DNA of 63,612 nucleotides, the filler included, from Actinomycetota bacterium (GTDB lineage Bacteria; Actinomycetota; Acidimicrobiia; Spongiisociales; UBA4744): the NCBI GenBank assembly GCA_013152275.1. It is 5 parts of 5 records of this genome, joined end to end, with 100 filler letters (N's around TTAATTAATTAA, not from the genome) between each part and the next. Parts side by side here need not be neighbours in the genome. Positions count along the whole stretch, not along the records: positions 50,106 to 55,032 come from JAADGS010000048.1; 4 more parts are not named here. One strand, 5' to 3'. Under the pieces are notes generated by a model. That model searched no databases. It saw only the letters and a list, made by a program, of their open reading frames with translations, and was not told where the DNA came from. How positions within the stretch are numbered: position 1 is the first letter of the stretch; every line of letters begins with the position of its first letter. Below are positions 1 through 63,612 of the stretch, one piece after another. The position numbers and the translations under genes were made by a program.

Positions 1-415
1 CATCGCCAACATGCTTTCTTCGATCAAGTTCGCGAAGTGGAACGAGATGAACCACAGCGATGTCGTGATCACCGTTGCCACCGACTCGGTGGAGATGTAC
101 GAGTCGCGGCTCGAAGAACTGAATGAGCAGCGAGGAGCGTTCACACGAGAGGATGCCGTGATCGGCTACGAGCGGTATCTGATGGGGACAACGACCGACG
201 CGATGATCGAACTCGACTATTGGGGACGCAAGCGAATCCACAATCTCAAGTACTACACGTGGATCGAGCAGCAGGGCAAGACCTACGAGGAGATCCAGGC
301 ACAGTGGTATGACGATGAGTATTGGACATCGATTCAGAGCGAGGTCGACGAGGTGGATCGCCGGATCGAGGCGTTCAACGAAAGGACCGGCCTGCTGAAA
401 GAACTCGGCATCTGA
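1..415 (+). CDS. PLP-dependent enzyme (fold type II, beta-subunit-like), C-terminal part, 5' truncated by window edge
   Basis: Open frame to TGA 415; VVITVATDS..MY and RKRIHNLKYYTWIEQQGK resemble the C-terminus of this family. Confidence 0.6.
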   Translation, partial: IANMLSSIKFAKWNEMNHSDVVITVATDSVEMYESRLEELNEQRGAFTREDAVIGYERYLMGTTTDAMIELDYWGRKRIHNLKYYTWIEQQGKTYEEIQAQWYDDEYWTSIQSEVDEVDRRIEAFNERTGLLKELGI

Positions 416-495
416 GGTCGGGGCCCGCCGTATGGCGGGTCGGTGTCGAGATCGAGGGCGGTCGTGGGTAGCCTTCTCGCGAGGAGGTGGATGCG

Positions 496-1491
496 ATGCG
501 CGCACAGGTTCTACACAGTCCTGCCACGATCACCGAGGCGCCCCTCGTGCTCGAAGAGGTTCCCGACCCGACGCCGGGTGCAGGTGAGATCCTGCTCGAG
601 GTCTCGGCGTGTGGTGTCTGTCGTACCGACCTCCAGGAGGTCGAAGGGGATCTGGATCTCCACCGAAACCCCGTCGTCCCCGGGCACCAGATCGTGGGGG
701 AGGTGGCGGAAGTCGGTGCGGACGTGACCGGGTGGCAGATCGGCGACCGTGCCGGCGTCGGCTGGCTCGGAGGGTCATGCGGGCATTGTCGGTTCTGCCG
801 CACAGGACGTGAGAACCTCTGCGAAGAAGCCGTGTTTACCGGATGGGATCGCGATGGTGGTTACGCCGAGAGGGTGACGGTCGGCTCGGAGTACGCGTTC
901 CGGCTGCCCGCCGATGAGCGAGATTTGGATGTCGCCCCCCTGCTGTGTGGGGGAGTGATCGGCTTCCGGGCACTGAAGGTGTCGGAGATACGCGCGGGTG
1001 GCCGGCTTGGACTCTACGGATTCGGAGCGTCGGCCCTTCTCGCACTTCAGGTGGCTCGCCACTGGGACTGTGAGGTGTATGTCGCGACGCGATCGGAGGC
1101 TGAGCGCAACCGAGCTCTCGAGATGGGAGCGGTGTGGGCCGGCGGCTACGAAGACCGTCCGCCGGTTCCCCTGGACGCCGCCATTACGTTCGCTCCCGTC
1201 GGCTGGGTCGTCATCGAGGCACTGAAGTCACTCGATCGGGGCGGGGTGGTGGCGATCAACGCGATCCATCTGGATCACATTCCGGAGTTTCGTTATGAGG
1301 ACCTTTGGTTGGAACGCCAGATCCGCAGCGTTGCCAATTTCACGAAAGCCGACGCCGAAGAGTTCCTGCGTCTTGCCGCAGAGATCCCGATCCGGACGGT
1401 CACACAGGAGTATGCGCTTGCCGATGCCAATACGGCGCTGCTCGACTTGAAGCGGGGGAGTGTGCACGGGGCCGCGGTACTCCGAGCGTGA
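496..1491 (+). CDS. Zinc-dependent alcohol dehydrogenase family protein
   Basis: CGVCRTD, PGHQIVG, CGHCRFC..ENLC, GLYGFGASA; SD GAGGAGG at 481-487. Confidence 0.9.
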   Translation: MRAQVLHSPATITEAPLVLEEVPDPTPGAGEILLEVSACGVCRTDLQEVEGDLDLHRNPVVPGHQIVGEVAEVGADVTGWQIGDRAGVGWLGGSCGHCRFCRTGRENLCEEAVFTGWDRDGGYAERVTVGSEYAFRLPADERDLDVAPLLCGGVIGFRALKVSEIRAGGRLGLYGFGASALLALQVARHWDCEVYVATRSEAERNRALEMGAVWAGGYEDRPPVPLDAAITFAPVGWVVIEALKSLDRGGVVAINAIHLDHIPEFRYEDLWLERQIRSVANFTKADAEEFLRLAAEIPIRTVTQEYALADANTALLDLKRGSVHGAAVLRA

Positions 1492-1635
1492 GCCGGTCCG
1501 CGCATTCGGTGTCGGCGACGACGAGATGCGGAGGATCTGGGCATGTGACGTTGGGGCATGTCCAAGCCGGAGTGTGGGCCGGCTTCGACATGCAGACCCC
1601 CGACGAGATGCCACGGTTCGAGGGCAGGTCGGCGA

Positions 1636-2319
1636 TCAGGACTGCGCGTACCGCATCTCTCTGCGGAACTTCTTCCAGTCGGAGGACTTGACGGAGAACA
1701 GAATATCGGTGGTGATCTGGAAGAGCCCGAGGAGGAGCAGAATCCACCAGGTCCACGCCGGGGAGTGGGATCCCCACGCTGCACCGATGCCGAGGAACGG
1801 GACGACCTTGGTGACGAGTGCCCCCGAAGCGTGCATCCATGCCCGGGCCTTCGGTGGCGTGCGCAGGTAGGTCGCGTAATCGATCTTGACGCCGGGCTGA
1901 GGTTTGGAGACCGTACCGATGAACCAGTGAGTGAAGCGGATTCCGACAAGTCGTCCCACGACGAGATGGCCGAGGCCGTGTGTGCTCGCGATGAGCACAA
2001 CCGTCCCGGCGATGATGGCAATCCCGTTCCAGGGGCTGGAGATGAAGTAGGCGGCCACAACGGCGGCGAGTCCCGCCATGGCTGCGATCGACATGATGAC
2101 CGTGCCCACCCAGGTCGGTACCGCTATCAGCGCCCAGCGCCGGAAAGCCTTCTCATCGATTGCGGCGATGCGGTCGGCACACCGGGTGACCAGGTCGGGA
2201 TCCCGCTTCACGGCCCCGACCGCCTTCCAGAATCCGAGAGCCGACAGGTCCACCGGGCCGTCAACGGCCAACGCCCGTTCGCACTCATGCAGTGTGGCGT
2301 CGATGTCCATACTCTGCAC
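1636..2319 (-). CDS. Hypothetical multi-pass membrane protein with HGLGH motif
   Basis: 227-aa ORF with 4-5 hydrophobic segments filling the gap between adh and the xdh genes. Confidence 0.65.
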   Translation of the reverse strand: MQSMDIDATLHECERALAVDGPVDLSALGFWKAVGAVKRDPDLVTRCADRIAAIDEKAFRRWALIAVPTWVGTVIMSIAAMAGLAAVVAAYFISSPWNGIAIIAGTVVLIASTHGLGHLVVGRLVGIRFTHWFIGTVSKPQPGVKIDYATYLRTPPKARAWMHASGALVTKVVPFLGIGAAWGSHSPAWTWWILLLLGLFQITTDILFSVKSSDWKKFRREMRYAQS

Positions 2320-2442
2320 TCTACGTCGTGGAGACCCTGGAGAGGGCAGTTCCGGTCGATCGGCGGCGGTCGAGGTTGCCGGTCGGCGGATGGCGGTGCC
2401 CGATCACGCATGATTCCGGACTCGGCTAGGTTGGCTGATGCA

Positions 2443-3243
2443 GTGCAGATCTTCTCTCCCACCACGGTCGACGAGGCGGTCGATGTCCTTGCAGAGCGAC
2501 CCGACGCGACGTGTCTCGCAGGTGGCACGGATCTGATGGTCGAGATCAACTTCGGACTGCGACGCCCTCGAGAGATCGTCGCCCTGCGCCGGATCGAGGA
2601 ACTTGTAACGATGACGCCCACCTGGATAGGCGCCGGGGTGACTCATGCCAGGCTCGAGCAGAGTCCCTGGCCGGCTCTGAGCGAGGCGGCGCACACGGTC
2701 GGCTCACCTCAGATTCGCAACATGGGGACGATCGGCGGGAACATCGCGACTGCAAGTCCTGCCGGTGACACACTTCCCTTCCTGGCTGCAGCCGACGCCC
2801 TGATCGTCACGCGATCAAAGCGATTCGGGCGTCGGGAGATCCCGTGGGACGACTTCTTCATCGGTGTCAAGAAGACTGCCCTGGAGCCGGGAGGAATCAT
2901 CGAAGGAGTAAGGCTTCCCGAGGAGGTTTCGCTTCGCCAAGGGTTCTCGAAGGTCGGGCCCCGTTCCGCGATGGTGATCGCGATCGTGTCCGCATGTGTC
3001 CTCCGGTACGCCGACGGACGCACAAACGTGGCGCTGGGGGCGGTCGCGCCGACGGTAATGCGGGCGCGAAGGGCCGAGGAGATGATCTCGGCGGAGCCGA
3101 ATCCGAGTGCTGCTGCACTCACCGAGTTTCAGCGTCTGGTCTCGGAAGAGGCTCGCCCGATCACCGATCACCGATCGACAGAACGCTACCGGCGCCACGC
3201 GGTGGGAGTCGTCGCCCGCAGGATCCTGGAGCGACTGCTGTGA
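2443..3243 (+). CDS. Xanthine dehydrogenase/CoxM-type FAD-binding subunit
   Basis: LAGGTDLMVE, VGSPQIRNMGTIGGNIATASPAGD, PITDHRST..YRR; GTG start inferred. Confidence 0.88.
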   Translation: MQIFSPTTVDEAVDVLAERPDATCLAGGTDLMVEINFGLRRPREIVALRRIEELVTMTPTWIGAGVTHARLEQSPWPALSEAAHTVGSPQIRNMGTIGGNIATASPAGDTLPFLAAADALIVTRSKRFGRREIPWDDFFIGVKKTALEPGGIIEGVRLPEEVSLRQGFSKVGPRSAMVIAIVSACVLRYADGRTNVALGAVAPTVMRARRAEEMISAEPNPSAAALTEFQRLVSEEARPITDHRSTERYRRHAVGVVARRILERLL

Positions 3244-3683
3244 AGTTCACGGTGAACGGAAGGACGGTCGAGGTTGCCGTGGAGGGGTCAGAGAGCCTGC
3301 TGCGCATCCTACGCGACGATCTCGGTCTGTATGGAGCGAAGGACGCGTGCGAGCAGGGCGAGTGTGGCGCCTGCACGGTTCTGCTGGACGGAGTCCCGGT
3401 GTGCTCGTGCCTGGTCATGGCTGCGGATGCGGAGGGTGCTCATGTTGTGACGGTCGAAGGCGTCACTCCTGCAGAGGGTTTGCATCCTGTCCAGGAGGCT
3501 CTGCTGGACACAGGCGGAGCACAGTGCGGCTACTGCACGCCAGGGGTCGTCGTGTCCGCAGCCTATCTGTTGGAGCACAATCCCGACCCGACCGACGAGG
3601 ACGTCAGGGAGGCGCTGGCAGGAAACATCTGCCGCTGTACCGGGTACGGGGCCATCATCAGGGCGATCGTGGAGGGGAAATGA
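3240..3683 (+). CDS. (2Fe-2S)-binding subunit (CoxS/XdhC type)
   Basis: CEQGECGACTV, QCGYCTPG, GNICRCTGY; GTGA overlap with the upstream gene. Confidence 0.93.
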   Translation: MKFTVNGRTVEVAVEGSESLLRILRDDLGLYGAKDACEQGECGACTVLLDGVPVCSCLVMAADAEGAHVVTVEGVTPAEGLHPVQEALLDTGGAQCGYCTPGVVVSAAYLLEHNPDPTDEDVREALAGNICRCTGYGAIIRAIVEGK

Positions 3684-5890
3684 AGGCCGTTGATCGCCGT
3701 GTTCGCGGCGGGGTCGGTGAGTCCGTCCATCGTCCCGATGGGGTACCGAAAGTAACCGGAAGGTTCGCCTACGTGGGTGATCTCCACACGGAAGGCATGC
3801 TGTGGGGAGCCACCAGGAGGATCTACGTTCCACACGGCCGGATCACCCGTGTCGACATCACGCCGGCTCTGGCGATGCCCGGCGTGCAGGCCGTCTTGAC
3901 ACAGGATGACGTGCCGGGGGTCAAGTACCAGGGTCAGATCGTTCAGGATGAGCCCGTCTTGGCAGAGCAAGAGGTTCGATACTGGGGAGAGCCCGTCGCT
4001 CTGGTGGCGGCGGAGAGTCGAGAAACCGCCCGTGTGGCCGCCGAAGCGGTGATCGTGGAGGTCGAGCCGCTCGAGCCACTCACGGATTTCGAAGAAGCCC
4101 TCGACCGGGGAGAGGTGTTTCGTCACATGTCGGTTCGCCGAGGCGACCCGGACGCTCATGGGACGGTCGTGGTGGAGGGGTACTACGAGACGCCGGGCGT
4201 CGATCAGGCACCGCTGGGGACCGAAGCCGGTTTGGCCATCCCGGATGGCTTGGGGGGTCTCGACCTCTATCCGCCATCACAGTGGATCCATGTCGACCAT
4301 AGGCAACTCGTGGGCTGCCTCGCCCTCGACCCCGAACAGGTCCGGGTGCATCCAACCGGACTCGGAGGTGCCTTCGGGTCGCGCGAAGATCTGAGTGTGC
4401 ACACGCACCTGTGCCTGCTCGCCCTGCGAACAGGGCGTCCGGTGAAGATGGTGTACAACCGTCTCGAGAGCTTCGTCGGTCACGTCAAGCGACACGGCGC
4501 GCACATGTGGTACCGGCATGAGTCCGACGACGACGGCAACCTGGTGCGCGTCGATGCGAAGCTGATTCTCGACGGGGGCGCGTACGCCAACACCACCCAC
4601 GCCGTGCTCGCAAACGCCGTGTACTTCACCGTCGGTCCGTACCGGTGTCCCAACACGTTCGTCGAAGGGTATGCGGTGCGCACGAACAATCCTCCGTCCG
4701 GAGCGATGAGAGGGTTTGGTGCCAACCAGGTCTGCTTTGCCTACGAGGCACAGATGGATCGTCTCGCTGCCGCTCTCGGCACGGATCCGCTCGATCTCCG
4801 GCTTCGGAACGCATTGCAGCCCGGCGACCACCTCGCGACGACAGGGCAGGAGATCACCCAACCGCTACCGACGGCCGAGGTGATCCGTTCGGTCATGGCG
4901 ATTCCATTGCCTGCCGAGGGCTCGACTCGCCTGCCTGGCGGGAATGGTCTCACCACCCCGCCCTCGGCTGTCGTCCGGGGTGTCGGCTACGCGGTCGGCA
5001 TCAAGAACCTGGCGTTTTCGGAGGGTTTCGACGACTACGCAGATGCACGGGTCGAGCTCACTCCCGAGGGCGCGAGGGTGCATACGGCCGCATCCGAGGT
5101 AGGACAGGGCATGGTCACCGTACTGATGCAGATTGCCCGCAGCGTTCTCACCATGGAGCAGGTCGAGATCGTGTGGGATGACACCGCCCACATCGGCTCC
5201 GCAGGTTCGACGTCAGCGTCGAGACAGACACAGATGGCGGGTGGCGCGGTGCAACAGGCTGCGCTGAAAGCTCGGTCCGTTGCGCTTGAGCGGGTGGGAG
5301 GCGATGATCTGGATGATGAGGGTGTTTGGAGCGACGGGCGGCTGGTGGCCACCTGGACCGAGCTGTGTGCGAGTGGACCGATCGTCGGCGAGGTGCGATT
5401 CCGTCATCCGGCCACCGATGAGCCCGATGAGAACGGCCAGGGAAACGTTCACGTCGATTTCTGCGTTGCGGCACATCGTGCGATCGTGGATGTAGATCCT
5501 GAACTGGGTCTCGTACGTGTGGTTCGGATCGATACTGCTCAGGATGTTGGACGAGCTCTCAACCCGGTGCAGGTGATCGGGCAGATCGAAGGGGGCACCG
5601 CACAGGGGTTCGGCATGGCGCTGCTCGAAGAGGTGGTTCTCGACGAAGGTGTGATCAAGAACCCGACCTTCACCGACTATCTGCTTCCGACGATCGAGGA
5701 CGTGCCTCCGATGGAGGTCGTGATCGTGGAGCAGCCGGGGACGTGGGGACCATTTGGCGCGAAAGGTTTCGCGGAGCTGCCGGCCATTTCGTCGACGCCG
5801 GCGGTCGTTGCAGCCATTCGCGCAGCTACACGGCACGAGCTCAACCGTGTGCCGGTGCATCCCGAGGACATCGCAACCCCGTTCTCGTGA
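3680..5890 (+). CDS. Xanthine dehydrogenase molybdopterin-binding subunit (PucD-like)
   Basis: GGAFGSRE, GAMRGFGANQ, EVGQG, STSASRQT, DVGRALNP..GQIEGG, TFTDYLLPT; ATGA overlap. Confidence 0.92.
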   Translation: MKAVDRRVRGGVGESVHRPDGVPKVTGRFAYVGDLHTEGMLWGATRRIYVPHGRITRVDITPALAMPGVQAVLTQDDVPGVKYQGQIVQDEPVLAEQEVRYWGEPVALVAAESRETARVAAEAVIVEVEPLEPLTDFEEALDRGEVFRHMSVRRGDPDAHGTVVVEGYYETPGVDQAPLGTEAGLAIPDGLGGLDLYPPSQWIHVDHRQLVGCLALDPEQVRVHPTGLGGAFGSREDLSVHTHLCLLALRTGRPVKMVYNRLESFVGHVKRHGAHMWYRHESDDDGNLVRVDAKLILDGGAYANTTHAVLANAVYFTVGPYRCPNTFVEGYAVRTNNPPSGAMRGFGANQVCFAYEAQMDRLAAALGTDPLDLRLRNALQPGDHLATTGQEITQPLPTAEVIRSVMAIPLPAEGSTRLPGGNGLTTPPSAVVRGVGYAVGIKNLAFSEGFDDYADARVELTPEGARVHTAASEVGQGMVTVLMQIARSVLTMEQVEIVWDDTAHIGSAGSTSASRQTQMAGGAVQQAALKARSVALERVGGDDLDDEGVWSDGRLVATWTELCASGPIVGEVRFRHPATDEPDENGQGNVHVDFCVAAHRAIVDVDPELGLVRVVRIDTAQDVGRALNPVQVIGQIEGGTAQGFGMALLEEVVLDEGVIKNPTFTDYLLPTIEDVPPMEVVIVEQPGTWGPFGAKGFAELPAISSTPAVVAAIRAATRHELNRVPVHPEDIATPFS

Positions 5891-5931
5891 CGCTTCACCG
5901 GAATAAACCTGGCCAACCGTCACGAGAACGG
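5879..5931. repeat. REP-like hairpin, copy 1 (diverged, inverted relative to copies 2-4); probable terminator between convergent genes
   Basis: 14-bp arms CCGTTCTCGTGACG / CGTCACGAGAACGG. Confidence 0.85.
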
Positions 5932-5935
5932 TGGA

Positions 5936-7291
5936 TTAGGGGATGAGGAGGCGCCGCGCGGCCCTGTTGTGCGCCTCGATCAACAGTTCGAGATCGACGG
6001 TGGCGGGCCTTCCGTTCTCGACGATGGCCCTTCCCTGGACATAGGTGTGATCGACGGTCGTCGGGGCACACAGCAGCAGGGCGGCGACCGGGTCTTGCCA
6101 AGCTCCCGCGTACTCGATGCGTTCGAGGTCGATCGCAGTGAAGTCCGCTGCCTTTCCGACGGCGAGCGAGCCGATATCGTCGCGACCGAGCACGGCGGCC
6201 CCGCCAAGTGTTGCGATCTCGAGCGCCGTTCGCACCCTCATGAGTGGCCGGTCGCCGTGGCGAACTCTCGCCAGCAACAGCGCAAGGCGCGCTTCGCCGA
6301 GGAGATCACTCCCATCGTTTGAGGCCGAACCGTCCACACCGAGACCGACGCGGACGCCGGCGTCCAAGTAACTCATGACGGGAGCGATACCGGAACCGAG
6401 CCGCATGTTGGAGGCTGGACAGTGGGCAACGCCGGTACCGGTCTCGGCCATGAGTCGGATCCCCGCGTCGTCGATGTGGACACCGTGGGCGAACCAGACG
6501 TCGGGTCCGACCCATCCCACACGCTCGGCATATGCAAGAGGCGGCAACCCGAATTGTGCGGTGCAGAATCCCTCTTCGTCGGCGGTCTCGGCCAGGTGCG
6601 TGTGGAGTGAGACCCCATAGCTGCGCGCAAGCTCGGCGGACTCGCGCATGGCGTCGGTCGTCACCGAGAACGGGGAGCACGGCGCGACGACGATGCGCAA
6701 CATCGACCCCGGCGTCGGGTCGTGATACGACTCGATCACTCGCTGTGTGTCCTCGAGGATCGCGTCCTCATCCTCCACGACGGAATCGGGGGGCAGGCCG
6801 CCGTCGCTCTCGCCGAGACTCATCGAACCCCGAGCAGCGTGGAAACGCATGCCGATTTCCCGGGCTGCCTCGATCGTGTCATCGAGGCGACTTCCGTTGG
6901 GAAACAGGTAGAGGTGGTCGGACGTGGTCGTGCATCCGCTGAGCGCCAGTTCGGTGAGGCCGACTTTCGCCGACAGACGAATGTCTTCGGGTGTGATCCG
7001 CTCCCAAATGGGGTAGAGGGTCTGGAGCCAGGGGAAGAGCTCGGCATCCTGGGTTCCAGGGAGCGCCCGCGTCAGCGTCTGATAGAGATGGTGATGGGTG
7101 TTGACGAGTCCGGGAATGACGACGTGTGCTGACATGTCCAGGACCTCATCGGCCGTGTCGGGCAGCTCTGCGGCGGGTCCGACCTGTTCGATCCACCCGT
7201 CGCGTGCGAACAGGCCCCCATCACGGATCTCGCGCCGATCCGGATCCATCGTGACCAGGACGGTTGCGTGGTTGACGAGGAGAGTTCCCAT
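5936..7291 (-). CDS. 8-oxoguanine deaminase-type amidohydrolase
   Basis: PGLVNTHHHLYQTLTRA, APCSPFSV, LHTHLAET, HCPASNMRLGSG, GLGVDGSASND. Confidence 0.88.
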   Translation of the reverse strand: MGTLLVNHATVLVTMDPDRREIRDGGLFARDGWIEQVGPAAELPDTADEVLDMSAHVVIPGLVNTHHHLYQTLTRALPGTQDAELFPWLQTLYPIWERITPEDIRLSAKVGLTELALSGCTTTSDHLYLFPNGSRLDDTIEAAREIGMRFHAARGSMSLGESDGGLPPDSVVEDEDAILEDTQRVIESYHDPTPGSMLRIVVAPCSPFSVTTDAMRESAELARSYGVSLHTHLAETADEEGFCTAQFGLPPLAYAERVGWVGPDVWFAHGVHIDDAGIRLMAETGTGVAHCPASNMRLGSGIAPVMSYLDAGVRVGLGVDGSASNDGSDLLGEARLALLLARVRHGDRPLMRVRTALEIATLGGAAVLGRDDIGSLAVGKAADFTAIDLERIEYAGAWQDPVAALLLCAPTTVDHTYVQGRAIVENGRPATVDLELLIEAHNRAARRLLIP

Positions 7292-7407
7292 CGGGACATC
7301 GCTTTCTCGGGGCAGTTTCTATGTCGAAGTCCGGCCGGTCAAGACCTCGCTTCGACTTCCGTCTTTGCATCGTACCGGCGTAATCTTGCCGGAACGGGGA
7401 AAGGTGC

Positions 7408-8412
7408 ATGTTGGAGGATTTCATCCGAGAGCTGCCAAAGGCCGAGCTGCATGTCCATATCGAAGGTTCCCTGGAACCCGAGATGATGATGGCCTTGGCG
7501 GAGCGAAATGGTATCTCGATTCCCTTCTCTTCGGTGAAGGAAATCCGCGATGCGTATGCCTTCAGAGACCTGCAGTCGTTTCTTGACATCTACTACGACG
7601 GTGCTTCCGTGCTGCAAACCGAGCAGGACTTCTACGACCTGGCCTGGGCCTACATCCGGCGGGCCGCGACAGATGGCGTGAAGCGGGCAGAGATCTTTTT
7701 CGATCCTCAGACCCACACTTCGCGCGGTATCGCGTTCTCCACCGTCATCACCGGTCTGCGTCGCGCCGTCGACGACGCGCGCGATCTCGGCGTGTCGGCT
7801 GCACTGATCATGTCGTTTCTGCGCCATCTGAGTCCGGAGGAGGCGATGCAGACACTCGATGACGGCCTTCGATTCCGCTCGTCGCTGATCGGTGTCGGCC
7901 TCGACTCTTCCGAGAGAGGACGCCCGCCCGTGTTGTTCGAGGAGGTTTTCGCGAGGGCACGGAGCGAGGGACTTCACCTGGTGGCCCACGCAGGTGAGGA
8001 GGGACCACCCGAGTACATCCGTCAGGCACTCGATGTCTTGGGCGTCGAGCGGATCGATCATGGGGTTCGGATCGATGAAGATCCTGAACTCGTCCGTCGT
8101 GTCATCTCGGAACGAATACCTCTCACGATGTGTCCGCTCTCCAATGTCAAGCTTCGGGTATTCGACAAACTCGAACATCACAATCTGAAGCGTCTACTCG
8201 ATGCGGGAGCGGTGGTGACGATCAACTCGGACGATCCCGCCTACTTCGGTGGGTATATCGCAGACAACTACGAGGCTGCGGCTGCTGCGCTCGGACTGAC
8301 GAGGAGAGAGATCGTGACGATTGCCCGCAACTCGATCGATGCCGCATTCATCACCCCCGCCGAACGTGAGAATCTCCTGGGGGACCTCGAGGTGAGTCAG
8401 CTCACGAGATGA
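7408..8412 (+). CDS. add: Adenosine/adenine deaminase
   Basis: [48 protein letters not shown]. Confidence 0.92.
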
Positions 8413-9341
8413 TGCTCGAGTACTTGCCACACTTCCGGGCCTGCGAGCTTCGTTCGTAGCGACGCCAGCGTTCTGATGAATGTGGGAACCGCCTGTTCGG
8501 GGTCCATGGGATTCGGTCGCATCACCGCGAGGACCGAAGGTGTCGGTCGCAGTACCAGCGTGTCGGTCGCCGGCCAGGCGGTCGCGACCGCGACCAGCTC
8601 GTCGTGAAGCGCCGAACGTCCGACGCGATCGAACATCGACTCGTAGAAGTGTGCTCGTCGCCGCTGCTCCTCCGCGGCCATCGGTGCCAGGACGAGGAGG
8701 AGGTCGAGCGGTTCCGGGTTGCCGAGCACCAGGTCCGCATTGGTTCCGGAGACGACCCCACCATCAACGTAGTTCTTGCCCTCTATCTCATACGGAGAGA
8801 ACACGATCGGGACGGCGGAGGAAGCCGCCACGGCGTCGCGAAGGGCAACGACCGGGGCGCTGGTGGTGCCAAATGCCATCCGGCGCCGGTCTTCCAGATC
8901 GTACGCCACGATCACCGTCGGACGTTCCGGCCACGTGTCGGCGATCGAAGGGGCCTGCTCTGCAACCCAGTCGGCGATGCCCGAAGGATCGTATCGTCCC
9001 GGAGCCCCGATCACGGAGGTGAGGCCGGGCCGCCGAAAACTGGGAAGGACGCCGTGTCGGATCCACCTCCTGATACCGTGGATATGGTCCTTTCGATACA
9101 CCCACGATCTGATGCGTTCGGCAACATCCTCCTGCCGCTCGCCCTTCTTGACGATGCTGTCCAGCGACAGGGTTCCTGATCGCACGATCGAAGCGGCGAA
9201 GGCGCCCGCGGAGGTTCCGACGATGACATCGGCGGTCTTGGGCTCCCATCCGGTTGCCATCTCGACGGCCAAGAGAGCGGCCAGGTGATAGGACGCGCCG
9301 GTGACGCCTCCTCCTCCAAGAACAAGTCCGACTCTGCTCAC
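8397..9341 (-). CDS. Patatin-like phospholipase
   Basis: LVLGGGG, GTSAG, YVDGG. Confidence 0.9.
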
Positions 9342-9395
9342 GGGCAAGAACACTACAGGCACGCGTCGCTATCGAACGCCGCCGGCCGATGGCGA

Positions 9396-9623
9396 TCAGG
9401 AAGCGACGGCTGCGCCGAACGGACGGTGGCAGCTCGGGCAGGCCCGATCGGACTCGTCCGTGTCGGTTCCGCACCACGGGCACGGCAACTCGGTTGCCGA
9501 GCGATACGCTTCCACCCAGGTGCCGGTTCCGAACGCGATTCCCTCACCGGTATGTTGAAACCATCGACCGGCAAGGGCGACGAGAGCCGTGATCAACGAT
9601 GCTGCCAACAACAATTGCATCAT
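9396..9623 (-). CDS. Small membrane-anchored zinc-ribbon protein (75 aa)
   Basis: Hydrophobic N-terminus plus CPWC-x10-CPSC; AGAGGAG SD upstream of ATG 9623. Confidence 0.6.
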   Translation of the reverse strand: MMQLLLAASLITALVALAGRWFQHTGEGIAFGTGTWVEAYRSATELPCPWCGTDTDESDRACPSCHRPFGAAVAS

Positions 9624-9776
9624 GCGGTCTCCTCTCTGCATGAAGTGTATGAAGGGAGCGCGCCGGAAGGAAGGATTTCGCGCTCTCGGCTTGTCACGGG
9701 GGTGCCGGGAACCGGGCACCGGGACGAGACCGGACCATGAGCGACGACCACCGGAGGAGGATCGGCGGCGCCTTGA

Positions 9777-10616
9777 TCAGCCGATCGCCGAAACCAACTG
9801 ATCGACGAAGGGTCGAAGATCCTCGAGTCGACCGTCTCGCATCTCCGCCTGTCGGAGCAGGGACGCGGATATGTGAAACGCAAACCAGGAGCGGAGCACA
9901 TCTCCATCGACGGTGGCTCCATATCCGAGCGAAAAGGCATCGACGGCGGCGCCGGTACGCCGGGAGAGTTCCCAATAGGCGAACGTGTAGTCCCACTCCG
10001 GGGGGGCCAGTGTCGCCCAGGTCCAGCCGGTCAACGTGACTTGTCCGTCGTTGTCGATGACGAATGCCTCCGGTGCCGGTCGCGTGTGGCTGGCGCGTGG
10101 AGGACCGGCGGAAGGGAACTCGAGGCCTACGGCACGGTCAAAGACAAAAGAAGGAATTCCCAATCGGCGCCGGTAGCGTTCCAGTCTCGCGAAGTTGCCT
10201 CTGAACGCCGTGAGCATCCAGTCCGAATCGATTCCCGCTTCGAGATTGGAGAGTTGGGAGTAGTTCGCTTCGTGGAGCCCTCTGAGCAGGGTGCCGGCTC
10301 GTTGTGCCGCCTTTGTGTCACCAGGTAGTGCCGCAAGCGTCCACCTTCCCGCGTCGGCGAGGCGGACCCAGTTCGAGTCACCCGTTGATCCCCATTCCAG
10401 GACGGTCGGCAGTCCCTGCAGGCCGGCCAGCGCTTCGAGGGCTCTGCGTTCCCTTCGTTGGTATGAGGAGGAGCCGTACACCTTGAGGATCCACGTTTGC
10501 CCGTCGGGAGTTCGCACCCGGAACACACTGTTGGTTCCGGTGGAGAGCGCGTTCGCGCTGCCTCCATCGGCAAGCGTGAGTGCTATTTCGCTTGGTTGCA
10601 CGTCTCCCCTTTGCAA
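9777..10616 (-). CDS. Aminoglycoside-phosphotransferase/kinase-fold protein with degenerate catalytic motifs
   Basis: N-lobe TNSVFRV..WILKVY..RERRALEAL..LPTVL, GTLLRGLH, APPEWD; catalytic Asp residues absent. Confidence 0.7.
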   Translation of the reverse strand: MQRGDVQPSEIALTLADGGSANALSTGTNSVFRVRTPDGQTWILKVYGSSSYQRRERRALEALAGLQGLPTVLEWGSTGDSNWVRLADAGRWTLAALPGDTKAAQRAGTLLRGLHEANYSQLSNLEAGIDSDWMLTAFRGNFARLERYRRRLGIPSFVFDRAVGLEFPSAGPPRASHTRPAPEAFVIDNDGQVTLTGWTWATLAPPEWDYTFAYWELSRRTGAAVDAFSLGYGATVDGDVLRSWFAFHISASLLRQAEMRDGRLEDLRPFVDQLVSAIG

Positions 10617-10657
10617 AGCAGTCGGCGATGGGGACGGCTTCGTTTACGCTACACCAG

Positions 10658-10827
10658 ACTAGTGTCCCGAGTCGCAAGTCATGTACAGAATCTCACCGGC
10701 CCTCGACGCCCCTGGCTGCGCCCTCCGCCTCGACGCATCTGCCGATGCGCCTTCGTTGTGCGTCCTTGCCAGATGACGCCGAATGGCTCGGTGATATCAG
10801 GACGAACTTACGACTCAGAACACTAGT
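10658..10827. mobile_element. 170-bp MITE-like element
   Basis: Imperfect ~22-bp TIRs ACTAGTGTCCCGAGTCGCAAGT / ACTTACGACTCAGAACACTAGT, CTAG at both ends, no ORF. Confidence 0.65.
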
Positions 10828-10898
10828 GGTGTGTTGTATGGATCGCGCGTGGGCCTCGAGAAAGACGCCCGGCGACAACACGAGAAAAGAAGGTGAAC

Positions 10899-12824
10899 GT
10901 GTCCATCGAAATCGAGTTTCCCGACGGTTCCAGAATGTCTTTCCCCGACGGCAGCACCGGGCTGGATATCGCAACGAGCATCGGAAAGAGACTTGCCGCC
11001 GCAGCCGTCGCCGTGAAGCTCGACGGTGAGTTGTTGGATCTGACTCGACCTCTTGAACGGGGGGGAAAACTGGAGGTCGTCACGGCGGACACGGAAGAGG
11101 GGCGGGAGATCCTGCGTCATTCGGCGGCTCACGTCATGGCGCAGGCGGTGCTCTCACTGTTCGAGGGAGCGCGGTTCGCCATCGGCCCGGCCATCACGGA
11201 CGGCTTCTACTACGACTTCGATATCGGCCGCCCATTCACCGCCGAGGACCTCGAGAGGATCGAGGCTCGCATGGGCGAGATCGTGGCAGAGGATCAGCCG
11301 TTCATTCGCGAAGAGGTCTCGGAGGAGGATGCCGTCGCGATGTTCGCCGATCAGCCGTTCAAGACCGAGATCATCGAAGGGGTCGAGGAGGGCGAACTCG
11401 GAACCGTGATCACCGTATACCGCAACGCGGGGTTCGTGGATCTCTGCCGCGGTCCCCACGTTCCGTCGACCTCGAAGATCAAAGCCTTCAAGTTGCTGCG
11501 CAGTGCGGGCGCCTACTGGCGCGGCGATGAACATCGGCCGCAGCTGCAGCGGATCTACGGGACCGCATGGGAGAGTGCAAAGGCCCTTCAGGCCTACCTG
11601 GAGCGTCTCGAGGAGGCGGAGCGCCGGGACCATCGAAAGCTCGGCGCGGAGCTGGATCTCTTCTCGTTTCCACCGGAGCTCGGCTCGGGCCTCGCCATAT
11701 GGCATCCCAAGGGTGGAATCGTGCGCAACGTCATCGAGGACTACAGCCGGCGGGTCCACACGGAGAACGGGTATGAACTCGTGGTCACGCCGCACGTCGC
11801 GAAGGCACACCTTTGGGAGACGTCGGGTCATCTCGGTTTCTACGCCGAGAGCATGTACCCCGCCATGGAACTCGACCATGGCGATCCGTACTACGTCAAA
11901 CCCATGAACTGTCCGTTTCATGTCCTGATCTTCAAGAGTCGGAGTCGCTCCTACCGGGAGTTGCCACTGCGCCTGTTCGAACTTGGAACGGTGTATCGAT
12001 ACGAACGCTCCGGGGTCATCCACGGCCTTCTGAGAGCCCGCGGTTTCACCCAGGACGACAGCCACATCTTCTGTAGCCGCGATCAGATCGGCAGTGAACT
12101 GCAGGGTCTGCTCGATTTCGTCCTCATGGTGCTGCGAGATTTCGGGTTCACCGAATTCGAGGCCGAACTCTCGACCAGGCCCGACAAGTTCGTCGGTGAC
12201 CCCGAGATGTGGGAACTGGCGACCGCCTCGCTGGCAACGGCTCTCGAGACGACGAACCTGGAGTACTCGGTGGCGGAGGGTGATGGAGCCTTCTACGGGC
12301 CGAAGATCGACGTGCACATCAGGGATGCGATCGGTCGAAGGTGGCAGCTTTCGACGATTCAGGTCGATTTCTCGCTTCCGGAGCGGTTCGATGTCGAGTT
12401 CACCAGCGCAGACAACACGCGTGATCGCCCGGTGATGATTCATCGTGCTCTGTTCGGGTCCGTCGAACGGTTCTTCGGGATCCTCCTCGAGCATTATGCA
12501 GGGGCGTTCCCCGCCTGGCTCGCCCCGGTGCAGGCTGCGATCGTTCCGGTCGCCGATCGACACATCGACTACGCCGGCGAGGTCGTTTCCGCGCTTCGCG
12601 GCGCTGGGGTGCGTGCACTGGTCGACGAGAGCCAGGAGACGGTGGGGGAGAAGATCCGACGGGCCTTGTCGCTGAAGGATCCGGCCGTTCTCGTGGTGGG
12701 AGATCGCGACGAGGAGGCACGAACCGTCGGTTTGCGCCTGTACAGCGCCGAGCGAGAGGAACGCGGTGTACCCCTCGAAGTTGCCGTGGAGCGTCTGGTG
12801 GCGCTTGTCGCACCGCCCAGATAG
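10899..12824 (+). CDS. thrS: Threonyl-tRNA synthetase
   Basis: TGS domain, RHSAAHVMAQA, DLCRGPH, RDHRKLG, KPMNCP, GAFYGPKID, MIHRALFGS. Confidence 0.98.
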   Translation: MSIEIEFPDGSRMSFPDGSTGLDIATSIGKRLAAAAVAVKLDGELLDLTRPLERGGKLEVVTADTEEGREILRHSAAHVMAQAVLSLFEGARFAIGPAITDGFYYDFDIGRPFTAEDLERIEARMGEIVAEDQPFIREEVSEEDAVAMFADQPFKTEIIEGVEEGELGTVITVYRNAGFVDLCRGPHVPSTSKIKAFKLLRSAGAYWRGDEHRPQLQRIYGTAWESAKALQAYLERLEEAERRDHRKLGAELDLFSFPPELGSGLAIWHPKGGIVRNVIEDYSRRVHTENGYELVVTPHVAKAHLWETSGHLGFYAESMYPAMELDHGDPYYVKPMNCPFHVLIFKSRSRSYRELPLRLFELGTVYRYERSGVIHGLLRARGFTQDDSHIFCSRDQIGSELQGLLDFVLMVLRDFGFTEFEAELSTRPDKFVGDPEMWELATASLATALETTNLEYSVAEGDGAFYGPKIDVHIRDAIGRRWQLSTIQVDFSLPERFDVEFTSADNTRDRPVMIHRALFGSVERFFGILLEHYAGAFPAWLAPVQAAIVPVADRHIDYAGEVVSALRGAGVRALVDESQETVGEKIRRALSLKDPAVLVVGDRDEEARTVGLRLYSAEREERGVPLEVAVERLVALVAPPR

Positions 12825-12901
12825 CGGCGATTTCTCCTAGAAAGCTGACCGGCATAATGTGATTGTTCCGCGATACCGTTGACAACCAGGGAGATTCCTC
12901 C

Positions 12902-15454
12902 GTGAAACGATTCGTCGAAACCATCTCCGTCGTGGTGCGCCGGTGGCCGTGGTGGACCATCGCGGCAATGGTTGCGATCACCGTGGTCCTGGCATCCTAT
13001 GCACAGCAGGCCAAGGTGGCCTCGGGGCAGGAAGGGTTTGCGCCGGACACACCCGAGATCGCTGCGTCGGATCAGATACGGGAGCTGTTTTCGACCGGAA
13101 GCAGCGAAAAGGTCATGCAGATCATCCTCAGCGGCGATGACGTCATCACCGCCTCGGGGGTCCGGACGGTCGCAGACATCGAATCGGCGATACGTTCCAG
13201 CGACGCCGCAACCTATATCTCGGATCGCTCGGATCGGTCCGGCATCGTCTCCTACCTGGGAGGGGTCCAGCGGGCGGCGAAGATGCAGGGCCTGGACATC
13301 GGTGCCATCTCCGACAAACAGGTGAAGCAGCTGTACACACTGAGCCTGCAACAGGCGCCGCCGGGGAAAGCCGACTACCTGCGAGCCCTGGCCTCCTCGA
13401 AGGGGCACCTCGATGAGGCCGCGGCGCCCGCCGGGCTCATCGTCGTGTTCCTCGACACTTCGGCCATTCCCGATACGGGCGACGACTTCAGCGCTCTCGT
13501 CGACATCGAAAAGGGGATCGCTGCCACGGCAGAGCAGTATTCGTCCGCGGATATCAACGTTCAGGCGTTCAGCATGCTGCTGCTCATGGGAGACGAGTTC
13601 GATTTTTCCGCCGAGGTCGGTCGTCTCTTTCTGAGCGCGTTCCTGATCATCCTGCTGATTCTCGGGTACGTGTACTTCGTGCGGCCTCGCGGGGGGCGTT
13701 CAGGTTGGAGCGCGATTCGGCGGACGGTCGCCGATGTTGTACTCACCCTGGCCGTGATCCTGACGGCGATCGTGTGGATGCAGGGCTTCGGGGTGCTGCT
13801 CGGACCCGAGCATCTCGGTGTGATCGGCGATCTGAATCAGATCACCCAGATCATCCCCATCCTGCTCATCGGTCTTGGAGTGGACTACGCGATCCACCTG
13901 ACCGGCCGATACCGGGAGGAGATCGGTCTCGGCAAGACGGTCGCAGAAGCTTCCACCCGAGCGATCGGGACGGTGGGTGTGGCCCTCATTCTGGCGACGT
14001 TGACAACCGCCGTCGGGTTCCTGACCAACCTGATCTCACCAATCCCCGGGCTCAGAGACTTCGGGATCCTCACCTCGGTGGGGATCGTCTCGGCGTTCGT
14101 GTTGATGCTGACGTTGCTGCCGGCGATCAGGCTCCTGCTCGATCGTCGCGCCGAACGCGGGGGGAGGCTGCACGCCGAGTCATTCGTCGTCGGCTCGACG
14201 GCAAGGGCGCTCCCTCGTATCGCCGCGCGCACGGCGGTGCTTGCAGAACGCCTTCCCGTCGTGACGCTCATCGTGGCATTGGCTCTTGGCGGGCTGGGTG
14301 CCTTCGGTCTGACACAGCTCAAGACGACGTTCAGCTTCGTGGACTTTCTGCCGCAAGACTCGCCGGCCGTCCGGGCCTTCAAGACGGTGGAAGAGCAGTT
14401 CGCGGGTGGCTTTGGTGAAGCGACGAACGTGCTCATCAAGGGCGATGTGGCGACGCCACAGGCGTATCAGTCGATGCAGGCGGCATGGAAGCTACTCGGC
14501 GACACGCCGGACGTGACGAGCTTCGGTGGGTTTGCGGCAGCGGAGTCACCGGTTGGCGTCGTGGCGAACTTGGCGCGGTCTGAAAACAAGACCTTCCTGC
14601 AGGCTGCGGGCGCAGCAGGTTTGAGACCCGATCTCACGGTTGGACCCGACGCGGATGTGGCTGCGATCTTCGATGCGGCCATGGCTGCAGCACCGGAGGA
14701 AATGGGCAGGGTGCTCCACAAGGACGCAGATGGTTCCTACACGGCAGCCCAGTTCGTGATACAGACCGGAGCGGGTGAGGAGCGGGCCGCAGCCCTGGCA
14801 GCGAACCTTCGTCAGGACTTCACGCCGGTCACCGACGTGGGCTTGACGGCAATCCCGACGTCGACGTCGATCATTTCGGCGGTGATCGTCAACAAGCTCT
14901 CCAGCTCGCAGCTCAGGTCGCTGTTCGTGGCGATCTTCGTCGCGATGCTGCTGCTGGTCGTCAACTTCTGGTTCGAGACGCGGCGCCCGTTCCTTGGTGT
15001 GATCACCATCGCGCCGGTCGCTCTCGTGGTGCTGTGGACCTTCGGCATGATGGCGTTGTTCGGGATCTCGTTCAACCCGGTGACGGCGACGCTGTCGGCG
15101 ATGGCCATCGGGATCGGTGTGCCGTTCACGATTCACGTGACCCACCGGTTCGAAGAAGACAGGGTCCGCTATGACGATCAGGAGGAGGCGATCCGCTCGA
15201 CGGCCCGCCACACCGGTGCCGCCTTGGCCGGGTCGGCCTTCACGACGATGGCCGGGTTCGGAATCTTGATGACCTCCTCGCTCAAGCCGATGCAACAGAT
15301 GGGTGAGGTGACGGTCTTCGCGCTTGGCGCCGCGCTCGTCGCGTCGGTGCTCGTGCTCCCGTCCATGTTGGCGTTATGGGACACGTGGCATCGCAAACGA
15401 AGTGCCACGACGTTCGACCGTGAGCGGCTCAAAGCACACGGATACATCGAGTGA
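12902..15454 (+). CDS. MMPL/RND family transporter
   Basis: Two TM-loop-TM halves with GLGVDYAIH and GIGVPFTIH. Confidence 0.88.
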   Translation: MKRFVETISVVVRRWPWWTIAAMVAITVVLASYAQQAKVASGQEGFAPDTPEIAASDQIRELFSTGSSEKVMQIILSGDDVITASGVRTVADIESAIRSSDAATYISDRSDRSGIVSYLGGVQRAAKMQGLDIGAISDKQVKQLYTLSLQQAPPGKADYLRALASSKGHLDEAAAPAGLIVVFLDTSAIPDTGDDFSALVDIEKGIAATAEQYSSADINVQAFSMLLLMGDEFDFSAEVGRLFLSAFLIILLILGYVYFVRPRGGRSGWSAIRRTVADVVLTLAVILTAIVWMQGFGVLLGPEHLGVIGDLNQITQIIPILLIGLGVDYAIHLTGRYREEIGLGKTVAEASTRAIGTVGVALILATLTTAVGFLTNLISPIPGLRDFGILTSVGIVSAFVLMLTLLPAIRLLLDRRAERGGRLHAESFVVGSTARALPRIAARTAVLAERLPVVTLIVALALGGLGAFGLTQLKTTFSFVDFLPQDSPAVRAFKTVEEQFAGGFGEATNVLIKGDVATPQAYQSMQAAWKLLGDTPDVTSFGGFAAAESPVGVVANLARSENKTFLQAAGAAGLRPDLTVGPDADVAAIFDAAMAAAPEEMGRVLHKDADGSYTAAQFVIQTGAGEERAAALAANLRQDFTPVTDVGLTAIPTSTSIISAVIVNKLSSSQLRSLFVAIFVAMLLLVVNFWFETRRPFLGVITIAPVALVVLWTFGMMALFGISFNPVTATLSAMAIGIGVPFTIHVTHRFEEDRVRYDDQEEAIRSTARHTGAALAGSAFTTMAGFGILMTSSLKPMQQMGEVTVFALGAALVASVLVLPSMLALWDTWHRKRSATTFDRERLKAHGYIE

Positions 15455-15458
15455 TGGC

Positions 15459-15488
15459 CGAGGGGGGCTCCATAGGGAGCCCCCCTCG
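15459..15488. terminator. GC-rich hairpin between convergent MMPL and citrate synthase genes
   Basis: CGAGGGGGGCTCC-ATAG-GGAGCCCCCCTCG, perfect 13-bp stem. Confidence 0.75.
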
Positions 15489-15507
15489 AGTCGCTGGTAG
15501 ACCGCAG

Positions 15508-16806
15508 CTAGATCCCGGCGATTTCTTCGAGCATGGCTGTCGTCAACGACTTCGGCCGCTCGATCGGATAGCCGAGTGCCCGGTCCCAGACGATGTTGGA
15601 GAGCACACCGAGGGATCGGCCGATCCCGAACAGGACCGTGTAGAAGTCGTATTCGTGGAGTCCGTAGTGCCACTGGATGACACCGGACTGGGCATCGACG
15701 TTCGGCCACGGGTTCTTGGCCTTGCCCTGCTCTTCCAAGATCGGTGGGACGACCTTGTACAACATGTCCACATACTTGAAGATCGGATCGTCTGGCAGAT
15801 GCTTCAGACAGAAGTTGCGCTGTTCCGCATACCTCGGGTCGGTCTTGCGGAGCACGGCATGGCCGAACCCCGGGATGACCTGACCGGAGTTCAGCGTCTC
15901 CCAGACGAACTCCTTCATTTTCTCCTCGGTGGGGACCTCGCCACCCATCTTCTCCATGACACCCTGGATCCAGCGCAGCACCTCCTGGTTTGCGAGGCCG
16001 TGCAGCGGACCTGCGAGGCCGTTGATCATGGCCGAGGCCGCGTAGTAGACATCCGAGAGCGCGCTGGCGACCAGATGCCCGGCGTGGGCACTCACATTTC
16101 CGCTCTCGTGATCGGAATGGAGGATGAAGTACAGGCGAGCCACATCATCATATGGCTCATCGATGCCCATCATGTGGGCGAAGTTGCCACCGAGGTCCTG
16201 ATCAGGATCCGGAGCGATGGGTGTGTCGCCCTTGTACTTGAGGCGGTAGATGAAGGCACCCAGTTCAGGGAGCCTCGCCCAGAGGTTGAGGGCGTCCTCC
16301 AAGGTGGGCTGCCAGTGGTCCATCTTCCCGAGGCCCTTGTTGTAGGCCTTCACATACTCGGATTCTCTCTGCATGGCCAGGATGGCGGCCGAGAACATCG
16401 TCATCGGATGTGTGTCCCGTGGCATCGCCCTGAGCACGTCGAACACGTACCGGGGGACACCCGAGCGGTTCTTCAGCTCCTGCACGAGTTCCGCCACATC
16501 CTCCTCCGTCGGGACCTCCCCGGTGAGGAGCAGGTAGATGTGTCCTTCGACATAGGGCATCTCTCGTCCCGGGACCTTTGGCAGCAGCGCCAACGTCTCG
16601 GGGATCGTGTGGCCACGGAACCGGATGCCTTCGTTCGGATCGAGGTAGGAGATGTCCGTGACGAGGCACCGTACGCCGCGTGCACCTCCGATGGCCTGTG
16701 CGATCGTGACGTCCGAGACCTTGACATCACCGTATTCCTTGATCAGCCGGGCGGTACGAGGCCTCCACTCGTCGATCTTGCGTGCGAGCGCTTCCTTCAG
16801 TGCCAT
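15508..16806 (-). CDS. gltA: Citrate (Si)-synthase, eukaryote-like type
   Basis: GGARG..LVTDISYLDPNEGIRFRG, HSDHESGNVSAH, GLAGPLHGLANQEVL, PGFGHAVLRKTDPRY, KNPWPNVDAQSG, IERPKS. Confidence 0.93.
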   Translation of the reverse strand: MALKEALARKIDEWRPRTARLIKEYGDVKVSDVTIAQAIGGARGVRCLVTDISYLDPNEGIRFRGHTIPETLALLPKVPGREMPYVEGHIYLLLTGEVPTEEDVAELVQELKNRSGVPRYVFDVLRAMPRDTHPMTMFSAAILAMQRESEYVKAYNKGLGKMDHWQPTLEDALNLWARLPELGAFIYRLKYKGDTPIAPDPDQDLGGNFAHMMGIDEPYDDVARLYFILHSDHESGNVSAHAGHLVASALSDVYYAASAMINGLAGPLHGLANQEVLRWIQGVMEKMGGEVPTEEKMKEFVWETLNSGQVIPGFGHAVLRKTDPRYAEQRNFCLKHLPDDPIFKYVDMLYKVVPPILEEQGKAKNPWPNVDAQSGVIQWHYGLHEYDFYTVLFGIGRSLGVLSNIVWDRALGYPIERPKSLTTAMLEEIAGI

Positions 16807-16918
16807 TGTTCCTCCTTGGCAGTTGGGGTTTCCCGCAAGCATGCCACCGAAACCGGGCCTGCTCGGTCCGGATCGTCGTGGCGCTCTCGCGAGAGCGTCG
16901 TCGTGTGCGTATCCCTCC

Positions 16919-18970
16919 CTACGCCTCTTCCGTCTGGGCAGAAGCGATGATCTTCTGTGCTTCTTGCCTCGGGACCTCCTCGTAGTGGTCGAACGTCATT
17001 TCAAAACTACCGCGCCCGCCCGTCATGGAGCGGAGGTCGATTGCGTACCGCTGCATTTCGGCGAGGGGAACTTCGGCGGTGACGATCCGGATGTGTCCCT
17101 CCGAGTCCATCCCCAGCACTCGGCCTCGTTTTGCGTTCAGGTCACCGATGATGTCACCCATGTAGTCCTCGGGTACACGAATGTTTGCTCGGACGATCGG
17201 TTCGAGCAGGGTTGGGCGCAGATTCGGCGCAGCGGCCTTCACGGCCATGATCCCCGCCATCCTGAAGGACAGCTCATCCGAGTCGACGGAGTGGTATTTT
17301 CCGTCGTAGACGGTTGCCTTGACATCGGTGACCGGATACCCCGCGAGGATGCCCCGTTCGAGTCCCTCTCGTACGCCTTTGTCGACTGCCGGAATGTACT
17401 GGCGGGGGATGGACCCGCCCTTGATCGCGTTGACGAACTCGTAGCCGGCACCTCGGGGCAGTGGCTCGAAGCGTAGGAAAGCCACACCGAACTGGCCTCT
17501 CCCACCGCTCTGCTTCTTGTGCTTTCCCTCTGCCTCCGCCTTGGCGCCGATTGTCTCTCGATAGGGGACCTTTGGGATCGACGTGTCGACCTTGACCCCG
17601 AATTTGCGCGAAAGTCGGGCGATGGTGACATCCAAATGGGTGTCGCCGAGACCGGACAGGACCGTTTCCTTGGTCTCGGAGCGTCGCTCGACCAACAGGG
17701 TCGGGTCTTCCTCGACGACGCGTGCCAACGCGGTCGAGAGTTTTTCCTCGTCCTGAGCCGATTGCGGCGAGACGACGAGGCTCATGACCGGTTTCGGCAT
17801 GTCGACTCGCGCAATGGTGATGTTCGTGCCGGACGTGTGCAACGTCTCGCCGCCCCTGAGATTCTCGATCTTGGCGACGGCTGCGATATCTCCGGTGACG
17901 AGTTCGGATGCGTCCTTGTGCTCTTTGCCCTGCATGAAGAACAGGTTGTGCATTCGCACCCGCTCGCCCGAGGAGGTCACGAGGTGATCGTCGGCATGGA
18001 CGGTGCCTGAGAAGACCCGGAGGAGAGAGATACGTCCCACATACGGATCGGACGTGGTCTTGAAGACGTACGCCACAGGTTCTCCGTCCGCGACGATGGC
18101 GAGATTGCCGCCTCCTTCGAGGGGAACCGGTGGACGCTCGAGGGGACTCGGTCCGAACTCGGTGAGGAACTCCGCGAGCGTGTCGATGCCGATGAGACGG
18201 GTCGACGATCCGCAGAGCACGGGTTGGATGTCACCTGTGAGGATGCCCCGCCGAGTGACTTCCACGATCGTTGCGCGGTCCGGTTCAACGCCTTCGAAGT
18301 AGGCCTCCAGCAATTCATCATCGGTCTCTACGACCGATTCGACGAGCGCCGTGTGCATCTGCGACATCGTGTCTTTCATCGATTCGGGCGCCTGTGTGGC
18401 GGTACCCTTGGGATTTCCCTCCGCGTAGGTCACGGCGGTGTTGGAGACGACTCGCACGAGGCCGCCGAGTTCGGCTTCTGCGCCGATGGGAACCTGTACG
18501 GGTGCGACGCCCTTCCCGAAGGTTTCGCGAAGATCGTCGAGTGTGCGCGAAAACGAAGAACGTTCCCTGTCGAGTTTGTTGATGAAGATGATGCGGGGGA
18601 GACCTTCCTCGCCCGCCAGGTGCCACATCGCCTCTGTCTGGACCTCGACACCATCGACTCCGGAGACGACGAACACCGCGAGGTCCGCTGCGCGCAACGC
18701 CGAACGTGCGTCCCCGACGAAGTCGGCGTACCCGGGGGTGTCGATCAGTGTGATCTTGTAGCCCTTCCAGGGGAAGGAGGCAAGAGAAAGCCCGAGGGAG
18801 AGCTTTCGCTCGATCTCCTCGGGCTCGAAGTCCGTGACGGTGTTGCCATCTTCGGTCCGGCCGAGTCGTGTCGTCTCTCCGGCCGTGAAGAGGAGCGCTT
18901 CTGCAAGGGAGGTCTTTCCGCTCCCGCCGTGACCAACCAATGCAACGTTCCTGATTCTCTCCGGGACCAC
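16919..18970 (-). CDS. Elongation factor G-like protein (EF-G2)
   Basis: GHGGSGKT, DTPG, NKLD, HKKQSGGRGQFG, HSVDSDELSF; SD AGGAGG before GTG. Confidence 0.92.
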   Translation of the reverse strand: MVPERIRNVALVGHGGSGKTSLAEALLFTAGETTRLGRTEDGNTVTDFEPEEIERKLSLGLSLASFPWKGYKITLIDTPGYADFVGDARSALRAADLAVFVVSGVDGVEVQTEAMWHLAGEEGLPRIIFINKLDRERSSFSRTLDDLRETFGKGVAPVQVPIGAEAELGGLVRVVSNTAVTYAEGNPKGTATQAPESMKDTMSQMHTALVESVVETDDELLEAYFEGVEPDRATIVEVTRRGILTGDIQPVLCGSSTRLIGIDTLAEFLTEFGPSPLERPPVPLEGGGNLAIVADGEPVAYVFKTTSDPYVGRISLLRVFSGTVHADDHLVTSSGERVRMHNLFFMQGKEHKDASELVTGDIAAVAKIENLRGGETLHTSGTNITIARVDMPKPVMSLVVSPQSAQDEEKLSTALARVVEEDPTLLVERRSETKETVLSGLGDTHLDVTIARLSRKFGVKVDTSIPKVPYRETIGAKAEAEGKHKKQSGGRGQFGVAFLRFEPLPRGAGYEFVNAIKGGSIPRQYIPAVDKGVREGLERGILAGYPVTDVKATVYDGKYHSVDSDELSFRMAGIMAVKAAAPNLRPTLLEPIVRANIRVPEDYMGDIIGDLNAKRGRVLGMDSEGHIRIVTAEVPLAEMQRYAIDLRSMTGGRGSFEMTFDHYEEVPRQEAQKIIASAQTEEA

Positions 18971-19085
18971 ATGACCTCCTGGTTTTCCGCTGATTCTAGT
19001 GAGACTGGACCGGTCTCCCGCCATCCCCGGCCACAATTGCGGGCGTTGGAACATGGAGGCTGCTTCGTGGTACGTTGCAGCAACC

Positions 19086-19658
19086 ATGATCGACATGAAA
19101 GCTCGCAGGCGAGTCACGCTTCTGCTCGCACCGATCGCCAGAGGGCTGGTCAGGATCGGTGTCCGGGCATGGCAGGTGACGCTGGTGGGGTTGGCGATCA
19201 CGCTGGCGGGTGCCGTGTTCATCGGTGGCGGAAGGTTCCTCGTGGGGGCCATCCTGGTGCTGGTCGGCTCCGGTGTCGACGCGGTGGATGGCGCGGTCGC
19301 CAGATTGAGGAAGTCGGTGTCGAAGCGCGGTGCGTTTCTGGATGCTGCCACGGACCGCGTCAGTGAGACGGCCATGTGGACCGGATTGGCGATCGCCGTT
19401 GCGCCGACGACGTTGTGGGTCGCGCTGTGTGTTCTTTGCCTGGGAGCATCATTGACCACGTCGTATCTGCGGGCCAAGGCGGAGACGGGGGGAGTGGACG
19501 GACGTGGAGGTCTGATGGGCCGGGCCGAGCGAGTGATCTTGTACGGTGCGGGGTTGCTGCTCGGATGGATCGGCCCCATGCTTTGGGCGATGACGGTGCT
19601 GACCTGGGCAACCGTGGCCCGACGCTTCTGGCTCGGGTGGAAGCGGCTCGGAGCGTGA
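19086..19658 (+). CDS. pgsA: CDP-alcohol phosphatidyltransferase (phosphatidylinositol phosphate synthase)
   Basis: DAVDGAVAR..SKRGAFLDAATDR, SYLRAKAE, RAER; first gene of the PIM cluster. Confidence 0.88.
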   Translation: MIDMKARRRVTLLLAPIARGLVRIGVRAWQVTLVGLAITLAGAVFIGGGRFLVGAILVLVGSGVDAVDGAVARLRKSVSKRGAFLDAATDRVSETAMWTGLAIAVAPTTLWVALCVLCLGASLTTSYLRAKAETGGVDGRGGLMGRAERVILYGAGLLLGWIGPMLWAMTVLTWATVARRFWLGWKRLGA

Positions 19659-20530
19659 GCTTGTCCTATGCCGCCTATCGCACGGGCATAGGTTTGGCGG
19701 GGTTGCTGCCGGAAGGCGTTGTACGCAGGGCGGGCGAACGGCTCGGAAGGGCGGCTTTCGACCGTGCCGGGCGGCGACGCAGGATGCTCATTCGTCACAT
19801 GAGCCGGGTACTCGGATCCGAACGCGAGGTGGAAGAGGCGGCGCGGGAGGCCTTCGCAGCCTACGGTCGTTACTGGGCCGAGTCGTTCTGGGTCCGACCA
19901 CGCCGTGTTCCCGAGATCCTCCGTCACATCACCACCGAGGGAGTCGAACGGGTCGAGGCCGCGAGGGATGCCGGCTCGGGCATGATCTACGCGTTACCGC
20001 ACATCGGAAACTGGGAAGTGGCGGGAACCGTCGCTCACGACCTCGGACTCGAACTGCTGGCCGTTGCCGAGTCCCTTCCCGACAGCAAGATCGTCCAATG
20101 GTTCGTGGATCTCAGGAAATCTTTGGGGATCGATGTGGTTCTCGCCGACCAACCGGGGATCATTGGCGTTCTGAACAAGGCCCTGATGCGGGGAGCCGCA
20201 GTCGCCCTGGTGATGGATCGCAATGTTCGTTCGGGTGGGGTGGAGGTCGAGTTCTTCGGGGAGCGGACGTCCATGCCGGCGGGAGCCGCCGTGCTGGGAC
20301 TGCGGACAGGAGTACCGGTGTTTCCGGTTGCTGCCTATTTCCGTGCAGGGAGGGGACACCATCTCGTCGTGGAAGCGCCCGTCGAGATGCCGACCGAGGG
20401 AACCAGGGAAGCTCGTGTCGTAGAAGGGACACAGCGTGTCACGCGAGCGTTGGAGAAACTCATTGAACGCGCTCCGAAGCAATGGCATATCGTGCAGCCG
20501 AACTGGCCGTCGGATCGGGGTTGCAGGTGA
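19655..20530 (+). CDS. Phosphatidylinositol mannoside acyltransferase (PatA-like)
   Basis: YGRYWAESF, ALPHIGNWEVAG, VEFFGE, QWHIVQP; PIM synteny. Confidence 0.88.
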   Translation: MSLSYAAYRTGIGLAGLLPEGVVRRAGERLGRAAFDRAGRRRRMLIRHMSRVLGSEREVEEAAREAFAAYGRYWAESFWVRPRRVPEILRHITTEGVERVEAARDAGSGMIYALPHIGNWEVAGTVAHDLGLELLAVAESLPDSKIVQWFVDLRKSLGIDVVLADQPGIIGVLNKALMRGAAVALVMDRNVRSGGVEVEFFGERTSMPAGAAVLGLRTGVPVFPVAAYFRAGRGHHLVVEAPVEMPTEGTREARVVEGTQRVTRALEKLIERAPKQWHIVQPNWPSDRGCR

Positions 20531-21585
20531 GGATCGCAATCGTGAGTCCATATGGCCTGGATCGACCCGGCGGTGTGCAGGAGCAGGCTCGTGGCCTGAC
20601 GAAGCATCTGACATCCGCCGGTCACGATGTCCGTCTGATCGGTCCCGGGACGTCCGACGGATCCTGGATATCGACTGGAGGCACCACCGAGGTGGAAGCC
20701 AACGCGGCCATCGCTCCGGTCTGTCTCGAACCGGGGGCGGTTGCGAAGGTGAAAGAATCGATCGTCTGGGCGCAGGTCGTGCATGTTCACGAACCGCTCG
20801 TTCCCGTCGTCGGCCCCGCGGCGTGGATGGGTGAGGGGATACCTTCGGTGGGGACGTTCCATGCGGATCCGGCAGCGATCGTGAGAGGGATCTATCGATT
20901 TGGAGGGCCCCTGCTTGCACACCTGTTGGGCCGGATCGATGCCCTCACCGCAGTAAGTGAGGAAGCAGCGCGGGCCATTCGGAGTTTCGTGCCACACCCG
21001 CTGCTCATTCCCAACGGGGTCGACGTTGCCACATTCGAGGTTTCCGACGATCGTGTCCCTCATCGCGTTGCGTTCGTGGGAAGGGACGATCGGCGCAAGG
21101 GACTCGATGTTCTTCTGCAGGCGTGGCCTCGCGTCCTGGGGACGGTGCCCGACGCGGAACTCGTTGTCGTCGGCGCGCGTCGTGACCTGCAGATTCCCGG
21201 AGTGAGCTTCGAGGGGAGGGTATCCGAGGAGCGGAAGCGGTCCCTGCTCGGGTCTGCGGCGGTCTACTGCGGACCCAATACGGGAGGTGAGAGCTTCGGC
21301 ATCACGCTGGTCGAGGGGATGGCTGCGAGCTGCGCGATAGTCGCTTCGGATCTCCCCGCGTTTCGCTCCGTCGCCGGGCCGGTCGCCTTCTATGTTCGTC
21401 CTGGGGACGCCGAGGATCTCGCGACCACTCTCGTGGATGTCCTCACCGATCGAGCACGCATGCGCGCGATGGGGGAAGCGGCGAGACGGCGGGCGTTGAG
21501 GTTCGACTGGAGTCGTGTGATCCCGCGTTGGGTCCGTCTCTACACGGAGGTGTCCGAAGGATTCGCACGTCGGCACCGTCGGTAG
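20527..21585 (+). CDS. pimA: GT4 phosphatidylinositol mannosyltransferase (PimA-like)
   Basis: SPY..PGGVQ, HVHEP, RKGL, NTGGESFGITLVEGMAA. Confidence 0.85.
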   Translation: MRIAIVSPYGLDRPGGVQEQARGLTKHLTSAGHDVRLIGPGTSDGSWISTGGTTEVEANAAIAPVCLEPGAVAKVKESIVWAQVVHVHEPLVPVVGPAAWMGEGIPSVGTFHADPAAIVRGIYRFGGPLLAHLLGRIDALTAVSEEAARAIRSFVPHPLLIPNGVDVATFEVSDDRVPHRVAFVGRDDRRKGLDVLLQAWPRVLGTVPDAELVVVGARRDLQIPGVSFEGRVSEERKRSLLGSAAVYCGPNTGGESFGITLVEGMAASCAIVASDLPAFRSVAGPVAFYVRPGDAEDLATTLVDVLTDRARMRAMGEAARRRALRFDWSRVIPRWVRLYTEVSEGFARRHRR

Positions 21586-21608
21586 AATCAGGTTGAGGAG
21601 GAACGAAC

Positions 21609-22490
21609 GTGGAACGTGGAACTGATCTCGTGAAACGCGGCCTTGCGGAAATGCTCAAGGGCGGCGTGATCATGGATGTCATCAATGCGGAGCAGGCAAC
21701 GATCGCCGAAGAGGCTGGTGCCGTGGCGGTCATGGCGCTGGAGCGGGTTCCGGCCGATATCCGCAGGGAAGGCGGCGTCGCGCGCATGGCCGACCCGCAG
21801 AAGGTCGAAGAGATCATGGCTGCCGTCAGCATCCCCGTGATGGCGAAGGCACGAATCGGACATTTTGTCGAGGCACAGATTCTCCAGTCGCTGGGGGTCG
21901 ACTACATCGACGAGAGCGAAGTGCTCACTCCCGCAGACGAGGAGCATCACATCGACAAGTGGCAGTTCACGACGCCGTTCGTGTGTGGGGCCCGAAACCT
22001 GGGTGAGGCCCTCCGGCGAATCGCCGAAGGTGCCGCCATGATCCGCACGAAAGGTGAGGCCGGGACCGGCAACGTGGTGGAGGCGGTTCGGCACGTTCGC
22101 ACGGTGAACAGAGAGCTGCGCGCACTTACGACAATGGGAGCGGAGGAGCTCGCGGCTGCGGCCAAACAGCTTGGAGCCTCGGTCGAACTGGTGAGAGAAG
22201 TCGCCGGGACCGGCAAGCTCCCCGTGGTCAACTTTGCCGCAGGGGGCATTGCCACTCCTGCAGACGCTGCACTGATGATGCAACTCGGCTGTGAGGGTGT
22301 GTTCGTGGGGTCGGGCATCTTCAAGAGCGAAGATCCTGCACCCAGGGCCCGAGCGATCGTCGAGGCGGTGACTTTCTACCAGGATCCGTCGGCCATCGCG
22401 AAGGCCTCCAAAGGTCTCGGCGAGCCGATGCACGGTATCGACATGAGTGAACTCGACGAGGGCGACCTGCTCCAGACTCGGGGCTGGTAG
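21609..22490 (+). CDS. pdxS: PLP synthase lyase subunit
   Basis: [47 protein letters not shown]. Confidence 0.98.
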
Positions 22491-22492
22491 GA

Positions 22493-23065
22493 GTGTCGGA
22501 CATCGGGATACTCGCCCTGCAGGGCGACGTCCGCGAGCATGCACGCATGATCGGCGCGCTTGGATACTCGACTCGCGAGGTGCGACTGCCAGACGATCTC
22601 GAGGGGTTGTCGGGGCTGGTTCTCCCCGGAGGCGAGTCGACGACCATCGGGCGGCTCTCGGAACGCTTCGAGCTGCTGGGTCCGCTGCGCGAAGTGATCG
22701 GCTCCGGCCTGCCGACCTTGGGTACGTGCGCCGGGATGATCTTCCTTGCTTCAGGTGTGACCGAGGGCGAGCAACAGCAGCTGGGGGTCATCGATGCGGT
22801 GGTTCGCCGCAACGCCTTCGGGCGGCAGAACGATTCCTTCGAAGCCGATCTCGAAGTGCGAGGTCTGTCGGAGCCCTTCCACGCGGTGTTCATTCGGGCG
22901 CCCTGGGTGGAGCGCCTGGGACCCGACGTCGAGGTTCTGGCGGACATCGATGGACATCCGGTGCTGATTCGGAGCAACAATGTCGTCGCCGGATCGTTTC
23001 ATCCGGAGCTGACCGGTGATGCGAGAATCCATAAGATGGTCCTGAGCGGCACGGGAGCTGGCTGA
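22493..23065 (+). CDS. pdxT: PLP synthase glutaminase subunit
   Basis: LALQGD, PGGESTT, GTCAG, RNAFGRQ, FIRAP, FHPEL. Confidence 0.97.
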   Translation: MSDIGILALQGDVREHARMIGALGYSTREVRLPDDLEGLSGLVLPGGESTTIGRLSERFELLGPLREVIGSGLPTLGTCAGMIFLASGVTEGEQQQLGVIDAVVRRNAFGRQNDSFEADLEVRGLSEPFHAVFIRAPWVERLGPDVEVLADIDGHPVLIRSNNVVAGSFHPELTGDARIHKMVLSGTGAG

Positions 23066-23805
23066 TGTCTGGACATTCGAAGTGGTCGACGATCAAACAC
23101 AAGAAGGGAGCGAAGGACGCCCAGAGGGGGAAGCTCTTCGCGAAGCTCGTCAAGGGGATCGAGATGGCGGCCAGAGAAGGAGGCGGTGACCCTGCGGCGA
23201 ACGCCGCGCTTGCACACGCCATCGACAAGGCGAAGTCGGCTTCGGTCCCCAACGACAACATCGATCGTGCCATCAAGCGAGGCATCGGTGAGGTGGAGGG
23301 CATCTCCTACGAGGAGTTCTGGTACGAAGGGTACGGGCCGGGCGGTGTCGCGCTCTTTGTGCAGGTTCTGACCGACAATCGCAATCGCGCCGCATCGGAT
23401 GTGCGCTCCACGTTCTCGCGGAACGGCGGAAGCCTGGGTGAGCCGGGCTCCGTTTCGTATGTCTTCGAACAGAAGGGGTATCTGCTCGTTGAAGGGGACG
23501 AGGACGAGATCATGCTCGCAGCGCTCGAAGCCGGCGCGGAAGACATACGACCTTCCGATGGAGCCTTTGAAGTCATCACGGAACCCGGACTGTTCACCGA
23601 AGTGCGGCACGCGCTGGAAGGAATCGCCACCAAGATCGAGACTGCGGAGGTCACCCGGCTCCCGAAGGCGACGGTTCCGGTCGACCGTTCCACGGCGCGG
23701 AAGGTTCTGCGGCTCGTCGACGCCCTCGAGGATCTCGACGACGTGCAGGAGGTGTTCTCCAATTTCGATATCCCGGATGAGGTGATGGCCGATCTCATGG
23801 AGTGA
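23065..23805 (+). CDS. yebC: YebC/PmpR family protein
   Basis: MSGHSKWSTIKHKK, YEGYGPGG, TDNRNR, LEDLDDVQEVFSN. Confidence 0.96.
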   Translation: MSGHSKWSTIKHKKGAKDAQRGKLFAKLVKGIEMAAREGGGDPAANAALAHAIDKAKSASVPNDNIDRAIKRGIGEVEGISYEEFWYEGYGPGGVALFVQVLTDNRNRAASDVRSTFSRNGGSLGEPGSVSYVFEQKGYLLVEGDEDEIMLAALEAGAEDIRPSDGAFEVITEPGLFTEVRHALEGIATKIETAEVTRLPKATVPVDRSTARKVLRLVDALEDLDDVQEVFSNFDIPDEVMADLME

Positions 23806-23847
23806 TCGGTGCGCAATCCGCGGGTGTGTCCGGTGCCCCGGTTATGA

Positions 23848-23863
23848 TCGTACATATGTTCGT
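23848..23863 (+). promoter_or_regulatory. LexA (SOS) box overlapping a -10 element and the ruvC start codon
   Basis: TCGTAC-ATAT-GTTCGT vs consensus TCGAAC-N4-GTTCGA; TATGAT at 23843-23848. Confidence 0.75.
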
Positions 23864-24332
23864 TCTGGGTATCGATCCTGGTCTCACGACGACTGGATAC
23901 GCAGTCGTCACGGCTCGGGAAGTCGCCGCGATCGGAGTGATCCGAACGCAGGTCGGTCTTCCGGTTCCGGAACGTCTGCTGGAAATCCATCGGGATGTGA
24001 GCGCCTTGATCCAAGAGTATGCCCCGTCAGTGATGGCGATCGAACGGGTCTTCGTGAACCGCAATCTCCAGACGGCGATGTCGGTCGTGAGAGCATCCGG
24101 TGTTGCGATGCTGGCTGCCGCCGCGGCCGGGATTCCTGTCCTGGAGTACACGCCGTCCAAGGTGAAGGCGGCAGTGGCCGGATACGGGAATGCAACCAAG
24201 GGTCAGGTACAGCGGATGGTGGCGTTGCGCATGGGGCTTGGTGAGGTGCCGAAACCGCCGGACGCGGCCGACGCACTCGCCGTGGCGCTCTGCCACCTCC
24301 AGGAGGATGGTCTGCGCAGGAGAATCCCATGA
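23856..24332 (+). CDS. ruvC: Holliday junction resolvase
   Basis: VLGIDPG, MAIE, EYTP..VK, PDAADALAVALCH. Confidence 0.95.
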   Translation: MFVLGIDPGLTTTGYAVVTAREVAAIGVIRTQVGLPVPERLLEIHRDVSALIQEYAPSVMAIERVFVNRNLQTAMSVVRASGVAMLAAAAAGIPVLEYTPSKVKAAVAGYGNATKGQVQRMVALRMGLGEVPKPPDAADALAVALCHLQEDGLRRRIP

Positions 24333-24898
24333 TTGCGAGCCTGAGCGGCACCGTTGCGGCTTCGACGAACGATCGGCTGATTCTTCAGGTGGGCGGCGTC
24401 GGTTTCGAGATCAGAGTGACACCGAGTACTCGAGCCGAGATTGGGGGGGCGGGAACCGAGGCGATGTTGCACACCCACCTTCACGTCAGAGAAGATGCAC
24501 TCGAGTTCTACGGTTTCCCGACCGCCGGCGACAGAGATCTCTTTCGCCTCCTGCTCACCGCCTCCGGCATCGGTCCGAAGGTGGCGATGGCCGTGATGGG
24601 CGCGCTTACGGCCGATGAGATCCGTCGTGCCGTAGTCACCGAAGACGCAGTCGCCTTGACGGTGGTCCCGGGCATCGGCATGCGCAGTGCCCAGAAACTG
24701 ATCCTGGAGCTGCGCCCGAAGCTTGCGGGGGCGGAGGCCGACGTGATGGGCGGTGCAGCGCTCTCGCGGGTACGCGAAGCGCTGGAGGGTCTTGGTTACG
24801 CCGCAGCCGAGATCCACCAGGTCGTCGGGTCCCTTCCGGCCGATGCGCCTATCGAGGAGAATCTGCGCATGGCACTCAAAGCACTGGGAAAACGATGA
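24329..24898 (+). CDS. ruvA: Holliday junction branch migration protein
   Basis: MIASLSG, VGGVGF, VRED..FYGF, SGIGPK, PGIG. Confidence 0.96.
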
Positions 24899-25920
24899 GA
24901 GAAGACCTTCTGAGCGCGACACGCCTTCCAGATGACGAGATGGTCGACGAAACACTTCGACCGGAACGTCTCGAGGAATTCGTGGGACAGAGCAAGGTGA
25001 AAGAACGTCTGCAGATCAGCCTGGATGCAGCCAAACAATTGGGACACGCGCTCGACCACGTGCTTCTGTCCGGCCCTCCCGGACTCGGCAAGACGACGCT
25101 CGCAGGGATCATCGCGCACGAACTGGACACCCGGATCCGGGTTACATCGGGTCCTGCGCTCGAACGGCCCGGTGATGTGGCATCGATCGTCACCAACCTC
25201 GAGGAGGGTGAGGTTCTGTTCATCGACGAGATTCATCGACTTCCTCGCGTCGTCGAGGAGGTGCTCTATCCGGCGATGGAGGACTTCCGGCTCGATATCG
25301 TTCTCGGCAAGGGACCGTCGGCGCAGTCGATCCGGCTCGAATTGCCCCGGTTCACCCTGGTCGGGGCGACCACGCGCAAGGGCAAGGTCACTGCACCACT
25401 CCGGGATCGGTTCGGCATCGTCGACAAACTCGAGTACTACTCGGATGACGAGCTCGAGCAGATCGTCATGCGTTCTGCCGGAATCATGAGTGTGCCGATC
25501 ACCGGCGGCGGCGCGAGCGTGATTGCGGGGAGGAGCAGAGGCACTCCAAGGATTGTCAATCGGCTCCTCGCCAGGGTGCGGGACTTTGCCGTTGCCCGGG
25601 CCGGAGGCGTCGCGGACGAAGAGACTGCTTCGGAGGCACTTCGGGTCTTCGAGGTCGACGAACTCGGTCTCGATCGTGTGGACCGGGACATCCTCCGTGC
25701 CGTGGCCGAGACCTTCGGCGGGGGTCCCGTCGGCCTGTCCACGTTGGCGATCGTCGTCGGGGAGGAAGCCGAGACGGTCGAGGATGCCTACGAACCATTC
25801 CTCCTGCAACGAGGGCTTCTGCAGCGGACTCCACGAGGCCGCATGGCGACGGCGGCCGCGTTTGCGCATCTCGGCCTCGAGCCTCCACACGACCTGCAGC
25901 CTCGCCTGCTGGACACCTGA
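24895..25920 (+). CDS. ruvB: Holliday junction branch migration ATPase
   Basis: [40 protein letters not shown]. Confidence 0.98.
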
Positions 25921-25934
25921 GAACAGAGCAGGTC

Positions 25935-26008
25935 ATGCGGACCAGCGAGTTCGACTACGTCCTGCCCAGGGACGCGATCGCCCAAAGGCCGGTCGCACCC
26001 AGGGATGC
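25935..26008 (+). CDS. queA: tRNA preQ1 SAM ribosyltransferase-isomerase, N-terminus only (cut by linker)
   Basis: MRTSEFDYVLPRDAIAQRPVAPRD matches the QueA start; usual position after ruvB. Confidence 0.8.
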
Positions 26009-26108
26009 NNNNNNNNNNNNNNNNNNNNNNNNNNNNNNNNNNNNNNNNNNNNTTAATTAATTAANNNNNNNNNNNNNNNNNNNNNNNNNNNNNNNNNNNN
26101 NNNNNNNN
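26009..26108. other. Artificial contig linker
   Basis: 100 nt: Ns with central TTAATTAATTAA six-frame stop. Confidence 0.99.
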
Positions 26109-26110
26109 GC

Positions 26111-29100
26111 CCCTGGCTCGGCACCTTCTGCCTCGTCGCCCTCTACGACAAAGCCCTCACCCCCACCGAGATCACCCAAAACTACGACGCAGGCTGCACC
26201 ATTCCGACGGGACCCGACGTAACGGATCCGGTAATCGACCCTTCACAGGCATTCGCGGCCGCCGGCAACGCAGGCATCGGGACCCCGGTAGGCACGATCA
26301 CCGCCTCCGACAACGTCGGTGTTGCCGGCTTCACCGTCACCGGCGGCAACGGCTCAACCGTGTTCGACGTCGCAGCAGACGGTGTGATCACCGTCGCCGG
26401 TCCACTCGACTTCTCTGCCAACCCGGTCTATGAACTCGTGGTGGTCGCCTCCGACGACGCCGGAAACACTTCCCTTCCCGAGACGGTGGCCATTCTCGGC
26501 GCGATTCCCTCCTGGACCCACTACTCCAGCGCCACCGGCGAGTTGCCCACGCCGTCGACGTCCTCTGCACAGACCGCCTCACTCGTGCTGGATGTCGACA
26601 AGGATGGTGACCTCGACTTCGTGATCGCCGGCCGCCCTCCGGGCCCTTCGCTGGTCTGGTTCGAGCGCAGTAGCACCGGCTGGACCGAGCACGTAATCGA
26701 AACTGGCGGACTCATGATCGAAGCCGGCGGTGCCTTCGCCGACATCGACGGTGACGGAGATCCGGACATTGTCATGGGAGGAGACGTACCCGACAGCCAG
26801 GTGTGGTGGTGGGAGAATCCCTACCCCGACTACACGTCGGGTGTGGGATGGACCAGACGCGTGCTGGCTTCCTCCAGTAGCTTCACCTACCTGCACGATC
26901 AGATCTTCGGTGATTTCGATGGTGACGGGGCTCTGGAGATGGCTTTCTGGGACCGAGGCGGCTCCGCCCTGCAACTGGCGGAAATCCCCGCCGACCCGCT
27001 CACCACTCAACCCTGGGTGCACACCCAGATCTACTCCTACTCCGGCACCACACGCTACGGGCTCGCCACGGCCGACATCGACCTCGACGGCAAGGTCGAC
27101 ATCGTCGGTGGCGGCATGTGGTTCAAGCACAACGGCGGTACCAGCTACACGCCCAATGTGATCGACCCAGTGCCCAACCTGCGGGTGGCCGTCGGCCAGC
27201 TGATCCCCGGAGGACGCCCCGAAGTCGTCACGGTGGAGCATCAGGGTGTAGGCCGTCTGCGCTGGCATCAGTGGGACGGCACCGCGTGGCAGGAATACAC
27301 CCTCCTCGACAACCTCACCGATGTCCACACCCTCGACATCGGCGACATCAATGGAGACGGCTTCCTGGATATCTTCCTCGCGGAGATGCGCATCGACAGC
27401 GGAAACCCGGGGGCGCGCATGTGGGTACTCCTCGGTGACGGAACCGGGCGGTTTGCGACCACGATCGTCGCCACCGGCTTCGGTAATCATGAATCGAGAC
27501 TGGGAGATCTCGACGCCGACGGCGATATCGACATTCTCGACAAGCCCTTCAACTGGGACACACCCCGTGTCGATCTGTGGCTCAACAGCGGCACCCCCGA
27601 GCTGAATATCCGACCCGTGGCCGATATCGTCACCAACACCACCACCGGGCTCGTGCCGCTCACGGTGGATTTCGACGGACGGGGATCCTCTGACGACGGA
27701 AGCATCGTCTCCTACGAATGGGACTTCGGGGACGGGAACTCCGCCGTCGGCGACCTGGTGACCCACACCTATACGGCTTCCGGCGACTTCACCGCCCAGT
27801 TGACCGTCACAGACGACCTCGGGGCTTCTTCGACCGCCACCGTCACCATCTCCGTCACCAGCCCCGACACCAACCCGCCGGTCATCTCCGGAATCGGTGC
27901 CATCACGACGATGAACTCGGCAACGGTCACATGGACCACCGACGAAGTTGCGACCAGCCGCCTGGAATGGGGCACCGCCACCGGCGTTTACACGCTCGGT
28001 TCTGCCGAGGATCTCACTCCCAAGACCTCCCACAGCCTGGATGCCATCGGCCTCGACCCCGCCACCACCTACCACTACCGGGTCATCTCCACCGACGGAT
28101 CGGCCAACACTGCCACCTCCGGCGACCTCACCTTCACGACCGAGGCGGACTCCGCTCCGGTCATCGACATCTGGTATGGCGCCAACCAGCGCTTCGGGCA
28201 TCTGGGCCGGCCGCAGGTGTGGGTCGACATCCTCGGCAACGTGCAGGATCCGGACGGTGTCGCCACCCTGACGTTCAGCCTCAACGGCGGTCCCGACCAG
28301 ACCATGTCGATGGGACCCGACACCCGCCGCCTACTCATGCCCGGCGACTTCAACGCCCAGATAGCCACGTCCGACTTGAACTCGGGCGACAATACGGTCG
28401 TCATCACCGCGATCGACACGGGCGGCATCACCGCCACCGAGACGGTAACGGTGAACTGGACCCCCGGAGTGACGTGGGCGCTCCCCTACTCGATCGTGTG
28501 GTCCACCGCCTCCGTCATCCAGGATGTCGCTCAGGTCGTGGACGGCAAGTGGGAACTGAGCGCACAGGGAGTCCGGCCGCTGGAGCTCGGCTACGACCGG
28601 CTCATCGACATCGGCGACGTCACCTGGACCGACTATGAGATCACCGTGCCGGTCACCCTCAACGGGCTGGACACCAGCTACGACTGGTCCACGGGACCCA
28701 GCTACGGGCCGGCACTGGGAGTCCTGATGCGCTGGGACGGCCACGACGACTGGGACGGCAGCCAACCGACCTGGGGCTGGTACCCGATGGGTGCCTTCGG
28801 CATGCAGCGCTGGCGGGCCGGCGGAACCGAGTCGCTACAGATCATGGGCAATGAGGGAACGCTCGAAGCCGAGGACACGTCCCGCACGCTCACCATCGGT
28901 GAGACCTACATCTACAAGATGCGGGTCGAGTCCAACGCCGGGGGCGCGCTCTACAGCCTCAAGGTGTGGAACCAGTCACAAGCGGAGCCCGCCGGATGGG
29001 ACCTCACCGACCAGGAGGCCCTCACGGATCCGCAGAACGGATCGGTGCTGCTGGTAGCCCATCACGTCGATGCCACGTTCGGCGACGTCACCATCACCGC

Positions 29101-30007
29101 CGTCGTCGATGTCGACCCCCCGGTGATCAGCGGCGTCACGGCGAGCACTACCGACATCTCGGCAACCGTCTCCTGGGCCACCGATGAAGCAGCTGCAAGC
29201 CGACTCGAGTGGGGTCCGGCCAGCGGCGATTACTCGCTGGGCTCCTCGCAGGATCCGACGCTGAAGACGGCGCATAGTCTTCAAGCGACCGGACTCGACC
29301 CCGACACGACATACCACTACCGGGTCATCTCCACCGACGGGTCGGCCAACACGGCCATCTCTCCCGACTACACCTTCACCACCCAATCGGCGGGTATCGA
29401 CCCGTCAGGACTCGTCTCCGACGAGTTCAACGGAACCTCCCTCGACACATCCGTCTGGAGCACCTTCGACCCGCTCGGAGATGGCGGCATCACCGTGACC
29501 GGTGGACATTTGGAGCTGTCGGTGGGGGCCGGACCGGCTCACGACCCCTGGTCGGGCGGCAACACGACCGTTCGAGCCATGCAGGCCGCCAACGACACCG
29601 ACTTCGAAGTGGTGGCGAAGTTCGACTCAACGGTCACGTCGACGTACCAGGGCCAAGGCATCCTGGTGGAAGAGTCGCCCACCCGGTTCCTGCGTTTCGA
29701 CGTCTATTCGTACTCGGGAAGCGTGCACGTCTTCTCGGCGTTCATCGACGGCAGCAGCGTCACCACCCAGCTCGACACGGTGGTGCCGTTGAGCGCTCCC
29801 ATGTGGTTCCGTGTCAATCGGACCGGACAGACCTGGACCTATTCCACATCAACGAATGGAACTGCCTGGACGCAGCGGGTGAGCTTCACACAGCCGATCA
29901 CGGTTACCGCGGTCGGGGTGTTCGCAGGCAACTTCCCCGACGGCACCGCTCCCGCCCACACGGCGCTGGTGGACAGCTTCATCAACACCACCGGGACAGC
30001 GCCCTGA
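26111..30007 (+). CDS. Large extracellular multidomain protein, 5' truncated (LamG tail, cadherin-like, FG-GAP/VCBS repeats, PKD, two FN3-like, ConA/DUF1349-like)
   Basis: Frame open from contig start; ALYDKALTPTEITQNY, repeated DxDGDGxxD, YEWDFGDG, duplicated GLDPxTTYHYRVISTDGSANT. Confidence 0.8.
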   Translation, partial: PWLGTFCLVALYDKALTPTEITQNYDAGCTIPTGPDVTDPVIDPSQAFAAAGNAGIGTPVGTITASDNVGVAGFTVTGGNGSTVFDVAADGVITVAGPLDFSANPVYELVVVASDDAGNTSLPETVAILGAIPSWTHYSSATGELPTPSTSSAQTASLVLDVDKDGDLDFVIAGRPPGPSLVWFERSSTGWTEHVIETGGLMIEAGGAFADIDGDGDPDIVMGGDVPDSQVWWWENPYPDYTSGVGWTRRVLASSSSFTYLHDQIFGDFDGDGALEMAFWDRGGSALQLAEIPADPLTTQPWVHTQIYSYSGTTRYGLATADIDLDGKVDIVGGGMWFKHNGGTSYTPNVIDPVPNLRVAVGQLIPGGRPEVVTVEHQGVGRLRWHQWDGTAWQEYTLLDNLTDVHTLDIGDINGDGFLDIFLAEMRIDSGNPGARMWVLLGDGTGRFATTIVATGFGNHESRLGDLDADGDIDILDKPFNWDTPRVDLWLNSGTPELNIRPVADIVTNTTTGLVPLTVDFDGRGSSDDGSIVSYEWDFGDGNSAVGDLVTHTYTASGDFTAQLTVTDDLGASSTATVTISVTSPDTNPPVISGIGAITTMNSATVTWTTDEVATSRLEWGTATGVYTLGSAEDLTPKTSHSLDAIGLDPATTYHYRVISTDGSANTATSGDLTFTTEADSAPVIDIWYGANQRFGHLGRPQVWVDILGNVQDPDGVATLTFSLNGGPDQTMSMGPDTRRLLMPGDFNAQIATSDLNSGDNTVVITAIDTGGITATETVTVNWTPGVTWALPYSIVWSTASVIQDVAQVVDGKWELSAQGVRPLELGYDRLIDIGDVTWTDYEITVPVTLNGLDTSYDWSTGPSYGPALGVLMRWDGHDDWDGSQPTWGWYPMGAFGMQRWRAGGTESLQIMGNEGTLEAEDTSRTLTIGETYIYKMRVESNAGGALYSLKVWNQSQAEPAGWDLTDQEALTDPQNGSVLLVAHHVDATFGDVTITAVVDVDPPVISGVTASTTDISATVSWATDEAAASRLEWGPASGDYSLGSSQDPTLKTAHSLQATGLDPDTTYHYRVISTDGSANTAISPDYTFTTQSAGIDPSGLVSDEFNGTSLDTSVWSTFDPLGDGGITVTGGHLELSVGAGPAHDPWSGGNTTVRAMQAANDTDFEVVAKFDSTVTSTYQGQGILVEESPTRFLRFDVYSYSGSVHVFSAFIDGSSVTTQLDTVVPLSAPMWFRVNRTGQTWTYSTSTNGTAWTQRVSFTQPITVTAVGVFAGNFPDGTAPAHTALVDSFINTTGTAP

Positions 30008-30033
30008 CCGGCGGCGACGCGGACTCTCCACCC

Positions 30034-30086
30034 CCGTTCTCGTGACGGTTCGATGGGATTATTCCCGTGAAGCGTCACGAGAACGG
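30034..30086. repeat. REP-like hairpin, copy 2
   Basis: CCGTTCTCGTGACGGTTCGATGGGATTATTCCCGTGAAGCGTCACGAGAACGG, identical to the copy 3 core. Confidence 0.92.
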
Positions 30087-30138
30087 GCGGTCGTCGATGG
30101 ACCACGTCTAGTCTCAAACCTCACGCCCAGGAGTGTGC

Positions 30139-32061
30139 ATGTCTCGACGGTCCGTCATCCTGCGTCTGTGCGCAGTCGCAGTCGTCTCCGCCGTTGCAGC
30201 CGGATGTGTCCGCACGAGCTCGGTCGGCAACACGACGGCCACCACCACGACCACTGCCCCGGCCACCACCACGACAACAGCGGCCCCTGCGCCGACGTCA
30301 ACAACCGTCCCCCCGATCGGCGACCTCGTGGAAGGTCTGGCCGACCTGCCTTTCGCCGAGTTCCTCGAGACATCCTACGGGCGACTCATCTCCAGAGATC
30401 CGGAGTTCCTCACCTCCCTCGGTGTGGCAGATCGGTACGGGCTTGGCAACGATCGCCTCAACGACCTCTCGGACTCGTATGTCCGTCAGACGCAGAATCT
30501 GGAATCGGCGATCCTGGAACTGCTTCACGCCTATGACCGCGATGCCCTGTCGCCGGAAGAGCAAACCTCCTACGACGTGTACGAGTGGTACTTGGACGAG
30601 TTGGTACGCGGACACGAGTTCATGTACCACGACTACCCGGTCCACTACTTCCTCACCAGCTACAACGACAACCTGCTCCGTCTCTTCACCGAAGATCAGC
30701 CCATGGCGACAAAAGGCGACGCCGAGGACTACATCTCCCGGCTGAAGCAGATCCACACGCAGGTCGGCCAGCTCCTCGAAGGCCTCGAGATCCGCCGGGA
30801 TCTGGGCGTCGTTCCGCCGCGTTTCATCCTTCTCAGAACCCTTCGAACCCTGAGAAACGATCTTGGTTCCAGCTCACCAACCCTCGAATCCATCCGCGCC
30901 GACACCCTTCCACTGTTCACGGTGTTTCGAGACAAGATCGAGAAGATAGACGAGCTCGACGCCACCGACCACGACCGTCTCCTGACCGAGGCGCGCACGG
31001 CGGTGGCCGAGTCGTTCGTGCCCGCATGGCTCGCCCTCATCGATCATCTCAACTCGATCGAGCCGCTCACCACCAACGACGCCGGTGTGTGGCGGCTTCC
31101 CGATGGCGACGCCTACTACGCGTACCTGCTTCGTAATCAGACCTCCACGGACCTGAGCCCAGAGGAGATCCATCAGATCGGTCTCGAAGCCGTGGAGCGT
31201 GTCCGCACCGAGATGCGGGCGGTCTTCGACGATCTCGGCTATCCCCAAGACGTCGGCCTCGGCCCGCTGCGAAAGCGGGCGGCAGAGGAAGCCGGCTTCC
31301 TGAGCGGCAGTACCGCGGACGGTCGCCGGCAGGTCCTGGAAACGTTCGAGGCACTCATCGACGAGGCCGAACGCCGGAGTCCCAAGTACTTCGACCTCCT
31401 TCCGAAAGCTGAGGTGATCGTCGTCCCCGAGCAGGTCGGCGCAGGTGGCTTCTACATGCCGGCATCTGTCGACGGGATCCGCCCAGGGGTCTTTCATGCG
31501 GGCGTGACCGGCGGTCGGATCCCCACCTACACCATGCCGACGATCACATACCATGAGACCGTGCCCGGCCACCACCTGCAGATAGCCCTCGCCCAAGAAC
31601 TCGATCTGCCGTCGTTCCGCCGCTACTACCAGTACAACGCGTACGCTGAGGGCTGGGCCCTCTACGCCGAAAAGCTCGCCTCGGAGATGGGTCTGTATGA
31701 GGACGACCCGTACGGAGATATCGGTCGCCTCGAGCTGGAGCTGCTGCGAGCGGTCCGCCTCGTGACCGACACGGGCATCCATTCGATGGGATGGACGAGG
31801 CAGAAAGCCCAGGGCTACATGAACCGTTACGTTCCGACCTGGGCTCATGAAGTCGAGCGCTATGTGGTCGTTCCTGCGCAGGCGACCGGCTACATGATCG
31901 GCCAGCAGGAGATACTCCGCCTGCGCGAGAAGGCGGCCGATGCTCTCGGTGACGATTTTGACATCGCCGAGTTCCACGATGTCGTGCTCGGTGGTGGCAG
32001 CATCCCTCTGGATGTTCTCGAGCGCCGCATCGACGAGTACATCGCCGGCAAGGCCCGCTGA
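30139..32061 (+). CDS. DUF885 family lipoprotein (putative zinc peptidase)
   Basis: Lipobox AAGC, Thr-rich linker, HETVPGHHLQ, AYAEGWALYAE, RAVRLVTDTGIH, EVERY..PAQATGY. Confidence 0.9.
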   Translation: MSRRSVILRLCAVAVVSAVAAGCVRTSSVGNTTATTTTTAPATTTTTAAPAPTSTTVPPIGDLVEGLADLPFAEFLETSYGRLISRDPEFLTSLGVADRYGLGNDRLNDLSDSYVRQTQNLESAILELLHAYDRDALSPEEQTSYDVYEWYLDELVRGHEFMYHDYPVHYFLTSYNDNLLRLFTEDQPMATKGDAEDYISRLKQIHTQVGQLLEGLEIRRDLGVVPPRFILLRTLRTLRNDLGSSSPTLESIRADTLPLFTVFRDKIEKIDELDATDHDRLLTEARTAVAESFVPAWLALIDHLNSIEPLTTNDAGVWRLPDGDAYYAYLLRNQTSTDLSPEEIHQIGLEAVERVRTEMRAVFDDLGYPQDVGLGPLRKRAAEEAGFLSGSTADGRRQVLETFEALIDEAERRSPKYFDLLPKAEVIVVPEQVGAGGFYMPASVDGIRPGVFHAGVTGGRIPTYTMPTITYHETVPGHHLQIALAQELDLPSFRRYYQYNAYAEGWALYAEKLASEMGLYEDDPYGDIGRLELELLRAVRLVTDTGIHSMGWTRQKAQGYMNRYVPTWAHEVERYVVVPAQATGYMIGQQEILRLREKAADALGDDFDIAEFHDVVLGGGSIPLDVLERRIDEYIAGKAR

Positions 32062-32084
32062 CAGCCTTGCACCAACCCACCTTG

Positions 32085-32144
32085 CCGTTCTCGTGACGGT
32101 TCGATGGGATTATTCCCGTGAAGCGTCACGAGAACGGGGGTGGT
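32085..32144. repeat. REP-like hairpin, copy 3 (59/60 identical to copy 4)
   Basis: Same 53-bp core plus GGGTGGT. Confidence 0.92.
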
Positions 32145-32158
32145 TGGCACCATTGCGC

Positions 32159-32365
32159 TCAATCATCGAGGGCATCCTCGAGGTGAACTGCGGCGACATC
32201 AATCATCGGGGTGATCGGATGCCGATAATGCCGGAACACCATCCGCGTGTCTACGCGCCCGAGCAGGTCGGCCGACACTTCGGGGGCGACTCCTGTCGCA
32301 GAGAGGACCGAGGTTGTGGCATGACGAAGATCCTACGGAGTCACACGACCCTCAATCCCCGCCGA
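32159..32365 (-). pseudogene. Tyrosine integrase C-terminal remnant C
   Basis: Manual translation AGIEGRVTP*DLRHATTSVLSATGVAPEVSADLLGRVDTRMVFRHYRH; TAG at 32333-32335; LGH changed to LGR. Confidence 0.8.
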
Positions 32366-32427
32366 CCCAGCTGTGATAACCGGGGCGTTGTCCCCGGCGG
32401 GAACCGGCCACTACGCTCCGTCCACTG

Positions 32428-33387
32428 ATGAAGGCAGCAGTTCGCACCAGGTACGGCCCGCCGGAAGTCGTGCAGCTCGAGGAAGTCGACAGACCGACGG
32501 CCGGAGACGACGAGCTACTGATCAAGGTTGGTGCTACCACCGTCAACCGGACGGACTGCGGCTACCGCGCAGGTGCCCCGTTCCTCATCAGGTTCTTCAG
32601 CGGGCTCCGGCACCCGAAGGTCGCCATCCTCGGAACCGAATTTGCCGGAGAAGTCGTGGCGGTAGGCACAGACGTCACCTCCTACAGGTTGGGTGACAGG
32701 GTGTGTGGCTACTGCGAGGGCACATTCGGCGCTCACGCCGAATACATGACCATCCAAGCCGAGCGCTTGATTGCGCGCATCCCCACAGACTCGACGTTCG
32801 AGGAGGCTGCTCCCAGCACCGAAGGCTCTCACTACGCGCTGGGCATGCTGCGGAGCGCAGAAGTCCGAAATGGACACGACGTCCTCATCTACGGCGCAAC
32901 CGGAGCCATCGGCTCGGCGGCGGTCCAGATCGCCAAGAGCCTCGGCGCCACTGTGACCGCGGTCTGTGGCACTGCCCACGTAGCCCAGGTCGAGAGCTTG
33001 GGCGCAGACAGGGTCATCGACTACCAGACCACAGACTTCACACAGGATGAGCAGAGGTACGACCTGGTCATCGATGCGGTCGGCAAGAGCTCCTTCCGTC
33101 GATGCCGGCGCCTGCTGAAACCCCGCGGGATCTACATCTCATCGGATGTCGGGATCCTCTGGCACGGCCCGATCCTGGCGCTCATCACGCCCCTGTTCCG
33201 CGGCAGGAAGCTCATGTTCATTGTTCCGCGTCGCGACCCCGAGGGAATCACCTACCTCAAACGGCTCATCGAATCGGGAGAGTTCAAGCCGGTGATCGAC
33301 AGGCGGTATCCGCTGGACCAGATCGTCGATGCATATCAGTACGTCGAGACGGGCCAGAAGATCGGCAATGTCGTGATCACCGTCTAG
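32428..33387 (+). CDS. NAD(P)-dependent MDR oxidoreductase (quinone-reductase-like)
   Basis: YGPPEV, ILGTEFAG, IYGATGAIGSAAVQIAK, PVIDRRYPL. Confidence 0.9.
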   Translation: MKAAVRTRYGPPEVVQLEEVDRPTAGDDELLIKVGATTVNRTDCGYRAGAPFLIRFFSGLRHPKVAILGTEFAGEVVAVGTDVTSYRLGDRVCGYCEGTFGAHAEYMTIQAERLIARIPTDSTFEEAAPSTEGSHYALGMLRSAEVRNGHDVLIYGATGAIGSAAVQIAKSLGATVTAVCGTAHVAQVESLGADRVIDYQTTDFTQDEQRYDLVIDAVGKSSFRRCRRLLKPRGIYISSDVGILWHGPILALITPLFRGRKLMFIVPRRDPEGITYLKRLIESGEFKPVIDRRYPLDQIVDAYQYVETGQKIGNVVITV

Positions 33388-33662
33388 CGAGAATCCGATG
33401 AACGGGGTCTCACACCGGCCGATCCTGCGATCTGTCGCACGCTGTCGGAGAAGCGCTGCGCGGCCGGGATCGGGAGGCCGCCGACGCCCCCCGAGGCGGC
33501 CCGGGCCCGATCTGTCGAGAATCCTCCGCGAACTCTGACCGGATCCGCGGTCGTTTCGATCGGGCCCTGAGCGCAAGAGATCGAGCCGCGCCCCATGCTT
33601 GTACGCTTCTGCAGACTCCCCAGGGTCCGGCGTTGTTCCTCACTTGCGCCCACATTCAGGTG

Positions 33663-33749
33663 ACTACTGCATTGACCTCCGCAAATGATAGATATTGCAG
33701 TAGTAAGTGCAGATAGATACTTCATTTTCCCCCAATAATGAGGTATTAT
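33663..33749 (+). promoter_or_regulatory. AT-rich abiE promoter region with two inverted repeats (probable autorepression operators)
   Basis: ACTACTGCA...TGCAGTAGT (33663-33704); ATACTTCATT...AATGAGGTAT (33717-33746); TATTAT 6 nt before ATG. Confidence 0.55.
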
Positions 33750-33755
33750 GCAGCT

Positions 33756-34493
33756 ATGGCCCGGTCTAGCACGCTTCGTCGCCTTGCAGAACTCGCCGAG
33801 GATCAGTGGGGTCTCGTCACCCGCCGACAGGCCGAAAAGGCCGGCGTGCCGCGATCCACGTTCGACCGTCTGGCGGCGGACGGGTCGATCCTCGAACGAG
33901 TGGCCCACGGGGTGTACCACCTCGCGGGAGCTCCCCTGCCGGATCATGTAGCGCTGCGTGCTGCCTGGCTCCAGCTCGCCCCTGACGTCCCGGCGTGGGA
34001 CCGCACTTCAGACCAAGGAGTCGTGTCGCACCGCTCCGCCTCGGCGCTGTACGGGCTCGGGCATCTCCCGGCGGACATCCATGAGTTCACACTGCCTTCG
34101 AGACGACAGACGCGGAGGGCCGACGTCCGGCTCCATCAGCGTCCGGTCGCCAGGCACGATTGGACCGAGCTTCGCGGCCTTCCGGTCACCAGGCCGTCTC
34201 GCATCGCCGTCGACCTCCTGAGGGACCGCGAGGACCCCGAAGCGGTAGCCACCGTGATCGCCGATGCCATCAGAGGCGGCCACGAATACCCCGGTACGTT
34301 CGCCGAGGCGCTTGCTCCTCTCGCCGCCCGGTTCGGTCTCCGACGCGGTGACGGGCCCGCACTCCTCCGCTGGCTGCTCGACCTCGTCGGAGATCCCGAC
34401 ACGGCACAGTGGATCCACGAGGCGAGATCCGACATCACCGAAAAGAGACACTCCGGGTCTCCGCCGGCATCACCCGCTGCCAGGACCCTGTGA
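33756..34493 (+). CDS. Type IV toxin-antitoxin antitoxin, AbiEi family
   Basis: LAEDQWGLVTRRQA, ERVAHGVY, VVSHRSASALYGLG, GLPVTRPSR. Confidence 0.88.
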   Translation: MARSSTLRRLAELAEDQWGLVTRRQAEKAGVPRSTFDRLAADGSILERVAHGVYHLAGAPLPDHVALRAAWLQLAPDVPAWDRTSDQGVVSHRSASALYGLGHLPADIHEFTLPSRRQTRRADVRLHQRPVARHDWTELRGLPVTRPSRIAVDLLRDREDPEAVATVIADAIRGGHEYPGTFAEALAPLAARFGLRRGDGPALLRWLLDLVGDPDTAQWIHEARSDITEKRHSGSPPASPAARTL

Positions 34494-35386
34494 TGGCCGC
34501 CAATCGATCGTACGGCAGCCCGGCCGCGTTTCGCCGTGCCTTGACTGACAAGCTGCGCGACATAGCGAAGTCCAGCCCCTGGTCGCTACCGCAGCTCCAG
34601 CGGCAGATCGCTTACGACCGGTTGCTCGAACGGCTGTACCTCGTCGACGACGGCTGGATCGTGAAAGGCGCAACCGCACTCCTGGCCCGCGACCTCGGCG
34701 TGCGGGGAACGATCGATGTCGACCTCTACCGATCCGCTGCCCTCGAGGTGGCCGAAGCCGAGTTGCGACAGGCAGTGACCCAGGACATCGGAGACTGGTT
34801 CCGGTTCGAGATCGGAGCGAGGCATACGCTCTCGGGCGGCGCGGAAGGTGTCCGCCTGCCGGTCACGGCCTCGATCGGCACGACGGACTGGTGCAGCTTT
34901 CGTGTCGACATTGTTGGACCCGAGATCCGCCTCACCGGACAGCCCGAATGGGTGCCGGCGCTCGCCCGTGTTGCGATACCGGGCCTCGAACAGCACGGCT
35001 ATGTCGTCTATCCGCTCGTCGATCACATCGCCGACAAGGTGGCTGCCATCCTGCAGACCTACGGCACTGGACACGTCCCGTCGACCAGATACAAGGATCT
35101 CGTAGACCTCGTCGCCATCCTCTCGGAGGCATCGGTCGAGGCTGAACAGCAATACATCGCGCTTCGTTCGGAGGCCGACCGGCGCGGCATCGACCTGCCG
35201 AATGCCTTCTCCGTTCCCGATCGTGACCTCTGGGAAAGGGGCTACGCGGCGGAGGCCGGCCGATCGTTGCTGGACACAGCACTCACTCTGGACGAGGCAC
35301 TCGCCATCGTGACACCGTTCCTCGACCCACTCTTCCACGACACCGCCACGGGCACGTGGGACCCGAAGGGTGGTAGCTGGAAGTAG
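34490..35386 (+). CDS. Type IV toxin, AbiEii/MenT-like nucleotidyltransferase
   Basis: WIVKGATAL, RGTIDVD, HIADKVAA, STRYKDLVD; GTGA coupling to the antitoxin. Confidence 0.9.
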   Translation: MMAANRSYGSPAAFRRALTDKLRDIAKSSPWSLPQLQRQIAYDRLLERLYLVDDGWIVKGATALLARDLGVRGTIDVDLYRSAALEVAEAELRQAVTQDIGDWFRFEIGARHTLSGGAEGVRLPVTASIGTTDWCSFRVDIVGPEIRLTGQPEWVPALARVAIPGLEQHGYVVYPLVDHIADKVAAILQTYGTGHVPSTRYKDLVDLVAILSEASVEAEQQYIALRSEADRRGIDLPNAFSVPDRDLWERGYAAEAGRSLLDTALTLDEALAIVTPFLDPLFHDTATGTWDPKGGSWK

Positions 35387-35538
35387 AGCGGCACGGCGAT
35401 CCATGTTCCGGAGCGCGTGTTACGTGAACTCGAGCGCCGGCCGTAGGTCTGGCATGCGGCGGTGTCGCGGCGTGCTGCGTTCCTAGCATGGCCCCAACGT
35501 GGGGACATGCAACGTCCCGAAGGGAACGGTGGTTACCG

Positions 35539-36048
35539 ATGGCCGCAAGCGAGGACGTTGTCCGAGTCTCCCTGGACGGACGCGAGTTCACCTGTAACTA
35601 CCTCGGTCCAGAGGCCCCATACGAGCCGGCGGCAGTAACCAGTGCCGCTGTCGTTCCGCTCCTGCCTGACGGCAGGATCGTGGCTGCCGCACTCGATCGT
35701 GGAATCGACCTTCCCGGCGGACATGTCGTCGTCGAGGATGCATCGGTCGAGGCAACCGTACGAAGAGAGGCACTCGAGGAAGCGGGAATCGAGTTGGGGC
35801 CACTCGCGCTGGCTTCGGTGATCGAATCGGATTACTTCGGACCTTCTCGTCTCACCTACATGCTGAACTACGTCGGCATGGTCGTCGGCTTCCGTCCCGT
35901 GAGCACGGAGCACGAGTCCTCAGGGCGTCGAATCGTTTCGATCGAGGAGTTCCTGAACGAGTACCGCGGTGACTCACACGGCATGCGGATCATTCTGCAA
36001 CGAGCGCTTGCTTTAGCCCCACACGCCGGGATCGATCGAAAGGGGTGA
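35539..36048 (+). CDS. NUDIX hydrolase
   Basis: PGGHVVVEDASVEATVRREALEEAG Nudix box. Confidence 0.8.
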   Translation: MAASEDVVRVSLDGREFTCNYLGPEAPYEPAAVTSAAVVPLLPDGRIVAAALDRGIDLPGGHVVVEDASVEATVRREALEEAGIELGPLALASVIESDYFGPSRLTYMLNYVGMVVGFRPVSTEHESSGRRIVSIEEFLNEYRGDSHGMRIILQRALALAPHAGIDRKG

Positions 36049-36074
36049 ACTGGCACACCGCAGATCGGCCTGCA

Positions 36075-36250
36075 TTCCACGACCTCCATGCCCACGCGGC
36101 CCCCTTCATCACCGCCGGAGAGGACCCCTGCGTGATTTCCCAACGTCTCGGGTACGCCTCGATCCGGACCACCTACGGCGTCTACGGACACCTCTTCGAA
36201 TGCCCGGATAGAGAAAAAGCCGTTGCCCTGGATGCAACCCGGGCGCGACT
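36075..36250 (+). pseudogene. Tyrosine integrase C-terminal remnant A
   Basis: FHDLHAH..AGEDPCVISQRLGYASIRTTYGVYGHLF; degenerate HxLRH and LGH boxes; no N-terminal part. Confidence 0.8.
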
Positions 36251-36326
36251 ACTCCCGCAATCCTCCACCACGAGATCGCGTTCTCCGGCGTACTCGTCGG
36301 TGCGCTCGGCGCGAACCTGGCAGGTC

Positions 36327-36710
36327 TTAGGCCGTCACAGCGACCTGACTGTGGAGGCGGTCGGCCACCATCTCGACAACCGCCTCCGGCTCGAATCCGA
36401 GCTGCGCGGCCGTGGTCATCAGACGATCGATGGCGTCGCTCATGAGGCGCTCTGCCGACGGGAGCGCCACCGGCGGCGAGGACACATACGAGCCGTGCCG
36501 CCCCCGGGTGATGATCCAGCCCGCCTGCTCCAGTTCGCGGTACGCGCGGGCCACCGTGTTGGGTGCCACCCCGAGATCCCGGGCCAGTTGCCGCACCGGC
36601 GGGAGCCGGTGCCCCTGGGACAACACGCCCGAGGCTGCCATGACGGCGATCTGCCTCCGGATCTGTTCAAAGGGAGGCGTGGGATCGTGTTGATCGATCG
36701 CGATGATCAC
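36327..36710 (-). CDS. GntR (YtrA-type) transcriptional regulator
   Basis: PPFEQIRRQI..RLPPVRQLARDLGVAPNTVARAYRELE. Confidence 0.93.
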   Translation of the reverse strand: MIIAIDQHDPTPPFEQIRRQIAVMAASGVLSQGHRLPPVRQLARDLGVAPNTVARAYRELEQAGWIITRGRHGSYVSSPPVALPSAERLMSDAIDRLMTTAAQLGFEPEAVVEMVADRLHSQVAVTA

Positions 36711-37609
36711 AAGATCTCCGCCTCCGACCGCCCGCGCGCTGACGCCGGATGGGGCGACGCGAGATCAGCCATAGCTCCAAAAACCACAAAGCCGAGCGCT
36801 GGCCCGACGACGGTCAGACCGACACCGAAGACCAGGTCCCTCCACGTGGAATCGTTCGGGTAGGTGAGCAGCGGCAACGCCGCCACCAGCGTGATCGCCG
36901 ACAGGAACGTCGCGGCCGTCGTTGCCCCAGCAATCGCTCGAACCGATGTCGAGCGACGCGCCTCTTCCAGCCACAGCTCGGCCTTGTCGACGCCGCGCAG
37001 CGGTCTCCGCATGATGAACATGATGCCGACCCAACCAACGAACGCGATCGTCACCGTCGCGATCCAGATGATCCAATCCGCCGGCGGTTCGAGGGGTGTC
37101 ACTGCGTGATCGATATCGCCAAGCTTGCCGAACCAGGCCACGGCCAGGCCAACGACGAGCGCGGCAGCACTGAGCAATGACCCCCAGCGAGGAATCGCAT
37201 CTGTCGGCCGACGCCAGATGAGCTGTGCCCCACCGCTCAGGGGCCGTGGCCGGAGAAGCTCTCCCACCACTGCTCCCAACAGGTAGCCGACGACCACGAC
37301 AACCCACTGCAATCCCCCAGAGAACCAGTCGGTCCGCGCGTTTCCCGTGATGACAGGCCCGATGCCGGCCACCAACCACCCGACAACGAATCCCGCGCTG
37401 CGCCATGATCTGGTCCATCGGACATACTCGATCGCCGCCGGAACGAGCCTCTCGATAGGCACGATCCCGCAGGCGGCGAGCCACTGCTCGGCTTGTTTCC
37501 TCCCGGTACTCCTGACCCGCCACACGGCGATCCCCACCGGCAGCACCACCCACACCAGCACATACACCCAGAAACCTGGCCATCTCAGGCCGTCGATCGG
37601 ACTCCACAT
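36707..37609 (-). CDS. Hypothetical multi-pass membrane protein coupled to GntR
   Basis: About 7 hydrophobic segments; ATGA overlap with gntR. Confidence 0.75.
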   Translation of the reverse strand: MWSPIDGLRWPGFWVYVLVWVVLPVGIAVWRVRSTGRKQAEQWLAACGIVPIERLVPAAIEYVRWTRSWRSAGFVVGWLVAGIGPVITGNARTDWFSGGLQWVVVVVGYLLGAVVGELLRPRPLSGGAQLIWRRPTDAIPRWGSLLSAAALVVGLAVAWFGKLGDIDHAVTPLEPPADWIIWIATVTIAFVGWVGIMFIMRRPLRGVDKAELWLEEARRSTSVRAIAGATTAATFLSAITLVAALPLLTYPNDSTWRDLVFGVGLTVVGPALGFVVFGAMADLASPHPASARGRSEAEIL

Positions 37610-37828
37610 ATTGTATTAATGTATCAGATCATCAATGCAATCGCAACAACGACCGACCTGCGGTTCCGGCGCCCCCTCCTTGCAGTTCGAGGCTCCTGAA
37701 CGGACTGTCGCGGGTTTTCCGAGACTCTGGCGAAAGGGTTGGAGAGACCTCGAGGACAAAGATCCGCCCGAGCGTGGGTCTGTGCGGCAGCCCAATCCGC
37801 AGGCTGCTTCGGTCACTATGGTGGCGTG

Positions 37829-38299
37829 GTGAGCATTCGAGACGCAGGTAGCGCCGACGTCAATGCGATCGTGGACTTGGCAGCGCGCAAGCGTGCACAG
37901 TACGCCGAGTACAACCCCGCCTTCCACAAACCGGCGGCCGATGCCCGTGAGAAGCATGCTCCCTTCATCGCCAACCTGATCGAGTCCGAGGAAGTGATCT
38001 CCCTCGTCTACGACGATGGCAACGAAGCCACCGGCTTCGCCATCGGAATGCTCGTCGACCCGCCTCCTGTCTACGACCCCGGCGGCAAGACCTGCTTGGT
38101 GGACGACTTCATGGTGAACAAAGCCGACGCGTGGCCGTCCGTCGGACGTGCCCTGCTGGACGCGATCACCGAGATGGCACGAGCCCGGGGCGCTACACAG
38201 ATCGTCGTGACTTGCGGCCCGAACGACACACCCAAACGGACCATGCTCGCCTCCGCCGACTGTACGGTCGTGACCGAGTGGCTCACCAAGCCTCTCTGA
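37829..38299 (+). CDS. GNAT family acetyltransferase
   Basis: IRDAGSADV, PPVYDPGG..LVDDF, VGRALL..ARARGA. Confidence 0.8.
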   Translation: MSIRDAGSADVNAIVDLAARKRAQYAEYNPAFHKPAADAREKHAPFIANLIESEEVISLVYDDGNEATGFAIGMLVDPPPVYDPGGKTCLVDDFMVNKADAWPSVGRALLDAITEMARARGATQIVVTCGPNDTPKRTMLASADCTVVTEWLTKPL

Positions 38300-38310
38300 G
38301 CCGAGAACGG

Positions 38311-38440
38311 TTCGAGGACCCGTACGTCGTCTCCCAGCGCCTCGGACATGCCTCGATCCACACGACCTACGACGTCTCCGTGCGCGTGCCCACGGGCCAG
38401 GATCGGGAGGCCGCCAATGCCCTCAAGACGGCTCGAACCT
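38311..38440 (+). pseudogene. Tyrosine integrase C-terminal remnant B (paralogous to remnant A)
   Basis: EDPYVVSQRLGHASIHTTYDV..GQDREAANAL. Confidence 0.8.
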
Positions 38441-38441
38441 C

Positions 38442-38501
38442 CCGTTCTCGTGACGCTTCGATGGGATTATTCCCGTGAAGCGTCACGAGAACGGGGGTGG
38501 T
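38442..38501. repeat. REP-like hairpin, copy 4, abutting the tRNA-Ala 3' CCA
   Basis: 59/60 identity to 32085-32144; its last 4 nt are the tRNA ACCA. Confidence 0.92.
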
Positions 38502-38574
38502 GGAGCTGAGGGGATTTGAACCCCTGACCCCTTGCATGCCATGCAAGTGCTCTGCCGAGCTGAGCTACAGCCCC
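38498..38574 (-). tRNA. tRNA-Ala(GGC)
   Basis: GGGGCTGTAGCTCAG..CTTGC-ATGGCAT-GCAAG..GGTTCAAATCC..CAGCTCCACCA; full cloverleaf, G3:U70, encoded CCA. Confidence 0.97.
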
Positions 38575-38605
38575 AAGTGCGGACGTGGAGTGTACCAGGA
38601 CGTGC

Positions 38606-38980
38606 TCAAGCTTCGGTCGGCGCGGGCTCCCATTCCACGCGGGGCGCATCGCCCCAGAGCCGCTCGAGGCTGAAGTACTCACGGGTCGCCGGTTGGAACA
38701 GATGGACGACCACATCCCCATAGTCGAGAAGCACCCACTCTGCTTCCTTGCGCCCTTCTCTGCGCAACGGACGCCGACCCTCGTCCTGCAACCTGAACTC
38801 GACCTCGTCGGCAAGGCTCTGCACATGACGGTTGGACGTGCCTGAAGCGATCACGAACACGTCGGTGATCCACAGGAGCTTGGAGACATCGAGAAGGACG
38901 ACGTCGATACCTTTCTTGGCGTCGATCACTTGCGCGACGAGGCGGGCAAGCTGTCGACTGTCATTCCTAGGCTCGATGAT
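38606..38980 (-). CDS. rsfS: Ribosome silencing factor (start uncertain: ATC 38980 proposed; first canonical GTG 38929)
   Basis: DAKKG..LLDV..TDVFVIASG.SNRHV, REG..WVLLDYGDVVVHLF..REYFSLERLW. Confidence 0.9.
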   Translation of the reverse strand: MIEPRNDSRQLARLVAQVIDAKKGIDVVLLDVSKLLWITDVFVIASGTSNRHVQSLADEVEFRLQDEGRRPLRREGRKEAEWVLLDYGDVVVHLFQPATREYFSLERLWGDAPRVEWEPAPTEA

Positions 38981-38983
38981 CGC

Positions 38984-40240
38984 TCATACCTCCTCTGCGG
39001 GAATGTCCTGCCCCACAATGATAGTGAGATCCACAACTCCACTGGGTTGACGAACCTCGACGACGACCTCTCCCCTTCCCAGCACCTTTCTGGCATCGAG
39101 AGCGGCCTGCTGATGCTCCCGTCCCTGCGCGATGATCCGAGTCTCGGCATAGGTGCTCTTGTCGGCGTTGTCGGTGCGAACGATTCGGAACCCGTGGCGG
39201 ATGAGCGCCGCCGCCACCGGACGGGTCGTGCCTATCCGGCCGTTCCCATTGAGCACTTCCACACGAGGTCGGGTCTTTGCAGTGAACTGCAGGTACGCGA
39301 AACGCCCGGAGGCGAAAGCGGCGGCCGCGTCTCCGCCGATCTGGTACATCTCCGAGTCACCCCCTGCACGCTCGATACGTTCGACCGGCACGGCTGTCAG
39401 TTGCAGTTCCTTCGACTGGACGGCGCCGAGCAGCGCCTGACGCGCCAAGGCCGGGTCACCGAGAACACGGCTGACCAACTGATCGACCAGAGCCGGCTGC
39501 GAGGCCATCCGGGAAAAGATCGCTCTCCAGACCGACCCTTGACGATCGAGCCATTCGAGCTGGGTTCCCGTCCCCTGCTCCGTGAGGATCCGTTCGACAT
39601 CATCCTGTGATCGAAGGGCCGACCCGACATCCATCGCGACGACTTCGCCCGAGCCGACCTCGACCACGAGCGGCGATGTCAGGTCGACGTCGAGGCCCGA
39701 TCCCAGGAGCGCGGTGAGTTCCCCCGCTGTGATCTGCACGCTCCCGTCCACCCGGACACCCAGCAGATTCGATACGGTCAACTCGGGAAGATTCGCCGCA
39801 CCGAACCGGGTCGAGTCGCTGATCTGCCGATCGCCGAAACCGGGAAGTACGGTCAGCAGGCCCGGAGGGAAGAGCGCGATCAACGCTCCGTCCGGATCCG
39901 CGCCGATCAGCGCCAGGGACACTGCCCTGCCGCCATCGCCCGTCACGGCGATGAGCACCGACGCTCCCGACGCCGGCGGGGGGGCCTCACCTGCGGGACC
40001 CGCCGTGGGCCGAGAGATGACGATAAGTGAGACGGCGACCGCCGCAGCGATCAGGATGACGGCGCCGAGAGAAGCGAACAGGATCCTTCTGCGCGCCTCG
40101 CCGCGCACAGCCCTCCGGGCCGCACGGTTCAGCTCCCTGGGAGATGCCTGATCTTCCAGCAGTCCGCTCCTACGTCGCCTGCCTCCCCCCACGCGCACGA
40201 CCAGCCCGCGAGCACGGCGCAGTTTGCGATGATCACCCAT
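38984..40240 (-). CDS. Membrane-anchored LCP-like/LytR C-terminal domain protein
   Basis: N-terminal TM; C-terminal VEVLNGNG..DNAD..DLTIIVGQD. Confidence 0.75.
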   Translation of the reverse strand: MGDHRKLRRARGLVVRVGGGRRRRSGLLEDQASPRELNRAARRAVRGEARRRILFASLGAVILIAAAVAVSLIVISRPTAGPAGEAPPPASGASVLIAVTGDGGRAVSLALIGADPDGALIALFPPGLLTVLPGFGDRQISDSTRFGAANLPELTVSNLLGVRVDGSVQITAGELTALLGSGLDVDLTSPLVVEVGSGEVVAMDVGSALRSQDDVERILTEQGTGTQLEWLDRQGSVWRAIFSRMASQPALVDQLVSRVLGDPALARQALLGAVQSKELQLTAVPVERIERAGGDSEMYQIGGDAAAAFASGRFAYLQFTAKTRPRVEVLNGNGRIGTTRPVAAALIRHGFRIVRTDNADKSTYAETRIIAQGREHQQAALDARKVLGRGEVVVEVRQPSGVVDLTIIVGQDIPAEEV

Positions 40241-40814
40241 ACAGACCTTGCCGGTTGATGTACTGCCAGACGTTCTCGCGAACCATGAAGCGGATCGAGA
40301 GACCGGAACCCGCACGCTCCCGAAGCATGGTCCCGCTCACATCGAGCGTGGGCATATCCAGCCAGGTGAAAGACCGGGGTACCACACGTTCGATGTCCTC
40401 CCTCGAGGTGCCCGGCCTTGGTGCGACGGCAAGATCGGCTCGTTCGAGCACCTCCTCCCAACGATGCCACGTCGTGATTCCTTGCGCGGCATCCGAGCCG
40501 AGGATGAGGAACAGCTCTTCATCATCGGGAAACTCGGTGAGGGTCTCGAACGTGTAGGTCCAGCCACTCCTACGGACTTCGCGGTCGTCGGCTTCGAAGT
40601 AGGAGACACCTTCGACCGCGAGCCGGGTCATCTCCCAGCGATCTTCCGGTGACGTCATCGAGTCACCGGCCTTCTGCCACGGGTGGCCGGCCGGAAGGAA
40701 AGTGACGACATCCAGTTCGAGATCGCGATAGGCGACCTCGCCCGCGACGAGATGCGCTATATGAGGAGGATCGAATGTCCCGCCAAGCAAGCCCCTACGC
40801 ACGACCGAAAGCAT
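40233..40814 (-). CDS. nadD: Nicotinate-nucleotide adenylyltransferase
   Basis: GLLGGTFDPPHIAHL, PAGHPWQK, TYT, LILGSD, VSGT. Confidence 0.94.
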   Translation of the reverse strand: MLSVVRRGLLGGTFDPPHIAHLVAGEVAYRDLELDVVTFLPAGHPWQKAGDSMTSPEDRWEMTRLAVEGVSYFEADDREVRRSGWTYTFETLTEFPDDEELFLILGSDAAQGITTWHRWEEVLERADLAVAPRPGTSREDIERVVPRSFTWLDMPTLDVSGTMLRERAGSGLSIRFMVRENVWQYINRQGLYG

Positions 40815-40843
40815 AGGCGACAGAACAGACGATGGTGCACGTG

Positions 40844-41305
40844 TTACCGATCGAGCGGCACCAGACGCAAGCTACCCCTGCTGCACGACAACACCAGTGC
40901 CGGATCGATGTAGCGAGTCCCAACCCTCGCGGAGAGATGAAGAGCACCGACGCCATGATCCGTCCCGCTCTCCCCCAGCACATCCCCTGCGTGCAGTCGG
41001 TCCCCTGGTGCGACGGTGATTGCGAGAAGATACGAATACGACGTGCGAAGGGAACCGCCGTGGAAGATGGTCACGGTGCGAACTCCGGCCACCACATTCG
41101 CGAAGGTCACGGTCCCATCCGCCACCGCACGAACCGCGCTGCCCCTCTCCATGGCCAAGTCGACGCCCCAATGACCCGCGTAGGAACCGACGGGCGCGAA
41201 CGTGCGAACGACCCGACCGACGGGCGAGGCGATCGCATCCCCGCACGGAACGCCGGGCACGGCGCCGGCGAGAACGATGACACCCACCAACAGGCTTCGC
41301 AGCAT
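40844..41305 (-). CDS. M23 family peptidase
   Basis: HWGVD, VRAVADGTV, LHLSAR..YIDP; signal peptide. Confidence 0.85.
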   Translation of the reverse strand: MLRSLLVGVIVLAGAVPGVPCGDAIASPVGRVVRTFAPVGSYAGHWGVDLAMERGSAVRAVADGTVTFANVVAGVRTVTIFHGGSLRTSYSYLLAITVAPGDRLHAGDVLGESGTDHGVGALHLSARVGTRYIDPALVLSCSRGSLRLVPLDR

Positions 41306-41539
41306 GGAGCACCTCTTCGCTCCCTCCCGTGCGACCACGAGGTAAACGGTACGTGTCGGAGCCGGTGAAGGGAAGGGGGACGATGTCGAGTCTCAGGCGA
41401 CGACCGTGGAGACTGCCGAGGGATGCATGGCACGCATCTCGACGGCCGTGCATCGCCCTTCGGCGCAGTGCGCGATTGCGCTTTGTTACTTGAGAGCCAC
41501 GACGCTCGCCCCGCGACACTGCACCGATGCCGGTCGCGA

Positions 41540-41574
41540 TGCGAAGTACGAAATACGAAGTACCGAATACGAGA
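41540..41574 (+). repeat. Degenerate heptamer tandem repeat, 5 units
   Basis: TGCGAAG TACGAAA TACGAAG TACCGAA TACGAGA; inverted relative at 42156-42184. Confidence 0.65.
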
Positions 41575-41635
41575 TGCAACACGCACAGCCACGAATCAAC
41601 GGACGGGCGTCACTCGGCAGACAGCTCCCGAGCGC

Positions 41636-42025
41636 TCAGACGACGTGGCCGACGGACTGTTCGGCAACGATTCGGAGGATCTCTTGGCGCAGTTCGTCCG
41701 GCTGGAACGGCTTGGTGATGAAACCGTCGGCACCGCTTTCGTCTGCACGCCGACGAGACTCCTCCTCTGCATGAGCCGTGAGCACCAACACCGGAAGTGA
41801 CCGAGTCCTCGGATCGGAACGAAGCCGATCGAGGACCTCCCAACCGTCCATCTCGGGAAGACCGATGTCCAAGACCATGAGATCCGGACTCTCACTCAGC
41901 GCAGCCTCGAGAGCGCCGGGCCCATCCTCTCGCATCACGACCTCGAGATCGGCCGGGCGGAGGCACACCTCGATGAGGCGACGGATCACCGCCGAATCTT
42001 CGACGACCAGCACGCGGCGACTCAC
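41636..42025 (-). CDS. Stand-alone response regulator receiver protein
   Basis: VLVVEDS, DLMVLDIGLPEMDG, LTAH, ITKPF; SD AAGGAG. Confidence 0.92.
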   Translation of the reverse strand: MSRRVLVVEDSAVIRRLIEVCLRPADLEVVMREDGPGALEAALSESPDLMVLDIGLPEMDGWEVLDRLRSDPRTRSLPVLVLTAHAEEESRRRADESGADGFITKPFQPDELRQEILRIVAEQSVGHVV

Positions 42026-42262
42026 GTTGACACTCCTTCTTGAAGTCTTGCACCGTTCATCGGCAGCAGCCGTACGACCCTTAACGGGTTTCATTGCTCG
42101 CCGGCGTCCAAGCCGGCGTCCAGGCCGGGGTCCGGGCCGACGTCGCGCGCTGCCGGTATCTCGTATTCGGCGCTTCGTATCGTGACGAGCATCGGTGTGA
42201 AACCGCGGGGCGAGCGTCGCGGCTCTGGTGGTGACGGCAAACCCGCAGCTGGAAACCGATGA

Positions 42263-43636
42263 CTAGTTCGTCACCTGCTCCACGAACCTTCCGAGCTGTC
42301 GAAGCGTCCTCACCTCGAATGCCCGGCTGAACGGCTCGTAGACCCTCATGACCGAGTCCCCCGTGTTCCAATACGCTCTCGGCTCCGGATTCAGCCAGTA
42401 CACCGAGCGCGCCGATGCGGCAATGTCGGCGAGCAGGTCGGGCCTCGGATCCCGGTAGTTCGTGCGAGCATCGCCCGCAACGATCACCGTCGACCTGGAG
42501 GTCACCTCACTGCCGTATCGCTCCCAGAAGATCTCCAGGGAATGCCCATAATCGGAGTGACCGTCGAACCACAGCACCTCGGCCTCTTCGTGCAGGCGTG
42601 ACACGGCATCCTCGAAGTCGACACCCGGAGAGAAGAACCCCGTCACCTCATCGAGACCGTCGATGAACGCGAAGGAACGGAGACGTGAGAACTGCGCCGC
42701 CATCGCATACACGAACTGCAGCGTGAAGCGTGCGAATGTGGCCATCGATCCGCTGATGTCGGACAACAGCATGATGTCGGGCCGGGAGGGCTTCCGGACA
42801 CGAAACTTGGGCTCCAGCGGCACCCCGCCCGTGGACAGCGATCGACGCACCGTCCGACGGAAATCGAGCCGGCCGACGCGACCTCTCTTTCGTCGCTCTG
42901 CCAACCGGGCTGCGAGCTTGCGGGTGAGTGGATGCAGTGCCCTCTCGATGCCCTGCAACTCATCGCGCGTTGCGTGCATGAGATCCCTGTCCTCGAGCGG
43001 TGTCACCCGCAGGGTGATCGCAACGGCTTCTCTTCCTCGATCGGCGACCAGGCGGCGCCGCACCTCAGCCTGCACCTGTTCACGGAACTCGCCCACCCGA
43101 GCCTGAAGGGCCTCTCGCAACAACCGCTCCTCGATGGCGGTCAACCCTCGCTCTCCAGCATTCTCGACAAGACGTTCGACGGCCCCGTCGAGGTCGAAGG
43201 GGCGAAGCGCCCGGTACAGATAGTACGTCCCACCGACCGGCCTGCCTGCTTCCATCCCTGCGAAACGACGAACCGCGTACTGTGCAAGGGCACGCAACAG
43301 AGCAGCGTCGCCGCTGTCGAGAGCGGCCGTCAACGCATCCATGAGGCTCCCGCCGCCTGCTCCCGACGGGGCACCCGGCGGAGTCTCGTGTTCGGGCTCG
43401 GTTTCTTCCGGTGTTGCACGATCGAGAGCGAAGTAGGTCTCGAATGCGGTCTCGAACGCCCCGTAGTGACGGAAGTTCTTCACCAGCGTGGCGCTGAGCG
43501 CGGTCTTCAGTGCACCCCGATCGACGAGGTCGATCTGGCGAATTGCCTCCATCGAATCGATGGCCTCGACCATCGAGACGGGGACACCCGCGGCGCGCAG
43601 CTCCTGGATGAAGCCGGTGAGCACGTCGAGGAACAT
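42263..43636 (-). CDS. VWA domain protein (CoxE-like)
   Basis: LDFRRTVRRSL, DISGSM, GHSDYG, GDARTNY, WLNPE. Confidence 0.9.
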   Translation of the reverse strand: MFLDVLTGFIQELRAAGVPVSMVEAIDSMEAIRQIDLVDRGALKTALSATLVKNFRHYGAFETAFETYFALDRATPEETEPEHETPPGAPSGAGGGSLMDALTAALDSGDAALLRALAQYAVRRFAGMEAGRPVGGTYYLYRALRPFDLDGAVERLVENAGERGLTAIEERLLREALQARVGEFREQVQAEVRRRLVADRGREAVAITLRVTPLEDRDLMHATRDELQGIERALHPLTRKLAARLAERRKRGRVGRLDFRRTVRRSLSTGGVPLEPKFRVRKPSRPDIMLLSDISGSMATFARFTLQFVYAMAAQFSRLRSFAFIDGLDEVTGFFSPGVDFEDAVSRLHEEAEVLWFDGHSDYGHSLEIFWERYGSEVTSRSTVIVAGDARTNYRDPRPDLLADIAASARSVYWLNPEPRAYWNTGDSVMRVYEPFSRAFEVRTLRQLGRFVEQVTN

Positions 43637-44514
43637 CAGCCTTCCGCGTCGGATCGGAAGTCGTCCGTCACCTTCTCGATGTCGGTCTGGTACTTCAACA
43701 GCACATGGAGCGTGTCTCGCACGATCGCATTGTCGAGGGTTCGAACTCCCAGAGCGAGCAAGGTCCGGGCCCAGTCGAGAGACTCCGAGATCGACGGCGG
43801 CTTGCGAACCTGGATGCTCCGAATGCTGTGCACCAGCCTGGACACCTGATCGGCAAGGTAAGCCGGCAGTTCGGGTACGCGGGCCAGCAGGATCTCTTTC
43901 TCACGCTCGACGGACGGGTAGTCGATATGCAGGAAGAGGCACCGCCGTTTCAACGCCTCGGAGAGTTCTCGGGTGTTGTTGGAAGTCAGCACGACCATCG
44001 GCTGGGTACGAGCGGTGATCGTCCCGAGTTCCGGGATCGACACCTGGAACTCGGAGAGCACCTCGAGGAGCAGCGCCTCGGTCTCGACTTCCACACGATC
44101 GATCTCGTCGATGAGCAATACAACAGGTTCTGGAGACCGAATCGCCTCCAGCAGAGGTCTCGTCAGCAGGAATTCCTCAGAGAAGATGTCGCCTTCGATT
44201 TCCTCCCAGGCCTTGTTCTCCCCCGCCTGGATCCGCAGCAGCTGCTTCTTGTAGTTCCACTCGTAGAGTGCCTTCGATTCGTCGAGCCCCTCGTAACACT
44301 GCAGGCGGATCAGCGCCCTCCCCGAAGCCGCGGCGAGCGCCTTGGCCAGTTCGGTCTTGCCGACACCGGCAGGGCCCTCGACCAGAATCGGTTTGTCCAG
44401 ACGATCGGCGAGAAAGACGACCTGGGCGATCCGATCATCGGCAAGGTAGTTCTGGCGCCGGAGCGCCTCCTTGACTTCTGCCGCGTCACCGAGTCCGCTC
44501 GGTCCGTCGGTCAT
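43636..44514 (-). CDS. MoxR/CoxD family AAA+ ATPase
   Basis: EGPAGVGKTELAK, RLQCYEGLD, LLIDEID, RELSEALKRRC. Confidence 0.93.
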   Translation of the reverse strand: MTDGPSGLGDAAEVKEALRRQNYLADDRIAQVVFLADRLDKPILVEGPAGVGKTELAKALAAASGRALIRLQCYEGLDESKALYEWNYKKQLLRIQAGENKAWEEIEGDIFSEEFLLTRPLLEAIRSPEPVVLLIDEIDRVEVETEALLLEVLSEFQVSIPELGTITARTQPMVVLTSNNTRELSEALKRRCLFLHIDYPSVEREKEILLARVPELPAYLADQVSRLVHSIRSIQVRKPPSISESLDWARTLLALGVRTLDNAIVRDTLHVLLKYQTDIEKVTDDFRSDAEG

Positions 44515-44604
44515 CGTGTCTCCTCCAGGGCTCCCGGCGAGTGTACCGGCCGCGCCGGCCCACAACGCCGTGCCTGGAGCCGGACAACCTATCATTGCTC
44601 CGGC

Positions 44605-45261
44605 ATGAGAATCGTGATTGCAGGCAGCGGCCGTGTTGGAGGGGATCTCGCCCACGCGTTCGCCGACAAAGGCCATGACGTGTCGGTCGTCGACGTGGAC
44701 AAGTCCGCCCTCGAACTGCTCGGCTCCACGTTCAACGGCTCGGTCCACCACGGCTTGGCGTACGACGTGCAAACCTTGCGAGAGGCGGGCATCGAATACG
44801 CCGACGCGTTCATCGCCGTCACCAATTCCGACAACGCCAACCTCATGTCCGTACAACTGGCGAAACAGGTCTTCATGGTCCCGACGACCATTGCCCGCCT
44901 CGACGATCTATTCCGGGAACCTGCCTATCAGGAACTCGACATCGACTACGTTCCGGCGTCTCGCCTCGTCTCTCGGGTGATGTTCAAGAAGGTCATCGAA
45001 AAGGAGTTCGACTTCCACCTGACCTTTGAGACCGGAGAGGTCGAGATTGTCGACATACACCTGGGCAAGCGAGCCGACGGCATGTCGGTTGCCGAGTTCG
45101 AGGTGACGGGACGTCTCAGGGTTGCCGCCGTCCGCCGGGGGGACACGACGCTCATCCCCCAGGATGATTTTCTGCTGCGCCAGGGAGATCTCCTGACGGC
45201 GGCCGCACGTCAGGGAGTCGGCCACAAGCTGCACAGGTACCTCGAGGAGGTCGACCGATGA
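44605..45261 (+). CDS. trkA: TrkA potassium uptake RCK protein 1
   Basis: IVIAGSGRVG, AVTNSDNAN, C-terminal RCK_C. Confidence 0.9.
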   Translation: MRIVIAGSGRVGGDLAHAFADKGHDVSVVDVDKSALELLGSTFNGSVHHGLAYDVQTLREAGIEYADAFIAVTNSDNANLMSVQLAKQVFMVPTTIARLDDLFREPAYQELDIDYVPASRLVSRVMFKKVIEKEFDFHLTFETGEVEIVDIHLGKRADGMSVAEFEVTGRLRVAAVRRGDTTLIPQDDFLLRQGDLLTAAARQGVGHKLHRYLEEVDR

Positions 45262-45920
45262 GAGCCATCGTGGTCGGAGGGGGAAAAGTCGGCGGGTATC
45301 TCGGCAAGGCCCTCAGGAAAGAGGGGCACACGGTCACCGTGGTCGAACGGAGCAAGCCGAAAGGTCAGCGACTCGGGGATACGTCCAATGTTCTCGTCAT
45401 CATCGGTGACGGCACGGAAGTCCAGGTACTCAACAAGGCGAATGCCGCACGAGCCGACTGGGTCGTCGCTGTCACAGGCAAAGACGAGGACAATCTCGTC
45501 GCTTGTCAGCTTGCCAAGACTTTGGGTGCAAAGCATGTCATCGCACGGCTGAACGACCCGACGAATGCCCCCACGTTCGCGGCGCTCAGGGTTCCTGTCG
45601 TTGCCGTGACCGACATGATCGTGCAGGTCATCTCTCGAGAGGTACAGCTCGAGGTCGAGAAGCTGGAAAGGGTAACGCTCCTCGCACGAGGTGAACTCAG
45701 CCTCGTCGAGGTCGACATCCCCGATGGAACTCCGATCCGGCCCGTGAGCAAGGCAGCCCTGCCGCCCAAGACCGTCCTCGTGGCCTTGCTTCGTGAGGAC
45801 GAGGTGTTCATTCCCCACGGTGCCACAGAGCTGCGGCCCGGAGACAGGGTGCTGGCCGTCACGACGCTTCCCGAGGAAGACGAACTCCGAGAAGCTCTCG
45901 GCGCGGGGTCGGACCAGTGA
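45258..45920 (+). CDS. trkA: TrkA potassium uptake RCK protein 2
   Basis: IVVGGGKVG, GDGT, AVTGKDEDNL, PHGATELRPGD. Confidence 0.9.
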   Translation: MRAIVVGGGKVGGYLGKALRKEGHTVTVVERSKPKGQRLGDTSNVLVIIGDGTEVQVLNKANAARADWVVAVTGKDEDNLVACQLAKTLGAKHVIARLNDPTNAPTFAALRVPVVAVTDMIVQVISREVQLEVEKLERVTLLARGELSLVEVDIPDGTPIRPVSKAALPPKTVLVALLREDEVFIPHGATELRPGDRVLAVTTLPEEDELREALGAGSDQ

Positions 45921-46069
45921 CATTCCGTCCGAGGCCTGCGGTGGTTCGAAGGGTGTATGAGAACGTCACCGGAGCGCTGGCGACACTCGCCATCGAGTTT
46001 GGCGTTGCCGTGCTTCTCTTCGCGATGTCCTTGATAACCGCAGCCGTGATCATCGCACTCTTTCGCTGA
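45917..46069 (+). CDS. 50-aa membrane microprotein (absent from the ORF track)
   Basis: MTFRPRPAVVRRVYENVTGALATLAIEFGVAVLLFAMSLITAAVIIALFR; GTGA overlap upstream, TGATG overlap downstream. Confidence 0.7.
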   Translation: MTFRPRPAVVRRVYENVTGALATLAIEFGVAVLLFAMSLITAAVIIALFR

Positions 46070-47559
46070 TGCTGTTGCGACCAACCCAGGACGACCTGAA
46101 ACTCATCGGCTACAACGTCGCCCGGATGCTGCTCATCTCGGCTGTCGCCGGACTGATCCCTCTCGCCTGGGCACTGGCCGCCCGTGAGTGGGCTCCGGCG
46201 GCGGATTTCCTCGTGATGGTTGGTCTGTACGCGGTACTCGGTGCCCTCGGACTCATTCTGCGCCCACAGAAGGACCGCTTGGACTGGAGCCACGGGATGG
46301 TCGTCGTGGCACTGATCTGGTTGATCGTTCCCATCGTCGGAGCCGTCCCGCTGGCACTGTCGGGCCACTTCGCCGGCTGGCTGGATGCCTTCTTCGACGC
46401 CATGAGCGGTATCACGACCACAGGGCTGACCCTCGTCCAGGACCTCGATCACATGGCATCCTCGATGGTCATCTGGAGACACGTCCTCCACTTCCTGGGC
46501 GGCCAGGGAATCATCATCGCGGCGCTCAGTCTCTTCTCGGGAGCAGGCACCGCAACCCTCTACTACGGGGAAGCCAGGGACGACCAGATCTTCCCTTCCG
46601 TACGCTCCACGGCCAGGTTCATCTGGCTCGTCTCCATCCTGAACGGCGTGGCGGGCATCGCCGCCCTCTCACTCGTCGCGTACCTGGACCTCGGGTTCGG
46701 GGCGCTCCGGTCCTTCTATCACGGTGCGACGATCTTCATGGCAGCGTTCGACACCGGCGGTTTTGCTCCACAGAGCACCAGCATCGCCTACTACCACTCG
46801 GCACCGTTCGAAATGGTCGTGGCCGTGCTCATGGTCGCCGGAGCGATGAGCTTTGGGGTCCACTTCGCACTGTGGCGTCGCAGGTCGGTGCTCGGCAACC
46901 TCGAGACGAAGACGATCCTGCTCACGTTCGCAGGGACGCTGATCATCACACAGATCGGACTCGCGATGGCAGGCACCTACCGCAGCATTGCCGGACTCGG
47001 GCGCCAGAGCTTCTTCCAAGTGCTTTCCGCGCACACGGGTACCGGCTTCTCGACGGTCCCCTCCAAGGAACTGGCCATGTGGGGTGGGTTGGCATTCGGA
47101 GGAATGACGATCGCGATGGCCCTCGGAGGAATGGCCTCGTCGACGGCCGGCGGAGTCAAGTCGCTTCGGGTCGGCCTGGTACTGCGCTCCATCGGAGCAC
47201 AGGTCAAACAGGTGCTGTTGCCCGAGGGAGCCGTGATCTCTCACCGCTTCTGGCAGAACGGCCCCAGGACCCTCACCGACAATCTCAAACAGGCCGTCAT
47301 GGCCATCTCCTTGCTCTATGTGGCCCTGTACATCTTGGGTGCCGGCATCGCGCTCGCAGTCGGCATCCCTCTCCAGCAAGCACTGTTCGAATCGGTGAGC
47401 GCGGCGGCGAACGTCGGCCTTTCGGTCGGTGTCACGACTCCCTCCATGCCCGCGGCACTCAAACTGACCTACGCCTTCCAGATGTGGGCCGGCCGGCTCG
47501 AGTTCATCGCAATCTTCGCCCTCATCGGATTCGCATGGTCGCTGGTGAGAGGGAAATGA
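46069..47559 (+). CDS. trkH: TrkH potassium uptake membrane protein
   Basis: Four P-loops SGITTTG, AFDTGGF, AHTGTGF, AANVGLS; MWAGRLE. Confidence 0.93.
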   Translation: MLLRPTQDDLKLIGYNVARMLLISAVAGLIPLAWALAAREWAPAADFLVMVGLYAVLGALGLILRPQKDRLDWSHGMVVVALIWLIVPIVGAVPLALSGHFAGWLDAFFDAMSGITTTGLTLVQDLDHMASSMVIWRHVLHFLGGQGIIIAALSLFSGAGTATLYYGEARDDQIFPSVRSTARFIWLVSILNGVAGIAALSLVAYLDLGFGALRSFYHGATIFMAAFDTGGFAPQSTSIAYYHSAPFEMVVAVLMVAGAMSFGVHFALWRRRSVLGNLETKTILLTFAGTLIITQIGLAMAGTYRSIAGLGRQSFFQVLSAHTGTGFSTVPSKELAMWGGLAFGGMTIAMALGGMASSTAGGVKSLRVGLVLRSIGAQVKQVLLPEGAVISHRFWQNGPRTLTDNLKQAVMAISLLYVALYILGAGIALAVGIPLQQALFESVSAAANVGLSVGVTTPSMPAALKLTYAFQMWAGRLEFIAIFALIGFAWSLVRGK

Positions 47560-48101
47560 TGCGCACGTTCGCTCTCCTGCTCATCGTCGCCCTGCTGCTG
47601 CTCGTCGCCTCTCCCGCCCTGGCGGCCACGGCCACCGTGAGCGGCGCGCAGCTGATCGCAAACCCCGCAGCCTTCGACGGGAAACAGGTCACGATCTCCG
47701 GAGAGCTCATCGGTGACTACGGCTTCCGAGATGACGGCACCGTCTGGGCACAACTCAATGACGACGCATACGCCCTCTCGCCGTTGCGTGCCGGTGGAAG
47801 CCTGCGCGGGGCGAACACCGGTATCGGCATCCACGCAGACAAGGCGTTCTTCGTCTCGCTCGATCCGCCAGGACGGTACAACCGAGTCGGTCCGATCGTG
47901 AGTGCCACGGGCACATGGCGCTACCACGATCCCGGTCGGGGTGGAGAGAGCTACCTGGAGGTCGAGTCCCTCGAGGTCGTCAAGCAGGGGTACCCTGTCG
48001 GCGAGAACACCCGGCCCGCCGTGGTGGTCGTCGGCCTCCTGCTGGCGATCGCCGCCGCGGCTCTGCTCGTCTTCGGCGCCGCGGTCAGAGCCAAGGAGTA
48101 G
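47556..48101 (+). CDS. Exported, C-terminally anchored protein, probable OB fold
   Basis: Signal peptide ..SPALA; LIANPAAFDGKQVTISGELIGD; C-terminal TM; ATGA overlap with trkH. Confidence 0.7.
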   Translation: MMRTFALLLIVALLLLVASPALAATATVSGAQLIANPAAFDGKQVTISGELIGDYGFRDDGTVWAQLNDDAYALSPLRAGGSLRGANTGIGIHADKAFFVSLDPPGRYNRVGPIVSATGTWRYHDPGRGGESYLEVESLEVVKQGYPVGENTRPAVVVVGLLLAIAAAALLVFGAAVRAKE

Positions 48102-48275
48102 CAGGCGGCACCGGTCGTCTTCGTGTGCCCGATCAGGGCTCGTACCGAAGCCGGCCGCCGTGGTCGCCCCGCGATCCCTCATCGACGTCACGTTCGATAC
48201 GAGATGACGAAGGACGGCATACGCGTGTGACGTGATCCGCCGTCCCTTGACGCCCCGGCGTCGCTCGGCGGGTTC

Positions 48276-49517
48276 CTACTCGTCTTCGAACTCGAAAACC
48301 AGGTCGCCGATCCGCACGTCGTCCCCCGACTTCGCACCCGCATCTCGAAGTGCATCGTCGACGCCGAGACGCCTGAGGCGCTTCGCAGCGAGATCGGCCG
48401 CCTCCGGAATGGTCAAATCGTGAAACCCGATGGCACGCTCGGCATCCCTTCCGTCCACGATCCAGACCCCTTCCTCTCTTCGCACGGTGAAACCGGGCCC
48501 GATCGGACGGTGCAGCTCATAGCCTTCCCGATCTTCACCCACGTGCGCCGCGTGCTCGATCTCGTCGGCGATGGCGTGAAGCAAGGTCGGAATCCCCTCG
48601 CCGGTCACGGCCGAGATCGCGAACGGTGAGACGTCGAAAGCGGCCAGCGCCTCCCGGCTCTCGGGGAGATCGATCTTGTTCATGACGACGAGCCTGGGGC
48701 GCCGGGCCAGGTCCGCCGAGTAACTGGTCAGCTCACGGATCAGGATCTCCAACTGCTCCTCCGCCGACACCGGTTGCAGCGCGGACGGGTCGAGCAGCAA
48801 CACGAGCACACGGGATCGCTCGACATGCCGCAAGAACTCATGACCGAGGCCCTTGCCGTCCGACGCTCCTTCGATCAGACCCGGAATGTCGGCGAGCACG
48901 AACTCGCGATCGTCGACGGACACGACACCGAGGTTTGGCTGAAGTGTCGTAAATGGATAGTCGGCGATCTTCGGCCGTGCTGCCGACACGACCGAGATGA
49001 GTGTGCTCTTGCCCGCGTTGGGAAAACCCACGAGCGCGGCGTCCGCGACGAGCTTCAGCTCGAACTCGAGCCACGCCTCCTCGCCGTATTCCCCCTGTTC
49101 ACAGTAGGTGGGAGCGCGATGTGCAGGATCGACGAGTGCCGCATTTCCCCTGCCGCCCCTTCCGCCCTCCAGGACGACGACTTCTTGGCCGTCTTGCACG
49201 AGGTCGGCGAGCAGTGTGCCGTGTTGATCTCTGACGGTCGTACCACAGGGAACCAGGAGTACGAGGTCTTCGCCTCGTCTTCCCGCTCGCAGATCGCCCT
49301 GACCGTGGGTACCGTCGCCGGCCCGATGATGAGGATGCCTCCGGTACACGAGCAGTGTCGCCACCGATTCGTCCGCCCTGAGGATGACGTTGCCGCCGGC
49401 GCCCCCAGAGCCACCGATGGCGCGACCACGCGGCTTGCCTCGCATCCTTTGGAAACTGACGACGCCTGCACCCCCGTCGCCGGCACGAACGCGAACCCGA
49501 ACTCTGTCGATGAACAC
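48276..49517 (-). CDS. obgE: GTPase Obg/CgtA
   Basis: Gly-rich Obg domain, GFPNAGKS, PKIADYPFTT, DIPGLIEGA, NKID, OCT domain. Confidence 0.97.
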   Translation of the reverse strand: MFIDRVRVRVRAGDGGAGVVSFQRMRGKPRGRAIGGSGGAGGNVILRADESVATLLVYRRHPHHRAGDGTHGQGDLRAGRRGEDLVLLVPCGTTVRDQHGTLLADLVQDGQEVVVLEGGRGGRGNAALVDPAHRAPTYCEQGEYGEEAWLEFELKLVADAALVGFPNAGKSTLISVVSAARPKIADYPFTTLQPNLGVVSVDDREFVLADIPGLIEGASDGKGLGHEFLRHVERSRVLVLLLDPSALQPVSAEEQLEILIRELTSYSADLARRPRLVVMNKIDLPESREALAAFDVSPFAISAVTGEGIPTLLHAIADEIEHAAHVGEDREGYELHRPIGPGFTVRREEGVWIVDGRDAERAIGFHDLTIPEAADLAAKRLRRLGVDDALRDAGAKSGDDVRIGDLVFEFEDE

Positions 49518-49530
49518 GGGTTCCTCCCCT

Positions 49531-49782
49531 TCAGTCGGTGAGGATGTGGACCAGTCTCCGCCCGTTCCGCCGACCGTATTTTACGATACCGTCCGCCGTC
49601 GCGAACAGTGTGTCGTCACCACCGCGTCCAACGTTGTCGCCGGGATGAATTCGAGTCCCGCGCTGCCGCACGATGATGGCACCCGCAGACACTACCTGTC
49701 CATCAAAGACCTTCGGTCCGAGTCGTTGGGCGGCCGAATCCCGACCGTTCTTCGACGACCCTCCTGCTTTCGTCTTGGACAT
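49531..49782 (-). CDS. rpmA: 50S ribosomal protein L27
   Basis: [31 protein letters not shown]. Confidence 0.98.
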
Positions 49783-49783
49783 G

Positions 49784-50005
49784 TCACTTCTCCTCTGGCG
49801 GGGCCGTCTCGGCCTTCTTCGCCTCGTCGGCCTTCTTCGCCTCGTCGGCCTTGGCCGTCTTCTCGGGTGTCTCGATCCCGGTAACCTCCGCCGCCGTCTC
49901 GGACGTCTCGATCCCGGTGACCTCCGCCGCCGTCTCGGGCGTCTTCGCCTCGTCGGCCTTCTTCGCCTCGTCGGCCTTGGCCGTCTTCTCGGGTGTCTCG
50001 ATCCC
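49784..50005 (-). CDS. rplU: Repetitive Lys/Ala/Glu C-terminal tail, probably of ribosomal protein L21 (5' part lost at linker)
   Basis: [28 protein letters not shown] repeats ending just before rpmA; assignment by synteny only. Confidence 0.55.
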
Positions 50006-50105
50006 NNNNNNNNNNNNNNNNNNNNNNNNNNNNNNNNNNNNNNNNNNNNTTAATTAATTAANNNNNNNNNNNNNNNNNNNNNNNNNNNNNNNNNNNNNNN
50101 NNNNN
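50006..50105. other. Artificial contig linker
   Basis: N/TTAATTAATTAA. Confidence 0.99.
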
Positions 50106-50249
50106 CCCCTCCGGGGGAAGGGCCGAGTCTTCGAGGCGATGGGGGTGTCCCAGAGCCGGCGTAGCCGGAGCCAGACCCCTCGAGGGGAAGTGCCGAGTCT
50201 TCGAGGCGATGGGGGTGTTCCCGAGCCGGCGCAGCCGAAGCCGGCCCCT
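50106..50249. repeat. 70-bp tandem REP-like repeat, 2 units
   Basis: Identical 27-bp core GCCGAGTCTTCGAGGCGATGGGGGTGT at 50122 and 50192. Confidence 0.8.
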
Positions 50250-50276
50250 GCAACAGGAACGGACGAGTGTCGGGAG

Positions 50277-51497
50277 CTACACGACCCAGAGCAGCAGGCC
50301 GAGGCCCAGCAGGACCATGACGGCCCCGGTCGCGGCCCGTATGGTCCTCGACGAGGACCGCTCCCATGCCTGGATCTTGCCGCCCAGTACCGGGTCCAGT
50401 GCGAGGAACAGCACGACGATCAGCGGGAGGACGAACATCACGTTGTACAGCACGAGGTAGCCCACCCCCTGCCAGAAACTCGTCTGGCCGGCCAGCAGGC
50501 CCAGGACGGCCACGTACGGGCCTCCCGAGCAGGGGAACGTGTGCAGTCCCACCAGCGTCCCCAGCACCAGGGTCGTCGGCAACGTGGCCCGGTGCATCCA
50601 CGTCTGGAGCGATTCCTTGCTGCCCTCGGGCACCTTCAGGCGGAGAGGAAACCTGGGGAAGAGGGCGCCCAGCACGTTGATCAGGCCCAGCACCATCAGG
50701 AGAACTGCCCCCGCCTGGCCCAGCCAATGCCCCTTCAGCAGCGTCGAGGCACGCAGCAGACCCAACCCGATGAGGAAGTACACGATGTAGACCGCGCCGA
50801 TGTACACCGCACCCATGCGGATGACCGAGATACGCGTCTTACGGATGGTGAACAGGAAGGAGATGAAGAACAGCAGGATCGCCAGCGCACACGGATTGAT
50901 CCCGTCGACGAGCCCGGTCAGGAGCACCGTCGGGAGCAGCAGCCTGGTGGGTTTGTGGACGTCGGTCGCGAACCCGTCCCTGTTGGCGTCGAACCACGCC
51001 AGATACACCGAGATGGGTGTGTCCGCCGGATACGTCATGACCGGACCGGCGAACGCCCAGGCCTGGTACTCGCTGCGGTCCTGCTCTTCGCCGGCGACGA
51101 GAATCCGTTTCGGCAACGTTGCGTCCGCGGCCAGCAGCGCCTCCACCACGCTGCGGGGCGGTTCGCCCTGGAGGATGATGCGACCGTCGTCCACGAAGGT
51201 GGCGAGGTGGCTCTGCAGGTCCAACGGGACGCCCAGGCGGTCGTTCAACGCGTTGAAGTCCGCCCGGTTCTCACGCTCGTTGATGTAGTCGTGCTTCGTC
51301 AGGGGGATCCCGGCGGCGTCCATCACCTCGGTGAGTTCCCCCTCGACGTAGGTGACGCACTCGTCGCACGCCTCGTTGTAGTACACGACGGCCTCACGTT
51401 GCGCCGCGTCCGCCCTGGCCGGCAGGAGCAAGCTCCCCAGGACGAACGCCAGGAGGCTCACGCCCAGCAGGGCCGTCGTCGTCGTTTTCGTCTTCAT
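50277..51497 (-). CDS. Exported thioredoxin-like CxxC domain fused to a CcdA/DsbD-type membrane domain
   Basis: Signal peptide, YYNEACDEC, GLVDGINPCA, FPCSGGPY, six C-terminal TMs. Confidence 0.8.
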   Translation of the reverse strand: MKTKTTTTALLGVSLLAFVLGSLLLPARADAAQREAVVYYNEACDECVTYVEGELTEVMDAAGIPLTKHDYINERENRADFNALNDRLGVPLDLQSHLATFVDDGRIILQGEPPRSVVEALLAADATLPKRILVAGEEQDRSEYQAWAFAGPVMTYPADTPISVYLAWFDANRDGFATDVHKPTRLLLPTVLLTGLVDGINPCALAILLFFISFLFTIRKTRISVIRMGAVYIGAVYIVYFLIGLGLLRASTLLKGHWLGQAGAVLLMVLGLINVLGALFPRFPLRLKVPEGSKESLQTWMHRATLPTTLVLGTLVGLHTFPCSGGPYVAVLGLLAGQTSFWQGVGYLVLYNVMFVLPLIVVLFLALDPVLGGKIQAWERSSSRTIRAATGAVMVLLGLGLLLWVV

Positions 51498-51510
51498 CCT
51501 GTGGCTCTCT

Positions 51511-51864
51511 TCAACAGCAGGTCAGGGTCTCGGGGATCTCGCCCTCTTCGAGTTCCCCGAACGGATTCCCGTACCGGCGAATGTTGGCGATCATCGTCCT
51601 GTTCACGTCGGTCTCGACTCCGTTCGCCACCAGGCCGGCACGAATGGATTCCCCGTCCGGATCGTGGGTCACCGGGCAGAGTTCCCGGCAGGCGCGACAC
51701 AGCGTGCATTGATAGAACAGCACCGATGCGATCCTCGCCGAGGCCAGGATCGCCAATCCGCGCGGGCTGATCTGTTCCTGTCGCAGGATGCCGAAGACCG
51801 GACAGACTTCGCGGCACAGCCCACATTCGATGCAAGGCGGGTTCTCCGTTTGGGCGTTCAACAT
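51511..51864 (-). CDS. 4Fe-4S dicluster protein (GlcF/HdrC N-terminal-like)
   Basis: CIECGLCREVCP, SPRG, CTLCRACRELCP, GNPFG. Confidence 0.88.
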   Translation of the reverse strand: MLNAQTENPPCIECGLCREVCPVFGILRQEQISPRGLAILASARIASVLFYQCTLCRACRELCPVTHDPDGESIRAGLVANGVETDVNRTMIANIRRYGNPFGELEEGEIPETLTCC

Positions 51865-53033
51865 AGCTTCCCCCGGTTCAGCACACCCCGAGGGTCATAG
51901 GTGTCCTTGAGCCGGCGCACCTCGGCCCGATACCTCGCGGTGGTCCAGGCCTTCTTCTTCAGCCCGACGCCGTGCTCGCCGCTGACCTGGCCGCCCAGGT
52001 CCGCCACCCGGCCGTAGAGGGTGGCGATGCGTTCGTCGTCGGGGGGGAAACAGGGATGGATGATGCCGACCCCCAGGTGACCGAAGGCGGGGATGGCTTC
52101 GGTGTCGAGCCACGGCAACAGCACCGACAGCCCGGCGGCGTCCAGTTTCGGATCTTCGATGACCGGGTAGCCGCGCCCGGCGAGCACCGGGTACAGGCCG
52201 TCGCGGGCCCGCCACACGGCGTCGATCTGCTCCGGGTCGGTCAGCTCCCCGCCGTCGGAGTCGAACTCGCCCAGCAGATGGGGGAGAGGCTCCCAGCCGA
52301 TGGCGGCGGCGGCGTGACGGTTGAGATACTCGAGGGCCGTGAGGCGAGGGTCGCAGATCCATTCGTTCCGCCGGGCCGCCAACGCGTCTTCGTCGCCGTC
52401 GGCGAACAACGAGACGGTCCTCCGCTGTGGCAGCGGGGCCAGGCGCACCGTCGCCTCCACGATCAGGCCGGTGACACCTTCGCGCCCGACGACGTCGTCG
52501 AGTTCCTCCCCACCGATGCGAACAAGACGGCCTCGACCGTCGACGAGGGACAGTTCCTGCACCCAGCGGCGCATCGATCCGTACCGCACGGCACGCATCC
52601 CGGCGGCGTTGGTGGCGATCATGCCGCCGATCGTGGCTGCCCGCCGGCTGCCGGGAACGACAGGCAGGAAGAGGTCGTGCACGTTCAGAAGGCGGTTGAG
52701 GGATTCGAGGACCACTCCGGCCCCGACCCGTGCCGTTCGACCTGCGGGGTCGATGGAGGCGACGGTGTTCAGACGCGAGAGATCCACCACGACGGACCGC
52801 TGAGGGGTCGCCCCGCCACACAATCCGGTGCCCGCACCTCTCGGTGTCAAGTCCACGCCGGCCGCCTGCGCCCATTCGACCAGGGCGGCCACCTGGGGCG
52901 GCTGCGACGGCCAGACGACGGCCAGGCAATCCCCCTCCAGCCGGGAGGCGTCCCGCCGGTACACCACCAGGTCGTCGGCCGAGTCCGACACGTTTTGGGC
53001 CCCGACGATCCTGCGCAGCTCCGTCGTGTTCAT
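51858..53033 (-). CDS. FAD-binding oxidoreductase (GlcD/D-2-hydroxyacid dehydrogenase family)
   Basis: PRGAGTGLCGGA, TIGGMIATNAAG..RYG, GHLGVGIIH, SGEHGVG. Confidence 0.9.
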   Translation of the reverse strand: MNTTELRRIVGAQNVSDSADDLVVYRRDASRLEGDCLAVVWPSQPPQVAALVEWAQAAGVDLTPRGAGTGLCGGATPQRSVVVDLSRLNTVASIDPAGRTARVGAGVVLESLNRLLNVHDLFLPVVPGSRRAATIGGMIATNAAGMRAVRYGSMRRWVQELSLVDGRGRLVRIGGEELDDVVGREGVTGLIVEATVRLAPLPQRRTVSLFADGDEDALAARRNEWICDPRLTALEYLNRHAAAAIGWEPLPHLLGEFDSDGGELTDPEQIDAVWRARDGLYPVLAGRGYPVIEDPKLDAAGLSVLLPWLDTEAIPAFGHLGVGIIHPCFPPDDERIATLYGRVADLGGQVSGEHGVGLKKKAWTTARYRAEVRRLKDTYDPRGVLNRGKLC

Positions 53034-53749
53034 GGCGCAGGTTCCGGGTCGGTGCCGCGGGCCAGCGCCTCGCTGAACTCCAGCACCTCGACGCCGTCGG
53101 CGTTCTGCTTGAAGTGCGCGTAACAGAGGGGACAGGCGGTGCACAGACGCCCGTTGTTCACCATGTCGAGGCGTTGGCAGGCGATCGCATCGGCCAGCTC
53201 GGGGAAGTTGGACTTCAGGCCGCCGCCGGCGCCACAGCAGAGGCTCTGTTCGCGGTTGTCGGGCAGCTCGGTGACGCTCCATCCGGCCGCAGCGAGGAGC
53301 CGTCGGGGCTCCTCGTAGATGCCGGACCAGCGGCCCAGATGGCAGGGATCGTGGTAGGTGAGATCCCCTGTGCCGGTCCCGTCCTCGCTCTGCTCATCCG
53401 GGCGGAGCTCCGCCAGCGCCTGGGAGACATGGATCGCATCCAGGCCGTAGTCGTGCGCGAGTGTGTGGTAGCAGCCGGGGCAGTTCGTGATGACCTTGCG
53501 GACGCTGAACCTGGCGAACACTTCGAGGTTCTTCGCCTTGAGCTCTTCGAACTCGTCGAGGTAGCCGGCCCGTTTGACCGGACTTCCACAGCACAAGGTC
53601 TCGCCGGGAAGCATGATGAAATCGATGCCGGCACGACGCAACAGGGCTTCGTAGCCCGCCTGGATATCCGGCAGGGCGTAGCGGGTCACGCAGCCGGGGT
53701 AGTAGAGCGTGTTGCTCCCGGAGAGTTTCTCCAACCATCGTTTGAGAAT
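53030..53749 (-). CDS. CCG-domain Fe-S protein (GlcF/HdrD C-terminal-like); start ATT 53749 or TTG 53734
   Basis: YYPGC, CCGSP, NCPGC, YHDPCHLGR, CCGAGGG, TACPLC. Confidence 0.88.
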   Translation of the reverse strand: MLKRWLEKLSGSNTLYYPGCVTRYALPDIQAGYEALLRRAGIDFIMLPGETLCCGSPVKRAGYLDEFEELKAKNLEVFARFSVRKVITNCPGCYHTLAHDYGLDAIHVSQALAELRPDEQSEDGTGTGDLTYHDPCHLGRWSGIYEEPRRLLAAAGWSVTELPDNREQSLCCGAGGGLKSNFPELADAIACQRLDMVNNGRLCTACPLCYAHFKQNADGVEVLEFSEALARGTDPEPAP

Positions 53750-53758
53750 GGCCGTCTC

Positions 53759-54181
53759 CTAGCTGTCTGCCTTACGGATGGTTGCGCGAAACTCCACCTG
53801 CGCCTCGGGTGTCTCCGGGTCATTGCTGCGGACGTAGATGAGTCGCATCACGTCGCCGTGCAGGTTGTCTTCGATCGGATCGAGTGTGACGCGCAGCTCG
53901 GTGGTTTCGCCCGGTGGGATGGTCTCGCGCTCTACCGACGCCTTCGTGCAACCGCAGGAGGTACTGACCTTCTCGATCTGCAGGACATCGTCTCCGTCGT
54001 TTCGAATCGTGTAGCTCGCTTCGAGAGGTTCTTGGGGAACCTCACCCAGGTCTTGTGAGGCAGGCTCGATGACGATACGCGGGGAGCTGGTGGCGCAACC
54101 GGAGAACAAAACGACAACCAGCACGATGAGGACTATGAGCCCCATTCTCCATGCCCACGGTGAAGGATTTCTGGTGGTCAC
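53759..54181 (-). CDS. DUF1573 Ig-like lipoprotein
   Basis: Lipobox FSGC, IRNDG..LQI..VSTSCGCT, IPPGE, SNDP. Confidence 0.82.
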   Translation of the reverse strand: MTTRNPSPWAWRMGLIVLIVLVVVLFSGCATSSPRIVIEPASQDLGEVPQEPLEASYTIRNDGDDVLQIEKVSTSCGCTKASVERETIPPGETTELRVTLDPIEDNLHGDVMRLIYVRSNDPETPEAQVEFRATIRKADS

Positions 54182-54356
54182 TTGTCTGTCACACGCCAGG
54201 AATTAGCCGGTCTGATCAGCAATGATAGCTGGAACGAATCGGCTCTCGGTCGGCGGCCGGTGCCGGTCTGCGACCGGATGCGTCCGCGCCGCAGTGCCGT
54301 GGATCGCGCGATGCGCGGCCGCATCGAGACATCACAGACCGTGTGAGCCGTCCCTC

Positions 54357-54869
54357 TCAGTAGTCGAACGGCTCCAGGGCTCCGTCGGTCTTGATCAGCA
54401 TCACCGGCAGGGACTCCCAGGTCGAGGTGTCGCCACCCATGCCGGGAGAATCCGACGGCATGCCCGGTAGCGCCAGTCCGATCGCGTCGGGCTTCGTTTC
54501 GAGGAGTCGCAGGATCGCGCCGGCAGGCACGTGCCCCTCGATGACATAGCCGTCCACCACGGCGGTGTGGCACGAATGCGCCTCCTCCGGGATGCCGCTC
54601 GAGAGTTTGAATGATTCGATTTGCTCGTCGACCTGCACGTCGAGGTCTGCTCCGAGATCTTGTAGGTACCCGACCCACTCTGTGCAGCATCCTCAGCCGG
54701 GGGGTACGTGGATTTCCATGGCCACGCCGGTCAGATCCAGGCTGCGAGCCGTTCCGGCGGCCGTGGCCGTGGTGGGAGCGGTGGTCGTAGTGGTGGTGGT
54801 CGCGGCCCCGCCGCAGGCTGCCACCAGCAGCGCCAAGGTTACGAACACGGCGAAATGCTTCACGGTCAT
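54357..54869 (-). CDS. DUF411/CopG-like lipoprotein with in-frame UGA at 54693-54695 (putative selenocysteine)
   Basis: Two track ORFs are one frame: LVAAC lipobox..HVPPG-U-GCCTEWVGYL..SCHTAVVDGYVIEGHVP..GLALPGMPSDSPGM. Confidence 0.8.
54662..54678 (-). promoter_or_regulatory. Candidate bacterial SECIS hairpin
   Basis: GUGGGU-CGGGU-ACCUAC stem-loop starting 14 nt after the UGA; G at loop position 2. Confidence 0.5.
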
Positions 54870-54979
54870 CCCTCCGTTTTGGTTGCCGTAATGTAGCAAG
54901 AGGCCTTATGTCGCCAAAACCGAGCCACGTCTTTTCTTTCCCCTCGCCTCGGGTGCTTCCCCTGCTCGGAAGGTTATCT

Positions 54980-55032
54980 ACCCCATCGGCCTCGGCCAAA
55001 GCCCCGAGGCCACTTCACCTGCTAGGGGAAGC
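54980..55032. repeat. REP-like hairpin related to the 50106-50249 repeats, opposite orientation
   Basis: ACCCCATCGGCCTCG..CGAGGCCACTTCACCT..AGGGG vs reverse complement CCCCATCGCCTCG..GGCACTTCCCCT..AGGGG. Confidence 0.5.
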
Positions 55033-55132
55033 NNNNNNNNNNNNNNNNNNNNNNNNNNNNNNNNNNNNNNNNNNNNTTAATTAATTAANNNNNNNNNNNN
55101 NNNNNNNNNNNNNNNNNNNNNNNNNNNNNNNN
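55033..55132. other. Artificial contig linker
   Basis: N/TTAATTAATTAA. Confidence 0.99.
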
Positions 55133-56361
55133 CCGCTGGTGGTGTAGGTGTGGCCGAGTTTGGTGGTCCAGTGGTGGTCGCCGTCGGGGAGGGGCTGGTA
55201 GGTCCATCCGGCGTCGTGTCGGATGCGGTGGTCGTGGCGGCAAAGGGGGACGAGGTTGGTGATGGTGGTGGGGCCGCCGTCGGCGTACGGTGTGCGATGG
55301 TCGAGGTCGCAGCTCGCGGCGGGCATGCGGCATCCGGGGAAGACGCAGGTCGGGTTGCGGGCTTCGGCGAGTCTGCGTTGGCCGGTGGTGGGTCGCCGGC
55401 GTGTGGTGCCCTGGTAGGTGGGCTGTCCGGTATCGGGGTCGGTGACGGTGAAGTGCCATTGGCCGGCTTGTTGTTGTTCGGTGACGTGTCGGGCGATGTC
55501 GGCGATGACTGGCCCGTAGCCGGCCAGCTCGCCGGGGTGATCGGCGAGATTCGTCAGGGTTTGGAGGTCGACGTGGATTTCGACGGCGCCTGTGGTCTTG
55601 GTGGCGTAGCCGGGTGTGCCTTCGAGGAGGTCCAGGAAGACGTCGGCGCGCAGTTGGTCCATGGTGCGGGACTCGCCGGCGGTCTTGAGGCTGCGGGCGA
55701 GTTGATTGATCTTCGCGGCTGCGGCGGTGACCCGATCGGGGGCGAGGTCGAGGCCGAGGAGGTGAGCGGTGCCCGATTCGGTCGGTTCTGCGATGAGGCG
55801 CCGTTCGTCGATTGCTCGCCGGTACCGTTGCTGCGCATCGTCGGGGTCGATATCGATACAGAGCCTGCGGATCCGTGCTGCGAGCTGCCCGGACGTGAGG
55901 TGAGACGCATCCGCCATCACCCGGTCGGTGACATCGCGGGCGAGACCGATCGGCAGATGTTCGGTCCCGAAGCTGATGGTCTTGGCGCGACGCAGGTCGA
56001 TATCCCCGCCGGCAAGGCGATCCCAGACTCGGGGGAGACGCTGTCTCAGGACGAAAGCGAACGCAAGCTCCGAGTCGGCGGCCCGTCGGGTCAACCGCAA
56101 CGCGACCCGGATCTCGGCCGCCGCGGACTCTATCGCCAACGGGTCGTCGGGGTCGCCCATCGCGTCGGCGACGGCAGCCATGTCCTCGTAGGTGTGGGCC
56201 TGGTAGTGCGACGCCATCCGCCGATGGGCCCGCAGCACCACGATACGGTCATATCCTGACAGCTTCCCGACATCGATCGTCGACAGGAACGCAGCCAACA
56301 CCGGACCCGGCTCCATCTCATCGAGCCGGCGAGGAATCGGTTCAACCTTGCCATCGAACAT
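55133..56361 (-). CDS. DUF222-HNH endonuclease (13E12 repeat-like), last codons cut by linker
   Basis: RTMDQLRAD, LAGYGPV, CVFPGC..CDLDH..GGPT..NLVPLCRHDHRIRH. Confidence 0.9.
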
Positions 56362-56369
56362 ATGTTCGA
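56354..56369 (-). promoter_or_regulatory. Perfect LexA (SOS) box overlapping the start codon
   Basis: TCGAACATATGTTCGA palindrome; minus-strand TATGAT at 56374-56369. Confidence 0.88.
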
Positions 56370-56629
56370 TCATACACGGCTACACCGACAAAAACTACCC
56401 CCGAAAACTCGCATGTCGAGCTGCCATCCGGCTCGTCCCGTCATGCCGGCCGAGAGCCCGGCCATGGTCGCGGACGCACTCGGAGACACGAGCACGATGA
56501 CCGCCCCTCGAACATCGACGAAGAGACCGATCGGTGCCGCTTTCGGTGGGTGACGGGCGCGTGTTCGCCCGCGATTCACCGGCACGAAATGCAATACTTG
56601 GTGTCCTACGCAAGTGGAAGGAGACAGAC

Positions 56630-56887
56630 ATGGCCGAGCACCTTGTCGGAACCGTGAGCCACTACTACGACAAGCTGGGAGTTGTGGGCATCGAGCTGTC
56701 CAGCGAACTCAGGGTTGGCGATACGATCCACATCCTCGGGCACATCTCGGACTTCACCCAGACCGTCGACTCCATGCAGATCGAGCATGAGGCGGTTGAT
56801 GCGGCGAAGGCGGGAGACCCCATCGGCGTCAAAGTGAACGAACGGGCACGTGTCGGCGACCAGGTTTTCGTGGTCACGCCCGACTGA
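56630..56887 (+). CDS. Small beta-barrel 'translation elongation factor-like' protein
   Basis: VGTVSHYYDKLGV..L.VGDTIHI.G..DF.Q.VDSMQIEH..A.AGD.IGVKV; SD AAGGAG. Confidence 0.8.
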   Translation: MAEHLVGTVSHYYDKLGVVGIELSSELRVGDTIHILGHISDFTQTVDSMQIEHEAVDAAKAGDPIGVKVNERARVGDQVFVVTPD

Positions 56888-57113
56888 TCGAAGCCGTGGG
56901 ATCACGTGCATGTCTCGCGGGCTGTGCGGTAAATCGAAGGGCTTTTGACCCTCTCAGGGCACAGACGTCCATTGATCGGGACGGGGTCGCAGGCGGAAGG
57001 CGATGAAGGCCGATTGCCGGAGGAGTCTGGCGTGTTCGGCCGGGTCCGTCTGCCTGTTTTGCGTCGACCGGATCATCTCCTTGCCGGTGTCGACACCGAT
57101 GGTTTCTTCTCGG

Positions 57114-57157
57114 GGTGGGCCAGGCAGGGCTCGAACCTGCGACCTACGGATTATGAG
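57114..57157 (-). mobile_element. 3' half of tRNA-Ile2(CAT), read as an att site of an integrated element
   Basis: CTCATAATCCGTAGGTCGCAGGTTCGAGCCCTGCCTGGCCCACC; no D arm or 5' acceptor strand. Confidence 0.78.
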
Positions 57158-57349
57158 CTTGAATCCGGGGCATCGGATGAGCAGGGCAAACCGCCGGAAA
57201 CGCAGTCGTGACTGGGGTTTTCGGCTTGCATCGCTACTGGTCGATTCGTGGTGTTTCTCATCGGCTGGCGGACCAGATACGGACAAGAACCACTGACGGC
57301 TCGCGGGACCATTCGGAACTGCCACAACGTTGCGTACAACCGGGTGGTG

Positions 57350-57613
57350 ATGAGCATCCCCGACCCTGCAGAGGAGCTGCGTCGTCTCTATCCGCCGATT
57401 CTCACCACGGCCCAGGTGGCGGAGATGATGCACTGCACGATCGGTGACGTTCGCGACAAGGTCCACCGCCGTGAGGTTCCGGCGCTGCGCTGGGGTCAGC
57501 AGTTCCGCTTCTTTCACGACGAGGTGATCGCGGCGATGATTCGTGTGGCTGGTGATGAACCCGACCTCGACAACGGGGACCTACCGGATGACACCGGCGG
57601 GGACAAGCCGTGA
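57350..57613 (+). CDS. Excisionase-like HTH_17 protein
   Basis: PPILTTAQVAEMM..VRD..EVPALRWGQQFRF. Confidence 0.75.
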   Translation: MSIPDPAEELRRLYPPILTTAQVAEMMHCTIGDVRDKVHRREVPALRWGQQFRFFHDEVIAAMIRVAGDEPDLDNGDLPDDTGGDKP

Positions 57614-57852
57614 CCGGCGGCGAGATCAACTATGACCGCTGGTACCCGGAGGTGCCGGCGGTGATGGACACGAGACAGCTCGCCGGGCTGTTGGGCACCA
57701 ACGTGCAGATCGTGCGCGCCTGGGTACGCGAAGGGATCATCCCCGCCCACCGGCTACCCGGCGGCCGTAAACTCACGTTCCTCCGCCACGAGATCTTCCA
57801 ATGGCTCATCGCGAACCGGTACGAACCGACCGCTGAGCAACGAGGACGCTGA
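57610..57852 (+). CDS. Excisionase-like HTH_17 protein
   Basis: VMDTRQLAGLLG..VRAWVREGIIPAHRLPGGRKLTFLRHEIFQWL; GTGA overlap. Confidence 0.8.
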   Translation: MTGGEINYDRWYPEVPAVMDTRQLAGLLGTNVQIVRAWVREGIIPAHRLPGGRKLTFLRHEIFQWLIANRYEPTAEQRGR

Positions 57853-58310
57853 CACCGGGAGTGCCCCCGCCTTCAGTCCCGATCGAAGCGCCGCTCGAAC
57901 ATCGCTGGTGGCTATCACCGCCGGGTCCTGTCCGGGCCACTATCCCTAGCCAGGAACCTCGAGGTTCGCAGAGAGGGAAAAGGTCGCATGCGCCGAGAAC
58001 CTGAAGGAACCGAACCCGTCCGGCAGGCCGTCAGAGCCGACACGCTGAAGTTTCGGCGACATGTGGCCCTGGCACGCTCTTGGCCGCTTCCTTGTGGGCC
58101 GTCGGGTTGTCGGATTCGGAGCGTCACCGATTGGTAACGGAGATCTGGTGAACTTCGTCTTGGCGACATGGTCCGGACCGCGGTGTCGGCGGGGGAGTAA
58201 GACCGGCCACGAGGTGAGGTTCCGGGACGGTTGGTTGGGTGATCGTTGATGGCTTAGGAACAGGGCGGCCTGGCCGCGTATCCGGTCGATCGGTACCGTG
58301 AGACGTCAGG

Positions 58311-58517
58311 TCACCTCCCTGGTTCGTCCGGAATCGGCGGTCGGGGGACACTGAGTTCGACGGTCACGTCGGGCTTCGCAGCCGGCAGCCCGTTGTGCGT
58401 TGCGAGCACCACAGTCTTGGTCTGGGCCACAAGTGAGGCGAACGGGACTCTGAGAGCTTCACCTGACTCCGAATCCGGATCCGAGGTCGGTTCATCGACT
58501 ACGGCATTCTCGAACGG
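58311..58517 (-). pseudogene. ABC transporter ATPase C-terminal remnant
   Basis: AVVDEPTSDPDSESG..KTVVLATH (Walker B, degenerate D-loop, H-switch), preceded by stop codons. Confidence 0.6.
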
Positions 58518-58968
58518 CTACTACGGCTGCACCGACTGCCCAGGCTGCTCCGAGTTCGGGCCCGGTGGTCGTACATGTCACTGCCGCAGAGATGGCGGTC
58601 ATCGTCTGGCCGCCAGTTGTTCACGTCGATCGATGGAACCACAAGGACGTCGTGGTCGTATCCGACAAGCCGTTGATCACTTGGCAGTATCGATTTGCAG
58701 CATCCGATCGTGGAGCGCCTCCAAGTGACTCGGGCGGAACGGTCGGACGGTGATGCGGCCGAGTGTGGGCAGGATATGACGGTCGATCTTGGGCCGATAC
58801 CCGCGCCAGGTGCTACCGGTCGGAGCTGACACGAGTTGAAGCGTCTGATCATGCGGGAGTCGACATGGACAGGTGGGTGTACGGGAACTGAATCATGGAC
58901 TTCGGGCAAGTAGGGGTTGAGGCCCCTTGCAGGGTTGCGGGTCGGCTGGGTGAGCGAGAGGAGAAAGC

Positions 58969-59379
58969 ATGAAGTCGCGTCATGCACGCGGGGTTGCCTT
59001 CGTCCTGGAGGATACGCCTGAGTGTTTCGCGTCCTACGCCGACCTTCTGGAGTCGAGAGGGGTCGCACGTGCATCAGGCTACAGTCCGACCACGGTGGAC
59101 AGAGGAACTCTGGCCGCGGCGGGCATCATTGCCACGCACTATGACATCGACACCGGGTCTTCTATCAGTATCTCGGGTGGACCGTGCAACGGTGGAGGCT
59201 TGACATTGTCAGCCGACTGGAAGAACAGGATCGATGCGACGGCCAGTGTTTGTTACGTGCAGCACTTCGACTGGGACAACTACTGGGTACTGCTGCAAAC
59301 GACGACGCCGCCGTACTACCAGTTGCTCTGGACTCGTAATCAGAACAAGACCAACTCGTTGAAGTACGTCTCCGGGTGA
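58969..59379 (+). CDS. Hypothetical secreted-type protein, possibly degraded
   Basis: SD GAGGAG; SISISGGPC..WKNRID..C..HFD..QNKTNSLKY resembles small actinobacterial secreted beta proteins. Confidence 0.45.
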   Translation: MKSRHARGVAFVLEDTPECFASYADLLESRGVARASGYSPTTVDRGTLAAAGIIATHYDIDTGSSISISGGPCNGGGLTLSADWKNRIDATASVCYVQHFDWDNYWVLLQTTTPPYYQLLWTRNQNKTNSLKYVSG

Positions 59380-59417
59380 CCCCGCTCGGGCCTTTGGGAT
59401 GACTCCAGACAGATAGG

Positions 59418-60032
59418 GTGGGTCAGGTGGAAGATGCGCGCAGCGACGCGGAGATCCTCGCGCAGGTGAGGGTCCATCCGGAGGAGTTCGCGAACATCTT
59501 CCACCGTCACTACGACACGATCCACGGGTATCTGGCTCGAAGGATCGGTCCTGACGTGGCAGATGACCTGGCGTCGGAGGTGTTCCTGGTCGCGTTGCGT
59601 CGAGCAGCAGCGTTTGACGGCCGGGATCGTGAGGCTCTGCCGTGGCTGTACGGGATCGCGACGAACGTGCTGCATCGTCACCGTCGTGATGAGGTTCGTC
59701 GCTGGCGTGCCTTCCAACGTCTCGCCGGTCGAGAAGACGCATACGTCGATGTCGAGTTCGACGCGGTTGAGGACCGTCAGGCCGCCGCTCAGTTCAGGTC
59801 GTGCCTGGCTGCTGCGTTGAGCGAGATGGGGCGTCACCGTCGAGACGTACTCCTTCTCCACGCGTGGGAAGGACTCACCTATGAACAGATCGCACACGCA
59901 CTCGGCGTACCGGTAGGGACGGTGCGGTCCCGACTGTGGCGGGCACGCCGGATGGTGAGGGAACTCTGCGAACCGACCGGACAACAAACAGGTGACGGCC
60001 ACCTTCCGATCGACAGAGGAGGATCCCAATGA
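59418..60032 (+). CDS. ECF RNA polymerase sigma-70 factor
   Basis: ADDLASEVFL, LPWLYGIATN, LLHAWEGLTYEQIAHALGVPVGTVRSRL; ATGA overlap with a gene lost at the linker. Confidence 0.92.
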   Translation: MGQVEDARSDAEILAQVRVHPEEFANIFHRHYDTIHGYLARRIGPDVADDLASEVFLVALRRAAAFDGRDREALPWLYGIATNVLHRHRRDEVRRWRAFQRLAGREDAYVDVEFDAVEDRQAAAQFRSCLAAALSEMGRHRRDVLLLHAWEGLTYEQIAHALGVPVGTVRSRLWRARRMVRELCEPTGQQTGDGHLPIDRGGSQ

Positions 60033-60132
60033 NNNNNNNNNNNNNNNNNNNNNNNNNNNNNNNNNNNNNNNNNNNNTTAATTAATTAANNNNNNNNNNNN
60101 NNNNNNNNNNNNNNNNNNNNNNNNNNNNNNNN
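60033..60132. other. Artificial contig linker
   Basis: N/TTAATTAATTAA. Confidence 0.99.
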
Positions 60133-60466
60133 TGATGACGGGAACGTGCAGGTTCTCGAGACGGCCGAACACGTCGCGAACGAGCAATCCGAGAGGATCA
60201 TGGATGAGGCCTGCTTCGAACTCTTTGCCCCGACTCTTGAGATCGGCACCGACACAGAACGCCTTGTCACCGGATGCGGTGACGACGAGCACACGCGTAT
60301 CGGGGTCGGCCTCGATGCCGGCGATGATGGCCGCCATCGTCTCGAGCATGGGCACCGTCAAGGCGTTCATCGCCTTGGGACGGTTCAGCGTCAGAACCCC
60401 TACGGCACCATCACGTTCATAGAGGACGGGTTCCTCCGGCGATGCACTGGCCTGGCTATCTGTCAC
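60133..60466 (-). CDS. Enoyl-CoA hydratase/isomerase, 3' truncated
   Basis: LTLNRPKAMNAL, KAFCVGADL, PVI. Confidence 0.88.
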
Positions 60467-60490
60467 TGCTGTCTCCTCTCGTCGAACATC

Positions 60491-61696
60491 TCAGTCACTG
60501 GATCCTGTGATCACGACACCGGCGTCGAGGAGTCCCTCGATCTCGTCGGTTCCGAATCCACATTCTTTCAGAATCTCGTCGGTGTGCTCGCCCGCCACTG
60601 GTGGGGACGACACAGCGAAGTCTCCGGGTGTCTCGGACAGTCGGCCGGGGAACACCGGTGAACGGACTTCACCGGTCGCGGGATGCTCGACCGTGACGAT
60701 CGAGTCCCCGGTCACGATGTGCTCCTGTTGGATCAGTTCGGGGTACGACAGCAGGGGTCCACAGATGACGTCGACGGTGTCGAGGATCTCTACCCACTCT
60801 GCCGTCGTCCTTTCACGGAACAGGGGTTCGAGGATCTCACGCAGCGCAGGCCGACCGTTCACCCGCTTCTCGTTCGTGTCGAAACGTGAGTCGGTCGCCA
60901 GGCCCGGTTGGCCGAGCGCAGCGCACAGAGCGGGCCACCGCTTCGGCGTGTAGGCAGCGACCATGACGTGACCGTCACTCGTCGGGAAGGCCTCATTGGG
61001 TGCAGCGTAAGGGGCGGCGCTCCCGAGGCGTTGGGGCGGTCGACCACTGGCGAGGAACATCGAGAGCGGCACGACCTGGTACGCAAGGAGTGAGTCGAGG
61101 AGCGATACATCGACTCGCTGCCCTCTGCCGGTCCGCTCTCTGGCGAACAGGGCCGCGAGGATCGCCTGGGAGGCGAACACGCCGCCGGCCATGTCCGCTG
61201 CGGGCACACCGACCTTGACGGGTGGTCCGTCCGGCGTTCCCGTGACGCTCATGATCCCACCCATCGCCTGAGCAACACCATCGACTCCGGGACGGTCCCG
61301 CCACGGGCCGGTCTGACCGAAGGCCGATATGGCTGCATAGATCGCCCGGGGGTTGCGTTCGGCGACCGCGTCGTAGCCGATACCGAGCCGGTCCGCGACT
61401 CCGGGGCGGAAACTCTCCAGGACGACGTCGGACCGTTCGACGAGTCGGAGAACGACGTCGGCCCCTCCTGCCGTCTTGAGGTCGATGATGATGCTGCGCT
61501 TGTTGCGGTTCATGCCCAGGAACGCTGCAGCGGCACCACCGACGAACGGCGGGCCGAGACGACGTCCCCACTCGCCACCGGGTGGCTCGACCTTCCAGAT
61601 CTTCGCTCCGAGGTCACCGAGGTGCATCGCACACGTCGGGCCTGCAGCTCCCTGGGAAAGGTCGAGCACCGTTACGCCGTCAAGTGCGCCTGGCAT
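60491..61696 (-). CDS. CoA-transferase family III (CaiB/BaiF)
   Basis: LDGVTVLDL..AGP, DLGA..KVE, NRNKRS, ESFRPG, FGQTGP, ADMAGG; SD GAGGAGG. Confidence 0.93.
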   Translation of the reverse strand: MPGALDGVTVLDLSQGAAGPTCAMHLGDLGAKIWKVEPPGGEWGRRLGPPFVGGAAAAFLGMNRNKRSIIIDLKTAGGADVVLRLVERSDVVLESFRPGVADRLGIGYDAVAERNPRAIYAAISAFGQTGPWRDRPGVDGVAQAMGGIMSVTGTPDGPPVKVGVPAADMAGGVFASQAILAALFARERTGRGQRVDVSLLDSLLAYQVVPLSMFLASGRPPQRLGSAAPYAAPNEAFPTSDGHVMVAAYTPKRWPALCAALGQPGLATDSRFDTNEKRVNGRPALREILEPLFRERTTAEWVEILDTVDVICGPLLSYPELIQQEHIVTGDSIVTVEHPATGEVRSPVFPGRLSETPGDFAVSSPPVAGEHTDEILKECGFGTDEIEGLLDAGVVITGSSD

Positions 61697-61700
61697 CTGC

Positions 61701-62306
61701 CTATGCCTCCTCATCGTGGCCGGTCGGCCGGCTCGTCGAAGCTCCGCGAACGACGAAACCAGCGATCTCCGCGGCGATCTCGTCCGGGGAGTACACACCA
61801 GATGGCTGGTACCAGCGCACGACAGAGTTGCACATGCCGAGGATCGCTTTGACCGCGACACCGGCATCCTGGTCGACGAAGTCGCCGGACGCTATCCCCT
61901 CGTCGAACATCTCGCGGAAGATGAGCTCGTACCGGTCACGGTTCGTGATGTGATTCGCCATGAAGTCGGGGCTCAGGTAGCGGCCCTCCTCGATGAAGCA
62001 GGCAACCGCGTCGCGGTCGTGGATGGCCTCGACCGTGTGGAGATCGATCGCCCTGCGTAACCGCTCGGCGATCGGGAGGTCTGAGTCTGCCACTTCTCGC
62101 ACAAGGGGTGTCACACGGTTGACGGTCAGTTCGATGATCTCGGACAGGAGGGCCTGCTTGCTCGGGAAGTGGTGGTACAGGCTCGACTTACTGATCCCGA
62201 CCTCTGCAGCGAGGTCGGCCATGCTGGTCCCGTTGAACCCCTTGTTGCGAAAGAGCGCTGCAGCCTCCCTGCGGATGCGCTCCCGCGTGGTGAGGTCACC
62301 CGTCAT
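61701..62306 (-). CDS. TetR family regulator (KstR2-like)
   Basis: AALFRNKGFNGTSMADLAAEVGISKSSLYHHFPSK; NSVVRWY. Confidence 0.9.
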   Translation of the reverse strand: MTGDLTTRERIRREAAALFRNKGFNGTSMADLAAEVGISKSSLYHHFPSKQALLSEIIELTVNRVTPLVREVADSDLPIAERLRRAIDLHTVEAIHDRDAVACFIEEGRYLSPDFMANHITNRDRYELIFREMFDEGIASGDFVDQDAGVAVKAILGMCNSVVRWYQPSGVYSPDEIAAEIAGFVVRGASTSRPTGHDEEA

Positions 62307-62839
62307 GCCGTGCCGCCACCCACCAGTTCTCTGCCGGCCTGCAACGCCTCGAGGTTCATCTCGCGGTGCTTTGGGGGGACACGGGCCGCAACGGCCTCAC
62401 GCAGAGCATCCGCATCGACGACGTCCTCGAGTGCCTGGATCACGCCGAGGGCGACAACACCGGTCACGACCTGGCTTCCTGAGATCGCCCGTGCCGTGTC
62501 GACTATGGCGAACTGGCGGGCGTCTCCGTTGAGATCGCTCGGCGCACACCGACTATCGACGACCAGTCGGCCTTCCGACGACAGTTCGGGTTCGTACCGT
62601 GAGTACGCCTCGCCACTCAGGACGATGAGGAGATCGATGTCGTCGGCGAGAGGGAACCCGATCTCTCCCGACGCAATGACGACGTCTGAGCGGCTTGCAC
62701 CGCCCCGGGACTGTGGACCGTACACCTGAGAGTGTGTGGCGTCGTTTCCAGACAGGATTGCAGCCTCGGCGAGGATGCGGCCTGCCGTCACGACGCCTTG
62801 TCCACCGGCCCCGGCGATCCTGATCTCGTTACGACTCAT
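62303..62839 (-). CDS. 2-oxoacid:acceptor oxidoreductase gamma subunit
   Basis: IRIAGAGGQG, QVYGPQSRGGASRSDV. Confidence 0.9.
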   Translation of the reverse strand: MSRNEIRIAGAGGQGVVTAGRILAEAAILSGNDATHSQVYGPQSRGGASRSDVVIASGEIGFPLADDIDLLIVLSGEAYSRYEPELSSEGRLVVDSRCAPSDLNGDARQFAIVDTARAISGSQVVTGVVALGVIQALEDVVDADALREAVAARVPPKHREMNLEALQAGRELVGGGTA

Positions 62840-63612
62840 GGTCCTCGACCTTTCGTACACCGGCGTACACAGAACGAATCTCTCGTTGAAGCACTCCCGT
62901 CTTCATCCCCTGCGGCGGAGCCTGTGTCGGGATGTGTTTCACGAAACGCTTCTCTGCGAGGGGACCTGCCACCCCTTCGTCCCTCACCGACATCCAGGTG
63001 AGCATCTCTGCACCGCCACCGACCTTGTTGTAACGCCCGAAGTACTCGGGGCAGTCGCTGATGACCTCGATGAACGAGAAGCCGGGGTGGCTCAGCCCGT
63101 CCACCATGATCTTCGTCATGTCCATCGGGTTCGCCGCGAGCACGCGAGCGACGAAGGATGCGCCTGCTCCCATGAGCAGCTTGCATGCGTCGAAGTTCGG
63201 CTCCGTGTTCCCCGCAGGCGTCGTCGATGCGAGCGCCCCCTCGGGAGTGGTCGGAGCGGCCTGGCCGCCGGTCATCCCGTAGATCGAGTTGTTGAGGAGC
63301 AGGACCGTGATGTCGATGTTCCTCCGTGCCGCATGGATCAGGTGATTGCCACCGATTGCAAGGGCGTCACCATCTCCGGTGACGACGACGACGTTGAGGT
63401 CCGGGCGGGCGAGCTTGAGGCCTGTGGCGAACGCCGGTGCCCTGCCGTGGGTCCCATGCAACGTACAGAAGTCCACGTAGCCGACGAGGCGGCTGCTGCA
63501 GCCGATACCTGCGACCATCGCGAGCTTGTCCTGGTCGATCTGGAGTTGATCGACGGCGTTCAGGAACGATCGCAACACGATTCCGTGTGCACATCCAGGG
63601 CACAGCACGTGG
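62829..63612 (-). CDS. 2-oxoacid:ferredoxin oxidoreductase beta subunit, 5' truncated
   Basis: CPGC, GIGCSSR, HGRA..ATG, GDGDALAIGGNH, NNSIYGMTGGQ. Confidence 0.93.
   Translation of the reverse strand, partial: HVLCPGCAHGIVLRSFLNAVDQLQIDQDKLAMVAGIGCSSRLVGYVDFCTLHGTHGRAPAFATGLKLARPDLNVVVVTGDGDALAIGGNHLIHAARRNIDITVLLLNNSIYGMTGGQAAPTTPEGALASTTPAGNTEPNFDACKLLMGAGASFVARVLAANPMDMTKIMVDGLSHPGFSFIEVISDCPEYFGRYNKVGGGAEMLTWMSVRDEGVAGPLAEKRFVKHIPTQAPPQGMKTGVLQREIRSVYAGVRKVEDHES

Follow-up and report, generated by a model that had tools for sequence, protein, structure and literature searches.

A DUF411/CopG-family lipoprotein gene with an in-frame TGA in an Acidimicrobiia genome: a likely selenoprotein form of a known copper-protein family

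A single in-frame TGA divides one gene in the stretch of DNA analysed here (the window, 63,612 nucleotides from the actinomycetote assembly GCA_013152275.1), and the question that it raises is whether the codon ends a protein or is read as selenocysteine (Sec). The window joins five unrelated contigs with N-spacers at 26009-26108, 50006-50105, 55033-55132, and 60033-60132. The gene is located close to one end of a 4,927-base contig (C45; 50,106-55,032 of the window) from a 3.07-Mb genome rated 100% complete and 0.89% contaminated, with Acidimicrobiia as its nearest named relatives. Because the spacers join separate contigs, the genes past 55032 and those ahead of 50106 do not adjoin it; one of these, a DUF222-HNH endonuclease gene (55081-56373, minus strand), belongs to the next contig. 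The contig itself ends in a repeated element (54960-55030), for which the sequencing runs show a very high summed contig depth and numerous loose ends.

The open reading frame listing gives two minus-strand frames, 54693-54899 and 54357-54638, which share one reading frame and are separated only by the TGA at 54695-54693. With this codon translated as U, the product runs without interruption through a lipobox, a Thr/Ala linker, the segment EIHVPPG-U-GCCTEWVGYL, and the motifs SCHTA, IEGHVP, PGMP, and SPGM. An earlier note on this DNA had described the same arrangement, with one TGA and no other lesion, and our translation agrees. A GGAGG motif (54875-54871) stands 7 nt before GTG 54863 and 1 nt before ATG 54869, and this difference in spacing makes the GTG the more likely start. 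No promoter or terminator consensus was found. Features are collected in Table 1. On the evidence below, this is very probably one intact gene, with an internal TGA likely read as Sec, for a predicted exported copper redox protein of the CopG family.

Table 1. Predicted features of the DUF411/CopG gene, in window coordinates; residues are numbered from ATG 54869.
Feature	Position	Strand	Basis or remark
Putative ribosome-binding site, GGAGG	54871..54875	-	Sequence; predicted function
Read-through coding sequence, DUF411/CopG lipoprotein, true TGA stop at end	54357..54869	-	170 aa (ATG 54869) or 168 aa (GTG 54863)
Lipoprotein signal peptide, ending in lipobox Cys (54815-54813)	54813..54863	-	Sequence; predicted lipidation
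Thr/Ala-rich linker	54735..54812	-	Sequence; model pLDDT ~60 over residues 1-40
In-frame TGA, predicted selenocysteine U59	54693..54695	-	Aligns to residue 13 of 6WIS_A
U-G-C-C motif, start of helix 1 of thioredoxin-like fold	54684..54695	-	Sequence, 6WIS alignment, model
Predicted SECIS: 6-bp stem, loop CGGGU at +21..+25, GGUC at +18	54662..54678	-	Fold and homologue conservation
Cys-His of SCHT (C100, H101), predicted metal ligands	54567..54572	-	Invariant in 84 aligned sequences; role by analogy with CopG
EGH motif (E111, H113)	54531..54539	-	Homologue alignment
M-x6-M (M137, M144), given as CopG/CutG copper-ligand pair in PMC8456105	54438..54461	-	72/72 TGA genes

The read-through protein matches PF04214 (DUF411) with an E-value of 5e-25 (87 bits vs. 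a cut-off of 27). The only solved sequence that it matches is CopG (6WIS/6WJE; E 8e-23), and U falls opposite the first Cys of the CxCC motif, where the earlier note had placed it. An AlphaFold2 model, built from an 84-row alignment with Cys substituted for Sec, has a mean pLDDT of 87.9. In a Foldseek search with this model, CopG chains made up all five matches at E <= 0.001 (E 1e-10, target-normalised TM 0.83-0.85, identity 35-37%), with thioredoxin and glutaredoxin folds weaker and ranked behind them.

Homologues were pooled from named genomes, genomes of the class, relatives, and 80 metagenome loci (the metagenome query was built from Cys forms), leaving out six loci that lack the full motif. 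The codon at the site is TGA, TGC, or TGT in all 185 motif hits; TAA, TAG, and the Trp codon do not occur there. Collapsing at 95% identity left 145 genes, comprising 72 with TGA, nine closely related Cys forms, and 64 distant Cys forms; among these, Sec is confined to the first motif position and never takes the place of the other two Cys. Thirteen of 14 matches in 11 of 61 genomes (the query and 60 relatives) hold one TGA. The gene occurs in 21 of 401 Acidimicrobiia genomes (18 TGA, two Cys, one fragment), so that within this sample the TGA form is commoner than the Cys form. A scan of named genomes gave 26 genes at the 25 closest loci (25 TGA and one TGT) and Cys at all 54 more distant loci, and none of six matches from elsewhere in the phylum (400 sampled genomes) has an internal stop. 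Eight families, from two or more orders, contain TGA forms, which are 51-94% identical to the query. The established Sec forms are from Acidimicrobiia; three TGA loci (L026, L030, and L031) carry titles of other groups. Two of these were rejected as evidence of a wider distribution: the selA coordinates of the L030 genome are those of a same-order genome, and L026 is a 3.4-kb contig. In one relative, a cytochrome c gene is immediately followed by a second DUF411 copy that lacks its 5' end (L021, G035:C19:58718-58936), likely a decayed duplicate.

Were the TGA a true stop, the locus would be a pseudogene, or would encode a short lipopeptide followed by a re-initiated C-terminal protein. Gene callers do split the gene, as the earlier note had expected of ordinary annotation, and many of the best 120 protein matches are fragments of about 104 aa. 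These fragments start immediately past the motif, as expected if the TGA is taken for a stop. The weak hairpin described below, the lack of an intact tRNA-Sec gene in the assembly, and the truncated copy L021 are also points in favor of termination. Against it stands, besides the absence of TAA and TAG from the 185 hits, the retention of Cys+2 and Cys+3 in 72 of 72 TGA genes with synonymous variation; codons flanking the TGA on both sides likewise show synonymous in-frame variation. At the GTG codon from which the 104-aa calls start, 35 of 72 genes, the query included, have GGG, and a re-initiated product would have neither an export signal nor the CxCC motif. Downstream of the TGA, pN is below pS in 68 of 68 comparisons, dN/dS against the same-genus genome is 0.024/0.134 (~0.18), and the length from U to the stop is the same in 69 of 72 TGA genes. 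The downstream frame is under purifying selection, not the relaxed selection that would have spoken against the earlier note, and termination at this codon is very improbable.

The position of the gene close to the end of a 4.9-kb contig could point to a sequencing or assembly error. However, Logan contigs from three runs of one hydrothermal vent metagenome study (X1, X2, and X3, one of which may be the source sample) span the codon unchanged, and TGA is kept in the 72 non-redundant genes. Contigs from the runs and relatives both bear out the codon; error is refuted as an explanation, and we give it a negligible probability.

Decoding as Sec requires machinery, and the query genome encodes SelA, SelB, and SelD, all above family cut-offs; selA and selB are adjacent on contig C83, and selD, on C87, has an in-frame TGA of its own. 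This part of what the earlier note proposed to check is borne out; the tRNA-Sec gene is interrupted by a gap between contigs. ARAGORN, Rfam, and a pattern scan recovered no intact copy from the assembly, and among 536 candidates the 150 that were scored included none above the cut-off. The explanation is that the locus falls on the break between C5, which ends in tandem copies of the 5' part, and C87, which ends in the 3' tip. The gene is intact in the same-genus genome (used as the alignment query), and a 195-base contig from run X2 with query-genome flank spans the whole tRNA-Sec. The tandem 67-nt repeats at this break (G000:C5:108285-108438 and the C87 end; L219, L220), each with the tRNA-Sec 5' part, interrupt the assembly at selC; in the same-genus genome G002, what lies next to tRNA-Sec is instead a degenerate copy of its 3' part.

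Each of the 18 TGA genomes in the class sample contains selA, against a background of 282 of 401 (a tally that includes seven unpublished genomes). A further survey tested 43 genomes, from which four with Cys forms or fragments and two duplicates were removed; selA is present in 35 of the remaining 37 distinct TGA-bearing genomes, the completeness of the other two not being given. Since related genomes do not count as independent cases and selA is frequent in the order, we treat this co-occurrence as supporting, not decisive. Judged by those 282 selA-bearing genomes, Sec use is widespread in Acidimicrobiia.

Family scans confirmed three further selenoprotein-type genes in the query genome: selD, fdhA (over its cut-off), and an AhpD-like gene (above the cut-off of TIGR01926), each with an in-frame TGA. 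The FdhA and AhpD-like families are both in a published selenoprotein inventory (PMC13188914). In SelD, FdhA, and AhpD-like genes the sequence GGUC stands in hairpin loops at +13, +19, and +19, respectively, compared with a background of 5.1% of 78,660 TGA triplets. In the AhpD-like gene (G000:C30:14431-15006, minus strand; L218), which has a CxxU motif, a hairpin with the loop GGUCU stands at +19; fdhA (C9:34725) has this loop at the identical position. These genes also bear on whether UGA might be read as Cys or Trp, through a reassigned code or leaky suppression. The query gene and many window genes terminate in TGA, Trp codons are absent from the site in the 185 hits, and the genome holds Sec genes together with known selenoprotein-type genes that share the downstream motif; we consider a Cys or Trp reading extremely unlikely. 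The TGA is very probably decoded as Sec, a prediction that draws on codon conservation, machinery, and downstream elements together.

The earlier note had proposed a SECIS-like hairpin 14 nt past the UGA; its position and loop pattern hold, while its folding is weak and no more stable than that of shuffled sequences. The 6-bp stem and 5-nt loop are the minimum-energy local fold at +15 to +31 after the TGA (54678-54662), with the loop at +21 to +25. Across four windows, z-scores against shuffles range from -1.0 to +1.0. The core has an energy of -6.6 kcal/mol and the 57-nt window -14.1 kcal/mol, where the bacterial SECIS (bSECIS) stability criterion is an MFE of -7.5 kcal/mol or lower; Cys genes also pass this value on the long window. 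The published bSECIS model, as given in PMC13188914, has a 3-9 nt loop, a 4-16 bp stem, and an early-loop G[G/U] at 16-37 nt from the UGA, and the query hairpin fits this geometry (5-nt loop, 6 bp, C-G-G, 20 nt). What lies above chance is the conservation of the TGA and hairpin nucleotides across homologues, not the stability of a single hairpin.

The loop CG[G/U]GU is found in 61 of 72 TGA genes (absent from 11), in two of nine close Cys genes, and in none of 64 distant ones, and across the family the loop position of G[G/U] shows only G/U variation. GGUC at +17 or +18, encoded through Trp-Val or Trp-Ser codons, is present in 67 of 72 TGA genes (missing from five), three of nine close Cys genes, and 15 of 64 distant ones. 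Codon choice is nearly fixed in TGA genes: Val+7 is GTC in 62 of 66, Gly+8 GGG in 35 of 35, Val+8 GTG in 28 of 31, and Gly+5 GGG in 22 of 23. At the fourfold-degenerate codons +5, +7, and +8 one codon thus accounts for 90-100%, compared with a median of about 0.50 and a maximum of 0.86 in the other 57 columns. All 72 TGA genes have C as the last base of codon +9 (vs. 44 of 72 at another Tyr). At Leu+10, 64 of 67 use CTG or CTA, so that a U-G or U-A pair is preserved; the rare CTA is used there in 22 of 67 genes, against 11 of 625 elsewhere. The outer pair (+15/+31) is kept in 68 of 72 TGA genes, with three G-C to C-G swaps, and in 14 of 73 Cys genes (four of nine close, 10 of 64 distant).

Support for the fold is more mixed. 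RNAalifold over the 72 TGA genes returned no consensus hairpin, and the Trp and Tyr/His codons by themselves dictate several of the stem pairs, which occur in Cys genes as well. Real codons give a higher hairpin probability than synonymous recoding in only 46 of 72 genes (median 0.25 vs. 0.08), and in the query gene the values are 0.79 and 0.09. A cis-acting element downstream of the TGA is well supported by these sequence patterns; its exact fold is not. Codon +8 encodes Gly or Val in 66 of 72 TGA forms and Glu or Asp in six of nine close Cys forms, and the DUF411 family may serve as an example of a SECIS constraining protein sequence.

To relate the Sec and Cys forms, a tree of 144 proteins was built with FastTree, the Sec site and SECIS codons being masked; it held 72 Sec and 57 close Cys proteins, and 15 taken from the 64 distant Cys forms served as outgroup. 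The two forms are interleaved, requiring 11 parsimony changes on a tree whose deep nodes are weakly supported. Close Cys genes favor TGT (five of nine vs. three of 64 distant genes), and one of them, L101, still carries the loop sequence; for these reasons the data suggest repeated reversion from TGA to Cys.

What the protein does is less certain than how its gene is read. All the further CopG-site residues (C61, C100, H101, E111, H113, M137, and M144) are retained, and if the TGA is Sec, the CxCC of CopG is UxCC here, with M-x6-M present. U59, C61, and C62, together with C100, H101, E111, H113, M137, and M144, probably form a CopG-type metal site. CopG is described as a periplasmic, thioredoxin-like protein in which CxCC and two methionines bind a tetranuclear copper cluster, and which acts as a copper oxidoreductase and contributes to copper resistance under anaerobic conditions (PMC7558416, PMC8456105, PMC8872213); in Rhodobacter, the Cys and Met motifs of CutG are reported as dispensable for CutO activity (PMC8456105). 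Judged from the signal region and lipobox read in the sequence, the protein is probably lipidated, with its Thr-rich linker holding it at the outside of the membrane, and a loose lipobox pattern is found in 71 of 71 TGA homologues having enough upstream sequence. A twin-arginine-like pattern, also loosely defined, occurs in the signal region of 17 of these 71 (e.g., L107, L109, and L110), which suggests that some TGA-form members, though not the query protein, are exported via Tat.

The neighborhood bears on function in both directions. No copper genes were found at the query locus in Pfam and NCBIfam scans of the neighbors, and the copper role is for this reason less certain than the Sec reading. 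The window neighbors (DUF1573, CCG-domain, FAD-oxidase, 4Fe-4S, and DsbD-like genes) form a redox set. Those other than DUF1573 make up a compact block at 50277-53734 (minus strand), in which the DsbD/ArsG-like membrane gene encodes an N-terminal CxxC. Downstream (53759-54181, minus strand) is a DUF1573 protein with a lipoprotein-like N-terminus and a weak match to the OS_HP2 (seleno)protein model. DUF1573 appears among the published selenoprotein families (PMC13188914), but the SCGC motif of this copy has Cys. The block is conserved at 88% in the same-genus genome G002, and is not among the recurring neighbors of other DUF411 loci. P-type ATPases lie at 16 of 81 loci (by heuristic ORF calling). 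Among 134 neighbors at the 31 longer TGA loci, metal transport or resistance genes occur within 2.6 kb at 10 loci and copper-specific Pfam families at two of these. Four short TGA loci have ATPases bearing what we take to be copper-type motifs, and many neighboring P-type ATPases are without such presumed motifs. Cupredoxin and CopC/CopD genes flank some TGA loci, and multiheme or single c-type cytochrome genes adjoin the Sec-DUF411 gene at L032, L154, L179, L022, and L170.

Some of this would suit a selenoprotein engaged in extracytoplasmic thiol/disulfide or general heavy-metal redox through UxxC chemistry, for example one serving the nearby DsbD-like, CCG, Fe-S, and c-type cytochrome proteins. 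U is first in UxxC on a thioredoxin-like fold, the redox set adjoins the gene in the window and its block persists in the same-genus genome, cytochrome c or redoxin genes stand beside several other TGA loci, and many of the adjoining ATPases presumably are not of copper type. A plain thioredoxin, however, would have no need of the conserved Cys, His, Glu, and Met residues of the CopG site; the redox block does not recur at other loci, and cupredoxin, CopC/CopD, and presumed copper-type ATPase genes flank some of them. We regard a thiol or general metal role as possible and less probable than not, and lean modestly toward copper redox or detoxification as the job of the protein, over another metal or a thiol reaction. 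Of the membrane-tethered, Sec-dependent copper/thiol redox protein that the earlier note had envisaged, the Sec reading and CopG homology stand, while the copper role is homology-based and its query neighborhood is without copper genes.

Taken as a copper-handling selenoprotein, it could work as follows. SelB would recognize the hairpin at +15 to +31 and bring Sec-tRNA to the internal UGA, a step that we predict with high confidence. The product would be a membrane-anchored, exported CopG-family protein with its Thr-rich linker outside the membrane. It would likely bind a copper cluster and use its selenium, on the extracytoplasmic side, to convert Cu(I) and Cu(II) into each other or to pass them on; U59, at the N-terminal position of a thioredoxin-like UxxC, may act as a low-pKa selenolate in electron relay or as a direct copper ligand. 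More speculatively, and doubtful as a whole, this may be a natural enzyme with a multi-copper cluster bridged or ligated by selenocysteine and tethered at the cell surface, which arose in Acidimicrobiia and passed through about eleven Sec/Cys switches with decay of the SECIS in Cys forms. If that were true, Sec/Cys switching would yield matched natural selenium and sulfur versions of one copper site.

DUF411, PF04214, and CopG do not appear among the 119 prokaryotic selenoprotein families in Table 1 of a 2026 compilation (PMC13188914). A term search of the main texts of BSepDB and deep-Sep and of four deep-Sep supplements gave no DUF411 or CopG, though the BSepDB database itself could list the family, and passages of an Actinomarina preprint do not name it. 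Searches of full-text literature found no paper joining DUF411 with selenocysteine and none linking a selenoprotein family to CopG, although paper supplements could hold one; selenocysteine, CopG, and copper occur together, as single mentions, in genome or transcriptome papers. NCBIfam 20 has no model for the DUF411 family. What we describe is a predicted selenoprotein form of a known copper-protein family, likely new to the prokaryotic selenoprotein inventory. Current annotation cuts it in two and leaves a fragment without the export signal and active site. The selenium would be placed at CxCC, which secondary sources describe as the copper-cluster binding motif of CopG, and with close Sec/Cys pairs, a small soluble domain, and a solved homologue, the gain from selenium over sulfur at a metal site is directly testable.

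The closest known systems are CopG of Pseudomonas aeruginosa and CutG of Rhodobacter capsulatus, which share the fold, the aligned CxCC, SCHT, EGHVP, and M-x6-M motifs, and export (predicted here). The protein differs from both in that its first CxCC Cys is encoded by TGA, and from CopG, described as periplasmic in Gram-negative bacteria, in being a predicted lipoprotein with a Thr-rich linker whose gene lies outside any cop/cus/cueO cluster. With the UxxC thioredoxin-fold selenoproteins (Trx, Grx, DsbA-like, and SaoT; PMC13188914, Table 1) it has in common Sec (predicted here) as the first residue of UxxC, widespread Cys homologues, and a downstream hairpin; unlike them, it has an extra motif Cys (UxCC) and the His, Glu, and Met residues of the CopG site. 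Sec likewise replaces a candidate metal-binding Cys in the predicted metal-handling selenoproteins of the same compilation (cation-transporting ATPase E1-E2, CopZ-family 2Fe-2S, SO_0444 Cu/Zn transporter, and mercuric transport protein), but those four have unrelated folds, and the compilation presents none of them as a multi-copper cluster enzyme (PMC13188914).
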